Source: Tolypothrix carrinoi HA7290-LM1
GTDB taxonomy: Bacteria > Cyanobacteriota > Cyanobacteriia > Cyanobacteriales > Nostocaceae
Reading direction: 5' to 3'
NCBI GenBank assembly: GCA_019358935.1
Contig: JAHHIK010000050.1
Location: 1 to 58,118, forward strand
DNA: 58,118 nt
How positions within the stretch are numbered: the stretch's first letter is position 1; each line of letters opens with the position of its first letter. The notes below the pieces were generated by a model, which saw only the letters and a program-made list of their open reading frames with translations, did no database searches and was not told where the DNA came from. A program made the translations under genes and the position numbers. Shown here piece by piece: positions 1 to 58,118 of this stretch.

Positions 1-125
1 GCCTCTGGAGACATCGACCTCTGTTTGGGTGGGGAAACTCCTTTAAATAAGCCGAGTCGCGGAAAGAGGAAACCCAAGAAGTGATTCTTGGAATCCCCGT
101 GTCTTCAGACCGGGGAGGATGTCAA
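1..125 (+). mobile_element. Right end (omegaRNA/RE region) of an IS200/IS605-family element; the body lies left of the window
   Basis: GAATCCCCG-tgtcttcagac-CGGGGAGGATGTCAA (91-125) is a subterminal hairpin ending in TCAA, typical of cyanobacterial IS605 right ends; it abuts a truncated minus-strand ORF. Confidence 0.75.
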
Positions 126-227
126 TAAACATTGATAAGCTGGGTATCCTTGAGCAAATGCGGGATCTATGAAAATAAATGTCCCTAGAATAATAAACAC
201 GGTAATCGCCAGAACACGTAAACGCAT
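126..227 (-). pseudogene. N-terminus of a secreted protein interrupted by the IS
   Basis: MRLRVLAITVFIILGTFIFIDPAFA-QGYPAYQCL is a signal peptide with an AFA cleavage motif; the frame runs into the IS end at 125. Confidence 0.6.
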
Positions 228-317
228 TATGGTTTCATTAATCATGATAAGCCTCACTTCATCCGTTTGACTCAAATCAACTAAGTATGTATGTATGGTT
301 TTTTCTTCCCACATCTT

Positions 318-511
318 TTAGACGTTTCCCAACCCCAATTTCGGAATTTTTCGAGTTACAGGCAATTTTTCTCCAAAAAATCTACCCTCAAACCCCATAA
401 CCCTTCCTCCCCTTAGCTTTCAGCCCCCGCAAAATCTTCTCAACTTCCCCACGAGCCGGATATAACAACTGCTGACGCAAAGCACTTTCATAAGCCTGTA
501 TCGCTCTCAAC
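318..511 (-). repeat. Diverged copy of 2906-3100 (last ~40 codons of the TPR gene plus downstream putative promoter)
   Basis: Aligns by eye with 2906-3100; encodes LRAIQAYESALRQQLLYPARGEVEKILRGLKAKGRKGYGV* versus LGAIQAYKSALSQQLLYPARGEVEKMVKRLKAKGRKGYGG*. Confidence 0.9.
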
Positions 512-564
512 CTCAAGTGGTCATCTAAGGGATGAAAATTTATGTGTTATCGTCACTTTTATTA

Positions 565-710
565 GACAATCGCACTCCCGTAAAAAAGGCGATCGCACTT
601 CTGCCTAAACAAAAGCGATCGCTCATCTCCCCACAAAAAAGCGCTCGCCGTTCCTACATCTCCAAAGCGATCGCTCTCCCCCATCTTCCATCATCAAAGC
701 GATCGCAGCA
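565..710. repeat. HIP1-rich short repeat cluster
   Basis: Repeated AAA(G)GCGATCGC units; a similar cluster lies at 1444-1560 on the other side of the TA pair. Confidence 0.75.
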
Positions 711-754
711 AAGAAAATATTGCTAATATTCCATATATAGAATATATTGTATTT

Positions 755-1108
755 ATGGAATGGAATATTATCTTCGATCCTGATTTGAGAATCTGGTTTT
801 ATCAACAAGAACAAGGATTTCAAGATGAGACATTTGCTGTACTAAGTGTGTTGGCGGAATGTGGACCAACACTTGGAAGACCGCGAGTTGATACTCTAGA
901 AGGGTCTTGTTTCAATAATATGAAAGAGCTTCGTATTCAATACAAAGGAGAACCTTGGCGGATTTTATTTGCGTTTGATCCCAAGCGACAGGCTATTTTA
1001 CTGGTTGGGGGCAATAAGTCAAGTAATAAGCGATGGTACAAGGAAAATATGCCGATCGCAGATAAACGGTATGAAAAATATCTGGAAATACTTAAGGAGG
1101 AAAATTGA
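755..1108 (+). CDS. Type II TA toxin, RelE/ParE superfamily (Gp49/HigB-like)
   Basis: 117 aa with GPTLGRPRVDTL..NMKELR..WRILFAFDPKRQAILLVGGNK motifs; toxin-first order. Confidence 0.9.
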   Translation: MEWNIIFDPDLRIWFYQQEQGFQDETFAVLSVLAECGPTLGRPRVDTLEGSCFNNMKELRIQYKGEPWRILFAFDPKRQAILLVGGNKSSNKRWYKENMPIADKRYEKYLEILKEEN

Positions 1109-1425
1109 TGACAAAATATACAACCCTATCTGAAGAGTTAAATAAACTTCCCAGAGACAGACAAGAACTGATTTCAGCAAGAGCTTCCCAAATTCGTCTT
1201 GAAGAAATTACTCTTAGACATCTGCGGGAAAAACTCGGTTTATCTCAATCAGAATTAGCAGAGCGTCTGGAAGTGCAGCAACCAGCAGTATCTAAGCTGG
1301 AACGTAGGCAAAATCTGGAATTAAATACACTTCGAGCAGTTGTGAATGCTTTGGGTGGAACTATCGAAATTATTGTCAGAATTCCGAATAAAGAACCTAT
1401 ACTTCTTAGTGATTATCAAGAATAG
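1108..1425 (+). CDS. XRE-HTH antitoxin (HigA-like)
   Basis: LRHLREKLGLSQSELAERLEVQQPAVSKLER helix-turn-helix; AAGGAGG RBS; overlaps the toxin stop. Confidence 0.9.
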   Translation: MTKYTTLSEELNKLPRDRQELISARASQIRLEEITLRHLREKLGLSQSELAERLEVQQPAVSKLERRQNLELNTLRAVVNALGGTIEIIVRIPNKEPILLSDYQE

Positions 1426-1443
1426 GAACTTGTCACACTTTTG

Positions 1444-1560
1444 CGCGATCGCCCTTCCAAATTCCCCAAAGCGATCGCACTTCCTACATCCTCAAAGCGA
1501 TCGCACTTCTCTAAAAAAGGCGATCGCACTCCCCAATCTCCCATGATCAAAGCGATCGCT
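1444..1560. repeat. HIP1-rich short repeat cluster
   Basis: Five GCGATCGC sites within ~115 bp. Confidence 0.75.
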
Positions 1561-1660
1561 GTATGGGTTTAGTGAAGCTTGCGGGTAATGAAGTAGAGCC
1601 GCGTTGTCAGTTGTATCCTAGTTATTTTAGTGATGTGATTGGGAGTTAAGTAAATAAACG

Positions 1661-1900
1661 TTAGCTGCCCTTATCGTAATTAGCCAGTTGACTTTCAATG
1701 TCTGATAATTGCACCACACCAGAGAAATTTTTACTACTCATCACAAAGGTGGGTGTGCCAGCAATGCCCAATTTTTGAGCTAGTTGGATATCTTCCTCAA
1801 TAGCAGTATTCGCAAGCAGGCGATCGCGCTCAAACTTTGGCAAATCCAATTTAAGTTTTTTGGCAATATCTAAGGTGATTTCTGAGAAAGAATTTACCAA
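1661..1900 (-). pseudogene. C-terminal fragment of a DsbA-family thioredoxin-fold protein
   Basis: DIQLAQKLGIAGTPTFV motif; no CxxC-bearing N-terminus. Confidence 0.7.
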
Positions 1901-2080
1901 TAAAGGTAAAATACGTTCTTGATGACTAAGGAAACAGGAGCAAGAAGAGTGGATACGTTAGTCTCAGCAACCTCAACTAGATCGTTAACACCATCACAAA
2001 TCGAAGACCTACGACTGGCAGCATCTTGATTCCAGAATTACAAATTCCCTAACCAACAAGCTCACAACTTGAGTCCAACC

Positions 2081-2140
2081 TAAAGAGTTAATTGAAACGC
2101 CCCAATATCAGCACTACCATCGGCAGCACGACTTCTGACT
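2081..2140 (-). pseudogene. Relic of a surface-protein (choice-of-anchor Q-like) segment
   Basis: Translates RAADGSADIGAFQLTL*, resembling the DIGA(F/Y)E motif; no full ORF. Confidence 0.35.
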
Positions 2141-2410
2141 AAAGATAAGTGATCGCACTCCGGGAAAAAAGGCGATCGCTCTCTGGCTTAGGGCATCGTA
2201 GACATCGCACCGACAATTGATAAGGTGCGTTAGCCAAAGCGTAACGCAACCTAAAATATCAAGCTATCGCACTAAGGGATGAAAGCAGTGCGTAGTATTT
2301 TCGGGAATAAGTTGTGTGGGTTAATAATTGCCGTTTGAACCTAAAACTTGTATCCCTTGCACAGCCAGGGTTTTTGGATTCGGGGCAATTTCATTCACGG
2401 GTCTATGGGG

Positions 2411-2827
2411 CTAGATATCTTCTTCCTTCATCTTTACCTTTACTGACCCCGCTTTATTTAAGGTGTCGAATTGCACCGTTATGCTCGCCGTAGGTACGTT
2501 GTTCCTGTTGCAAGTAACTTTTTCTGTTCCCCCGTTGGGGACAATCACAGTCTCTTTTGCACAATGGAAATGTACTGGGGAATCTATGTCGAGCGTGGCG
2601 GGATTGTATGGGTCGTTGCTGGTGAAGTTCAATGTGACTTTGGGCACAATTTCGGACGGAGTGAAAATGCACACTTCTTTTGCATTTGCTACTAGAGTGT
2701 AGTCGGTGTTTGCACTACAAAAATAGAACTTGACCGGTGGTTCCGCGTTGGCTGTTTGCGCGTTTCCTGCTACTAGACTGATGCAAACTGCGCAGATCAG
2801 TAGGATTTTTGAGAGAATTCTTTTCAT
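2411..2827 (-). CDS. Secreted hypothetical protein, Cys-containing and beta-rich
   Basis: 138 aa; signal peptide MKRILSKILLICAVCISLVAGNAQTANA; AGGAAGG RBS; four Cys in the mature part. Confidence 0.8.
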   Translation of the reverse strand: MKRILSKILLICAVCISLVAGNAQTANAEPPVKFYFCSANTDYTLVANAKEVCIFTPSEIVPKVTLNFTSNDPYNPATLDIDSPVHFHCAKETVIVPNGGTEKVTCNRNNVPTASITVQFDTLNKAGSVKVKMKEEDI

Positions 2828-2905
2828 GATTATCCTTCCTAAGTGTATCGGTAAGTGGGTTGTAATTGAATTCCAAGGGGGAAACTCGTTGGTTTTACCT
2901 ATTAA

Positions 2906-2934
2906 TTAGACGTTTCCCAACCCCAATTTGTGAA
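2906..2934 (-). promoter_or_regulatory. Putative ECF-sigma promoter TTCACA-N16-CGTCTAA
   Basis: Minus strand ttcaca-aattggggttgggaaa-cgtctaa upstream of the secreted gene; the copy at 318-346 reads ttccga-N16-cgtctaa; homology between the copies ends just after the putative -10. Confidence 0.5.
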
Positions 2935-2976
2935 TTTTTCGAGTTAGAGGCAAATTTTCTCCCAAAAAATCCACCG

Positions 2977-4572
2977 TCACCCCCCATAACCCTTCCTCCC
3001 CTTAGCTTTCAGCCGCTTCACCATCTTCTCAACTTCCCCACGAGCCGGATATAACAACTGCTGACTCAAAGCACTTTTATAAGCCTGTATCGCTCCCAAC
3101 TTATCCCCTAACCCTACCAAGGCTCTCCCTAACCAGTAATCAGCCCCAGCCGGGTTCAACGCCCTCAATTCTTGACATCCCTCACAAGCCGCTTCCCACG
3201 ATCGCTTACTAGCCCCAACATCCCCCAGCACTTGGTAACTCTCCCCCAGCCAAACCAACCCAGGCACTAATTGCAGATAACCCCCTGCTGGTAAAATATG
3301 CGATCCTTTCTCCAACACCTCCACCGCTTCCTCATGTTTTCCAGCCAAGGCTAAAACCCGTCCATGACGAAACCAAGCATCAGCTAACTGGGGCTGTAGA
3401 TGCGTCCCCTGTTCAGAAACCTGACACCCCCGTTCAATCTCCTGAAAGCATTCCACCAAAACTCGCCCCGCGATCGCCCAAACACTCCAGCGTTCAGGAA
3501 ACCGCTTCAACATCTCTTCCACCAAAGGACGCAACTTCTCCAACCGTGTCGTAAGGGGTAAAATCTCGCACAACGCCCGATAGATTTCACAATCATCGGG
3601 ATACAGATGATAAGCTTTCCACATTATCTCAGCCGCTTTCTGATATTCCCCCGTGTCAAACAAGCACCGCCCATAGTAATACCAACCATAAGGATGATGC
3701 GGGTGTTCTGCGGTAAACTCTGCTAATACTTCTACACCTTGCACCCAATCCCCACGGAGAATATGATAATATGCCAGTGATTTGTGAGCCTCAGCCCCAT
3801 GAGGAGCCTGTCGCAGTGCAGAGGTAATCATATTTTTAGTCTGTTTCCCCTCTTTACCAGATACCAATCTCATCTGACAACGCCGATCAATTTGTCGTTG
3901 CAATACCCGTAAATCATCGCCAGCTAAGGCTATAACCCTGCTCAACAACTCTCTAGCTGTTTGAATATCCCCCACCGCCATCAGCGCATCATAGCTGTGA
4001 ATCAACGCGACAACATCATCTGGGTTGACTGACAAAACCTGCTTCAAGGCACTGAGAGTACCAATAGGATTTTCTCTCCCCTGATGCACCTGTGCCAAAG
4101 CCAGCCAGTGAACTACTTTGTCAGGTTCTAAAGCAGCTGCTAAATTAAAAGCGATGATTGCCTTCTGACTCTCACCTCTGCAAACTGCAATCAATCCATT
4201 TATATGATTCTGAGTCCCTGCATTTTCAGACAACAATAAGGCTTTTTCATATATTTCTATAGCCTCTTTTTGTAGTCCCATCAGCTGCAAGATTTTCCCC
4301 AGTTGCAGTCGCAGATCAATTAATAGAGGTTGTCGTGAAATCACTTGACGATATTCTGTAACTGCTTGTTGCCAGTTTCCCATCTCGTAAAGCAAATCAG
4401 CCAGTTCTAATCTTTTTTTCCATCCTTGGGGATATTTCTGAACATACTTATTTAAGGTGATGAGTTTCTGCTCTTGTCTAGCTGGCTTTTCTTCTAAAAG
4501 CAAGTGAGCATTCATCTCCAGCCCAGAGAATTGGGTGAACTGTACCAAGGAGGTGGCAAGGTTTCCAGACAT
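2977..4572 (-). CDS. Tetratricopeptide repeat protein
   Basis: 531 aa of tandem TPR helices; overlaps the 3' end of the sigma gene; start could be 4515. Confidence 0.9.
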   Translation of the reverse strand: MSGNLATSLVQFTQFSGLEMNAHLLLEEKPARQEQKLITLNKYVQKYPQGWKKRLELADLLYEMGNWQQAVTEYRQVISRQPLLIDLRLQLGKILQLMGLQKEAIEIYEKALLLSENAGTQNHINGLIAVCRGESQKAIIAFNLAAALEPDKVVHWLALAQVHQGRENPIGTLSALKQVLSVNPDDVVALIHSYDALMAVGDIQTARELLSRVIALAGDDLRVLQRQIDRRCQMRLVSGKEGKQTKNMITSALRQAPHGAEAHKSLAYYHILRGDWVQGVEVLAEFTAEHPHHPYGWYYYGRCLFDTGEYQKAAEIMWKAYHLYPDDCEIYRALCEILPLTTRLEKLRPLVEEMLKRFPERWSVWAIAGRVLVECFQEIERGCQVSEQGTHLQPQLADAWFRHGRVLALAGKHEEAVEVLEKGSHILPAGGYLQLVPGLVWLGESYQVLGDVGASKRSWEAACEGCQELRALNPAGADYWLGRALVGLGDKLGAIQAYKSALSQQLLYPARGEVEKMVKRLKAKGRKGYGG

Positions 4573-5477
4573 ATTACGGTTACCTTATAGTTAATTTCTT
4601 CGCTGTTGCTGTTTGTTGTAATTGGTGATTCCCAATTACAAATCACTGTTTCATCAGATTTAGGACTTACGCACTCAGTCGCGAGAAAACAAGACTTTGA
4701 GATTGCTTCCTCGCGTCGCAATGACGGAAATACGTAGTCCGTGCGTAAGTCCTGAGGTTGAACCTCTTCCACCATCAAAATTACCGTTTTTAAGGATGGT
4801 AAGAGGGAATCTAAAGAAGTGTTATCTTCCCCGGCAAGATACTTCTTTAACTGCTTTTTTAGAATCCTGCGTGCCTCTTGAATGCATTTGCGAACGTTCT
4901 CTTTAGAGAGGGCGAGTCGCTTGGCAATATCTTTACAGGATTTCTCTTGGCAGTAGTGTAAGATAAAAGGATGGCGTAATCTGTCAGGTAAAGATTCAAT
5001 TCTATAGTGCAGATATGCTCGCATCTCCAAATTCAAAATATTGGATTCAGGGAATCCTACCCTAGAAGCAAATGCTGGATGATCTGCAAATTTAATATCA
5101 TCAATGTTTTCAATTCCTGTGGCTTCTCGTTTGCGTTTTCGATGCACATCCATGCATAAGTTATAAATAATTCGAGCTAACCACGCTTTCGGATCTATAA
5201 TTTTATTTGCATCTTTTGTCCATTCATTCCAGGCTTTGAGCATTGCCTGATTTAGTGCATCTTCGGCATCATGAGAATTACCTCCGATCCACTGTAGGCA
5301 ACATTTGTAAAAATAATCTTGATATGATTCCCATAATTGCCAAAAATCCCCACAATTATTTTGAGATAAAGCCCTGGATTGGCTTTCTTTTGGCAATACA
5401 TTCCTGATTTCCAGCCCTGATAAGCAGAACAAAAGTTCTTGTTCTGGGTTGGCTTGTATACCTGATTTCTTATTCAT
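4512..5477 (-). CDS. Sigma-70 family (ECF-like) sigma factor with C-terminal extension
   Basis: Region 2 DAEDALNQAMLKAW..KAWLARIIYNLCMD; region 4 IESLPDRLRHPFILHY..KDIAKRL; no region 1 or 3. Confidence 0.9.
   Translation of the reverse strand: MNKKSGIQANPEQELLFCLSGLEIRNVLPKESQSRALSQNNCGDFWQLWESYQDYFYKCCLQWIGGNSHDAEDALNQAMLKAWNEWTKDANKIIDPKAWLARIIYNLCMDVHRKRKREATGIENIDDIKFADHPAFASRVGFPESNILNLEMRAYLHYRIESLPDRLRHPFILHYCQEKSCKDIAKRLALSKENVRKCIQEARRILKKQLKKYLAGEDNTSLDSLLPSLKTVILMVEEVQPQDLRTDYVFPSLRREEAISKSCFLATECVSPKSDETVICNWESPITTNSNSEEINYKVTVICLETLPPPWYSSPNSLGWR
4662..4753. mobile_element. Miniature inverted-repeat element inside the sigma gene
   Basis: Terminal inverted repeats AGGACTTACGCAC...GTGCGTAAGTCCT; the sigma ORF reads through it. 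Confidence 0.75.
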
Positions 5478-5630
5478 TATTTAAAACATGAGGGATGATG
5501 TACTTAGGATTTACGCATTGACAGAATGGTAAATTTATGCAATCAAAACACACATCCGCATGTTCGCTTCAAGCATTTGTTCGCTTGGAGAAAATGCCTC
5601 TGAGAAATTGATTTCTAATTGGTATGAACT

Positions 5631-5875
5631 AGGACTTACGCCTTGACATAAATTTTCTGGTGTGCATAAAGCGTAACTTGGTTTGCCCAACAGAAGTCAA
5701 GCATGAATGAGATTCATAACTGTACACATTCTTAATGGGTGTAAGGAAAATCAATTTATGCAGTTTTGGGATTATGTGGAAAAAATTGCCAGTATTCTGG
5801 TCAGTTCAACCAAAAAGACTGAGTGAGCGTGCCGTTAATACACGTAACTGTCTCAAAGTAAAGTGCGTAAGTCCT
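5631..5875. mobile_element. MITE with AGGACTTACGC inverted repeats and target-site duplication
   Basis: AGGACTTACGC (5631) ... GCGTAAGTCCT (5875), flanked by TATGAACT at 5623-5630 and 5875-5882. Confidence 0.8.
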
Positions 5876-6371
5876 ATGAACTACAAAGGAATTTATTCAG
5901 AATACATTTTTGATAATCTAATCAATGCTTGTGCTGCTTGAATACATGGGCTAGCATTTTTGTCAATGTGTAAGTCATAGCTTTATAATCTTGCTGTGAC
6001 GAAGTCTTTGATTTGAAAAACCAGCTAATAAATAGGTGCAAGTATTGTATTTGCTGGTTATTAAAAGCTTATCGCATCCTAGTCCCTTCCCGGTGGAAGA
6101 ATACCTAATTAACGAACCGCGTACTCCGTTGGAGAAGCCGAAGGCTAGATGCGAAGTACACGTTCGCCCTTGGCGTCTGGTGAAGGAGAAGGAAGAAGAG
6201 GAAGAAGATAGGTAATCTTGTAGCGGGAAAGGAGTAGTCGGCAAAGTCGGATCAAGTCGGATCTTCAACTGAAACATCAGGAGTCCCCCACTGAATTCCG
6301 TCTTCGCTTGGCAGTGGCGGGAGGAATGATGGGCAATGACGAGTTGACCAACCACCAACAATAACCGCAGG

Positions 6372-6587
6372 TTATTTCGGGACGTTGGTCGAGGAGGAAT
6401 TGCCATCTTCTCTACTCCACTGAACCATTAATCCCGGTAATGCATTCCTAAGCTTTTTCTGCCAATCGGGTATTGCTTTGAGTTGTTCTTTCGCTTCGCT
6501 ACTTAACTTAAAACAAACTGGTTTAGGATCTAAAGCTTTTTCTCCTTCTGGTTCCCAACAATATTCATTATCTTTCCGGAAAGGCAT
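6372..6587 (-). CDS. Small protein divergent from tnpB, possibly ribbon-helix-helix-like
   Basis: 71 aa; KPVCFKLSSEAKEQLKAIPDWQKKLRNAL has a beta-alpha-alpha pattern; head-to-head with tnpB. Confidence 0.65.
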   Translation of the reverse strand: MPFRKDNEYCWEPEGEKALDPKPVCFKLSSEAKEQLKAIPDWQKKLRNALPGLMVQWSREDGNSSSTNVPK

Positions 6588-6590
6588 AGT

Positions 6591-6633
6591 TATTTATGTA
6601 TTATGGTGGTATACTACCATTAAAGCATAAATA
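6591..6633. promoter_or_regulatory. Long imperfect palindrome in the divergent promoter (candidate operator)
   Basis: TATTTATG-tatt-ATGGTGGTATACTACCAT-taaag-CATAAATA. Confidence 0.55.
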
Positions 6634-6649
6634 CAAGGAGGTGATGTTG

Positions 6650-7793
6650 ATGTACAAAAAAGACCCGCAGATTTTAACAGTTGCGTGCAAGTTGATAGCA
6701 ACTCCGCAACAAATGCAAGATTTTACCAACCTGTCGTTAATGTTTGCGGCGACTTGTAATTACATCAACGCTAGTGTTAACTCCAAATACAAAAGCGCAC
6801 CCAAAGTTCAGAAATTGATTTACGCGGATGCCAAAATTAAATCAGGGATGCAAGCAAATCACGTTATTCAGGCTTGTATTCGCGTAGCTGGAAATCGCAA
6901 AGTAGCAGAAGTATCAGAGTTTAAGCCAGGTTCAGTATTGTATGATGCGCGAACCTTCTCACTTGCCCGCGACTTGAAAACAGTTAGTTTATCTGTTCTA
7001 GGCAAGCGGATTAAAGTTGATTTGATACTTGGAAATTATCAGCGCGAAATGCTGGATATGAGTAAGTCTGAGCCTAGTAGCGCAAAGATAGGTAAAACGC
7101 AAAACTGATTGGTATCTCCACGTCCAAGTAAAGGTAAGTGCAAAAAATGATAGTCCACGCATAACAAGTAAAAACAATTACTTGGGCGTTGATTTGGGGC
7201 GGAAAGACATCGCGAGTCTTAGTGATGGAAAATCCTTCTCAGGCAAAGATATCGAAAAAGTGCGGACTAAATATTCCAAAATCCGCGCTAGATTACAATA
7301 CAAAGCTAGTTTAGGCACTCGTAGTAGTCGCAGACGTTGCCGACAATTACAGAAACGGTTAGCTGGCAAAGATAGAAGGTTCCAAGCATGGTTGAACCAT
7401 AATATAGCTTTGCAGATTGTTTTAGGAGCGCGATACTTTTCGTACTCACATATTGTCCTAGAAGATTTAACAGGGATTAGAGAGCGCACCAATAGTCAGC
7501 CTAGAAGCCGTGAACAACGCTTTCTGGCTAACTCATGGTCGTTCTATCAGCTAAAGCTGTTTATTCAGTACAAAGCAAATATTTATGGGGTTCCAGTTGT
7601 CTTGGTAAATCCGCGCTACACTTCACAGACCTGCCATAACTGCTTGCATATCCATCCCGTACCAGGAAAGTCTTACCGCAACGCAAAAGACTACCACTGT
7701 CGTCATTGTGACTGGAAAGGGGATGCTGATTACAACGCAGCAAATGTCATTAAACAATTAGGGGCGACTGTAAACCGTCCCTGCGCTTGGTGA
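6650..7793 (+). pseudogene. tnpB: TnpB RNA-guided nuclease, frameshifted near 7091
   Basis: ORFs 6596-7108 and 7182-7793 join by removing 1 nt (..SAKI/VKRKTDWYLHVQV..); RuvC motifs GVDLG, VLEDL, DADYNAA and a Zn finger are present; AGGAGG RBS. Confidence 0.9.
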
Positions 7794-7994
7794 ATATCTT
7801 AGCTGCAATCTTTCTGCGCTATTAGATTCTAGGGCTTCTGAAAGCCACACTCAATCGGTACTCCGATGAGTGTGCGGTAGTTTACTAAGGTCTAAGCTCG
7901 ACTTTTTTTGTCCAAAGTCCAATTATTGGGCAAACTGGGTTTTCAGCCATCCATCCTTGTAAATTGTAAATACCGAGTCTTTAAGGCATCATCT

Positions 7995-8426
7995 ATGAAC
8001 CAAACTTTATTTCATCTCGCTTTCCCGGTTACTGACATTGCCCAAACCAAGGCATATTATGTCGATGGGTTGGGTTGCGTTGCCGGTCGCGAAAATAAGC
8101 ACGCGCTGATTCTCAATCTTTACGGTCATCAATTGGTAGCGCACATGACCAAAGAACCTCTAACATCCCAACGCGGTATCTATCCCAGACACTTTGGGCT
8201 AATTTTTACGGTTGAAAGTGACTGGGAAGATTTATTAAGGCGATCGCAACAACGACAGCTGCTTTTTTTTGAAGAAGCCAAAGACCGCTTTGTCGGTTCT
8301 CCTCTAGAACACCGCACTTTCTTTTTAGAAGATCCTTTTCATAACTTAATGGAGTTTAAATATTATCGTTACCCAGAAGCGATTTTTGGAAGTCCTGAGT
8401 ATGCCCAAATTGGCGATCGCAATTAA
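7995..8426 (+). CDS. VOC/glyoxalase family protein
   Basis: FHLAFPV..YGHQLVAH..HFGL..FFLEDPFHNLMEFK. Confidence 0.9.
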   Translation: MNQTLFHLAFPVTDIAQTKAYYVDGLGCVAGRENKHALILNLYGHQLVAHMTKEPLTSQRGIYPRHFGLIFTVESDWEDLLRRSQQRQLLFFEEAKDRFVGSPLEHRTFFLEDPFHNLMEFKYYRYPEAIFGSPEYAQIGDRN

Positions 8427-9030
8427 TTGGTGCTGTTAATGCTTCTGCTACTGCTGCCAAACACCGTGAGTCGGTCAACATCCAAGGGTGCAGCCTTGAT
8501 GGTACTATCACTTCTGTTCCTAACGGAAGACGCGAACTATTTGCTGGGACAATCATTAAATCATATGGTGTCCACATTGAGGTAAAATTCAACTGCTTTA
8601 ACATCGCCACGTCACTATTCAAATCTTGGAGAAAAGCGCTGTTAGGACGCATTTGCACGCACCCTGGACGTAGGGAAGCATAAGCGATCGCACTCCCATT
8701 ATGGGGCGAAGATATTGTAATAAACCGCTGTACGCGATTAATTCCCCCCAGTCGTTGCACGTAGTAACGGCTGATAATTCCCCCCATGCTAAAACCAACT
8801 ATATCTAGTGGTTGTTCTGCGGCAAAGCTGTCGGCAATATAATCAGCGACTTGCTGTGCTAATTTCTCCAGACCGAAATCACCGTTATTCGGAATTAAAT
8901 CTAAAGTATACACAGACCATCCCCGCTTTCTTAGGTAGGTCGCCATTGTCTGGAAAACTTGCCCGGTATCGTTTATACCATGTACCAATACCACGGAATT
9001 GCGTTGCTGCGTCTCAGTATTCATATCCAA
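8356..9030 (-). CDS. Alpha/beta hydrolase (lipase/esterase)
   Basis: VVLVHG, nucleophile elbow GFSMG, SPHNG, Asp and His catalytic candidates. Confidence 0.9.
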   Translation of the reverse strand: MDMNTETQQRNSVVLVHGINDTGQVFQTMATYLRKRGWSVYTLDLIPNNGDFGLEKLAQQVADYIADSFAAEQPLDIVGFSMGGIISRYYVQRLGGINRVQRFITISSPHNGSAIAYASLRPGCVQMRPNSAFLQDLNSDVAMLKQLNFTSMWTPYDLMIVPANSSRLPLGTEVIVPSRLHPWMLTDSRCLAAVAEALTAPINCDRQFGHTQDFQKSLLGNDNI

Positions 9031-9111
9031 AATATGTCTAATCTCAATCTAATTATGTAGAAAATTTAATTGAGTGCGATCGCGATCGCCCTAACAGACT
9101 ATGACTGAAAA

Positions 9112-9400
9112 CAGGGTATGGGGTGTGGGGTGTGGAAGAAGGGTGTGGGGTGTGGGGTGTCGGGTGTGGAAGAAGGGTGTGGGGTTGCGTGTCGAGGAGA
9201 AGAGGGGTAAAGGAGCAGAGATGTTGAATTTTTTCAAGCAGCGAGATTGTTTTTTCATCCTTTTTCCCTACACCCCATACCCCACACCCCACACCCTACC
9301 CTTGACGACACCACACCCCACAACGCCAGATGCCTCAACGGGGGGAAAATACGCACGGCACTGGCTCCCCCACACCCCTACACCCTCTTCATACTCCCCC
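9112..9400. repeat. STRR-type heptamer repeats (GGGGTGT / ACACCCC) in inverted arrangement
   Basis: Tandem GGGTGTG units followed by CCCACAC units. Confidence 0.85.
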
Positions 9401-9745
9401 TACTGCTTTAAAGGCAACCAATTTCTCCAGTCAGATACTTAAGTTTTCGTGCATAATGTTAATTTTTGTTAACTCAACTTTCAGAAACTTGCTTCAAGTT
9501 ACAGTAAAATTTAATAATTAATTCTCGGCACAGACAGTTGCTCCTATTTAGCGAAAAAGAGTTGAAAACGTTTGTCCTATACTGTTATTAGAATGTAGAT
9601 CGGCACAGACCAATGAGGAGTGTCACATACACAGGTGATGCCAGAAAATGGGTCAGTAAACAAAATTTTGAGAAAATGTAACATTTTGACGTAATTTTTC
9701 ACAATTGCGTTAGGTTTCCAAATATAAAGAACAGGAGTAATTGTA

Positions 9746-10378
9746 ATGTTCGGGTTTATCAAAAACTTCATCGCGGGAATTCTGGGTTTTGTTACTGGGC
9801 TATTACCAGGTAAGAAAAAAGGCGATAATGAGCTTTCGCCAGCGAAGAAAAAAAGCAACGGCTACTTTTTAGAGTTAGACGAGGCAAAGAGTATCAAGCC
9901 GTTAGAGACTGTGAAAGAGGCAGCAAAAGAAGTAGCATCAAACACTCAGAAAGCAGCAGATAAAGTTGTAACTGAGGCTAAAAAAGCAGTCGAAACAGTT
10001 ACTACTGAAACTAAAAAAGCAGCAGAAACAGTTACAACTGAAACTAAAAAAACAGCAGATAAAGTTGTATCTGATTCTAAAAAAGAAGTGGAAACAGTTC
10101 CAGCAAATGCCGCAGCGTCATCCAATGGAACAAAAGCTGCTGCATCTAAAGCCGACTCTAAGTCAGTCAAAGCTTCTAAAAATGGCAAGGCTCCTAAGGC
10201 TGAACCTAAACCAGAGGTAACACCCGCAGCCAGCAAAGTTGCAAAGATACCAGCGGAAACTACTTTCGCTCCCAAATATCTTGCTCCTTCGGCTACAAGC
10301 TCTAACGGTCGTCGTCGTCCTGGTGCGAACATGACTTCTTTCTTGGACATGGCTCGTCAAGTGAAAACTCCTGGTTAA
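9746..10378 (+). CDS. Lys/Ala/Glu-rich hypothetical protein with 11-aa repeats
   Basis: AGGAG RBS; amphipathic N-terminus, GYFLELD motif, TETKKAAETVT repeats, C-terminal RRRPGANM. Confidence 0.8.
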   Translation: MFGFIKNFIAGILGFVTGLLPGKKKGDNELSPAKKKSNGYFLELDEAKSIKPLETVKEAAKEVASNTQKAADKVVTEAKKAVETVTTETKKAAETVTTETKKTADKVVSDSKKEVETVPANAAASSNGTKAAASKADSKSVKASKNGKAPKAEPKPEVTPAASKVAKIPAETTFAPKYLAPSATSSNGRRRPGANMTSFLDMARQVKTPG

Positions 10379-10384
10379 GGTTTT

Positions 10385-10510
10385 GGGAATTGGGAATTGG
10401 TAATTGGTAATAGGTAATAGGTAATTGGTAATTGGTAATTGGTAATTCCTCCTTGTCCCCTTGTCCCCTTGTCCCCATTCCCCATTCCCCATTCCCCATT
10501 ACCCATTCCC
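10385..10510. repeat. STRR heptamer arrays
   Basis: (TTGGTAA)n, (CCTTGTC)n and (CCCCATT)n between convergent genes. Confidence 0.9.
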
Positions 10511-11656
10511 CTTAACAAATATCAGTCCGCTATATAAATGAAATGCTGGGTCCCAATTAGTCTTTTCCCTACGAAATAGGTGAATGTGAGACTGAATTTG
10601 ACCCAGCATTTCTGTTTGATCTAATACTGTCTCTCCAAAAGGCGTAAAATCTGACCAAAGCTTTACTGTAGGTAGTTGCTGCTCGATCCAGTTTACTAAG
10701 CTATTCCAATTAATTCGGATGGTAGTTTGGCTAATTTGGGGAGTGATTTCTACACCTTGGTGGAATTCATAGCCGTTGTCATAAAGTCGTAAAATACAAC
10801 TTCTACCAGGTAGATGTAAATCACAAAATTGAGCATAGTCTTGAGTTTGGGTTTTGCGTTCGAGTTTGCGTCGTGCGGACAAATCTACAACTTCTTCAAA
10901 AATGGGCAAAAGTCCGACTACTGTGGCTTTGACTTCTGACCAATCAAAGGTTAGGGAACCGAGTGTATTAAGTTGATTGCGACAAACAACAGTGGCTTTT
11001 GTGGTAGATTCTTGAAAATGCTTGACTTGAAAAACTTGAATTTTTTGAATGTCAGCTATTCTTGCCCAAAAGCAAGGAATTTCAGCTTTGCGTAGTTGCT
11101 CACCATAAAATTGTAGTTCTCCTATGGCTCCAGTTCGATAAAGCCTGAAGCCACGACTTGGTAACACCAGTCTCGCGGTGTAAGGGTCTAGCTGCATGAT
11201 TTTGGCAAATTTTTGAGCGGCTGTGGTTTTCAGTTCGTTGCTTATAGGTTCTAAAATTAAAATGCCGATATCGGTGTTGTTGGGGTCAGCTGTTGCTTGC
11301 GCGTAGACGCGAAGCGGTGAGGGAGTCGCAGTCTTGGCGGTTCCCGTCGATTGCGAACTCCCGAACCCGAAGGGCTTGTCGCCAGACATCGCTCTTTGTC
11401 TTTCTTCTTGCTCAATTTCTTGCAGTCGCTGCAAACCCTGACGTGCTAGGCTAATTATTTTCGCATTAGTTGTAGTTCGCAGCAGTTGCCGATAAACTTT
11501 TTCGGCATCTTCACGCTTTCTGGACACTTCATGCAGTCGTGCTAGATAAAATTGTACCCAAGGATTATCGGGAGATTCTTTTAATAGCTGTTTGAGTAAT
11601 TTGGCGGCGGTGTGATAGTCTTTAGAGTCAAAGGCGATCGCAACTTCATCGATCAT
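10499..11656 (-). CDS. TPR-domain protein (cyanobacterial conserved type) with an in-frame repeat insertion
   Basis: N-terminal TPR; ~30 aa MSGDKPFGF..PLRVYA derives from a nested repeat at ~11301-11392. Confidence 0.85.
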   Translation of the reverse strand: MIDEVAIAFDSKDYHTAAKLLKQLLKESPDNPWVQFYLARLHEVSRKREDAEKVYRQLLRTTTNAKIISLARQGLQRLQEIEQEERQRAMSGDKPFGFGSSQSTGTAKTATPSPLRVYAQATADPNNTDIGILILEPISNELKTTAAQKFAKIMQLDPYTARLVLPSRGFRLYRTGAIGELQFYGEQLRKAEIPCFWARIADIQKIQVFQVKHFQESTTKATVVCRNQLNTLGSLTFDWSEVKATVVGLLPIFEEVVDLSARRKLERKTQTQDYAQFCDLHLPGRSCILRLYDNGYEFHQGVEITPQISQTTIRINWNSLVNWIEQQLPTVKLWSDFTPFGETVLDQTEMLGQIQSHIHLFRREKTNWDPAFHLYSGLIFVKGNG

Positions 11657-11749
11657 GATTTTAGGCGTTAATTTTAAAATCTATCCATTAAATAATTATT
11701 GTCCACTTTAAAGAATTGTCATCCCTTTTGGTCGGGTGCGATCGCAAAA

Positions 11750-12015
11750 GCCATTTAGGGAGTCGCAAAAATAGCTTTTGAGACAGCAAAAGCTATTTCG
11801 GATACTACAATTGCCATTTTTCATGCTACAATTGCCATTTTCGATACTACAATTGCTATTTCACCGAACCCATTTGCTATTTAGGGAGTCGCCAAAATAG
11901 CTTTTGAGACAGCAAAAGCTATTTCGGATACTACAATTGCCATTTTTGATACTACAAAAGCTATTTAGGGAGTCGCCAAAATAGCTTTTGAGACAACAAT
12001 TGCTATTTCGGAACT
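11750..12015. repeat. Array of 12+ 21-bp units with higher-order repetition
   Basis: Units such as GCTATTTAGGGAGTCGCCAAA, ATAGCTTTTGAGACAGCAAAA and GCTATTTCGGATACTACAATT in exact 21-bp register; blocks start at 11750, 11876 and 11960. Confidence 0.9.
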
Positions 12016-12197
12016 CTAATCATCCTGTCCGAAGACGAAACCCAACATTTATTAGCTCAAACAAAGTGCGATCGCCCGATCCTATAGAGTCAGCATTGTT
12101 CTAAAAATCTGATATGGCGCGAAGAGCTTGTCCTAAGTAGACAGAAAAATAGACAACCCTGTACAATAAGGTAGAACTTTGTACAGGGTTTTATTTT

Positions 12198-12848
12198 GTG
12201 TATAAACCACATGAATTTGCGAAGAAATTAAATATCACCGTCAAAACACTTCAGCGTTGGGATAATTCTGGGAAGCTTCCTGCGAAACGGACATTATCCA
12301 ATTACAGATATTACACAGATGATGATTTACGTATTGCTAAAGGCTTGAAACCTATTGAATCAAAGAAGAAAATAGTAGTTTATTGTCGTGTATCGTCTAA
12401 TAACCAAAAGCCCGAACTAATTAATCAAATTGTAGCAATGGAACAATTTTGTTTGGCGCAAGGATTACCGATAGATGAATTAGTTCGAGAAATCGGAGGT
12501 GGCTTAAATTTTAAACGCAAAAAGTTCTTGACTGTAGTATTTGCAATTCTTCGAGGTGAGGTGAAAACCTTAATAGTAGCCCACAAAGATAGATTATGTC
12601 GATTTGCATTTGATTTGATAGAAGAAATAGCCTCCATCAATGGATGCCAAATTATTGTTGCAAATCAAGAATCTTTGTCTCCTCAACAAGAGTTGGTAGA
12701 AGATTTAATGGCTATAATCCACTGCTTTTCGTGTAGGTTATATGGGTTACGTAGTTATTCTTCGGAATTAAAAACTAAATTAAAAGAAACTATTGACAAC
12801 CCTGACCAAGAGATAGTAGTCTTGGGGCATAACAAACCGCAGTGCTAA
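12198..12848 (+). CDS. tnpA: IS607 serine-recombinase transposase
   Basis: MerR-like N-terminal HTH (KTLQRWD), YCRVSS, HKDRLCRF, ELVEDL..FSCRLYG. Confidence 0.95.
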   Translation: MYKPHEFAKKLNITVKTLQRWDNSGKLPAKRTLSNYRYYTDDDLRIAKGLKPIESKKKIVVYCRVSSNNQKPELINQIVAMEQFCLAQGLPIDELVREIGGGLNFKRKKFLTVVFAILRGEVKTLIVAHKDRLCRFAFDLIEEIASINGCQIIVANQESLSPQQELVEDLMAIIHCFSCRLYGLRSYSSELKTKLKETIDNPDQEIVVLGHNKPQC

Positions 12849-13948
12849 AATCAAGGCATGAAGAAGTGCTTTTATCAATCAAAACACAGCTAAAACTAAA
12901 TTCACAAGAGCGTGTTTTGATGTCAAAGCACGCTGGGATAGCAAGATTTACATACAATTGGGGACTAGCCACATGGCAGTCTCTGTACAAAGATGGATAC
13001 AAACCAAATCAGAGATTGTTGAGGACATTTTTTAACAATCATGTCAAAACAAACCCTGCTTTGTCATGGTTAAAAGAAAAAGGTATTTGCCAGAAAGTAA
13101 CTGAGTTTGCTTTTGAAAACTTAGGAAATGCTTATCAGAAATTCTTCAAAGGATTAGCTGACTATCCTAAGTTTAAGAAAAAGAGTAAATCGATGGATAG
13201 TTTCACCATCAATTCAGGTGGTAAGGCAATTAGTGTTGGTGGAACTCGTGTTAAGTTGCCTACGATAGGATGGGTTAGGACTTATGAAGGACTGCCCCAT
13301 ACTAGTACAACTTCGTTTACAATTTCTGAACGCGCTGGCAACTGGTATATAAGTTTTGCGTTTGAACAAGATTTACCAACCCCTTCGACCACAATTCCAG
13401 TCGTCGGAGTTGACTTAGGAATTAAAGTGCTAGCAACTTTATCTACAGGAGTTGTTTTTAATAATCCAAAGGCGAGGGATAAAATGAAAAAAAAATTGGC
13501 GAAACAATCTCGCCAATTAAGTAATAAAACTAGAGGTTCCAAAAGATATTTAAAACAAAAGTTAAGAGTTGCAAAAACCCATAAACGCACCTCTGACATC
13601 AGACTTGATGCGACACATAAAGCTACAACTACTATTAGCAAAAACCACGCCAGAATAGTTGTTGAAAGCTTAAATGTTAAAGGGATGATGTCGAATCATA
13701 AGCTAGCTGGTGCGGTGGGTGATGCAAACTTCTATGAATTTCGGAGACAATTAGAGTACAAGTCTAAGAAATTCGGGTCTGAGATTGTATTTGCTCACCC
13801 GTTTTATCCTTCCAGCAAAACTTGTTCAAGTTGCGGTCATATTCAAGATATACCGCTAGCTGTGCGAACATTTGATTGTCAAAGTTGTAAAGTCAGCTTA
13901 GATAGGGACTGGAATGCCGCAAAAAACCTAGAAAAGCTCTTGGTTTAA
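12842..13948 (+). CDS. tnpB: IS607 TnpB RNA-guided nuclease
   Basis: GVDLG, VVESL, SKTCSSCG, DRDWNAA; ORF intact. Confidence 0.95.
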   Translation: MLKSRHEEVLLSIKTQLKLNSQERVLMSKHAGIARFTYNWGLATWQSLYKDGYKPNQRLLRTFFNNHVKTNPALSWLKEKGICQKVTEFAFENLGNAYQKFFKGLADYPKFKKKSKSMDSFTINSGGKAISVGGTRVKLPTIGWVRTYEGLPHTSTTSFTISERAGNWYISFAFEQDLPTPSTTIPVVGVDLGIKVLATLSTGVVFNNPKARDKMKKKLAKQSRQLSNKTRGSKRYLKQKLRVAKTHKRTSDIRLDATHKATTTISKNHARIVVESLNVKGMMSNHKLAGAVGDANFYEFRRQLEYKSKKFGSEIVFAHPFYPSSKTCSSCGHIQDIPLAVRTFDCQSCKVSLDRDWNAAKNLEKLLV

Positions 13949-14075
13949 ATATTAAACACGGATGGCTAAATCGTGTCTGGACGCGGAGGGTTCTGAAGCC
14001 GACTTCACCCGATGAAACGTCAAATAAACGACAGGTGTCTAAGGATGTCTAGAGTTTATGTAGCAGCGCTTACTA

Positions 14076-14807
14076 CTATACTTCACAAGCTGCGGAAATT
14101 AGGGATAATGCGACAATTGGAGCCGTAACTGCTCTGAGGATGCGACGACCAAGGGAAACTGGTTGAAATCCAGCTTTAATAGCGTTGTCAATTTCTTCTT
14201 CTGTCCATCCCCCTTCTGGACCGGTGGCAATAACTATTGACATTTCTCCTTCGTTGTGCAGGCAACTTTTTAAATGTGGGTAGTTGCCGCGTCCCTCACA
14301 AATATACTTCTGCTGTGTTGCAAATGACGATAAACCAGCGTCAAAGGAAATAGGTTCCAATATTGTTGGGACAAAAGAACGCTCTGATTGTTCGGCTGCT
14401 TCAGATGCAATTCGGCGCCAGCGTTCGAGTTTTTGGGGACTGGGGTTGAGTAAAGTACGATCGCTTATTACCGGAGCTATACAAGCTACACCCAATTCCG
14501 TACAGCAACGCACGACTTCATCAAATCCATTGCCTTTGGGCAAGGCTACCATCAGGGTAATGGATACAGGTAGTTCGGTTTCTACTGTGAGTAATTCTAA
14601 AATTTGCGCTTCTTCCCCTTCTAACTGCGCTAACCACCATTTACCCATACCATCCATTGCGATAAAGCGATCGCCTTTTTGCAATCGTAATACGCGATTT
14701 AAGTAATGTTGCTGTTGCGGTGTCAGCAGAATTTGATTTTGTTGAAGTTGATCAAGTGCGTTAGCGGAGCTTAACGAAGTTATCGCGATTCTTTGCAGTT
14801 GAGCCAT
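14076..14807 (-). CDS. rsmE: 16S rRNA m3U1498 methyltransferase
   Basis: HYLNRVLR, EAAEQSER, GPEGGW, LGRRILRAVTA; 21-bp insertion in a HIP1 site at 14761-14781. Confidence 0.95.
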   Translation of the reverse strand: MAQLQRIAITSLSSANALDQLQQNQILLTPQQQHYLNRVLRLQKGDRFIAMDGMGKWWLAQLEGEEAQILELLTVETELPVSITLMVALPKGNGFDEVVRCCTELGVACIAPVISDRTLLNPSPQKLERWRRIASEAAEQSERSFVPTILEPISFDAGLSSFATQQKYICEGRGNYPHLKSCLHNEGEMSIVIATGPEGGWTEEEIDNAIKAGFQPVSLGRRILRAVTAPIVALSLISAACEV

Positions 14808-15309
14808 GTGATTTTAGGCACGGTTGAAAATGAGGTTGGTGACACACAGCCACCGATCGCCATTCGGACGATCGTGCTTTGTTTAGATTAGTCGCAGATC
14901 GTGTTAATTGTGTGATTGGCATGAAAAGAGCGATGCCTACGGCAACCCGAACGCTCTTTGCGTCTGGTGACAGGAGAAGCGGGAACGCTCTTTTAAGGTT
15001 TTCATCCCCTCAAAAAATTTTTGCACTACAACCGTTGCACTGGTGCTTAATCCCATTCAGATTAATGTATGATTAGCGAAGTCTACTAAACAGTTTCGGG
15101 TGCTGACAGTTACTTGGACACTTGGGCGGAAAAGCCTGGTGTTTGCTTGCCTCAAAAACGCCGCTTTTAACTCAATGTTTTCAAGGTGGCTAAACGATTT
15201 TTAGGGTGCTTTTTGCCTTAGGTATCTAATTAGGTTTTACTAATTAGATAGTTTACCAATGCCTACCAGATATTTATGGTAGGGATTTTGGGTCAAAGAC
15301 TTGCCTTAT

Positions 15310-15341
15310 GTATATTTACTTTTAAACGTATATTTACTTAG
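15310..15341. promoter_or_regulatory. Tandem GTATATTTACTT motifs upstream of the chemosensory operon
   Basis: Copies at 15310 and 15328; the 14-mer GTATATTTACTTAG recurs at 24211. Confidence 0.45.
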
Positions 15342-15458
15342 CAAGTGAGTGTGTACATGAGGGAGATATCGAATAATCCTGATTTACTCACCTGCGATCC
15401 CATCTTTTAAACAGGGATGGATTTTGTTGAGGAATTCTCTAGTTATAACTCACCACTG

Positions 15459-17363
15459 ATGTTTAAACAATTTTTCCCAAAATTTCCGAATCAACTCAGA
15501 CTTCAAAATCAAATCATGCTCCTGCTGCTTTTAAGCACCATTATTCCCGTCTCTATCGTGGGATTGTATGGTATTTCTTCTTCCACTACCACCTTATCGG
15601 AAGTCGCTAAACAGCAACTAAAGGCTGAGTCAGCTAAAGAAGCCAAAAATATCAATGCATTTTTAGATGGTGTTAGTGATGATGTTTTATTCTTGAGCAA
15701 AATTCCTCCGATTCAAGGCATTATCAGAGCTAGAGTCGGTGGGAGAGTAGACCCACAACGTAATTACAACGCCTGGGTTGAGCAGTTGCAGACTACCTTT
15801 AGTGCCATGATGGAGCAGAAGCCCCATTATATGCAGTTGCGGTACTTAGACGAACAGGGCAACGAATTGGTGCGAGTTGATTCTGATGGCACTAACATCA
15901 AAGTTATCCCCAAAGCCGAGCTGCAAAACAAAGCAGATAGACGATATTTTAGCGATACGATGAAGTTGCCTGTTGGCAGTGTCTATGTCTCACCCGTGGA
16001 TCTGAACCAGGAACGCGGTCAAATCGAACGACCTTTTAAACCAGTGATTCGATACGCTACACCAATTTTTGACTCAACTGGTCAAAATAGAGGAATTGCG
16101 ATCGCCAATGTATTTGCCAACCAATTTATAAAAGCTTTTCAAGACGATAATCAACAAGCAGACGATAAAAATAAATATAAAGGCAAAGAGAACTTTCTGG
16201 TCAATCAACAAGGCTACTACATCTCCCATCCCAACCCCAAAAAGGAGTGGGGGTTTGAGTTCCGCAATAATGAAAAATTAGAAAAAGATTATTCGCAAGA
16301 ACTTGCCAAGCAAATCTTAAGCAGTGAACAGGGATTTATTGACAAGGGAGGCTATCTCTTCAGCTACCATAAGGTTGATCCCAGTCCAAAGCAGCCGGAA
16401 TTCTTGGTAGCTATCTCTAAAGTACCAAAAAATAGCGTTTTTGCTGCCATTAACTCATTTAAAATCGTCGCCATCCTAATTATTCTTGTTTCTCTGGCTG
16501 TGGTGCTGCCACTGGGAATTTATCGGGCACGCCAACTGGTAAATCTGATTAAGCAACTGATTAATGGAATATCCACCTCTAGCCTGCAAACTTTCTCTAC
16601 CATAGAACAGCAAGAACGTGTGGCTAATCAGCAAGCTGCTTCGGTGAATGAAACCACCACCACAATGGATGAACTCAAAGCTTCTTGCCGCCAGTCATCT
16701 GAGCAAGCCAAAGCTGCCGCAGTCGCCGCACAGCAAGCTCTAGCGCTTGCGGAGAATGGCACCCAAGCAGTGGGAGAAACCCTCGAAGGGATGTTCACCT
16801 TGGAAAAAAAAGTGGGAGCGATCGCGGAACAGATTGTGAATCTTTCCGAGCAAGCCAGTCAAATTGGCAGCATTTCCCAGATTGTTTCTGACTTGGCAAA
16901 CCAAACTAATATGTTGGCACTTAATTCATCAGTTGAAGCTGTCCGCGCTGGAGAATATGGTAAAGGCTTTGCCGTGGTTGCGAATGAGATTCGCAGATTG
17001 TCCGACCAAAGTCAAAAATCTGCCGAAAAAATTAATCTCCTGGTTTCTAATATCCAAAAAGCGATTAATTCCACAGTGATGGTGACAGAGGAAGGCACGA
17101 AGACAGTAAAAACGGGAGTGCAAATCGCTCAAAATACAGATCAAGCCTTCGCAGGGGTAGCGAAAGCCGTCAACCACATGGTTTTCAACAATCAACAAAT
17201 ATCGCTGAATCTGAAGCAGCAATTAGATGCCATTCAACAAGTCGTCGAAGCGATGAATAACATCAACAAAGGGGCAAAAGAAACCGCCACTGGCATCAGT
17301 CAAACCAGATCGGGCACCGAGCAACTTAACAAAGCTGCTCGGACTCTCAAGCAGATGGTGTAG
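15459..17363 (+). CDS. Methyl-accepting chemotaxis protein with periplasmic Cache domain
   Basis: Two TM segments; [28 protein letters not shown] Cache motifs; signalling hairpin [34 protein letters not shown]; start may be 15417. Confidence 0.95.
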
Positions 17364-17384
17364 TGTCGTGATTATTACCGAAAA

Positions 17385-20300
17385 ATGATAGAAGACGAAG
17401 AACTCCGGAATCTGTATAAAATTTCTGGCGAAGAATGTTTGCAGAAACTGGAAGCAGGTTTGCTGCACTTAACACAGCACCCATTAGACAAAGTTACCTT
17501 GGAACGGTTGCGGCGAGAAGCTCACAGCCTCAAAGGAGACTCGAGAATTGTCGGGGTAGAAAATGTTGTCACCCTCACCCATCAAGTTGAAGAGATTCTT
17601 TTAAGCATTAAACGCCAAGAAATTATTTTCACTTCAAATGTGAGCGATCGCCTGACTCAAGCATTAGATGCAATTGGTCTTTTGGTACACGAAGCCGTAA
17701 CTGGTGAATCGACTGGGGTTGACACGGAACAGATACTTGATGAGTTGATGCAAGTATTTTTAAAGTCAAAACAACACGACACTGACACGGAAGTTCCTTT
17801 TGTTGCAACTGGTCTGGGGAATCTCCCCACGACGCTGCCTTTAGTTGAAATCGCTCCAGAAAATGAACAAGACCCGCAAATACTACTTGAGCAAGGCAAT
17901 CAATTTACCACAAACACCCCTATAGCACAAATTAACCGCAATGCTCCCCAACCAGGATTAATCTTTATAGAAGATGAAGAACTGCGGGATATTTATCAAG
18001 TTGCTAGCGAAGAACATTTAGACAAACTGGCAGATGGTTTGCAATATCTACAAAAGCATCCGCAGGACGAAGCTACTCTGGAAATGTTGCGACGGGAAGT
18101 CCACAGCCTTAAAGGAGATTCCCGAAGCGTCGGGGTAGAAAATGTAGTCACCCTCACCCATCAAGTTGAAAAGATTATCTTAAGCATCAAAGCAAGCGAG
18201 ATTATTTTCACCTCAAATGTGTGCGATCGCCTTTATCGAGGATTAGATGCGATCGGTCTATTGATATATGAAGCTGTAACCGGTGAATCGAGTGGGGTTG
18301 ATACCCAACAAGTACTTGATTTGATGCAAGCGGTTTTGGAGCCACAACAGCCACAGCCTTCTTCAGATGCAGTTGAACCAGAACAACAGGTACAAACCCT
18401 CGAAGTATCGGTAGCAGAAATCAACAGCAATGCTACCCAACTTGCACCAACTTTTATAGAAGACAAAGAACTGCGAGATATTTATCAAATTGCCAGCGAA
18501 GAATATTTGCAGAAACTGGCAAATGGTTTGCTACAGCTACAAAAGCACCCATCAGACGAAGCTATTTTGGAACAGCTGTTGCGGGAAGCTCACAGCCTTA
18601 AAGGTGACTCCAGAAGTGTTGGGGTAGAAAATGTAATTACCCTTTCCCATCAAATTGAAGAGATTTTCTTAAGTATCAAAGCAAGCGAGATTATTTTCAC
18701 CCCAGATGTGAGCGATCGCCTTTATCAAGGATTAGATGCGATCGGTCTTTTAGTATACGAAGCCATTACTGGTCAACCGAGTGGAATTGATACCGAACAA
18801 ATACTTGACCAGTTGATGCAAGCAGTTTCTGCACCAACTATTCACAAGTCCCTACCACTTCCTACGGAAATTCCTGTCACAGCAACTCAGGTTGACAAGG
18901 CTGAAATTGGTCAACCCTACCACATTGACACAATTCGCGTTCCAACTCGCCATTTCGATGCTTTAATGTCACAGGCTGAAGAACTAACATTTACCAAAAC
19001 CGCCATAGCCCACACTGCCGCTGAAATTGAGGCAATGGCAACCATATGGTCAGAGTGGAAAGCTGTTTATAGCCAAGAAAAATATCTTGATTCTTCATCC
19101 TTAAATACTAATCCCTACGTAGAACGCCTAGAAAAAACGATCAACTCTTTGAGAACTTCAACTCAGGAAAACAGCACTAAACTAGACATTATCGTTGAAG
19201 AATTAAGAGAAAAAATTTACACCCTACGGCTTGTACCCCTATCCACCGTGTTTCAATTGCTTCCCCGTATAGTCAGGGATTTAGCCAGACAACAATCAAA
19301 AGAAGTGGAATTAATTATTGAAGGAGGAGAAACAACCGCTGACAAACGCATCCTTGAAGAAATCAAAGATTCCTTGATGCACATGGTTCGCAACGCGATC
19401 GATCATGGCATCGAGACTCCCGCAGAACGAGAAAAACTCGGCAAACCTCCCGTCGCCACTATTTGGCTTCGGGGCTACCGAACCCCCACTAACATCGTAA
19501 TTGAACTGGCAGACGATGGGCGAGGGCTAGACATCGAAAAGATAAAACAAACCGCCGTCAAGCGTGGACTCTACAGCCCAGAAGAACTGGCAATTATGAC
19601 TCCAAGCCAGATTTATCCCCTAATCTTGGCTTCTGGCTTCTCAACCCAGACTTTTATTACAGAAATTTCTGGCAGAGGTATCGGGTTGGATGTAGTACGC
19701 ACGAACGTCGAACGGCTGCAAGGTAATATTCAGATAGAATCAACCCCCGGACAAGGATGCACCTTCCGCATCCAGCTAAACACAACCTTGGGAATCACCA
19801 ATGTAGTACTGTTAGAAGTTGAAGGTATTGTCCATGCTCTACCAATTGAGTTTGTGCAAAAGACTTTACTTATCTCTCAAGAGCAAATTTTTACCACTGA
19901 AGATCGAGCAACTATTGACTTGGACGGTCAAGCTGTTTGTGTTGCAAATCTAGCTGATTTGCTGGAATTCTCAAATCCTGCTTATGCTTATGCCGCAAAA
20001 GAACAACAAAATAGTCGTCTGCGTTCTTGTATCCTGCTGAAGGTGGGAGAAGAACAATTCGGCTTGTTTGTCGATCGCATGATGCATACTCAAGAGATAG
20101 TAATCAAACCTCAGAGTCAGTTATTGAAACGGGTGCGTAATGTCATGGGAGCAACTATTCTCGGCTCCGGGGAAGTTTGCATGATTCTTAACCCCCCAGA
20201 TTTACTCAAATCATTGCAGCAGCAAAATACATCTGTAGTCTCTATCAAACCAAGGAAAACAATTCTCAGGAAGCGTCTTATTCTCCTAGTAGAAGATTCT

Positions 20301-20633
20301 ATCCCCGTTCGCACCCAAGAAAAACGGCTTTTGGAAAAAGCTGGATATGAAGTGGCGATCGCCGTGGATGGATTAGATGGTTATAACAAACTAAAAACCC
20401 GTGACTTTGATGCAGTGATATCTGACGTGGAAATGCCCAATTTAGATGGCTTGTCACTCACTGCCAAAATTCGTCAGCATGAAGAATATAAAGCATTGCC
20501 GATAATTCTAGTAACAACGCTTGCTTCCGATGAGGACATGGCAAGAGGATCTGAAGCGGGAGCTAATGCGTATATCATCAAAAGTAATTTTAATCAAGAT
20601 GTTTTATTAGAAATATTAGGAAGACTTGTTTAA
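17385..20633 (+). CDS. cheA: Hybrid CheA (3 Hpt, dimerisation, HATPase, CheW, REC)
   Basis: Three RE(A/V)HSLKG motifs, HMVRNAIDHG, DDGRG, SGRGIGLDVV, C-terminal receiver. Confidence 0.95.
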   Translation: MIEDEELRNLYKISGEECLQKLEAGLLHLTQHPLDKVTLERLRREAHSLKGDSRIVGVENVVTLTHQVEEILLSIKRQEIIFTSNVSDRLTQALDAIGLLVHEAVTGESTGVDTEQILDELMQVFLKSKQHDTDTEVPFVATGLGNLPTTLPLVEIAPENEQDPQILLEQGNQFTTNTPIAQINRNAPQPGLIFIEDEELRDIYQVASEEHLDKLADGLQYLQKHPQDEATLEMLRREVHSLKGDSRSVGVENVVTLTHQVEKIILSIKASEIIFTSNVCDRLYRGLDAIGLLIYEAVTGESSGVDTQQVLDLMQAVLEPQQPQPSSDAVEPEQQVQTLEVSVAEINSNATQLAPTFIEDKELRDIYQIASEEYLQKLANGLLQLQKHPSDEAILEQLLREAHSLKGDSRSVGVENVITLSHQIEEIFLSIKASEIIFTPDVSDRLYQGLDAIGLLVYEAITGQPSGIDTEQILDQLMQAVSAPTIHKSLPLPTEIPVTATQVDKAEIGQPYHIDTIRVPTRHFDALMSQAEELTFTKTAIAHTAAEIEAMATIWSEWKAVYSQEKYLDSSSLNTNPYVERLEKTINSLRTSTQENSTKLDIIVEELREKIYTLRLVPLSTVFQLLPRIVRDLARQQSKEVELIIEGGETTADKRILEEIKDSLMHMVRNAIDHGIETPAEREKLGKPPVATIWLRGYRTPTNIVIELADDGRGLDIEKIKQTAVKRGLYSPEELAIMTPSQIYPLILASGFSTQTFITEISGRGIGLDVVRTNVERLQGNIQIESTPGQGCTFRIQLNTTLGITNVVLLEVEGIVHALPIEFVQKTLLISQEQIFTTEDRATIDLDGQAVCVANLADLLEFSNPAYAYAAKEQQNSRLRSCILLKVGEEQFGLFVDRMMHTQEIVIKPQSQLLKRVRNVMGATILGSGEVCMILNPPDLLKSLQQQNTSVVSIKPRKTILRKRLILLVEDSIPVRTQEKRLLEKAGYEVAIAVDGLDGYNKLKTRDFDAVISDVEMPNLDGLSLTAKIRQHEEYKALPIILVTTLASDEDMARGSEAGANAYIIKSNFNQDVLLEILGRLV

Positions 20634-20639
20634 TTGTTG

Positions 20640-20970
20640 TTAGTTGATAGTTGATAGTTGATGGTTGATGGTTGATAGTTGTTGGGCAATGGGCAATTGT
20701 TTAATGGGCAATTGTTTAATGGGCAATTGTTTAATGGGCAATGGGCCCTATCGCAATGGGCAATTGTTTAATGGGCAATTGTTTAATGGGCAATGGGAAT
20801 AAAAAGAAGCGATCGCGTATTTCACTTGCCCCATGCCCCATGCCCCATGCCCCATGCCCCATGCCCCATGCCCCATGCCCCATGCCCCATGCCCCACTAA
20901 CCACTAACTCCTAACTCCTAACTCCTAACTCCTAACTCCTAACTCCTAACTCCTAACTCCTAACCACTAC
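20640..20970. repeat. Mixed STRR arrays within the operon
   Basis: (GTTGATA)n, (AATGGGCAATTGTTT)n, (GCCCCAT)n, (TAACTCC)n. Confidence 0.9.
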
Positions 20971-20972
20971 TA

Positions 20973-22031
20973 ATGCCTATTCGAGTTCTGTTAGTTGAAG
21001 ATTCACGGATTGCTCTAGTAATTTTGAAAAGAATTCTGGACTCATCACCGGAGATTGAAGTAGTGGGAGAAGCTCGTACTGGTTTAGAAGCTTTGACACT
21101 GATTCCCGAAGTTGAGCCAGATGTCATTTGTACAGACCTTCATATGCCTCAGATGGATGGTTTGGAATTTACATTTCAAGTCATGGCACTTTATCCTCGA
21201 CCGATTTTAGTAATTAGTGTTTCGGTGCAGGAAGACGATGCTAAACATGTTTTTGAGCTTTTAGAAGCAGGAGCGGTGGAGATTTTTCCTAAGCCAACCG
21301 CAGGACTGGCAACAAATAATGAGTTGTTTAAGCAGGAGTTGATTAATAAGATTAAAATCTTGTCTGGGGTAAAAGTATTTAGAAAAAAGCGAAAGTCCCC
21401 CTTGCAAGTAAAAAATTTAGAGGCTGACAATTTTTCTGCTTTCGCTTATAAGTCCTACATCAAACCAAAAATAGTAGTTATTGGTGCATCTACAGGTGGT
21501 CCCCAAGCCTTGAAAGAACTTTTCACTCAGTTACCAGCGGATTTTCCTCTGCCAGTAATTTGTGTGCAACACATTTGTTTCGGTTTTTTACAGGGATTAA
21601 TTGATTGGTTAGCAACTAGTTGCCGGTTGACAATTCAAATTGCTCAAGTTGGGGATATGCCAAAACCAGGGAAGATTTATTTTCCAGCAGAACAGCAGCA
21701 TTTAAAATTGGATGCTTGGGGTCGATTTATTTGCTCTGATTCACCACCAGTGGCAGGACATTGCCCTTCTGTAACAGCTTCATTTGAGTCTGTAGCCAAG
21801 TTCTATGGCAAGGCAACAGTGGGAATATTGTTAACTGGTATGGGTAGAGATGGAGCGGATGGAATGCAGGCGATCGCTCAAGCTGGTGGTTTTACTATCG
21901 CGCAAGATGAAGCCACTTCTGTAGTGTTTGGAATGCCTAAAGAAGCAATCAACTTAGGAGCGGCAAAACAGATATTACCAATTGAAGCGATCGCACCAAA
22001 GCTACTAGCTCTGTTGCAACAGACTTATTGA
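20973..22031 (+). CDS. cheB: Chemotaxis methylesterase with receiver domain
   Basis: REC domain plus GASTGGP, VQHI, LTGMGRDG, SVVFGMP. Confidence 0.95.
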   Translation: MPIRVLLVEDSRIALVILKRILDSSPEIEVVGEARTGLEALTLIPEVEPDVICTDLHMPQMDGLEFTFQVMALYPRPILVISVSVQEDDAKHVFELLEAGAVEIFPKPTAGLATNNELFKQELINKIKILSGVKVFRKKRKSPLQVKNLEADNFSAFAYKSYIKPKIVVIGASTGGPQALKELFTQLPADFPLPVICVQHICFGFLQGLIDWLATSCRLTIQIAQVGDMPKPGKIYFPAEQQHLKLDAWGRFICSDSPPVAGHCPSVTASFESVAKFYGKATVGILLTGMGRDGADGMQAIAQAGGFTIAQDEATSVVFGMPKEAINLGAAKQILPIEAIAPKLLALLQQTY

Positions 22032-22045
22032 GATGTGGAGAGGAT

Positions 22046-22897
22046 ATGTCAAAGGCAGAATTTTTGAGTGTAGAGTTAACAGAGGCTTTTGTTAAGTTAA
22101 TTGCCCAGCAAACCGGATTAGAGATTAGAGAGCGAGACCAAGCAGATTTAAGCGAAAAAATATTTGTCAGGATGAAAGCTATCAATATATTATTTCCAGA
22201 AGAGTACTATCAACTCTTAGGATATAGTACGGTACAAAGCTATCAAGAATGGCACAGACTTGTTTTACTGCTGACTAATCTAGAAAGTTATTTTTTTCGA
22301 GATAAAGAGCAGTTTAATCTTTTACGCGATCGCATTCTTCCAGAACTAATTCAACGTCAACAAAATAAGAAAACTCTCCGCATTTGTAGTGCAGGATGCT
22401 CAACTGGAGAAGAACCATTATCTCTCGCTATTGTCCTTAAAGAACTCATTCCCAATCCAGAGCAATGGAACTTGACGATTTTGGGTGTAGACATCAATCA
22501 AGAAGCACTGAAAAAAGCGAGACAAGGAATTTACACACCTTGGTCGTTGAGGAGCATTGATCCAGAAATAATGCAGCGATATTTTTTGCACTTTAACAAT
22601 CAATATTATCTTGATATGCAAATTCAGCAAATGGTAAAATTTAAATATATAAATTTAGTCAAAGATGCTTTCCATGAACACAATGAGATGAGAGATATTG
22701 ACTTAATTATTTGCCGCAATGTTTTCATTTACTTTGAAGCATCAGCCATTGCAAAAGTATTAGATAAATTTCACCATATCCTCCAACCATCAGGATATCT
22801 GATCGCAGGTCATACAGAACTTTGTGGTCAGGATTTAAGCCACTTTGAGACAAAATTATTTCCCGAATCACTAGTTTATATTAAAAAAAGCGTTTGA
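22046..22897 (+). CDS. cheR: Chemotaxis methyltransferase
   Basis: ESYFFRD, SAGCSTGEE, DLIICRNVFIYF. Confidence 0.95.
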   Translation: MSKAEFLSVELTEAFVKLIAQQTGLEIRERDQADLSEKIFVRMKAINILFPEEYYQLLGYSTVQSYQEWHRLVLLLTNLESYFFRDKEQFNLLRDRILPELIQRQQNKKTLRICSAGCSTGEEPLSLAIVLKELIPNPEQWNLTILGVDINQEALKKARQGIYTPWSLRSIDPEIMQRYFLHFNNQYYLDMQIQQMVKFKYINLVKDAFHEHNEMRDIDLIICRNVFIYFEASAIAKVLDKFHHILQPSGYLIAGHTELCGQDLSHFETKLFPESLVYIKKSV

Positions 22898-22905
22898 TAA
22901 ACAAA

Positions 22906-23997
22906 ATGAAAGAACATTCCTATCTCACCTTTAGCTTAAATAACTACCTTTACGGCATCAACCTAGTTTACGTCGAAGAACTTTTTTCTCTACCAGAGTT
23001 AACACCCATCCCAGAAAACCCATATAAAATCGTTGGGCTTGTTAATCTCCGGGGGAATATTGTGCCAGTCATGGATTTGAATTTCAGCTTAAGCTATCAA
23101 TCACTAAACTATCGTTTTACAGATAGTCTATTGGTTTTAAAATGGCAAGAATTCCGACTGGGCATCATTGTTAATCAAATCTATGAAGTCATAGATATAT
23201 CCCCGCAGGAAATTACCACTCAACTTGATTATGAGCGAGAATTGGCGGTAGTTGAACAAAGAAAAATCATTGCTGGTTTTGCCAGTACTCCGGGAAATAT
23301 TTTCATATTGAGCAATCCAGAGAATTGGTTTAAGTATGTAGAGATACAAGAGATTTTGTCTTGGAAAAACTTATTAGAACAACAAATTATTTCTAACCAT
23401 AATGCAGACAAATTTCCTGTTAATAACTCTGAATTATTATTGAATCAACAGCCTGTCTTTTGCCCAAATGCAACTTTGGAAGAAACAACAACTTTTCCAA
23501 AACAAGCTGATAATCTAAGACTTCCACCAGAAAGTCAGGATTTAAAGACTTTTATCACCTTAGCAGTATTTACTTTAAATGGTAATCTTTTTGGCATTGA
23601 TTTAGAAATGGTACGAGAATTTACCGATATCCGCCAAGTAACTCCTATTCCCTGTGTGAAAGCGCATATCATCGGTAACATGAATTTGCGAGGTGAGATT
23701 CTCACCTTAATTGATATTTGCGGATTGTTGAATTTACCGTTGATGGGTATAGCTAATAATTCTAAGGCAATGGTTGTGGAGGTTGAGGGTATAGTTGCTG
23801 GTTTAATGGTAGAAGAAGTTTGCGATGTGATGTTCTCCCTGAACCCACGAGAGATAAGAACAGTGCCGACTGCTATCCATTCAGTTAATGATGAATATTT
23901 TCAAGGGGCAGTTCTTTATCATGAAAAAATAATGAGCATTCTGGATTTGCCAAAAATCTTCTTTAACGGTGGTTTAATCGTTGATGAGGTAATTTGA
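22906..23997 (+). CDS. cheW: Tandem two-domain CheW
   Basis: Two motifs: GLVNLRGNIVPVMDL and GNMNLRGEILTLIDI. Confidence 0.9.
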   Translation: MKEHSYLTFSLNNYLYGINLVYVEELFSLPELTPIPENPYKIVGLVNLRGNIVPVMDLNFSLSYQSLNYRFTDSLLVLKWQEFRLGIIVNQIYEVIDISPQEITTQLDYERELAVVEQRKIIAGFASTPGNIFILSNPENWFKYVEIQEILSWKNLLEQQIISNHNADKFPVNNSELLLNQQPVFCPNATLEETTTFPKQADNLRLPPESQDLKTFITLAVFTLNGNLFGIDLEMVREFTDIRQVTPIPCVKAHIIGNMNLRGEILTLIDICGLLNLPLMGIANNSKAMVVEVEGIVAGLMVEEVCDVMFSLNPREIRTVPTAIHSVNDEYFQGAVLYHEKIMSILDLPKIFFNGGLIVDEVI

Positions 23998-24009
23998 TTC
24001 AAAAAGTTA

Positions 24010-24040
24010 GATTCCCGACTTCTTAAAGAAGTCGGGAATC
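24010..24040 (+). terminator. Hairpin after cheW (terminator or REP-like)
   Basis: GATTCCCGACTTCT-taa-AGAAGTCGGGAATC perfect 14-bp stem. Confidence 0.6.
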
Positions 24041-24351
24041 AGTTCCACCGGGAATTTTCACGCTATTATCTAGGATTGCTATACTACTTTTCCTAACTTT
24101 AAATAATCCGAGTTAAGTTTTTTTAAATTAACTGTAAAATTTCATTAATTGCGAACTTTTAGACTTTGATTTAGTTAACTATGGTCTAACCTACGGCATA
24201 ATGATTTAGAGTATATTTACTTAGTTGGGAGCAGTCTATGAGCCAAATAGCTGTTATTTTCTTAAGCTCTAAGTTTGACACGCATAAATACCAAATCAGG
24301 GTCAGCATTTTTCTTTATTGACAAAGGTGGTAATTTTTTAATTTATTACAA

Positions 24352-25491
24352 ATGACATTAACAAGGCTGACTAAAGAGTTAGACAACCTGAGTAAAGATG
24401 ATAGTGATGGAGTGCTAATTATAAGCAACCATACAGTCGCTTGGAATCTTTATCTTACCTGTGGTAAATTGCTTTATGCTACAAGTGAGGTGCATCCTGT
24501 AAGGCGTTGGGACAGAGCCTTAAAGCAGCATTGCCCTAACTGGAACTGGGGTGTTGACTCCTCTGAGTTGTCGAAAGACCTGCCTTGGGAATGTCAGATT
24601 CTCGCTCAAGGCATCAGTCAAAGGCAACTGAGCGCTATCCAAGCTAAGTTAGTGATTCGTAATATTGTCCAAGAATGTTTTTTTGAGCTAAATGGCTACG
24701 CAGACTTGAGGATCGACTGGAAACCCAGCCAAAAACATATATGGCATCTCTCTATGGCGGTCATACCCTTGTCTTCCTGGGAAATTCTGTCAGTTGTAAA
24801 CAAAGCAACGAACATGCAGCAAAGATGGCAAGCTGCTGGTTTAGGTGACTTCAGCCCGACCGTTGCTTTAGTTTTGAAGCCAGGAGTAGACCCTCAAGCG
24901 CTGCCAATTTTCCAGAAGTATCTTAACAGTCAGTTCACCTTATGGGATATTGCTTTAGAACAAGAAAAATCGGTGACAGAGGTAACTCTCTCCTTAATTC
25001 CTTGGGTTGAGAAGGGTATGCTGGAATTGCAAAACATTCCAGATTTACAAGTACCGACTGTCAAACAGACAGTTGCACCAACACTCCCCCAATTCAAAAT
25101 CCAGCGTCCCAAATTTGACCAGAAACAACCTTTAATCGCCTGTATTGACGATAGTCCCGTGTTGGCTCACACTTTAAAAAAAATCTTGATACCAGCCGGG
25201 TATAAAATGTTGAGTATTCCAGAGCCGATGCGAGGGTTCTCCCAACTCATCGAACACAAGCCTGATTTAATTTTATTAGACCTGCTTCTGCCAAATGCTG
25301 ATGGCTATAGTATCTGTAAATTTTTGCGAGACACTCCCGTTTTTAAGGACACGCCGATTATTATCCTGACAGGTCAAAATACGCCAATCGATCGCGCCCA
25401 TGCTACCCTAGTTGGTGCAACTGAGTTTTTAGGCAAGCCTCCACAGCCGCAAGAATTGCTATATATTGTTCAAAAATATCTTGGGCAATGA
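24352..25491 (+). CDS. PatA-family response regulator (PATAN + REC)
   Basis: WNLYLTCGKLLYAT..HPVRRW N-terminal domain; IACIDDSP..PDLILLD..GYSIC receiver. Confidence 0.9.
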   Translation: MTLTRLTKELDNLSKDDSDGVLIISNHTVAWNLYLTCGKLLYATSEVHPVRRWDRALKQHCPNWNWGVDSSELSKDLPWECQILAQGISQRQLSAIQAKLVIRNIVQECFFELNGYADLRIDWKPSQKHIWHLSMAVIPLSSWEILSVVNKATNMQQRWQAAGLGDFSPTVALVLKPGVDPQALPIFQKYLNSQFTLWDIALEQEKSVTEVTLSLIPWVEKGMLELQNIPDLQVPTVKQTVAPTLPQFKIQRPKFDQKQPLIACIDDSPVLAHTLKKILIPAGYKMLSIPEPMRGFSQLIEHKPDLILLDLLLPNADGYSICKFLRDTPVFKDTPIIILTGQNTPIDRAHATLVGATEFLGKPPQPQELLYIVQKYLGQ

Positions 25492-25513
25492 AAGTCATCT
25501 AAAGTTGGTTAAC

Positions 25514-25567
25514 AAAAAGCCGGATAACAAAGGAAAATGTGAAAATTTCTCTGTTATCCGGCTTTTT
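25514..25567. terminator. Probable bidirectional terminator
   Basis: AAAAAGCCGGATAACA...TGTTATCCGGCTTTTT between convergent genes. Confidence 0.7.
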
Positions 25568-25694
25568 CAAGTTTTACTTTCTGGGAATTTGATGATTAGT
25601 TTCAGATGCTAATCTCAAATTTTTCTGCCTTTTATGTCTTTGTTTTTCTTGATAAACACCCTACACAGTAGTCCCCAGATGACTCTTAATTCAC

Positions 25695-27098
25695 TCATTG
25701 CAAATTGATTGAGAAATGAGCAATTAAAGTATTCCTTTCGTAGGACAGCAAGTAAATATGCAGGAGATTGGGGTTATCTTTATCAAGGTGGATAGCTGAC
25801 CCATCAAGTGCTAAGTGGTGATGATCTATCCACTTATCTTTTGAATCTAGCAAAACACTGAAGTAGGGGCTTTTATCTGGATGATTCTTTTCTAATTCTT
25901 CATAGCTTTGATAAAAAGGAGGTATTCCAATTCCCAAAGGCATATACAAACCCTTGGAATAGTCTGTTACTGCCAACTTTGGAAGTTCCTTTAAATTGAC
26001 ACCGCTGATGAATAATTTATTTGTTTCACCAGTCTTTGTATCGCTGAATAACAACTCAATTTCTTGTAAATTCTGCTCAACACCTACAGGCTTAATGTTC
26101 CTCAAAATCGCTTTTTGAAATTTGCCTATTCTCCAGTATTCATTTCCCCAAGGTTTTTTAGAATCGTAAAATCCTGGGGGACGGAAAGTCGCAAATTTTA
26201 TTTCATTTTCATTGTTGTAAAAATCTTTCCAAGTTGTCAGATTTGTCGCTAGTGTAGTTCTAACTTTTCTTGCTTGCTCTCCTGATACAATTATTCTTTC
26301 ATCGGGCAGAAACTTAGTAGCAACTTCTTTTTGGTCAATTACTTTTCTCAGCAAATCAGTTCTTACTAGTGTGCCTTTCGGATCTTGCCAATGTTCTAAT
26401 CTCCACCAATGCTTCCAATAAGACATCTTATTGATATTTTCAAAGACATTTTTGTAGAGTCCCATCGGGAAGGTAAACCAGCTTTGATAATAAAGGGATT
26501 TATTACTATCCTCTTTAGTAAAAAGCAAAATTTCCCAATATCCTGCATTTAAGCAGTTATTAGCTAAAGCAATCTCAGTGAGATTTTGCTTTTCAAAACC
26601 ATCTCCTCCGCTAATTTCTATATGTTTTGAATTAGCAGGAAAACTAATCTGTTGTCTGTTCCACTCTCTGTCTGTTAAGGCGATTACTTCTAAACCTTCA
26701 TCTTTTTTAACCCATTCAGGTGCTTTCGGTACTAAGAGTGTCAGATCAACATTTTTTACAACTATCTTTGCTGTTTTTTTGTTAGTCGGCTCCAGTACAA
26801 AATCGAAGTGAGTATTATCTCTTTTGACAACTGTTAACTTTCTGCTAGAATATCTTTGGAAACTTTTGGCTAATAAAGCGGGATTTTCGGGATATTCGGT
26901 ATTAGATATTTCTTGTAATTTTACCGACATTGTATTGTCAAATTTATATCTGGAAGTAAACCAGAAAGCTCCCACACTAATCAAACCAAGAGATACAACG
27001 AGAGTACTGAATAAAATCTGTTTCTTCGTAACTCTTAAATTAGCTTTGCCAAGTAGGGTATTGCTCTTGACTCTTTGCACCGCTGATGTATTACTCAT
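25695..27098 (-). CDS. Membrane-anchored/exported hypothetical protein
   Basis: 467 aa; a single N-terminal TM segment, then an aromatic-rich domain (LANNCLNAGYWE, WFTFP). Confidence 0.85.
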   Translation of the reverse strand: MSNTSAVQRVKSNTLLGKANLRVTKKQILFSTLVVSLGLISVGAFWFTSRYKFDNTMSVKLQEISNTEYPENPALLAKSFQRYSSRKLTVVKRDNTHFDFVLEPTNKKTAKIVVKNVDLTLLVPKAPEWVKKDEGLEVIALTDREWNRQQISFPANSKHIEISGGDGFEKQNLTEIALANNCLNAGYWEILLFTKEDSNKSLYYQSWFTFPMGLYKNVFENINKMSYWKHWWRLEHWQDPKGTLVRTDLLRKVIDQKEVATKFLPDERIIVSGEQARKVRTTLATNLTTWKDFYNNENEIKFATFRPPGFYDSKKPWGNEYWRIGKFQKAILRNIKPVGVEQNLQEIELLFSDTKTGETNKLFISGVNLKELPKLAVTDYSKGLYMPLGIGIPPFYQSYEELEKNHPDKSPYFSVLLDSKDKWIDHHHLALDGSAIHLDKDNPNLLHIYLLSYERNTLIAHFSINLQ

Positions 27099-27429
27099 TT
27101 GGAGAAGTCCACCAAATTAGAATTCTTGTCGAATAAGATACCCTATACGTTGAGTATTTATATTACTGTTAATAAAAAAATTAACATGAACCATTTTTCT
27201 AAACTGACGCACCTATAACTGGCGTTAAGAATATTTCTTTAAGTTTTGATTTGGCGCTTTTATTAAATCACAATATCTCGCTCAAGCAGTTGGTAATTAA
27301 ATATTTATACCGCCTCCATTGATTTGAATAACAGCTAAACATGAATGAAAAATCGGAACATGCATAAAGCTGTTGCGGGTACTTATAAGTTTTTTATCGT
27401 ATGGGAATGCGATCGCCCAGTTATTAACT

Positions 27430-27703
27430 AATCATATTAGGTATGCTTCAACTCTTGATTGGTCGAAGTTACGCTACCTGCATACGGCTGCGGTTAGGTC
27501 GATATTAATCGAAAAATACAGTAAGAGCGATCGCGAAAAATTCCTCTAGAGAAACTGTGCTGGAAAATATTCCGTTAGTTCAGCTTTCACCTGATGAAAC
27601 TTCAGGAGGTGCAATAAGGTTCAACAAGAATGGTGAGCTGGAAAGAAAACCAGTTTTAGTTCAAGTCGTTAAGGGTAAATTTGAAAGAGTGGATGAAAAT
27701 TAG
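27430..27703 (+). pseudogene. C-terminal relic of an ABC substrate-binding (LivJ-like) domain
   Basis: ..SRETVLENIPLVQLSPDETSGGAIRFNKNGELERKPVLVQVVKGKF..*; no intact start. Confidence 0.5.
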
Positions 27704-28033
27704 TTCCCATCTAATTCTTTCTTTTCTTCTTTGCGACTCTCTCTTGAAAAGGTCTGATGCCTTCTCTTCTCCTTCACCAGACGCCAAGGGCGAACGAGAG
27801 GCACGCGGCTACGGCAACGCATGCATAATCGCGAACGGAGGAAACCTCCGCTCAGACTTTTCGCTGCGACTTTGCGTGAGGAAAAAATTATTAAAAAGCA
27901 ACTTTCATCATTTCTAACAAACACTCTGCGTTACTCTGCGCTTACCTCAGCTCACGAGTGCGTTTAAAAACACAAAAGTAAATAGCCCCCTCTCTGCAAA
28001 CAAAGAGGGGGAAATCAAGCCTAAGATTCTGGC

Positions 28034-30064
28034 TTACGCTTGATTCTCAAAGTAAGCTTCTAGCGCTTTGTTCACCAACTCACTCATCGGTTTACCTTGA
28101 CTGGTAGCAGCTGCTTTCAGCTTGACGTACATATCATCTTGAATGCTGACTCGATGCCGACTTTTACTGCTGGCAATGGTAGTATTAGCGATCGCTACCT
28201 CTTTCCCTCCACTTTCTTCTACCACCGCACCAGTTGTAGAATCTGCCATCGTTTCCACCAAACCATCGCTATCATCTGTAATTTCTGGCTCCCCAACAAC
28301 TTCAGATTCGTAATTAGCGGCAAATTCCCGAAGCGCATCAAACCCAACGCGATCGCAAAAATCACCAAAGCTTTCCCCAGTTTGCCGCGACTGCTTGAAG
28401 AACACAAAAATCGGCTCTAGCTGCGTTTCTATGTCATTATGGTGTAGCCTTTCCATATAAGGTAACGCCAATCTAGTTTGAGCCGGCGAACCTCCCAGCC
28501 ATACTTGGTAACTTTCTGGAGCGCTACCCACTAACCCCAATTCTGCCATGTAAGGACGAGCGCAACCGTTCGGGCAACCTGTCATCCTTACCACAAAATG
28601 TTCATTTTGTAAACCCACTTTATCTAATGAAGAGCGAATTCTTTCTAAAATCCCCGGTATTGCTCGTTCTGATTCGGTGATTGCCAAGCCGCAAGTCGGC
28701 ATCGCAGGGCAAGCCATCGCATAGCGCACCAAAGAATCTATTTTACCAGGGTCTGTGACGACACCGTGACGCTCTAGAATCTCTTCAATAACTTGTTTTT
28801 TCTCAGGTTCGATATCAAAGAGAATCGCGTTGTGATGCGGTGTTAAACGGATGGGCAAGTTTAATTGTTGAACAACTTCCCGCAGTCCGGTTTTCAGTTG
28901 CAGAGAACCTTCATCTTTGATGCGACCATTTTCGATGGAAACGCCTAAAAACAGCTTACCATCGCCTTGTTCGTGCCAGCCGAGAAAGTCTTGATATTTC
29001 CACTCTGGCAGTTCTTTAAAGGGTGTGAGTGATTTGCCAAAGTATTCTGCGACCTTTGACTTGAACTTTTCAACCCCCCAATCGTGGATGAGATATTTTA
29101 GTCTAGCGTGACGGCGGTCAGTGCGATCGCCATAATCTCTTTGAGTCGCAACAACCGCTTTAACTATCTCGTAAACGTCATCTTTCGTTACATAGCAAAT
29201 CGGATCAGCCATGCGTGCGAAGGTTTCTTCTTTGTTGTGCGTCCTTCCTAAACCACCACCAGCAAAGACGTTAAATCCTTCTAATTCACCCTTATCATCG
29301 GTTATTACCACCAAAGTGAGGTCTTGGCTATACAAATCAATCGAATTATCTCCCGGAACCGTCACGCAAACTTTGAATTTGCGCGGCATGTAGAGATTGC
29401 CGTAAATTGGTTCTAAGCTATCTTCAGCAATCGACTTACTATTATTTTGCCGCGCTGCCTTGACTTCTGGCTTTTCTTCGGCACTAATTACTTTTTCTCC
29501 ATCCAGCCAAATATCGTAATATGCGCCGGTTTGCGGTTTGAGCAAGTCAGAGATATTTTTGGCATATTCCCAGGCATACTGATATTCTGGGCGATTTTTG
29601 AATGGTGCTGGGGGAGCCATAACGTTACGATTGACATCACCGCAAGCGGATAAAGTCGAACCCATATTTTTGACCATACCAGCGATCGCCGCTTTGAGAT
29701 TTTTCTTTAAAATCCCGTGTAACTGAAACCCTTGACGGGTAGTTACTCGCATTGTATGGTTGCCATAATCATCGGCGAGCTTGTCTATAGTCAGATACAA
29801 TTGTGGGGGAATAAAGCCACCCGGACTGGTGGTTCGCAGCATAAACTGGTAATCTTTTTCCTGTCCCTTGATGCGATTGTCGCGGTTATCCTGCTGGTAA
29901 GAACCGTGAAACTTGAGGATTTGTACTGCATCTTCGCTAAAGTGAGTAGTGTCCTGAAGTAGTTCGCTGGCAACAGGTTCGCGTAAAAAATTACTATGTT
30001 CTTTCAGACCTTCAACTTTAGAAGGTTTACGGTTGGCGGTAGGGGCAGGAGCAGATTTAACCAT
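28034..30064 (-). CDS. sir: Ferredoxin-dependent sulfite reductase with C-terminal extension
   Basis: [40 protein letters not shown] siroheme/[4Fe-4S] motifs. Confidence 0.97.
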
Positions 30065-30354
30065 TAGAGTTGTATAGTGTTCTCAATAAGGCATTATTTT
30101 ACGCCGAAGCAGCTAGTTCTTAGCACTTATTCGGCTATCGATCCCCGGTAATCCGGTCGGAATCAAGAGGAATATTTTACATTTTAACATGGCAAAAGCT
30201 GGGTTTATCAGTGATGCAACACTTAACAAACCCAGCAATATTTTATATGGTTATGAGTCGCTTCTAGAAATTGGTTGAAGCTACGATTTAAACCAAAGGG
30301 TAGCGCTAAAAGTTATAGGAGTCTTGTGTGAGGAGGCTGACGGTAGATTACATT

Positions 30355-30891
30355 TTACTTGAAGCGAACACCGACACCAGTTTGGATGCTCAGAGCAGAA
30401 GCAGGGCTATTTTGGTAGGCATCAATTCCTAAAGTAGCATTACTGTAGAGCAAGAAATTTTTAGTAACTTCAGATTCTACACCAGCAGTTACAGCCACGC
30501 CATCTTTGTTGCCGAGGGGACTTGGTTTACCGTTTGCTTCCACAAAAGAGTAGCCAAGACCTAAAAAGGCGTTGGTGTTTTTAGCAATACCCACATCAGC
30601 GGAAACTTGAGGGATAATAGCAGTTGTTTGGTCGCTCCAAAGAACATGACCGCGTGCTGAAAATGGAGTATCTCCTAATTTCAAGCGACCTGTAAGATTA
30701 CCACCAAAAGTTGCCGCATCACCTGTTTGTCCACCGTTGGTAACACCAATTCCCACACCAGCACCGACATAGCTGGCGTCAGTACCATTTTTGGTTTGAG
30801 CAGAAGCTTGACCGGCAGAAAGAAAAATAGGAGCAACTACTAAAGAAGACAATGCAGAAATTGTCACAAAAGACTTGATAAAGCGCTTCAT
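30355..30891 (-). CDS. Secreted, probable small outer-membrane beta-barrel protein
   Basis: Signal peptide ending ASA-Q, alternating beta-strands, C-terminal GVGVRF. Confidence 0.8.
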   Translation of the reverse strand: MKRFIKSFVTISALSSLVVAPIFLSAGQASAQTKNGTDASYVGAGVGIGVTNGGQTGDAATFGGNLTGRLKLGDTPFSARGHVLWSDQTTAIIPQVSADVGIAKNTNAFLGLGYSFVEANGKPSPLGNKDGVAVTAGVESEVTKNFLLYSNATLGIDAYQNSPASALSIQTGVGVRFK

Positions 30892-31519
30892 AATGTCACC
30901 GAATTTGTAGGTGTTGCATTTAAAGTCTAGGTCGAGAATCAATGAAAAAAGTTCCAGAAAATTTCGATAATTTCTGAATAAATTGTCACTATTAATGCAC
31001 GTCACTGAGAAGACAATTACCCACAAATATTAATAAGCTGTTATCATTACGGAGATTTTTTTTTACATCCGGCATTTTTTCACATAAGTAGACAGTTTTT
31101 TAACTGGTACAAACTTGAGAAATAAAAGTTTGTCTACTTAAGTCAAAAAAAGAGCCTTTACAAACTGTGTATTTTCTCAAGTTAGAAATAATTATGACTG
31201 ACGCAAAAATCTTCTCAAACCCTCCTTCCTCTGTGAACTCTGCGTCGCGCCAGATGCTTCAAGTCGGCAGAGCCGACGGCAGGTGCGCGTCTGCCGGGAA
31301 ACCCGTCCAACGCACTGCCTCCCCAACGCACTGGCTTCTCTGCGGTTCGTTTTTTTCAGTCAACATAAAATGTAGACGAATGTCAATCGCGCACCCTAAA
31401 TATGGGTTTCGGTGCGTTACGCTCTCGCTAACGCACCCTACAATGGTTTTACTGTTTAGGCAATCCGATGAAGTGTGGATATAAAGTTGATTGTTGAAAA
31501 TTATCCCAGCGAGTAAATA

Positions 31520-32518
31520 ATGCTAACTACGACAAAAACGTTGTCTGGTTTGATGGGTTTGTGTATCGGTGATGCTTTAGGTGTCCCAGTAGAATTTACT
31601 AGCCGTGTTGAACGAATTAAATCGCCAGTAACATCGATGCAGGGTTATGGAACTTGGAATGTACCACCTGGCACATGGTCTGATGATAGTTCATTGACGT
31701 TTTGTTTGGCAGAATGTCTTTGTAACGGTTTTTCTTTGGATGCGATCGCCAATTCATTCTCGCGTTGGTATCATGAAGCGTACTGGACTGCCCACGGTGA
31801 AGTCTTTGACGTTGGTAACACCACATTTTTAGCGATAGCGAAGCGCTGCTGCCTTCGGCAGATCGCTAACTATAAACAAGGAATTCCACCTTTGGAAGCC
31901 GGAGGAAAGACGGAAAATAGTAATGGTAATGGTTCTTTAATGAGAATCTTACCTATGGCTTATTATCACAAAAGCTTAACTTTTGCAGAATTGATTTCGC
32001 GGGTACACCAAGTTTCTTGTATTACCCATGCTCATATGCGATAGCGAAGCGCTGCTGCGAAGCGCAGATCGCAAATTGCCTGCGGTATATATATCAGTAT
32101 CGCAGTTTGCCTTTTGCAAGGAGTTGATCCGCAAGCAGCTTATTTACAAGGTTTAGAAAACATTCGCTCCTTTTACTCTACGTCTGTTTACGCTTTGGAA
32201 ATGCCGCATTTTTCCAGAGTCTTCGGTGGCGAAATTGACAAATTACCACTCGAAGACATTCGTTCTAGCGGCTATGTAATTGATACTTTAGAAGCGTCGC
32301 TTTGGTGTTTATTAAAAACTTCTAACTACGCCGAGGCAGTACTCAAAGCGGTAAATTTAGGGGGAGACACTGATACTACTGCCGCTGTAACTGGTGGGTT
32401 GGCGGGAATTTATTATGGGGTGGAAAATATTCCCTCAGAATGGGTTGAGCAAATTGCCCGAAAACAGGACATTATTAATTTAGCAGAACGTTTGGCAGCG
32501 GCTGTTTACGCAAAGTAG
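31520..32518 (+). pseudogene. ADP-ribosylglycohydrolase interrupted by a TAG within a 27-bp insertion
   Basis: GDALG, WSDDS, GNGSLMR, GGDTDT; the two ORFs share a frame; 27-bp inserts in HIP1 sites at 31837-31863 and 32043-32069. Confidence 0.9.
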
Positions 32519-32539
32519 AGACGTGACAATGAAACGTCT

Positions 32540-32872
32540 CTACTCCTTAATTTTGACTTGTTCGGCAATCCATTCGAGATAGGGTTGAGAATCGGCAATA
32601 ATGGGTAGAGCGATGATTTCTGAAACTTCGTAGGAATGCAATTCGCGAATTTTGGCTTCTAAGGTGGGAAATAGCGCCAAATCGGTTTTAATCAACAATT
32701 GCCATTCTTGCTCTTTGTGTAGTTTTCCTTGCCAAATATAAATTGAGTGAATTGGCAGTAAACTTACACAAGCCGCGAGTTGAGCTTCTACAAGAGCATT
32801 AGCGATCGCTTCTGCTTCTTCTATTGAAGCAGTTGTCACTAATACCACACCATAGCCGACTGAGCTATCCAT
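32540..32872 (-). CDS. cutA: Divalent-cation tolerance protein CutA
   Basis: LAACV..SIYIWQG..EWQLLIKT..HSYEVSEII. Confidence 0.95.
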   Translation of the reverse strand: MDSSVGYGVVLVTTASIEEAEAIANALVEAQLAACVSLLPIHSIYIWQGKLHKEQEWQLLIKTDLALFPTLEAKIRELHSYEVSEIIALPIIADSQPYLEWIAEQVKIKE

Positions 32873-32958
32873 ATCAACAACTCATTAATTGAATAATAGT
32901 TATGAGTTATAAGTTATGAGTTTGTAATTGCTAATAACTTATAACTCATGACTAATGA

Positions 32959-34020
32959 TTAAACACCAGACAAAGAATATACCTGACCATCAATTAACAG
33001 TCGCGTGATCCCCTTAGCTTGCAGATGAGTTCGCGCTTTGTGGAGCATTTTACTATCTGGAACTTTAATTACGCGATCGCGCTTGGTAGAGAAGCGCTTT
33101 GCTACTCGGTGGTTATCAAATATCGGCAAAGTTCTTTGCTGAGTTTCGATGGTGGGAATTTGCCCCAAATCGCCAAAATCTTTCAGCGGTCGAGTGATTA
33201 ATTCTGAGGAGCGATCGATTACTAAATAGCAAGTTTTGGGCAAATGAGCTGCCGACAATGGCAAAACTTGCACCGCGACATCACCATTAGCTCGTCTTGT
33301 GACTAAAGGTCTTGGCTCCTCAAAGTCGTCATCATCCTCATCAAAATCATCATCATCTAAATCGTCGTCTAAATCGTCCAAATCCTCTGACTCGTCTAGC
33401 AAGTCTTCGCCCAGCATTTGCGCGATTACAGTCGGGTTTGGACGTTCACCCTCTAACATTGGGCTAGGAATACTAGCTATTTCTTGGGGCTTTTGTTCTA
33501 GAAGTTCTAATTGCTCCGCTACTGGTTGTCTTGGTATCGGTGTCGGTGCTGAGGAACGCCGGCGCACCCGTCTGTTAGCGGCTGCTTCCTCGTCGGTTTC
33601 ATCTTCTTGGTAAGGTTGTGCCTCTACTACTGGTGGAGGCTCAACAACTTTGATTTTTGGAGGTGCCTTGCGCGGACTTGGCAAAGAAGTTTTCGGCAAT
33701 TCCGGTGGAAAGCTTTCTTCCTTGGGAGTTGCTTTCACCTCGACTTCTTTGACTTCTTTCTCTTTTTGTGGTAGAAGTTTCGATTGCACTTGGTCATAGT
33801 TTACCTGCGCTCTGCCTTCAGGAGTTCGGGCAGCCCGCTTTAAAGAAACGAGGTATTCGTACTCGTCTTCTGGTAAGGTACTTTTGAGCAAGCGACTAAT
33901 TGTCGAATTACTAACTTCATAGCGTTCTGCCAAAGTTGAAGTTGTTTCGGCAGTCTCTCGATATAACTTAAGAATTTCTTGTTTATCAGAATCTGTTAGT
34001 TTTCTCACGGTAGATACCAA
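32959..34020 (-). CDS. Conserved cyanobacterial protein: N-terminal HTH, Pro/acidic linker, conserved C-domain
   Basis: RKLTDSDKQEILKLY..LAERYEVSNSTISR; poly-Asp tract; C-terminal LPKTCYLVIDR domain. Confidence 0.85.
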   Translation of the reverse strand: MVSTVRKLTDSDKQEILKLYRETAETTSTLAERYEVSNSTISRLLKSTLPEDEYEYLVSLKRAARTPEGRAQVNYDQVQSKLLPQKEKEVKEVEVKATPKEESFPPELPKTSLPSPRKAPPKIKVVEPPPVVEAQPYQEDETDEEAAANRRVRRRSSAPTPIPRQPVAEQLELLEQKPQEIASIPSPMLEGERPNPTVIAQMLGEDLLDESEDLDDLDDDLDDDDFDEDDDDFEEPRPLVTRRANGDVAVQVLPLSAAHLPKTCYLVIDRSSELITRPLKDFGDLGQIPTIETQQRTLPIFDNHRVAKRFSTKRDRVIKVPDSKMLHKARTHLQAKGITRLLIDGQVYSLSGV

Positions 34021-34028
34021 AATTTTTG

Positions 34029-34910
34029 TTAAGCTCGTTTTCGTCCGCCGACACGCCGCGATCGCACTTTAGATGCGTCATATTCCAAGGCTGCGCTGAT
34101 GCCAAATAACACTCCACTTATTACCCAAAATACCTCTAGTATCTCTCCACTTTGATAATTGGGAATCCGATTGGCATATTGAAACCACATATCTGCTATG
34201 TAGAGCGAAAACGCTGCGGCTGCAATCATTCGCCAAGATAGAGAAGCTCGTCCGCCCCAAAAAGCTAGCAGTAGCGTGGTGGCGATAATTAACAATAACA
34301 CGTCGCTGACAATGTAAACAGTACTTAAAACCAAAGCGATATTTTCTACCCCTGATGGCACTTGTTCGGTGACATTTACTCCTTGTGGTTGCTGAGAAAT
34401 TAGCCACGCCAAAGCGCTGCCAAATGCTCCAATTGCCGACACAATCATCCACTGCCATTTTTCCAGATTGAGTCGCCTAGAAGCAACTGCTAAAATCATG
34501 CCTACACCAAGGAACAAATAAGTCACCACAAAAAATACATCACCTAGGGAAACGATTGGCTCTTCTTTTAATACTATTTCCGTATAGCCGAAAAATATTC
34601 CGCCAAGAAAATAAGAAAGCATCCCAATGCCAATTGCCAGCCAAACATTGCGATCGCTGACAATTTGCGGACTGCGCCAATTCCTTAAGCATAATATCCC
34701 GGCACTTAAATAAGCCAATGCTTCAAAAATATTTGTACCAATTACGTACCAGGCAGCACGACTTTGTGTGCCGTCTGCTCCTGGAATTTTGGCACTAAAC
34801 AACAAAAAGTACAATAGTGCCAGCACACCCCAGGCAATACTAGCCAAAACGATGTTTCTCGTTTTGAACAGGGATTTAGTCGGATATGAATTGTTGTAAG
34901 ATGCTCTCAT
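34029..34910 (-). CDS. Multi-pass membrane protein
   Basis: About 8 hydrophobic segments. Confidence 0.85.
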   Translation of the reverse strand: MRASYNNSYPTKSLFKTRNIVLASIAWGVLALLYFLLFSAKIPGADGTQSRAAWYVIGTNIFEALAYLSAGILCLRNWRSPQIVSDRNVWLAIGIGMLSYFLGGIFFGYTEIVLKEEPIVSLGDVFFVVTYLFLGVGMILAVASRRLNLEKWQWMIVSAIGAFGSALAWLISQQPQGVNVTEQVPSGVENIALVLSTVYIVSDVLLLIIATTLLLAFWGGRASLSWRMIAAAAFSLYIADMWFQYANRIPNYQSGEILEVFWVISGVLFGISAALEYDASKVRSRRVGGRKRA

Positions 34911-35057
34911 ATAACTTAACTGTATAAATACATTCACAGCAGTGCAGTATTTTGGCAATTGGGTGCAGTCAACGGTTGATGTGACTAAAGGGTTCATTTA
35001 ACTTCAAAGCGTAGTCGAAAATTCTTTCACCAAAAGAAACTGCCGATGATATGTTGG

Positions 35058-35717
35058 TTATTGCCATAGTTTACTCAGTGGAGATTGATTTAGCCAACTG
35101 ATAAAGTGCGATCGCTCTCCCGATGGCATATCTTGTAATGTACCAGCCACAAGTTTTGCAAAGTTGGCATTGCCAAAATATCCTTTCCCCAATCGATGCA
35201 GTTCTTGCAAAAGCAGAATTACATGATTTTCTTGCCAAGCGGGAAGTTTGGCTAACTGCAATGGGTTGGTTGTCAGCAAGTTACGAGTTGTCTCTGATGA
35301 GGATACCTGGGGAAATTGCTTTTGTTGCAAAACGGACGCAATATCTTTCTCAAATAATGACGCTTGTCGAGTCCCTAAAAGCTCTTCAATGTCAACATAA
35401 ACCGCTTGCAGTAGCAATAAACTGGCTTGGATCAAAATTCCTGTCTTGCTATGACTACCAGTGTCACTATCTAGTTGCTCTAAACGGATTTTACCCCAAA
35501 CGCTGTAGCGCTCCGGTTCCTCTAGCAAGACACAGGCTTTACCTCGATTATCAGTTAATTCCCTCCACAACGCTCTAGCTTCTTCCTCTTGATTAGCCTT
35601 GAAGACGCTAATCAAACGAAACGTTAGCTCCTGATAATAAAGGATCGGCACTTGCTGATCCCGTTTTGGGTGCTGAATCGACGATATTTCAACATCCTGC
35701 CGTTTGAGAATAAACAT
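35058..35717 (-). CDS. Conserved cyanobacterial protein (resembles Npun_F0813 family)
   Basis: MFILKRQDVEI..GKACVLLEEP..YSVW; family recalled from memory, not searched. Confidence 0.75.
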   Translation of the reverse strand: MFILKRQDVEISSIQHPKRDQQVPILYYQELTFRLISVFKANQEEEARALWRELTDNRGKACVLLEEPERYSVWGKIRLEQLDSDTGSHSKTGILIQASLLLLQAVYVDIEELLGTRQASLFEKDIASVLQQKQFPQVSSSETTRNLLTTNPLQLAKLPAWQENHVILLLQELHRLGKGYFGNANFAKLVAGTLQDMPSGERSHFISWLNQSPLSKLWQ

Positions 35718-36024
35718 GGCACACCGAAATTAACTTTTGACAGGGGCATTCTTGATATGCTATCTATAATGGCACCGCAAGCTTATTGGCTCATAGTGCT
35801 TTCTTCTGGGCTTTTGGTTTGAGCGCATCCATTTGTTCCAACTCATTCACAACACAATATACAAGCGTGCAATACTCCCTAATTGAACGTTTTTCGTCTA
35901 AATTGGTAATAAGCAACTTCTTCAAGCCTAGGAGTGAAAATGCATAATCTATAATAGATTGCATTTTGCCCTTAAGCACATATATAATAAACGCTGACTC
36001 TTTCGAGGGACAATGATTTAATTT

Positions 36025-36097
36025 GGGTGTGTAACTCAGGGGATAGAGTAGCTGCCTTCTAAGCAGTCAGTCGCAGGTTCGATTCCTGCCACACCCG
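36025..36097 (+). tRNA. trnR: tRNA-Arg(UCU)
   Basis: Acceptor stem GGGTGTG/CACACCC, anticodon loop CT-TCT-AA, T arm GGTTCGATTCC; no intron. Confidence 0.92.
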
Positions 36098-36163
36098 TTT
36101 TAACTAAATACGAACCCTCAAGCATAGTAGCATGATATGATGAAGTCAGATTGAGGGTTCATT

Positions 36164-36820
36164 TTGCTGCATCATACTAAAAACAAAGGTGATATTGCTG
36201 CAACCAAAGCCATAGCCGACCTAACATTGAAAGGATACTTAATTCTTACACCCGTCGTTTGCGAACATTTACCTTTTGATTTTGTTGCGTACAAAGATGA
36301 CAAATTTTACAGAATACAAGCTAAATATTCTGGAGACAATAGAGTAGTAAATAAGACTATTTGGGTGGATAAAAACGGTATCCACCGCAGAAAGTATAAT
36401 ACAAAAGACTTTGACTTTTATGCGGTTTATCTGCCTGATATAGATAAAGTTGTTTATCCATCAATTAACTTTGGTGGTTGCTGCATCAATACCCAAATAC
36501 CTAATTCAGCTACACCGTTTTACTGGTGGGAGGATTTTACAGACTTTACTAAGGAAGCGCTGAAGCGCACTTATAAAGAATTTGGTGTAGACTTAACAAC
36601 CAGAAAGGTTAACCCAGACTCTAGAATTCACACTAGAAAAGTAGAAAGACCTTCTAAAGAAGAACTGGAAAAACTAGTGTGGTCAAAGCCAACAGCGCAA
36701 ATAGGCAAAGACTTTGGTGTTTCTGATAAAGCTGTAGAAAAATGGTGTAAGACTTATGGGATAGAGAAACCCCCTAGAGGATATTGGGTTAAAAAGGCTT
36801 ATGGAAAAATAGAAGAATAG
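36164..36820 (+). CDS. Group I intron-type PD-(D/E)XK endonuclease with C-terminal HTH, free-standing
   Basis: TKNKGDIA..PFDFVAY..RIQAKY..FDFYAVY (I-Ssp6803I-like); C-terminal PSKEELEKLVW..GVSDKAVEKWC. Confidence 0.85.
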   Translation: MLHHTKNKGDIAATKAIADLTLKGYLILTPVVCEHLPFDFVAYKDDKFYRIQAKYSGDNRVVNKTIWVDKNGIHRRKYNTKDFDFYAVYLPDIDKVVYPSINFGGCCINTQIPNSATPFYWWEDFTDFTKEALKRTYKEFGVDLTTRKVNPDSRIHTRKVERPSKEELEKLVWSKPTAQIGKDFGVSDKAVEKWCKTYGIEKPPRGYWVKKAYGKIEE

Positions 36821-36836
36821 TTAAGCGATATCTTTT

Positions 36837-38185
36837 TTAAAGAGGTTTCATCTGCTCAAGTACCTTGTTGTCAAGATACTTTTGTTCAATCATCTCTACT
36901 GAATTATCGCACCATTTAGCCACTACAGCAGTGGGAACAACGGCAGGTGCGCGTCTGCCGGGAAACCCGGACGCCAGACGCCTCAAGTCGGCAAAGCCTT
37001 TCGGCAGTCGCTCATGGGGGAAACCACGCCACATGCTTCAAGCCGGGAAACCCGTCCAACGCAGTGGCTCCCCAAGACCGCGCTGCCTCACCACGGCGCT
37101 GGCTCTCCAACGCACTGCCTCCCCTTAGCAATTTGTTCTGAGATGAAAGTATCACGACAAGAATATGGGGTTGTTTTGCGTTCTACTAAAGAATCTACAA
37201 TTTTATCCCAGGCACGGCGAGAAAAGTTTCTATAATGTATTGATAATCCTTCGGGAGAGGGAAATACTAAAGATTCTGGTTCAGGATTTTCCGGCTTAAT
37301 TTGTAGGAGTAATAACTGTAGTTTGTGGTTACAGTTAAACACTCGCTTTTTATTATTTTTAGAACCATTAACTCTGACTCTTTCACCGTTACCTACCTGA
37401 ACTAACGCACCTTCAAAGGTAATCCTAGAACAATCCGATATAACATGTTTCCACTGTAAACCGATCGCTTCCGAAGGTCTACAGCCAGTTAAAAATAAAA
37501 ACTCTACAAATGGTGCATAATAACTGTAGCCTATACCTTTAGTTGGTTTGTGATTTCTAAAAGCCTGAATTATTTTTTGCTTTTCCTCTTCACTGAAAGC
37601 ATTAGGTTCTGAATTATCTTGCCATTTATGCTTGGGGAGTTCATTATACATTCCATCAAAAAAATTATTTGTAACTAAACCGTGTTTCATTCCCCATTTA
37701 CAGGCTGCTGAAAGATACATCAGTACATCTTTTACTTGTGAATTGGTTGTTTGTTGCAACAGCGCAAGACGAATTTTTATAGGTTCATCCAATAATTGAT
37801 ATGAACAGCGTTTAATATGTTTCTCAAGTACAGCTAGTTTATCCAGCGTTGTAGGTTTTAAAGCTTGACGCTTGTAGTCAATATATTCATCCCACAATTC
37901 TGAAATTGTTGATACCTTCTGCGCTGACTCTGGTTTGACTATAGATAAATGTCTCTGCGGTTTGTACTTGTCAAGTGTTTCATCAAAGCAGTCAGCGAGT
38001 ATGTCTAGTTCTATTTCGTTTGCCTTTTGTTCTGCTAGCTTTAAATTATCTGGGGTATCGGCTAAACCAAGCGCTATATACCTTTTGTTGTTACCACATA
38101 CTTGCTTTGGCAGTCTCAATCGCAATCTATCTTGAAAAGATTCGATGGCTACCGAACCGTTGGTAGCTTTCTGTGTTGTGTTCAT
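36837..38185 (-). pseudogene. Tyrosine integrase (Arm-binding + catalytic) disrupted near the C-terminus
   Basis: RLRLRLP arm domain, LTGCRPSEAIGL, PYSCRDTF; the tail VPTAVVAKWCDNSVEMIEQKYLD carrying the probable catalytic Tyr is cut off by an insertion at ~36941-37120. Confidence 0.9.
36941..37120. repeat. Nested SDR-type small dispersed repeats
   Basis: Four concentric related units (CGGCAG..CTGCC / CGCCAG..CTGGC stems). Confidence 0.8.
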
Positions 38186-38358
38186 GCTCTCGATTTTGGC
38201 TATGAATATCATGTATTTTACAAAATCGTAGCCAAATCATAGCCAAAAAAACAAGTAGGATATCCAATAATAGACAAAAAAGCAAGATGGGATGCTCAAA
38301 AACCAGAATTTTGAACATCCTATCACTTGAAATGCTTGATTTTTCGTACTCTCAAAAA

Positions 38359-38430
38359 AGCCCGTGACGAGGATTGAACTCGTGACCTCACCCTTACCAA
38401 GGGTGTGCTCTACCACTGAGCCACACGGGC
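38359..38430 (-). tRNA. trnT: tRNA-Thr(GGU)
   Basis: GCCCGTGTGGCTCAGTGGTAGAGCACACCCTTGGTAAGGGTGAGGTCACGAGTTCAATCCTCGTCACGGGCT. Confidence 0.97.
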
Positions 38431-38516
38431 AAAATAGCCTTAAGATAGGGATTTGTTAATTTCTCAACTATGCTAACGCATAATTCTAAAATCAACACTG
38501 ATGATTTGTAGTGAGA

Positions 38517-38597
38517 TGGGCCGAGCTGGATTTGAACCAGCGTAGCTTTCGCAACGGATTTACAGTCCGTCTCCATTAACCACTCGGACATCGACCC
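38517..38597 (-). tRNA. trnY: tRNA-Tyr(GUA)
   Basis: GGGTCGATGTCCGAGTGG..GACTGTAAATCC..long variable arm..GGTTCAAATCC; the usual cyanobacterial trnY-trnT pair. Confidence 0.97.
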
Positions 38598-38784
38598 ATT
38601 TATCTCACGATTACTAATAGTAGCATAAGGTTTTAGAAATGCCAATAGTTTTTGCAAACAAATTTGCGGAAAGTTTGAGCGGAGGTTTCCTCCGATCAAA
38701 GCTTTACAAGACAGAGTAATGGCATTGCCGGAACAAAACGTACAATAAAGCTAGGTTTACTCTTGGAATGTGAGCGATTCGGCA

Positions 38785-39384
38785 ATGAAGACGCAAGCTT
38801 AATGGTCTGTGGATGACTATCATCGCATGGTTCAAGCGGGAATTCTGAGCGTAGACGCTCTTAGCGGCTTGTCGCCAGACATCGCCGTGTAGAATTGCAC
38901 TCGTAGCGAAATTGTTGAAATGAGTCCAGAAACCCCGATTCATTACAGTACGGCAAAACGAGGCGCGAAATACAAGCGAGGAGTTACTCTTAGGTAAAGC
39001 CGATGTTCGTTTTAATGGACCAATTACACTATCTAACTCGGAACCTGAACCAGATATCGCGTTGGCGTAGCCTCTCAGAATGAGAATCGCTCGATTACCC
39101 GAGTCAGCTTACAACAATCGTCAGGATTGCACCTGAAGATATATTTTGGGTGGTAGAGGTTGCCAAGACAAGCTTGAAGAAAGATTTAGAACTTAAAGCT
39201 TGTATTTACGCTGCTGCTTTGATTCTGTGAATATTGGGTTTTGGATTTGTCTGCAAAGCAAATAATTGTATTTCGAGAACCATTAGACGGTAATTATACT
39301 ACGGAAGAAACTATTGTAAAGGGAACGATTACACCGTTGGCATTTTTAGACATTCAGGTATCGGTTGAGAAACTGTTGGGTTGA
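38785..39384 (+). pseudogene. Degraded Uma2-family endonuclease
   Basis: Fragments WSVDDYHRMVQAGIL, SEPEPDIA, IFWVVEVAKTSLKKD, EYWVLDL, with stops, frameshifts and repeat inserts (38849-38885, ~39060-39090). Confidence 0.85.
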
Positions 39385-39622
39385 GCAATAACGCTGTTGA
39401 ATAAGAGATAATCTGTAGTAACTGGGCGTTGCGGGTTATGAAATTTTGGGTACTTCTTAATCGTCAATTCAGGCGATCGGGCATCACAAGTTGGCGGTTA
39501 CGCGACGCGTAACCGCCAATATAAGATTGCGATCGCGCTGTGCTGTGTTGCGTAAGTTCTGTGGCTGTGAAGCTAATGCCACTCCCGACAAAGTTAATTT
39601 TATTTCTCTGGGAAGTAGTTAG

Positions 39623-40345
39623 ATGTCTAACCTAACAAACTTTACATTTACAGATATGGTTGAATTTGGGTTGGATCTGTGCCAGCTCGGCTTGGGGATA
39701 GAAAGTATGGAGTCTGCCAGTAACAGAATTGTTAAGTATTTCTACGAACATTTGATTGACGAGCAAACTGGTACTCCGGTTTGCGCGCTTATTCGCTGCT
39801 TCAAAACCCATTCTTATCAGGATCTTGATGCGAAACTGAGCGAGTCTGTCCGTAGCCAGTTGGGTTATACTCCATCTGGAACCATGAAATGCTTGACTAT
39901 GCTGGCAACAGTTGGTGACAAACCGGAATGGAACTCAAGGCACAGCTCCGTTGGACATAAGATTATCCCCTTGGTAAGCGAAGATGTGGTTGCACAGTTT
40001 CCGATGATTTCACAACTGCTCAAACAGTTCGGCTTAGATGTAAGCATGGTCATCAGATCCGGTCGCCAACTTATAATAGGGTCTGAGGAGAGGAAACTTA
40101 ACGTATTCTATGTGCCTGTAGCAAAAGGCAGCCCCTACATTCCTTCCCAGGAGTCATTTGTGATTCCATTTAACATCAAGTCTGTGCTGGGTTTTGGCGG
40201 TTTATTGCCTTCGGGCAATCTGTTTGCGATTATCATCTTCTCGAAAGTTCCTATTCCCCGTAGCACTGGTGAAATCTTTAAATCCCTAGCGCCGAGTGTC
40301 AGGTCAGCCTTGTTGCGCTTTGATGGAAAAACTGTCTTTGCCTAG
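39623..40345 (+). CDS. Hypothetical protein; stand-alone version of a sensor-like domain
   Basis: 240 aa; CALIRCFKTH, WNSRHSSVGH, SPYIPSQESFV..SVLGFGGLLPSG. Confidence 0.75.
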   Translation: MSNLTNFTFTDMVEFGLDLCQLGLGIESMESASNRIVKYFYEHLIDEQTGTPVCALIRCFKTHSYQDLDAKLSESVRSQLGYTPSGTMKCLTMLATVGDKPEWNSRHSSVGHKIIPLVSEDVVAQFPMISQLLKQFGLDVSMVIRSGRQLIIGSEERKLNVFYVPVAKGSPYIPSQESFVIPFNIKSVLGFGGLLPSGNLFAIIIFSKVPIPRSTGEIFKSLAPSVRSALLRFDGKTVFA

Positions 40346-40543
40346 GTGCGCTAGCGTTCAGTTAGGTGCTGGGGTCAAATCTTTGACTTGCATGGAATTG
40401 ATATATAATGACGAGTTATTTTTATTGTGACATTTGACTCATGCGATCGCATGAGGGCAATATAAACTCAAAATTTCCGTACAATCATCCTTTTGGGGAT
40501 GTTATACGGAAAAAATTCTGATGTTATTCAAAAAACAAGGGGG

Positions 40544-42352
40544 TTAACTCAACAATTCTCCAGTCTCTTGCAGGGAGTGCAAGCGGCGGTAAATTCCTTC
40601 ATGACGCAACAATTGATCGTGACTACCCACTTCAACAATCCTACCTTGATCGAGAACCACAATTTTATCTGCTTCGCGGACTGTACTCAAACGGTGAGCA
40701 ATAATTATTGTAGTGCGAGTTCCTTGAATCGATCGCATGGCTAGTTGAATCAATCTTTCAGACTCGTAATCTAAGCTAGATGTCGCTTCGTCAAAAACTA
40801 ACACGTCAGGTTCAACTAATAATGCCCTAGCAATTCCTAAACGCTGTCTTTGTCCTCCAGATAACCTCACACCACGTTCACCGACAACTGTGTAATAACC
40901 TTCGGGTAAAGTGCGAATTACGTCGTCTAATTTGGCAATTCTACACGCTTCTTCAACTTGCTGAAAACTCGCTTGTCGATTGCCATATCTTAAATTATCC
41001 AACAAAGTACCGTTAAAAACGTCTACTTCTTGGTGAACGATCGCTAATCGTCGGCGATAATTACCAACATCTAATGTGATAATATCTTGCCCATCAATCA
41101 ATATCCTTCCCTGATTCGGATCAAAATAGCGAAACAGCAATTTCACTAAGGTAGATTTCCCGGAACCGGATCGCCCAACCAGCGCTACTGTCTGATATGG
41201 TTCTATTAACAAGTTGATGTCTTCCAGAACCGGACGGTTAGGATCGTACCCAAAAGTTACGTTAGAAAACTCAATTTTGCCTGTGAAACTATAACCCGAT
41301 TCAGTTTCTACCAAACTAGCTGCATCTACTCCAATCGGCTGCTGCATTAATTCGTGATACCCCAACATTGAAGCATAACGACGAGCAAAAATCTCTGCTA
41401 AGTTGCTGATAGGTTCCAACTCGGCATAAGCCATGCTGGAAACTGTTAAAGTCGTAAGAAAGTGTCCTAAGGAAATTTGACCTTTTACCGTAGCTGCTAA
41501 AGTTAAACCTAGTATCGCAAACACACAAAACTGAACGAATGCCGTTCTGAAAGTACCCAGCTTGATGTAACCAAGATGGATGCGGTAATCTACTACTTTA
41601 AACTCGCGGTCAAGTCGTTGTTTTTGGCGTTTAAATTCTAGTGGTTCTGTAGCAAATGCTTTAACTGTTTTGATGTTAGTGATAATTTCTGAGTTGCGGC
41701 TTTGGGTATTTTCCATGTATTTATCTAGCCGTCGTTCTTGTTCCATCAGCTTGTTTAAATCTTTCAGGGTGTAGCTGAGAATAACCACGAACGAAATCAG
41801 AAATAGTATAGCAATCCGCCACTCAATCAACAAGATAACTACAAAAATTCCCAATACTCTAAATAGTTTGGGAATCATTTGTCCGGCAACTTCCGGGTAA
41901 GTCCAAGTATGATTTTCTAAACCTCTAGCTATTTTCCCAGCGACGCGTCCGGGATTGTTTTCATCGTAAAACTCTAGCGGCAAAGTGAGTATTTTCGCTA
42001 CCGTTTTTTTAAAGTGATCTCGCTTGGTACGCAAAGCAATATCCCAATGAAACCACCAAGTTGACCAGATTTGAATTGGCGCTCTGGCAACGGTAACTAA
42101 GAAGATTACAGTCATTAGCACTGCCAAAGATGATAACCGATTTTGTGGTAATTTAATCAGGTTAGCAATTGCAGCGATCGCATTCTCTATTACATTATCT
42201 AGCGGTTGTCCCGAAAGGACGTTTAAAATTTGCCCTGTGGCATATGGTACAACCAAATCGATAATTTCAAAGATGCTCGCTGCGGCAATACTAAATATAA
42301 CCGCTACTCGATAGCGATCGTAATATTTGATAATGTCTCTAAATTTTGCCAT
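40544..42352 (-). CDS. ABC exporter, fused permease/ATPase
   Basis: TM domain, GRSGSGKST, LSGGQRQR, VFDEATS. Confidence 0.95.
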   Translation of the reverse strand: MAKFRDIIKYYDRYRVAVIFSIAAASIFEIIDLVVPYATGQILNVLSGQPLDNVIENAIAAIANLIKLPQNRLSSLAVLMTVIFLVTVARAPIQIWSTWWFHWDIALRTKRDHFKKTVAKILTLPLEFYDENNPGRVAGKIARGLENHTWTYPEVAGQMIPKLFRVLGIFVVILLIEWRIAILFLISFVVILSYTLKDLNKLMEQERRLDKYMENTQSRNSEIITNIKTVKAFATEPLEFKRQKQRLDREFKVVDYRIHLGYIKLGTFRTAFVQFCVFAILGLTLAATVKGQISLGHFLTTLTVSSMAYAELEPISNLAEIFARRYASMLGYHELMQQPIGVDAASLVETESGYSFTGKIEFSNVTFGYDPNRPVLEDINLLIEPYQTVALVGRSGSGKSTLVKLLFRYFDPNQGRILIDGQDIITLDVGNYRRRLAIVHQEVDVFNGTLLDNLRYGNRQASFQQVEEACRIAKLDDVIRTLPEGYYTVVGERGVRLSGGQRQRLGIARALLVEPDVLVFDEATSSLDYESERLIQLAMRSIQGTRTTIIIAHRLSTVREADKIVVLDQGRIVEVGSHDQLLRHEGIYRRLHSLQETGELLS

Positions 42353-42529
42353 AATGCACCCTATTTGATGAGTAGAGACGTTCCAACGGAACGTCTGTAC
42401 AAAAGTGATGAGTTCTGTTTTAACTTTTCACTTTTCGCGTTTAACTCTTCACTATTTGAGGTCGTAGTTGAGCCACGGACTTTTATACTACTAATATACT
42501 ACAATGTAGTCAAGAAGTGAAAAAGTAAA

Positions 42530-43363
42530 TCATCCTTTGGGAGTAGCTGGAAAAAATTCTAAGCGATAGCGATAAAGTGCGACTGGATGAGAGTCGGCTT
42601 TGAAGTAATCTGGATCTTGGGGTGAAAGGTAGACAGCAGTCACTTGATCTGCTTCTATTACTGGATTAGATGTAGAAAGTTTGCGGTAAGCGGTTGTTGA
42701 TTCTACGGAGTTGAAATAAGGATTAGAACCACCTTTAAATAGCTGCTGAAAGACTTCTGTAGTGATGAACTTATTATCCGGTGTAGTTTCTGTAGCGCGT
42801 GCGGTGACAATAGAAACTAGCTGAAGATTGCCTTTTAATAACGTAATTTGACGATTGGGCGATTTTGGATCTACTTTGACTGATAACACGCGATCGCCTA
42901 AATAAGTCCGCGCTAAATTCAAGCTATTAAATGCCCTATCCGCAACTACAACGGGCAATTTGTTATCTATCCGAGGTATGAATTTTAAACCGGAAACAGG
43001 CAATTGCTGTTTTATAAATCGTACTGGAAAACTCACAGGTTGATTTAGCTGTCGGCGATTGCCTTCAAAACCTGGTGTGATTATGTCTGGCGCTAAAGGT
43101 GCAGCCAAATCTATTAAAGTACTTTTAAGCTGCCAATTACCCGCCATCCAATCAGGATAAATCAAATCACCTTTAGGCGATCGCACCGTAGTTATTTTTT
43201 CCCACCGAGGAAAATTCGCCAACCTTTGACCCTTCGGGTCAGCAAGTTTCCCATCGACGCAAAGCGCCAAGACGGGAACTTGCTGACTTAATTCTCCCGC
43301 TGCTGCTTCTCTTCCAGACAGCAGAAATAAAAAAATCAAGCAAACACTTAAAATCGCTTTCAT
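42530..43363 (-). CDS. Exported conserved protein (DUF6816-like) with an in-frame repeat insertion
   Basis: Signal peptide; GDLIYPDWMAGNW, DRAFN; palindromic insert at ~43230-43285. Confidence 0.75.
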   Translation of the reverse strand: MKAILSVCLIFLFLLSGREAAAGELSQQVPVLALCVDGKLADPKGQRLANFPRWEKITTVRSPKGDLIYPDWMAGNWQLKSTLIDLAAPLAPDIITPGFEGNRRQLNQPVSFPVRFIKQQLPVSGLKFIPRIDNKLPVVVADRAFNSLNLARTYLGDRVLSVKVDPKSPNRQITLLKGNLQLVSIVTARATETTPDNKFITTEVFQQLFKGGSNPYFNSVESTTAYRKLSTSNPVIEADQVTAVYLSPQDPDYFKADSHPVALYRYRLEFFPATPKG

Positions 43364-43958
43364 AGCAAGCATTAGAGATATATATTGCAAAGTATTAATT
43401 TTTATTTGATTAAAAACTCATTCAATTAGAATTTTTATTAAAATTTCTTTATTAAAATTAACATATACAGCAATAAACTAAACAAAAACATAACTTCCCA
43501 ATCTAATTTATTGGGGTTACAGAGAAGCAAGCATAGCTAGAATAAGAGCGAATTTGTCCTCTGTGATACTTACTCACTGCTGTTTTTGAAGTTTTAGGTA
43601 AGTAAGTCTTCATGATTCTCCTTAATTAAGGTATTATTGAATTAAATAGTGTCATTTAATGTGTATAATACCTAAAAATTTTAGTATTTATACTTAATTA
43701 CCTGATTTTAATTATTTAGTGATTGTAGAATTACTTATTTTTAAAGCTTGACCGTATACTATGCTTCTATGGGGTGCTATCGATAAAGGGCAAGTAGCTT
43801 TGAACTAAAGTCAGGTATAAAACTTGCTCTTGAGCCGGCTGGTGCTTCTCCTGTCGGAGACGCTACGCGAACAACGGAGGTTTCCTCTGCAACGCACTGC
43901 CTCAAAAGATTTTTAGGGTGCTATTTCAAATAAATTCCTATTTATAGTTCTTGAACGA

Positions 43959-44831
43959 ATGAGCCTATCTAGTTCTTTTACGGATTTTTCCTTAGCGGAA
44001 TTATTCCAACTGATTGACCAAGGGCGAAAATCAGGTTGTTTGAGTGTCTGTACTTTACCAGACCTTCATGCTGCTGGATCTAAATCCCTACATTACTATA
44101 TTTGGTTTCGCCAGGGGCGTATTGTCGCTGCGGCTAATCGCTTAAATGGTCAGGAATTAGTATCTAAGATAATCAAAAGAAAGTGGTGTAACCCAGTCAG
44201 AGAAAATATTTCTAGAAGTGCTACAGGAACACCTTTGGGTTTAGAGTTGAAAACCGAAGGATTGCTGAGTGCTGAACAGCTCAATCTATTATTTGCCAGT
44301 CAACTGCAACAAGTTCGAGAACTGTTTGAAATTCAAACCGGTGTATTTAAACTTGATAGCAAGGCTACTTTGCCTTGGACAGAGATGACAGGATTAAGCC
44401 TAAGAGCAACTGAAGTAGCGCTGATGGCTTTGAGAGCATTGAAAAACTGGGAAGTATTAGCTGATGTACTTCCAGATGTCAGTTCTGGCATTAAAAGTAT
44501 TACACAAAACAAACCACAATTTCGCTTGAATCCTTTCGAGTGGCAAGTGTGGGAGTTTGCGAATGGAACTGTTGATTTAAGTGCGATCGCCTTTCAACTC
44601 AATCAACCTACATTAATAGTTCAACAAGCTGCTTTTCGGCTAATGCTTGCAGGTTTGGTAGAAGAAGTTTCTTTGCATAAATCCACCCCCGAACTAAATA
44701 ATTACCCGATGGATGAAAGTCAAGGAAATGCGTCTAGCTGGGGACAAAAAAAAGTTCCAGAACCAAACATGCTGAAGGTAAGTACAGCATTTTTACAAAA
44801 TTTAGTCGGCTTTTTAAGGAGTAAAGCTTAA
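43959..44831 (+). CDS. DUF4388/PATAN-domain protein
   Basis: DFSLAELFQLIDQGRKSGCL..IWFRQGRIVAA; winged-helix-like EWQVWEFANG. Confidence 0.9.
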   Translation: MSLSSSFTDFSLAELFQLIDQGRKSGCLSVCTLPDLHAAGSKSLHYYIWFRQGRIVAAANRLNGQELVSKIIKRKWCNPVRENISRSATGTPLGLELKTEGLLSAEQLNLLFASQLQQVRELFEIQTGVFKLDSKATLPWTEMTGLSLRATEVALMALRALKNWEVLADVLPDVSSGIKSITQNKPQFRLNPFEWQVWEFANGTVDLSAIAFQLNQPTLIVQQAAFRLMLAGLVEEVSLHKSTPELNNYPMDESQGNASSWGQKKVPEPNMLKVSTAFLQNLVGFLRSKA

Positions 44832-45376
44832 TGGAAATCCTACGCATAGTAATTACCGGTGGCGTAGGTGCAGGAAAAACCAGCTTGATTCGCACAATTA
44901 GTGAAATTGATGTCGTTGACACGGACAAGGAAGTTACAGATGAACTAGCAGAACTCAAGGCGAAAACTACCGTAGCTATGGACTTTGGGCGGATTACCAT
45001 AGCAGCCAATCAATCACTGCACCTTTATGGGACACCAGGACAAGCGCGATTTGACTTTATGTGGGACATCTTGATTCGCAAAGCTCAAGCTTACATCCTG
45101 TTAGTAGCTGCACACCGCCCGGATCATTTTCGTTATGGTCGCAAAATTGTCAAGTTTATGAATCAAAGGGTGCAAATTCCTTATTTAATTGGGGTGACTC
45201 ATACTGATTGCGCGGATGCTTGGGAACTCGAAGATGTGGCGTTAGCTTTGGGATTTGTGGATGAAACTACTCGACCGCCTTTGTTAGCTGTAAATGCTAC
45301 CGAAACAGCTTCAGTAAAAGAAGCATTAATGGCGATCGTTTTAGAATTAGCCAAATCTTGCCAGCATCAACTTTAA
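44831..45376 (+). CDS. MglA-like small GTPase
   Basis: GGVGAGKTS, TTVAMDFG, GTPGQARF, G4-like THTD. Confidence 0.9.
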   Translation: MEILRIVITGGVGAGKTSLIRTISEIDVVDTDKEVTDELAELKAKTTVAMDFGRITIAANQSLHLYGTPGQARFDFMWDILIRKAQAYILLVAAHRPDHFRYGRKIVKFMNQRVQIPYLIGVTHTDCADAWELEDVALALGFVDETTRPPLLAVNATETASVKEALMAIVLELAKSCQHQL

Positions 45377-45722
45377 CAAACAAAGCGAATGCAAAAAAAA
45401 GAATGCCAAAAGTAAAAAAGGATTCTTGCTTTTGTTAGCGTTTTCCTTTTAAGTTTAATTTGTCTTAGTAGTAAATTATCAAAACGCATCTGATGGAAAT
45501 AACTTTATTGGAATAAGCAGTTTACCGCCTATGCCTTTAGGCAAAATCCTGAAGCTACTCGCAGGGGCATTTCAGAAAACGCCTAGTGAGTCTGTAAATG
45601 CATCAAAATTGCCAACAACGGAGAATACGACCTTACCGACAACTACCGAAAATCTCGAAACGTTACCAATAAGTACGGAAAACAGGGAAATAGATTTACC
45701 AATAATTTTGGAGAAAAAAGTC

Positions 45723-46091
45723 ATGATTAACACTTCAATGCTACAAGACGAAATGCAAAACTTTGTTAGCAGCACCTCTGATGTTCAAGGCGCAGCTTTA
45801 GTCAGTCCTGATGGCTTGGCTTTAGCTTCGGTGCTACCTGGAGGTATGGACGACGAACGGACCGCTGCAATGTCTGCATCTATGCTTTCTTTGGGCGAAC
45901 GCATCGGACGCGAACTGTCTCGCGGTAATGTTGAGCGGATTGTCGTCGAAGGTGAGAAAGGCTACGGAGTTTTGGTTGGCTGTAGTAATGACGCTGTTTT
46001 ATTAGTTCTCGCTAATGCATCGGTAAAACAAGGTTTATTGTTTCTCGAAATTAAACGAGCCGTTGCTAGAATAGCACCTTTGCTTGGTTAG
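45723..46091 (+). CDS. Roadblock/LC7 (MglB-like) protein
   Basis: VQGAALVSPDGL..RTAAMSA..; GGAG RBS before 45723; the ORF stays open upstream to 45531. Confidence 0.9.
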   Translation: MINTSMLQDEMQNFVSSTSDVQGAALVSPDGLALASVLPGGMDDERTAAMSASMLSLGERIGRELSRGNVERIVVEGEKGYGVLVGCSNDAVLLVLANASVKQGLLFLEIKRAVARIAPLLG

Positions 46092-46303
46092 CTAATAACA
46101 CGAAGCAACCCGTATTCAGATTTGTGGATTGCGGATTTTCTCTCTTAAGTTGCCATTATTAATTTACAACTAATTTGTAACTTTAATTTTGGCAAAATAA
46201 AAGAAAAAATGAGGAAACTTTTCTCAGTTCCAAGCTGATGATTTATCAGGTCTGGTACTGTAATCAAAAAAGTTGGTTTTTATTAATTTTAGGAGAATCG
46301 TTT

Positions 46304-46765
46304 ATGTCACGTCCAATACTGGGAGATTTCAGTAGTATAGTTTGTTTCAAGTCGGCAATTGTCGGCATGGAAGATGCTTTGGGTGAAAAAGCAATAGCGA
46401 TCGCTTTAATTTCAGCCGGTCGCAGACGTGGTAAACATTTGGCACAAGAATTAGGTTTAGCAGGTGCAAACTTGTCTTTAGATGATCTTGCCTCCAAACT
46501 TGGGTTTGCTTTTGGTAAAGATGGTACTCGGTTGTGTATCATTAATCGTATCGAAGCCGAAGGAAATGTTATCAAAGTTTACACTAGCGAAACTTTATGT
46601 ACTACGGGGGAAGCCCCAGGTTCAGAGCGTAAATGTACTTACACCCTAGGTGCTGTTTGGGGGGCACTACAGCAAGCCTTCGGCAAGCGCTTCCAAGGAA
46701 AACACACAGAATCCGTACTTCGCGGTGGTGAGTACGATGTATTTGAGTTTACTGAAATGAATTGA
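46304..46765 (+). CDS. V4R-like ligand-binding protein
   Basis: AGGAG RBS; ETLC..CTYTLGAVWG..HTESVLRGGEYDVFEF. Confidence 0.8.
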   Translation: MSRPILGDFSSIVCFKSAIVGMEDALGEKAIAIALISAGRRRGKHLAQELGLAGANLSLDDLASKLGFAFGKDGTRLCIINRIEAEGNVIKVYTSETLCTTGEAPGSERKCTYTLGAVWGALQQAFGKRFQGKHTESVLRGGEYDVFEFTEMN

Positions 46766-46832
46766 GAATTGAGAATTCGACATTGGGCATAGGGCATAGG
46801 GCATTGGGCATAGTAGTAAAATGTAGGGTGCG

Positions 46833-47048
46833 TTAGGGAACCGTAACGCACCCTACCTTCAAAGAAGATAAGGATTCGTGTTCTGGTAATGGTGCCATGA
46901 TTTCTAAAATTGCATTGGCATAAGCAATTCTTGAAGAACGCTTTTCTCCCAACTCAGTTAAAATCGCTTCAAACCGTTGCCAAGTCACCGGCTGGAGGGT
47001 TACTTTTTGACCGGGTTCTAATTGCAAGCGGATGGAAGTTGTTAACAT
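46833..47048 (-). pseudogene. Truncated Uma2-family gene (N-terminus only)
   Basis: VTWQRFEAILTELGEKRSSRIAY..EIMAPLPEHE, then breaks at a REP-like palindrome. Confidence 0.85.
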
Positions 47049-47164
47049 GGCAATTATCTTTCCGTTGCTTGTAAATATTTATTATCGCACTCAAGCTCTA
47101 AAGATCGCGCGATCGCGCACACCGAAGGTAAGAAGTGCCGATACCAGACACTAACAAGTTGTGA

Positions 47165-47295
47165 ACCAATTACCCATTACCCCTTCGGGGTTCTGAAGGT
47201 GCTTCAAGTCGGGAGACCCGACGGCAGGTGCTTCAACGGAGGGAACCTCCGCAACGCACTGCCTCCCCAACGCACTGGCTCACCAATTACCCATT
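47165..47295 (-). repeat. SDR/STRR composite, same unit as 54195-54460
   Basis: Reverse complement of the 124-bp unit. Confidence 0.85.
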
Positions 47296-47300
47296 CCCAA

Positions 47301-47708
47301 TTACCCATTAATCTCTGTCAACGGTGCAGGTTGCCAAACTTCTCCATACTGTTCTCGTAAAGCTTGCCAAGCTTCGACTTGACCGGGTTCATATTCTCCC
47401 GGTTTACCCCATTGTAAAAATAAACTCAAAGCGGCTTCTTGTTTCTCATCTAAAAAGCGGATGGCATAGGTGGTAAAATTGCCTCGCTTCGCTTCACCCG
47501 TTTCAAATTTTACTTGAGTAATTTTATCCATATTCAAGTGAAATTCAAAACCTTCAGTGTGCATGTTAGCATATTTCCCTTTGGGTAACTCTGCATAAAA
47601 CAGCTTTTCTATTTTGCCACGCGCTTCTAATACAGCTGCACTACTAGTGACAATTAGACGTAAAGTTCCTAAAGTTTCGCAAGCTTCTAAAAATTCTTTT
47701 AAAGTCAT
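47301..47708 (-). CDS. ChuX/HutX-family heme utilisation protein
   Basis: LGTLRLIV..AVLE..KYANMHTEGFEFHL..YAIRF. Confidence 0.8.
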   Translation of the reverse strand: MTLKEFLEACETLGTLRLIVTSSAAVLEARGKIEKLFYAELPKGKYANMHTEGFEFHLNMDKITQVKFETGEAKRGNFTTYAIRFLDEKQEAALSLFLQWGKPGEYEPGQVEAWQALREQYGEVWQPAPLTEING

Positions 47709-47711
47709 AGT

Positions 47712-48003
47712 TGGGTGTTGGTTGTTAGTTGTTAGTTGTTGGTGGTTAGTTGTTAGTTGTTAGTTGTTGGTGGTTGGTTGTTGGTTGTTGGTGGTTGGTG
47801 GTTAGTTGTTGGTGGTTAGTTGTTGGTGGTTAGTTGTTGGTTGTTGGTTGTTGGTTGTTGGTTGTTGGTTGTTAGTTAAATTTACTACTAACCACGCTCC
47901 CACTATCCACTATCCACTAACGACTATCTACTAACCAATAACCACGCTCGCACTATCCACTATCCACTAACCAATAACCACTATCCACTATCCACTAACC
48001 ATT
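47712..48003. repeat. STRR arrays (GTTGTTG/GTTAGTT and CACTATC)
   Basis: Tandem heptamers and decamers. Confidence 0.9.
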
Positions 48004-48005
48004 AA

Positions 48006-48959
48006 CTATTTTTCGTGTTGCTCGTAAGCTGCGACAATTCGCTGAACTAAAGCATGGCGCACGACATCTTTTTGAGAAAATTCACAAAAGGAAATGCCTT
48101 GAACATTCTTTAAAATATGTAACGCCACCGATAATCCAGATTCTTGGTGAGGTAACAAATCGGTTTGTGTTATGTCACCTGTAATCACCATCCGAGAATG
48201 AAAGCCCAAACGAGTCAAAACCATTTTCATTTGAGCGGGTGTGGTATTTTGAGCTTCGTCTACAATCACAAAAGCGTTGTTGAGAGTGCGTCCCCGCATG
48301 TAGGCGAGGGGTGCAACTTCTATTACACCGCGTTCCATCAAATTCGGTACTTTTTCGGGGTCGATAAATTCATTGATGGCATCGTAGAGCGGACGGAGAT
48401 AGGGATTTACTTTTTGTTGTAAGTCTCCAGGCAAAAAGCCGAGTTTTTCACCGGCTTCGACGGCAGGACGAGTTAAAATAAGCTTTTCAAATTCGTTGGC
48501 AAGAAGTGCTTGCACGGCAACGACAACAGCGAGGAAAGTTTTACCAGTACCAGCAGGACCGACGCAGAATGTCAAGTCTCGCTGACGTAGAGCGTTGATG
48601 TACTGTCGCTGTCGAAAGGTTTTGGCTCGGATTTCTTCTCCTTTGCGAGTTCTGGCAAGAACATCTCGCTGCAACTCGTGTAGTTCTTCAGTGCGATCGC
48701 TATCCAAAGCCTGACGAGCTGTTAAAATATCAGCGCTAGTGATGGTATTACCACTAGTCCACAAATCTTCAAGCGATCGCACTAATCGAGTAGCTAAATC
48801 AATTTGTTTTTCTGTACCAGCAATGTGTAATTCCTGTCCCCGCAGCACCAGGTTAGCTCCTGTTTGCCGGGATATGGTTTTGAGATTTTCTTCATGTTGT
48901 CCCGCTAGCGCGATCGCGCTTTCGATATTCGGCAGTTGAATTGGCAAGGCAGCTGCCAT
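48006..48959 (-). CDS. phoH: PhoH-family ATPase
   Basis: GPAGTGKT, TRPAVEAGEKLGFLPG, YMRGRT, DEAQN. Confidence 0.97.
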   Translation of the reverse strand: MAAALPIQLPNIESAIALAGQHEENLKTISRQTGANLVLRGQELHIAGTEKQIDLATRLVRSLEDLWTSGNTITSADILTARQALDSDRTEELHELQRDVLARTRKGEEIRAKTFRQRQYINALRQRDLTFCVGPAGTGKTFLAVVVAVQALLANEFEKLILTRPAVEAGEKLGFLPGDLQQKVNPYLRPLYDAINEFIDPEKVPNLMERGVIEVAPLAYMRGRTLNNAFVIVDEAQNTTPAQMKMVLTRLGFHSRMVITGDITQTDLLPHQESGLSVALHILKNVQGISFCEFSQKDVVRHALVQRIVAAYEQHEK

Positions 48960-49652
48960 AGTATTTCTTAATGTGTGAGGAATTGTTCTTTATAAAGGTT
49001 AAGATTTTTTTGGACGTTGGCGTAACCTGCACCCTGCGCGATCGCACTTGGCGCGAGAAGAGAGGAAAAACTGATACGGTAAACTTAAGTACAACTAAAT
49101 ATTTTAATAGCCACACCTGTTTAGAAAAACAACAGAGGCGATCAAGAACGCATCTCTTACTTGCTGGTTTTTGTTGATGGGTGTTTCCCATCTGTTCAAT
49201 CAAAAAAAGGATTTTGTGTATGCAGATAGCTGACCAAAAACGGCTTAATTTAGGGTCGCGTGGCTTGCCACACGACCTTAAATATAATTTTGGGGATAAA
49301 TGTCAAAATAATTATTAACTCATAATTCATAATTCATAATTAAAGAATCGGTAAAGCGCGAACACTGATTTTTTAATGAGCGCGGTCAACAATCCCGTCG
49401 AGAGTTCAAGCTCTCACTGATTGAAATTATGAATTATGAATTATCAATTACGAATTACGTTGACTTTGCTACAAGTAATTCTGAGTTGGGAAAACTCAAA
49501 ATAATTGTTACGGCTTATCCCCATGTTGTACCGATGCCAAATCTGAAAATTCTTCAATAAACCCGCATAAAGGCGTTTCCCGTAGGATAGCAGGCTTATT
49601 GAAGACGATGGGTGTGGACTTCACTGCGTAACCGCATAAAGTAATTTACTTT

Positions 49653-50096
49653 TTAGTTGAAACTAGAGCGGACGCGGGGTTTAACAATAGGTCGTGAGTC
49701 GTTTCCTTCTCTTGGTCTCGATTTTGGTGCTGGTAATCGCTCTTCGGAGTCTTCATCAAAAGACATACCTTCTCGACCTTGGGCATTACTGCCGTAGATA
49801 TCTAGGTATACTGATTGTCCAGCTGTTTCGGCGGCTGCGGCAATAACCGTGCGAATCGCCTGGATATTGCGTCCTCCCCGACCAAACACTTTTCCTTTAT
49901 CTGCGCTGTCAAAGGCTATGCGAATCCAAACTCGTTTGAGGATGTGAGAAATTTCACAATCGACGCTCAAAGACTGCGGAGATTCCAAAAACGGCTGCAC
50001 TAAAAACTTTACCAGCCTAACGTAGTCAGGACTGGCTGTCCTCAATTTTGTTTCGTCGTTATGATGCGGCTTTTGCACTGAGCTGTTCAAAAACAT
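49653..50096 (-). CDS. khpA: KH-domain RNA-binding protein
   Basis: [15 protein letters not shown]; directly downstream of rpsP. Confidence 0.9.
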
Positions 50097-50319
50097 TAGC
50101 TTTTTGTAAGATGCTACGCACGGTGTCAGTTGGTTGAGCGCCTTGTTGCAGTCGCTTCACGATACCGTCAACATCAAGTCGCACTTCATCGGTTCTGGGG
50201 TTATAGAATCCAAGTTCTTCTAGGGGACGACCATCGCGGCGAGCGAGGCTGTTAATAGCGACAATACGATAACTTACTTCCCGTTTTTTTCCGTATCGCT
50301 TTAAGCGCAGTTTAATCAT
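50059..50319 (-). CDS. rpsP: 30S ribosomal protein S16
   Basis: [34 protein letters not shown]. Confidence 0.98.
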
Positions 50320-50571
50320 GATTGAGAAAATATTCTCCTATGCGTGACCTATCAGTTTGTAGCTTGTTGATGCTGGAATGCTAATTTTAGCACTAGCCTA
50401 GCATTAACTGCTATGAGTCAATGGGCAGGGGGCAGGGGGCAGGGGGCAGGGGGCAGGGGGCATTGGGCAGGGGGCATTGGGAATAGGTAATACAAAAAAT
50501 TGTCCCCCTACTTTCCCTTGTCTCCTTGTCGCCTTGTCCCCCTTGTCTCCCTTGTCCCCGATTCTCCATGC

Positions 50572-52029
50572 CTAAAGATTACCAAAGCCTTTCTTCTTTT
50601 TATCTTTCTTTTTCTTTTTGGCACTTGCAGCGCCAGTATAACCTCGCCATCCTGGGGCGGGGGGACGATTGCCTGCTGGGTAGGGGTTGCCCATACCACC
50701 GCCGAACATACCGGGCATACCGGGCATACCACCACCTTGACCCATTTGCTGCATAAGCGATCGCATTTTTTGGAAATCAGCTACCAACTTACTCACATCG
50801 GCTTCTCTATAACCAGAGCCACCCGCAATTCTCCGCCGTCGGCTGGGAGAACTTGCCAACAAATCAGGATCGTGGCGTTCCTGTTTGGTCATCGAGTTAA
50901 TCATCGCTTCACAGCGTTTTAGCTGGGTTTCTCCCTGCTTGAGCTGATCGTCTGATAGCTTGTTCATCCCTGGAATCATCTTGATGATACCACCCAGCGA
51001 TCCCATGTTTTTCAGCAGGCGCAACTGTTTGAGAAAGTCGGTAAAATCGAACTTTGCGGAAAGGATTTTCTCCTGCATTTTCTCGGCATCTGCCAAGTCG
51101 ATTTCTTCTTGGGCTTTTTCTACCAGCGTCAGAACATCGCCCATTCCCAAAATTCGCGATGCCATCCGGTCAGGGTAAAATGGTTGCAGAGCCTCGACTT
51201 TTTCACCCACGCCGACAAACTTAATCGGCGCTCCGGAAATTTGCCGCACCGAGAGCGCTGCCCCTCCACGGCTATCGCCATCGAGTTTGGTGAGAATCGC
51301 TCCAGTAATGCCGATTTGCTCGTGGAAGGTGCGGGTAAGATTTGCCGCTTCTTGACCGGTCATCGAGTCCACTACCAAGAGCGTTTCGTGCGGTTGGACT
51401 GTTTGTTTGATCCGGGCTAACTCCCCCATCATCTCTTCATCAATTTGCAAGCGCCCCGCAGTATCGATTATTACTGTATCAACACCTTCGGCTCGACCGC
51501 GTTCGATACCTTGACGGGCAATTTCTACTGGGTCTGCATCGCTTCCCAGTTCAAATACTGGCACGTCAATTTGCTTACCTAGTGTTATTAGCTGGTCAAT
51601 AGCTGCCGGACGATACACGTCTGTTGCCACCATTAAGCAGCTGCGTTCTAATTTACGTAAATGTAAAGCTAACTTAGCTGTGGCTGTGGTTTTACCGGTT
51701 CCCTGCAACCCAGCCATCAGCACAACGGTGGGCAATTTTTCAGCTTGTGCTAAGGGAACATTCACATCCCCCATTACCTGCACCAGCTCATCGTAAACAA
51801 TTTTAATGAACTGTTGGTCAGGTCGCACGCCAGCAGTTACCTCGGCTCCCTGAGCCTTTTCCTCGACATCGGTAATAAAATCTTTAACTACCTGAAGATT
51901 GACATCTGCTTCCAACAAAGCGCGACGCACTTCGCGCAAAGCGTCTTGAATGTTGGATTGGGAAATTTTGTCCTGTCCTCGCAGTTTCTTCCAGGCAGCT
52001 TCTAAACGGTCAGATAGAGCATCAAACAT
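50572..52029 (-). CDS. ffh: Signal recognition particle protein
   Basis: GLQGTGKTT, DTAGR, TKLD, Met-rich M domain. Confidence 0.98.
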   Translation of the reverse strand: MFDALSDRLEAAWKKLRGQDKISQSNIQDALREVRRALLEADVNLQVVKDFITDVEEKAQGAEVTAGVRPDQQFIKIVYDELVQVMGDVNVPLAQAEKLPTVVLMAGLQGTGKTTATAKLALHLRKLERSCLMVATDVYRPAAIDQLITLGKQIDVPVFELGSDADPVEIARQGIERGRAEGVDTVIIDTAGRLQIDEEMMGELARIKQTVQPHETLLVVDSMTGQEAANLTRTFHEQIGITGAILTKLDGDSRGGAALSVRQISGAPIKFVGVGEKVEALQPFYPDRMASRILGMGDVLTLVEKAQEEIDLADAEKMQEKILSAKFDFTDFLKQLRLLKNMGSLGGIIKMIPGMNKLSDDQLKQGETQLKRCEAMINSMTKQERHDPDLLASSPSRRRRIAGGSGYREADVSKLVADFQKMRSLMQQMGQGGGMPGMPGMFGGGMGNPYPAGNRPPAPGWRGYTGAASAKKKKKDKKKKGFGNL

Positions 52030-52173
52030 AATTTGGTTACAGGTAGTTAGCCGACAACGAAGCTAGCAATAGCGTTTGGGTGCTACTGTTTAACTTCCGA
52101 TATTTTCAGGTGCTATTTACCAGCTTAGTAGTTTTCATTCCGTCTGTAGCTACTCAATACCTAGTAGTTTAAA

Positions 52174-52457
52174 GGGGAATGGGGAATGGGGAATGGGTAA
52201 TGGGGGAATGGGGAATGGGGAATGGGGATTTTTAAGAGGGGGAAAGGGGGAAAGGGGAAAGGGGAAAGGGGAAAGGGTTTTAGAAGAGGGGGAAAAGGGG
52301 AGGCAGTGCGGTCTTGGGGTCTCCCCAAGTGGAGCATCTGCCGTGAAAAGGAAAAGAATTATTACCAATGCCCCATGCCCAATGCCCCATGCCCAATTAC
52401 CAATTACCAATTCCCAATGCCCCATGCCCATTGCCCAATGCCCAATTCCCTATGCCC
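52174..52457. repeat. STRR/SDR composite; 52221-52380 is an inverted copy of 56940-57090
   Basis: (GGGGAAT)n, (GGGGAAA)n, GGCAGTGCGGTCTTGGGGTCTCCCCAAGTGGAGCATCTGCCG, (CCCAATG)n. Confidence 0.9.
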
Positions 52458-53032
52458 AAAAAAATGTAACATTTATATATCACAATATATATTGAGTTAT
52501 GATTCATACATTGTCTTGATTTCCTGACAAGAGAGATGGACAGTAGTAAAGCGATCGCTCTTTCCCACCTCTTTCTTTATCCCTAACCAGATGACTCAGC
52601 CAAAGCTTCACATAGTTCAGACATCTTTTAGAAAGAATGACTCTTACGTTGCCTTCATACCGCTTTATCAAAGACGGAATTAAGCAGTTATCAAGAAGTG
52701 TCACAGATTAATACACGCAAATAAAAGATTTTTTTGTGAAAACTGATACATAATTTTCCGAATTAGGAATTTATCTATCAATTCAGCTTGGCGATCGCCT
52801 TATATATTCTTATCAAGATTCCCTAATTAATCGGGCACTGCATTACCGATAAAAACTTCTCTAGTTTTCATACCTGCCTGTAACAAAATGCCTTGGTTAT
52901 GCCACGTTATGTCAGCAAGAGTGCATCATATCGTGTAATTTACTATTTTGTCTTAGGACTCGCGGGTTGAATCACGGGTAGATTCTGGGTTGATTGAACT
53001 AATTGTAAAAACAACAAGGAAAGTATTTAAGC

Positions 53033-54184
53033 ATGACTCTAACCAATCGGAAAAATAGTACTTTTTCTCAAGAAGCGAAAGCAGAACTGATTTCATTGCT
53101 CAAGCAGATTATTATTCTGGCTGCTATAGGTCTTATAGTGATGCTGCTGACGAACGGTAAACCACCAGCAGTTGTGGTTGGTTTGAGCTTTTGCTTAACT
53201 GCTTTTATTGTAGCCAGAAGCGAACAGAAGCGGCTTTTGCAAAAGCCTCAATTGACATCTAAAACTAACAATTTATCAGCAGCTACCCTCCACGATGCTG
53301 ACTTGAGCGATGCGGAAATTAACCAGCTATCAGTTCATCAAGATTTGCTACAAAAATTAGTTTATCAAGTATCTTCAGAGCAATTAAGCAAAGCTCACTT
53401 TCTCCTTGCCAACCTCAATAATATCAACCTCAATAATATCAACCTTGATGATGTTTACTTCAGTGGTACTAATCTTAGTAATGCCCAGTTAGTAAATGCC
53501 AGCTTTTTAAATGGCAACTTCTGCGGTGCTAACCTCAGCAATGCAAATCTCAGCAGTGCTAATCTCAGCAATGCAAACCTCAGCAATGCAAATCTCAGCA
53601 ATGCAAACCTCAGCAATGCAAATCTCAGCAATGCAAATCTCAGCAGTGCCAACCTCAACAATGCTCAGTTAATAGATGCAAACCTCAGCAATGCTAACCT
53701 TAGTGATGCCAACTTCAGTAATGCCAACCTCAACAATGCCAGCCTTAGTGGTGTTTACTTATGGAATGGCAACTTCAACGATGCTCAACTAGTAGGTGCG
53801 AACTTCAGCAATGCCTACATGAATAGTGCCAAGCTGAAGAATGCCAATCTCAGCAGTGCTAACTTAATGGATGCTAAACTAAGCGATGCCAAACTTAAGG
53901 ATGCTAACCTCAGCAATGCCGACCTGAGAGGGGCAGACCTCAGCAGTGCTAATTTGAAGAATGCTAACTTTAGCCATGCTAACCTCAAAGATGCGAATTT
54001 ATGTGGGGCTAATTTAGAAGATGCAAACCTGAATAATGCTGATTTGAGAAATGCTGATTTGAGCAATGCCAACTTGAATAATGTGAAAGTCGAGAAAACT
54101 CGCTTTGGATGCAATCAAGGCTTTTCTGAAGAGATGAAGTTAGAGTTAAAGCTTATAGGGGCAATTTTTGAGGGTAATGGGTAA
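53033..54184 (+). CDS. Pentapeptide repeat protein with two N-terminal TM segments
   Basis: More than 40 A(N/D)LXX repeats. Confidence 0.95.
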   Translation: MTLTNRKNSTFSQEAKAELISLLKQIIILAAIGLIVMLLTNGKPPAVVVGLSFCLTAFIVARSEQKRLLQKPQLTSKTNNLSAATLHDADLSDAEINQLSVHQDLLQKLVYQVSSEQLSKAHFLLANLNNINLNNINLDDVYFSGTNLSNAQLVNASFLNGNFCGANLSNANLSSANLSNANLSNANLSNANLSNANLSNANLSSANLNNAQLIDANLSNANLSDANFSNANLNNASLSGVYLWNGNFNDAQLVGANFSNAYMNSAKLKNANLSSANLMDAKLSDAKLKDANLSNADLRGADLSSANLKNANFSHANLKDANLCGANLEDANLNNADLRNADLSNANLNNVKVEKTRFGCNQGFSEEMKLELKLIGAIFEGNG

Positions 54185-54194
54185 TGGGTAATTG

Positions 54195-54460
54195 GTAATG
54201 GGTAATGGGTAATTGGTGAGCCAGTGCGTTGGGGAGGCAGTGCGTTGCGGAGGTTCCCTCCGTTGAAGCACCTGCCGTCGGGTCTCCCGACTTGAAGCAC
54301 CTTCAGAACCCCGAAGGGGTAATGGGTAATGGGTAATTGGTGAGCCAGTGCGTTGGGGAGGCAGTGCGTTGCGGAGGTTCCCTCCGTTGAAGCACCTGCC
54401 GTCGGGTCTCCCGACTTGAAGCACCTTCAGAACCCCGAAGGGGTAATGGGTAATGGGGTA
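54195..54460 (+). repeat. Tandem duplication of a 124-bp SDR/STRR unit
   Basis: TGAGCCAGTGCGTTGGGGAGG...CAGAACCCCGAAGGG at 54217 and 54341. Confidence 0.9.
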
Positions 54461-54489
54461 ACAGTTGACACTATATGGTGGAAGGTTGT

Positions 54490-55122
54490 ATGACTAGCAA
54501 CACTTTGATTCAGCCAGAAGAAATAATTCACTTATCTGGTATTAGTTGGCAAACTTATGAAACTTTGCTGACTGAACTTAGTTATAGTCGGCGGATGCGA
54601 CTTACTTACAATCGTGGGAATCTAGAAATCATGGCTCCTTCTCCTGAACATGAAATTTACAAAAAGACAATGGGTCGATTTGTCGAAACCCTTGCCGAAG
54701 AATTAAATATTAGAATTTATCCCCTTGGTTCCACAACTTTCAAACGTCCAGAACTAAGCGGAACAGAGCCAGACGAATGCTTTTACATTAAAAATATCAA
54801 CATAGTTCAAGGTAAAAAAAGAATAGATTTAACTCAAGATCCACCGCCAGATTTAGTAGTGGAAATTGATATTACTAGTAGTTCTGAAAATCGCTTTCAA
54901 GTATATGCAGATATTGGTGTGCCGGAAATTTGGCGATATGATGGCAAGTCTTTCCGTATTAATATACTTCAGAATCAAGAATATGTAACTGTTGAAAGAA
55001 GTTTAGCATTTCCTAATTTACCTATTGCCGAAATCTCTAATTTTTTACAACAGGTTGGGCAGAAAGATTATTTAGAGTTAGTTAGGGAATTTCGTGATTG
55101 GATTAAAAGTCAAATTCAGTAA
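54490..55122 (+). CDS. Uma2-family endonuclease
   Basis: ISWQTYE, EIMAPSPEHE, EPDECFY, PPDLVVEID, GVPEIWRYDG. Confidence 0.95.
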   Translation: MTSNTLIQPEEIIHLSGISWQTYETLLTELSYSRRMRLTYNRGNLEIMAPSPEHEIYKKTMGRFVETLAEELNIRIYPLGSTTFKRPELSGTEPDECFYIKNINIVQGKKRIDLTQDPPPDLVVEIDITSSSENRFQVYADIGVPEIWRYDGKSFRINILQNQEYVTVERSLAFPNLPIAEISNFLQQVGQKDYLELVREFRDWIKSQIQ

Positions 55123-55129
55123 AATCTTT

Positions 55130-55378
55130 GTTGGTTATTAGTTGTTGGTAGTTAGTTGTTAATTGTTAGTTGTTGGTAGTTAGTTGTTAATTGTTAGTTG
55201 TTGGTAGTTAGTTGTTAATTGTTAGTTGTTGGTTATTATCCGCTATCTACTATCCACCAACCACTATCCAAATTCCACTATCTACTATCCACCAACCACT
55301 ATCTACTATCCACCAACCGCTATCTACTATCCACCAACCACTATCCACCAACCACTATCCACTATCCACCAACCAAAT
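55130..55378. repeat. STRR arrays between convergent genes
   Basis: 25-bp (TAGTTGTTGGTAGTTAGTTGTTAAT)-like units and (CTATCCACCAACCA)n. Confidence 0.9.
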
Positions 55379-56744
55379 CCTCTACAGCACTGGCTTGATT
55401 TGGCAATGCAGCTGTTAAAACTTCGCTGCCTTCTGTTGTAACTAAAACATCATCTTCAATGCGGATTCCGCGTACATCGGGAAATTGAGATAAACGCTGC
55501 CAGTTGACGAGATTATGATACTTTGAGCGCAGGTTAGCATCATTTAAAATCGCTGGAACTTGATAAAAACCAGGTTCGATTGTAACTAACATTCCCGGAC
55601 GGAGGGGACGATTTAAACGTAGGTAGCCTAAGCCAAAGCGATCGCTTCTTTCTCTTTTCTCTTCATACCCTGCCAAATCCCCCAAGTCTTCCATATCATG
55701 CACATCCAAACCCAGCAAATGACCGATTCCGTGGGGGAAAAACAGCGCGTGAGCATCCATTTCTACTAAGTCTTCCGGATTTCCTTTCAAAATGCCTAAA
55801 TTTACTAAACCTTCAGCAATGACGGTGCAAGCTAGTAAATGAATATCCTCATACTCTACACCAGGGCGAATTTTGGCAATGCACGCATCATGAGCCGCCA
55901 ATACTACATCATAAATATCTCTCTGGGTAGATGAAAACTTTCCAGATACAGCCCAAGTGCGAGTGACATCAGCCGCCCAACCGATTTCAGTTTCCGCACC
56001 GACATCAGCAAGTAGTAAATCACCAGGTTGCAAAGAATGGTGATAGTGTTCGTTATGCAGAACTTCCCCATGAACGGTGACAATACTGTTGTAGGAAGTA
56101 GTCATGTTATGGGCGATGATAACTGCTTCCATCGCTGCCCGCACTTCTGCTTCTATTTTGGCGTTAGTTGTAGCACGCATACCAGCTTTGTGCGCTTCGA
56201 CGGTGACAGCTGCGGCTTTTCTTAACTCAATTAATGCGGCTTCGTCGTGGGTGAGACGCACCGTAACAATTGCTTTGGCTAACTCAAAGTCAATTCCGGC
56301 TGGCTGAATTTGCGGTAATACTAATCTATCCAACAGTTGCGATTGTTGCGTCCAAGTACCAGCATCTTGCACGGCAATTGTTGCCGCACCTTCTACTGAT
56401 AATTCTAATTCCACCATTGGTTTAGCAACATCCGCGCCAATTTTCTGGGCGATTTCTTCTCTTCTAGGCATTTCTCCATGCCATAAAGCGCTACTAGGTT
56501 TAGGATCGTCCATGAATAGTTCTAATTTGCCGGCTTCTAAGCGAATTACCGCATTTGGCAAGGGAAGTCCGGCAAAATAGAGGAAATGACTGTTAGCGCG
56601 AAAGGGAAAGACATTTGCTGGAAAGTTACGCGGATTGCTATTTCCTGACCAGAGAATTACCGGAAAATCAATCAGGCTGGCTAGTTTTTGTCTTCGCTGC
56701 CGTAGAGTATCGACAAGGGAGTTAGAAGTGTTTTGTATCAGCAT
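55362..56744 (-). CDS. pepP: Xaa-Pro aminopeptidase (M24B)
   Basis: LADVGAE..ADVTRT, PHGIGHLLGLDVHD, TIEPG, GIRIEDD; the ORF extension to 56807 is STRR-derived. Confidence 0.93.
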   Translation of the reverse strand: MLIQNTSNSLVDTLRQRRQKLASLIDFPVILWSGNSNPRNFPANVFPFRANSHFLYFAGLPLPNAVIRLEAGKLELFMDDPKPSSALWHGEMPRREEIAQKIGADVAKPMVELELSVEGAATIAVQDAGTWTQQSQLLDRLVLPQIQPAGIDFELAKAIVTVRLTHDEAALIELRKAAAVTVEAHKAGMRATTNAKIEAEVRAAMEAVIIAHNMTTSYNSIVTVHGEVLHNEHYHHSLQPGDLLLADVGAETEIGWAADVTRTWAVSGKFSSTQRDIYDVVLAAHDACIAKIRPGVEYEDIHLLACTVIAEGLVNLGILKGNPEDLVEMDAHALFFPHGIGHLLGLDVHDMEDLGDLAGYEEKRERSDRFGLGYLRLNRPLRPGMLVTIEPGFYQVPAILNDANLRSKYHNLVNWQRLSQFPDVRGIRIEDDVLVTTEGSEVLTAALPNQASAVEDLVGG

Positions 56745-57097
56745 GGGGCATTGGGCATTGGTAATAGGTAATAGGTAATAGGTAATTGGGCATGGGGCAT
56801 GGGGCATATCAAGAGGGGGAAAGGTTAAAGGGGAAAGGGGAAAGGTATGGAAATAAAGAGTTGTTCAAAGTTGCTCATGCGGATTTCTTCTTTAAAAGTC
56901 CTTTTCCCTTTTCCCTTTCCCCTTTGACCCAAATTCAAAGGGCATGGGGCATTGGTAATAATTCTTTTCCTTTTCACGGCAGATGCTCCACTTGGGGAGA
57001 CCCCAAGACCGCACTGCCTCCCCTTTTCCCCTCTTCTAAAACCCTTTCCCCTTTCCCCTTTCCCCTTTCCCCCTCTTAAAAATCCCCATTACCCATT
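56745..57097. repeat. STRR/SDR composite (inverted partner of 52221-52380)
   Basis: 56940-57090 is the reverse complement of 52221-52380 apart from heptamer count and minor differences. Confidence 0.9.
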
Positions 57098-57099
57098 TT

Positions 57100-57384
57100 C
57101 TAGTTTTTATCGTCGTCTTTATCGTCGTCTTTGTCGTCGTCTTTGTCGTCGTCTTTATCGTCGTCTTTTTCGTCGTCTTTTTGGTCGTTGTTAGAACGGA
57201 CAGGCTGTTGGTTAGTCTGATTATTGTACTGAGTATTTTGTTGATTTTGTTGCTGGGTTTCAGTCTGTGGCTTTGGTTCGTCCTGACCGCAGCTGACTAA
57301 ACCCCCGGAGATTAACGCTAAGTTGACAGCAGTGAAAATGCTGGCGATCGCCTTTATCCATAAGTTTCCGTTTTTATTTAACAT
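57100..57384 (-). CDS. Small lipoprotein with Q/N-rich linker and (DDKD)n tail
   Basis: Lipobox LVS-C; 12-bp tandem repeats. Confidence 0.8.
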   Translation of the reverse strand: MLNKNGNLWIKAIASIFTAVNLALISGGLVSCGQDEPKPQTETQQQNQQNTQYNNQTNQQPVRSNNDQKDDEKDDDKDDDKDDDKDDDKDDDKN

Positions 57385-57521
57385 TGGCTCAAACTCTTGG
57401 AGTTAGAATTACTAATCCTACAGTACTGCGATCCGAGTTGTTGTTATCAAACTATTGACAAAGATATCAACTTGTGAATTTGTCACAATAGTTAAAGAAG
57501 CCTATTTCTCAGGTTAAAAAA

Positions 57522-57971
57522 ATGTCTGCTAAAAATCAAGTAAAGTTGAGCAATACGCCAATCGGCGATTGGTCGATTGAGCAATTGCCGGGATTAAGTC
57601 AGGAAGAACTATCCCAACTCCAAAACTGCGGTATCTTTACCACAAAAGAGCTATTTAAACAAGGAAATACTCTCCAATCTAAAGTGGCGCTGGCAAATAA
57701 ATTACAAGTTCATCTTCAGTATGTAAATAAATGGGTGGCTTTGGCGGATTTGGCTCGGATTCCGAGTGTGGGGACGCAATATTGCGGATTATTGCTTCAT
57801 GCGGGTATTGGTTCAGTAGCGCAGTTGGCAGAGACTCCCACGCACAGATTGCATCAACAAATTATGCGCTTGCAGGTAGCAACCATGCAGCGACGAGATT
57901 TATGTCCGGCGATTGAGTTAGTGCAACAATGGTGTCAGCAAGCAAAAACAGTTACGAATCAAAAGTTATGA
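57522..57971 (+). CDS. DUF4332 (helix-hairpin-helix) protein
   Basis: IEQLPGL..WVALADLARIPSVG..LLLHAGI. Confidence 0.85.
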   Translation: MSAKNQVKLSNTPIGDWSIEQLPGLSQEELSQLQNCGIFTTKELFKQGNTLQSKVALANKLQVHLQYVNKWVALADLARIPSVGTQYCGLLLHAGIGSVAQLAETPTHRLHQQIMRLQVATMQRRDLCPAIELVQQWCQQAKTVTNQKL

Positions 57972-58004
57972 TTTACCTTTGGCGTGATTGATTATAAGGT
58001 GGAT

Positions 58005-58100
58005 GCCGAAAACCCCGGAAGAACAGGAACGTAGTTCCGTATTCTGTGCAATAGATGCGGGGATGAAGGCTGACAGCAGGATTTATCCTGCCTTCAAGCT
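58005..58100. mobile_element. Possible IS200/IS605-type end or derived miniature element
   Basis: GAAAACCCCG...CGGGGATGAA hairpin arms plus a GCAGGATTTATCCTGC palindrome at the window edge. Confidence 0.4.
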
Positions 58101-58118
58101 TTTTGTTGTTCTATATAC

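Follow-up and report, generated by a model that had tools for sequence, protein, structure and literature searches.

A free-standing PD-(D/E)XK nuclease beside the housekeeping tRNA-Arg(UCU) gene of Nostocaceae: probable intronless homing between competing anticodon-arm alleles

Introduction

In Synechocystis PCC 6803 a group I intron within tRNA-fMet encodes the homing endonuclease I-Ssp6803I (PMC3073962), whose target sequence reads as a tRNA anticodon stem-loop (I-SspI; PMC2175346). SegB of phage T4 is a free-standing GIY-YIG endonuclease that has loose specificity for many tRNA-related sites; it lies beside tRNA-Arg, carries a hairpin over its ribosome-binding site together with an internal promoter, and shows co-conversion of flanking markers (PMC2988022, PMC13096335). 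A third tRNA-tied nuclease, the HNH protein all8564 by the trn L-array of Anabaena PCC 7120, has been proposed to spread tRNA genes (PMC8421152).

Here we analyzed a 58,118-nt stretch of DNA from Tolypothrix carrinoi HA7290-LM1 (referred to below as the window), in which an intronless tRNA-Arg(UCU) gene, trnR-UCU, is followed by an open reading frame (ORF) for a predicted PD-(D/E)XK nuclease. The protein resembles I-Ssp6803I (PF11645, 2OST) in its fold, in equivalents of D8, D36, Q49, and K51, and in its tie to a tRNA anticodon arm. Unlike I-Ssp6803I, it is encoded outside an intron and at trnR-UCU, shares only ~22-33% identity with that enzyme, carries an added C-terminal helix-turn-helix (HTH) module, occurs in several putative specificity types, and has Ala in place of E11. 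It resembles SegB in its free-standing position beside tRNA-Arg and in the co-conversion of flanking markers, and its spacer has a similar layout, with a predicted hairpin over the ribosome-binding site and a putative internal promoter; however, SegB belongs to a different nuclease fold and to phages, whereas the protein studied here is chromosomally encoded in bacteria, is tied to a single tRNA gene that is essential and present in one copy, and occurs in matched nuclease/allele pairs. The all8564 case concerns an accessory inducible array, whereas the present one concerns a housekeeping gene and the replacement of its alleles. The nuclease of the window probably acts in the manner of SegB and further homing endonucleases of the free-standing kind (PMC2988022, PMC13096335, and PMC3984707). 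Our literature search returned no description of this nuclease family or of its pairing with tRNA alleles, although the primary papers on I-Ssp6803I and on intron origin may mention free-standing tRNA-linked homologues.

Results and Discussion

The linked tRNA is a housekeeping gene

The genome that contains the window as its contig C50 (G000) measures 7.96 Mb, and the nearest named homologues of its nuclease ORF come from Tolypothrix (99%) and Hassallia (97%) genomes. An earlier note on this DNA, made from its letters alone, had described an intronless tRNA-Arg(UCU) followed by an inverted repeat and an intact nuclease with an added HTH domain. The tRNA gene was confirmed at 36025-36097 on the plus strand by ARAGORN, by an Rfam score of 67.6 bits, and by its cloverleaf. 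No group I intron was matched in positions 34000-40000 of the window, where ARAGORN and Rfam both report an uninterrupted tRNA. The 'group I intron-associated' label given by NCBI is thus incorrect here. The anticodon arm, GCTGC-CTTCTAA-GCAGT (36051..36067, plus strand), represents the C-class allele, defined by C31 (36055), C32 (36056), and G39 (36063); the alternative T-class arm reads A31, T32, and T39 at these positions. The tRNA promoter and leader, recognized from sequence at 35910..36024 (plus strand), include TATAAT at 35983-35988 as the putative -10 element and approximate the upstream edge of the replaced tract described below. Farther upstream, outside the element, lies the host gene DUF7469 (35058..35717, minus strand; Pfam PF24276, E 3e-110), which we used as a marker of host phylogeny.

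The tRNA-Arg(UCU) beside the nuclease is the housekeeping copy rather than a spare one. DUF7469 precedes trnR-UCU in 160 of the 182 distinct loci examined, with the nuclease present or absent, and the linked trnR-UCU is present in one copy in almost all genomes. A search of G000 for another trnR-UCU, as the earlier note had advised, did find a single one, a divergent copy within a tRNA array on contig C42. The suggestion that the linked gene is an extra tRNA backing up a cleaved host tRNA loses its basis, because that gene is itself the syntenic housekeeping copy.

Fold, active site, and C-terminal module of the nuclease

The nuclease ORF (36164-36820, plus strand) starts with TTG and encodes 218 amino acids without an internal stop. 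Its PD-(D/E)XK domain (36164..36556, plus strand), assigned by Pfam, homologue alignment, and a predicted model, has the I-Ssp6803I fold. The Pfam PDDEXK_5 match covers residues 3-104 (E 1e-20), and the PF11645 profile scored 74.6 bits against a curated cut-off of 26.1. The model (pLDDT 87.6) places strands at residues 64-69 and 72-77; in a VIA search with this model the best fold match was I-Ssp6803I (2OST; Z 14.3, rmsd 2.3, 127 aligned residues), followed by a match with Z 8.2. A PADLOC search (2023 library) gave PDLC03700 'HEase' as the sole match (E 1.7e-5) and none for the two neighboring genes, and an NCBIfam search with the ORF gave no hit.

Residues D10, D39, Q52, and K54 align with D8, D36, Q49, and K51 of I-Ssp6803I. 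Among 120 homologues D39 is conserved in 115, Q52 in 117, and K54 in 118, the remainder being gaps or unaligned, and D10 and E34 are near-invariant. In contrast, the position of the I-Ssp6803I residue E11 is occupied by Ala13 in the window and is non-acidic in all 117 aligned sequences of the 120 (A in 71, V in 24, T in 20, S in 1, and L in 1). The catalytic activity of this predicted nuclease is putative, because the E11Q mutant of I-Ssp6803I is described as inactive (PMC2175346) and the corresponding position here is Ala. We conjecture from the alignment that E34 or D10 replaces the catalytic glutamate. The earlier description of an intact nuclease with an HTH domain holds for the uninterrupted frame and for the HTH-like domain, but not for the complete set of I-Ssp6803I active-site residues.

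Residues 59-75 (36338..36388, plus strand) form a β-hairpin that tracks the linked tRNA allele (N59, R60, V62, and I66 in type A, the type of the window) and is a candidate DNA-reading element. This region aligns with the arginine-rich strands of I-Ssp6803I, which Zhao is said to have found in 2007 to read the DNA. The C-terminal HTH module (36632..36820 with the stop codon, plus strand) comprises a helical, HTH-like domain at residues ~157-212 that matches the C-terminus of the phage HNH family phrog_15471 (E 2e-11). Fusions of this module also occur with HNH nucleases and with a different PDDEXK_5 nuclease, all encoded in or beside tRNA arrays (G000:C42:124-1483; L314-L316, L318, and L320). 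The module may bind tRNA genes; its putative role is likely to add binding or autorepression. The ORF is under purifying selection, with dN/dS of 0.09 (type A) and 0.13 (type B) for the nuclease domain and 0.06 for the HTH.

The spacer between tRNA and nuclease

The inverted repeat noticed earlier is perfect over 10 bp, with 29 nt between its arms, and is retained at the same position in relatives. Its left arm, GAACCCTCAA (36112-36121, plus strand), would act as an anti-Shine-Dalgarno sequence in read-through transcripts and may also be half of an operator; its right arm, TTGAGGGTTC (36151-36160, plus strand), contains a Shine-Dalgarno-like GAGG (36153-36156) and ends shortly before the ORF, 7 nt separating the motif from the TTG. 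The hairpin has a predicted energy of -17.8 kcal/mol (z -2.7), equaled by 2 of 200 shuffled sequences. Its loop holds an extended -10-like element, TG-A-TATGAT (36133..36141, plus strand), which from its conservation in spacers appears to be an internal promoter: across 31 spacers, T36, G37, and T39 of the motif TGnTAnnnT are at least 90% conserved, and A40 and T44 are invariant. A promoter scan of the spacer reported no consensus sigma-70 site on the plus strand and no terminator. An identical layout of hairpin, Shine-Dalgarno sequence, and internal promoter, built on a different 14-bp stem and a different sequence, was found in two phage-like loci (L151 and L164). At the locus of a relative (L266) the gene is covered by contigs of four RNA runs, which give neither strand nor start nor level.

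In I-TevI and SegB the ribosome-binding site is hidden within long transcripts and is released by transcription from an internal promoter (PMC2988022). The window shows the same layout, a predicted stem over the ribosome-binding site with a putative promoter inside the stem-loop. Of the two roles that the earlier note had offered for the repeat, sequestration of the start fits the Shine-Dalgarno sequence in the 3' arm and the -10 element in the loop, and the repeat may alternatively serve as operator for the HTH. In the 31 Nostocales spacers 83% of cells were paired, a share reached by 403 of 500 shuffles, and no covariation measure exceeded the shuffles; the arms are kept as sequence without excess covariation. 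With covariation at the shuffled level, the repeat may act as an RNA hairpin or as a DNA operator.

These features bear on an alternative in which the protein is a catalytically dead or altered DNA-binding protein, for instance a regulator of the tRNA promoter, that recognizes its own allele and hitchhikes with it. The non-acidic E11 position, the HTH together with an inverted repeat flanking a promoter-like element, and the conservation of the arms as sequence would all suit such a protein. However, D39, Q52, K54, D10, and E34 are near-invariant, the gene is missing from most genomes, and a regulator supplies no drive for the 42 allele changes, the HNH gene at the same site, or the intron-split alleles described below. 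We regard this alternative as improbable.

Linkage to trnR-UCU and distribution

A survey of the neighbors of nuclease homologues for tRNA genes, also advised in the earlier note, gave a clear answer. Among the 80 loci found in genomes, trnR-UCU is linked in 79: in 78 it lies on the same strand and ends 60-78 nt before the nuclease start, and in the 79th, where the nuclease copy is split by IS66, the tRNA is located further upstream. The 80th, from Potamolinea (L089), is without trnR-UCU and lies 9 nt from trnT-GGU; this is possibly a target switch. The L089 homologue (3001-3654 of that locus) has a different hairpin, and the neighboring trnT-GGU has a variant arm.

The distant set comprised 79 distinct metagenomic or viral loci, after identical proteins had been collapsed and two loci of Nostocales type excluded. 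Within 260 nt of the homologue trnR-UCU was present in 49 of them, intronless in 39 and intron-split in 10; the remaining loci had other tRNAs only (21), short flanks (6), or no tRNA (3). The orientation of the tRNA relative to the nuclease varies among these loci. In two cultured phages, Synechococcus phage Sf-FR1 and Acinetobacter phage Herod, a shorter homologue immediately follows a tRNA-Arg gene, one of these tRNAs being annotated tct.

Nuclease matches at E<=1e-100 were obtained in 76 of the 301 genomes of the window's family, and many others have copies with stops or frameshifts, or fragments, so that the site occurs in occupied, decayed, and empty states. In a sample of the phylum, 12 of 351 genomes had a match, 8 of them from the window's family, and the plasmid search returned no full-length homologue.

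Two anticodon-arm classes and two nuclease types

A pattern search of the 301 family genomes for the anticodon arm revealed 210 genomes of class C (GC-CTTCTAA-GC) and 91 of class T (GA-TTTCTAA-TC). One genome (G118) has both classes, with one trnR-UCU each (L303 and L304), and another (G044) has neither; its locus (L273) carries a third arm, T31-C32-A39, beside an intact nuclease. The classes are mixed within at least eight of the listed genera, for example 3/5 in g1, 10/5 in g5, 4/3 in g6, 2/3 in g7, and 4/3 in g13. The common T-class stem, ACGGA/TCCGT, is also the common stem of the neighboring tRNA-Tyr(GUA) (38515-38598 of the window), by chance or by conversion.

We pooled 208 loci, which left 182 after collapsing, with one second copy from G118 set aside. 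We scored a nuclease copy as intact when a single match spanned 200 residues or more and no stop fell within the first 205, and two copies with internal deletions were reclassed as broken. The 182 loci then comprised 68 intact copies beside a C arm, 31 beside a T arm, 1 beside the third arm, 29 broken copies, and 53 loci without a copy of this nuclease, among which both arm classes occur as well.

Hairpin columns 62 and 66 separate the 68 C from the 31 T intact copies with zero errors. Columns 60, 73, and 75 make one error each and column 59 makes two, and the six best columns all fall within residues 59-75. Every nuclease type is accompanied by a particular form of the tRNA anticodon arm. On nuclease trees (a quick tree and a FastTree tree) made without the hairpin columns the class changes twice; one of these changes is a group of four g62 copies that fall within the B clade (support 97) but have altered hairpin residues and a C arm. 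The 62/66 rule comes from the intact copies themselves, and the nuclease tree offers only two independent changes in its favor, too few to reach significance (sign test p 0.5); the rule (K62) fails in the distant homologues beyond the family.

Nuclease type and allele are mismatched in 0 of 99 intact copies versus 3 clear cases and 1 ambiguous case among 17 readable broken copies. The clear cases are type A copies beside a T arm in G047, G232, and G100, and the ambiguous one is in G056 (Fisher p 0.003 for the 3, with a rule taken from the same intact set and with kin that are non-independent). A search of G000 for the T-class 17-mer arm found no site with 0 or 1 mismatch; with 2 mismatches there were 4 sites, compared to 2 in the control.

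Arm class switches against host descent

The host tree was built with FastTree from a single 657-nt gene, DUF7469. On this tree of 160 loci the arm class changes 42 times, near the random expectation (shuffled mean 47.2, minimum 40), a count from a non-random sample, enriched for nuclease carriers and including 30 loci of each class, and not a population rate. The nearest DUF7469 neighbor has the other class in 65 of the 159 rows. The arm class co-segregates with the nuclease type and not with the adjacent host gene.

The boundary of the exchanged sequence is visible in close pairs. The nearest DUF7469 neighbor of the window's genome (G001, 99.2%) has a T arm and ~76% identity across the tRNA. 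Counted in 50-nt steps toward the anticodon, the two differ at 0-2 positions between -450 and -150 and then at 7, 14, and 17. In 11 close pairs differences climb sharply within the ~25-150 nt that precede the anticodon, and the more distal intergenic sequence shows some scatter; in the cleanest pairs a gene ~300 nt away is up to 99% identical. Nearby sequence has been co-converted, incongruently with host descent, in these non-randomly sampled loci. As a control, in 57 loci with all three tRNAs the arm changes 16 times in Arg(UCU), 3 times in Thr(GGU), and once in Tyr(GUA); in a 40-locus subset the respective changes are 8, 0, and 0. The linkage, the 42 class changes on the host tree versus two on the nuclease tree, and the co-segregation give strong comparative support to the proposal of the earlier note that tRNA and nuclease form a unit that spreads by intronless homing.

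The same data have to be weighed against a defensive function, in which the protein is a DNase directed against trnR-UCU on incoming phages or arrays, the arm is shaped by self-avoidance alone, and exchange of the cassette reflects ordinary recombination combined with frequency-dependent selection. Potential targets are plentiful, trnR-UCU making up 44 of 308 intronless tRNA calls in the distant (phage-like and array) loci; the purifying selection on the ORF suits this function, and the confinement of mismatches to broken copies would follow from self-avoidance under either explanation. However, the same family adjoins trnR-UCU within the phages and arrays themselves, the nuclease decays frequently, and its sole PADLOC match is a homing-endonuclease model. 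The sharp onset of the replaced tract ~25-150 nt from the anticodon, next to a gene ~300 nt off that is up to 99% identical, also argues against it, and we consider a defensive function unlikely.

Unrelated nucleases and introns at the same tRNA

In G001 a 182-aa HNH gene (phrog_2255, E 7e-51) abuts trnR-UCU on the opposite strand. Of the 301 genomes, 5, belonging to four genera, have a close homologue of this HNH protein at that position, all with the CAGA stem subtype, an arm subtype seen in 12 of 91 T genomes and in 0 of 31 intact type B loci. Two g5 genomes have a 96-aa HNH-like ORF ~100 nt behind a C-class trnR-UCU (L250:1652-1939 and L252:1661-1948).

Ten distinct phage-like loci (L151, L152, L156, L158, L159, L162, L164, L165, L176, and L184) have, directly upstream of a member of the nuclease family, a trnR-UCU split after U34 (U34/C35) by a 227-231 nt group I-like insert. 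Rfam did not score these trnR-UCU inserts as group I introns; the group I assignment is based on the U|...G| junction and on core blocks shared with the tRNA-fMet intron of G000, which itself matches RF00028 at E 1e-9. We know of no description of an intron between U34 and C35 of trnR-UCU. In one phage-like subfamily the linked tRNA has either an intron-split C-type arm (L151 and L164) or a diverged intronless arm (L157 and L185). An intron can protect the DNA but not the mature tRNA, so the intron-split alleles point to DNA as the target. Protection of a site by an intron is a concept found in PMC3984707; in the window, where the tRNA is intronless, altered bases of the arm would have to provide it instead. 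A much closer homologue of I-Ssp6803I, also free-standing, lies in G000 behind an intron-bearing tRNA-fMet (L321; G000:C11:50900-52300).

The intron-split alleles also bear on the explanation that the protein is a tRNA anticodon nuclease, a toxin or abortive-infection RNase accompanied by a resistant backup tRNA. The tight link to one tRNA and the residues that track its anticodon arm would be expected of such an enzyme, and tRNA splicing endonucleases as well as a CdiA toxin domain are among the folds related to the model, though only at Z 4-6. The best fold match, at Z 14.3, is a DNase, the linked tRNA is the housekeeping copy and single in almost all genomes, and the split alleles yield the same mature tRNA and could protect only against a cut at the DNA level. 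We view a tRNA-cleaving function as very improbable.

Proposed mechanism and its significance

From comparative sequence evidence we conclude that competing free-standing homing endonucleases probably replace the allele of an essential chromosomal tRNA by intronless homing. The nuclease would be weakly expressed, as read-through from the tRNA promoter would form the hairpin over the Shine-Dalgarno site and a promoter in the loop would give a translatable mRNA. An oligomer would bind the pseudo-palindromic DNA of the anticodon stem-loop, as I-Ssp6803I does, with residues 59-75 reading arm positions 31, 32, and 39. Type A, encoded in the window beside C31-C32-G39, would spare its own allele and cut A31-T32-T39, and type B would do the reverse, sparing A31-T32-T39 and cutting C31-C32-G39; the arm of the window would be the form of the target that is immune. 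On contact between foreign DNA and the chromosome, break repair would replace the arm, or the whole tRNA and the downstream gene. The several types (A, B, the g62/g52 type, the G044 type, and the unrelated HNH) would keep providing each other with targets, and we propose that this mutual supply explains the polymorphism across genera.

A broader reading, for and against which we see about equal grounds, is that three or more homing endonucleases (A, B, variants, and HNH), each cutting the alleles of the others, compete persistently over an essential single-copy tRNA. Each would be immune by its own arm allele and would furnish the others with targets. Such competition would escape the cycle of invasion, fixation, and decay and would uphold a selfish tRNA polymorphism across genera; specificity would be encoded by a handful of residues in the hairpin, and the active site would lack the glutamate of I-Ssp6803I.

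If homing is the correct explanation, the locus would be a clear case of intronless homing on bacterial chromosomes, a process so far studied in phages, and one that rewrites a housekeeping tRNA. The sequence evolution of this tRNA would then be driven by selfish nucleases and not by translation, in keeping with the Thr and Tyr arms hardly changing while the Arg arm switches repeatedly. The reciprocal nuclease/allele pairs make testable how homing endonucleases persist after target exhaustion, and, as the matched pairs differ by three bases and a handful of residues, they offer a ready system for mapping PD-(D/E)XK specificity.

Integrase and other features of the window and genome

Since tRNA genes are common integration sites, we also considered that the nuclease is passive cargo of an element integrated at trnR-UCU or trnT-GGU by the integrase encoded at 37088-38212. 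An integrase-like ORF does lie 270 nt downstream of the nuclease. However, no duplicated tRNA 3' end was present in 35700-38700 among the 20 of 32 direct repeat families listed, and integrase-like matches occur in only 21 of 182 loci (flanks of 1.5-3 kb). Several loci have trnT 26-38 nt after the nuclease, and G001 has the integrase without the nuclease. With no att repeat among those listed and with poor co-occurrence, an integrase island is largely refuted, and cargo status is extremely unlikely.

The integrase, an arm-type tyrosine integrase behind tRNA-Thr(GGU) (36837-38212, minus strand), has its C-terminal codons cut off by a GC-rich repeat (~36940-37120), one of many copies dispersed through the genome; the integrase copy in G001 reads through, with a shorter insert. 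Elsewhere in G000, a long tRNA array with 23 called genes lies at G000:C183:6577-9684, and ARAGORN called a tRNA with a CTA (amber) anticodon at G000:C91:28540-28613. Upstream of the locus, positions 31520-32518 of the window (plus strand) contain two successive ORFs of 174 and 134 amino acids, which resemble the two halves of one putative ADP-ribosylglycohydrolase-like gene.
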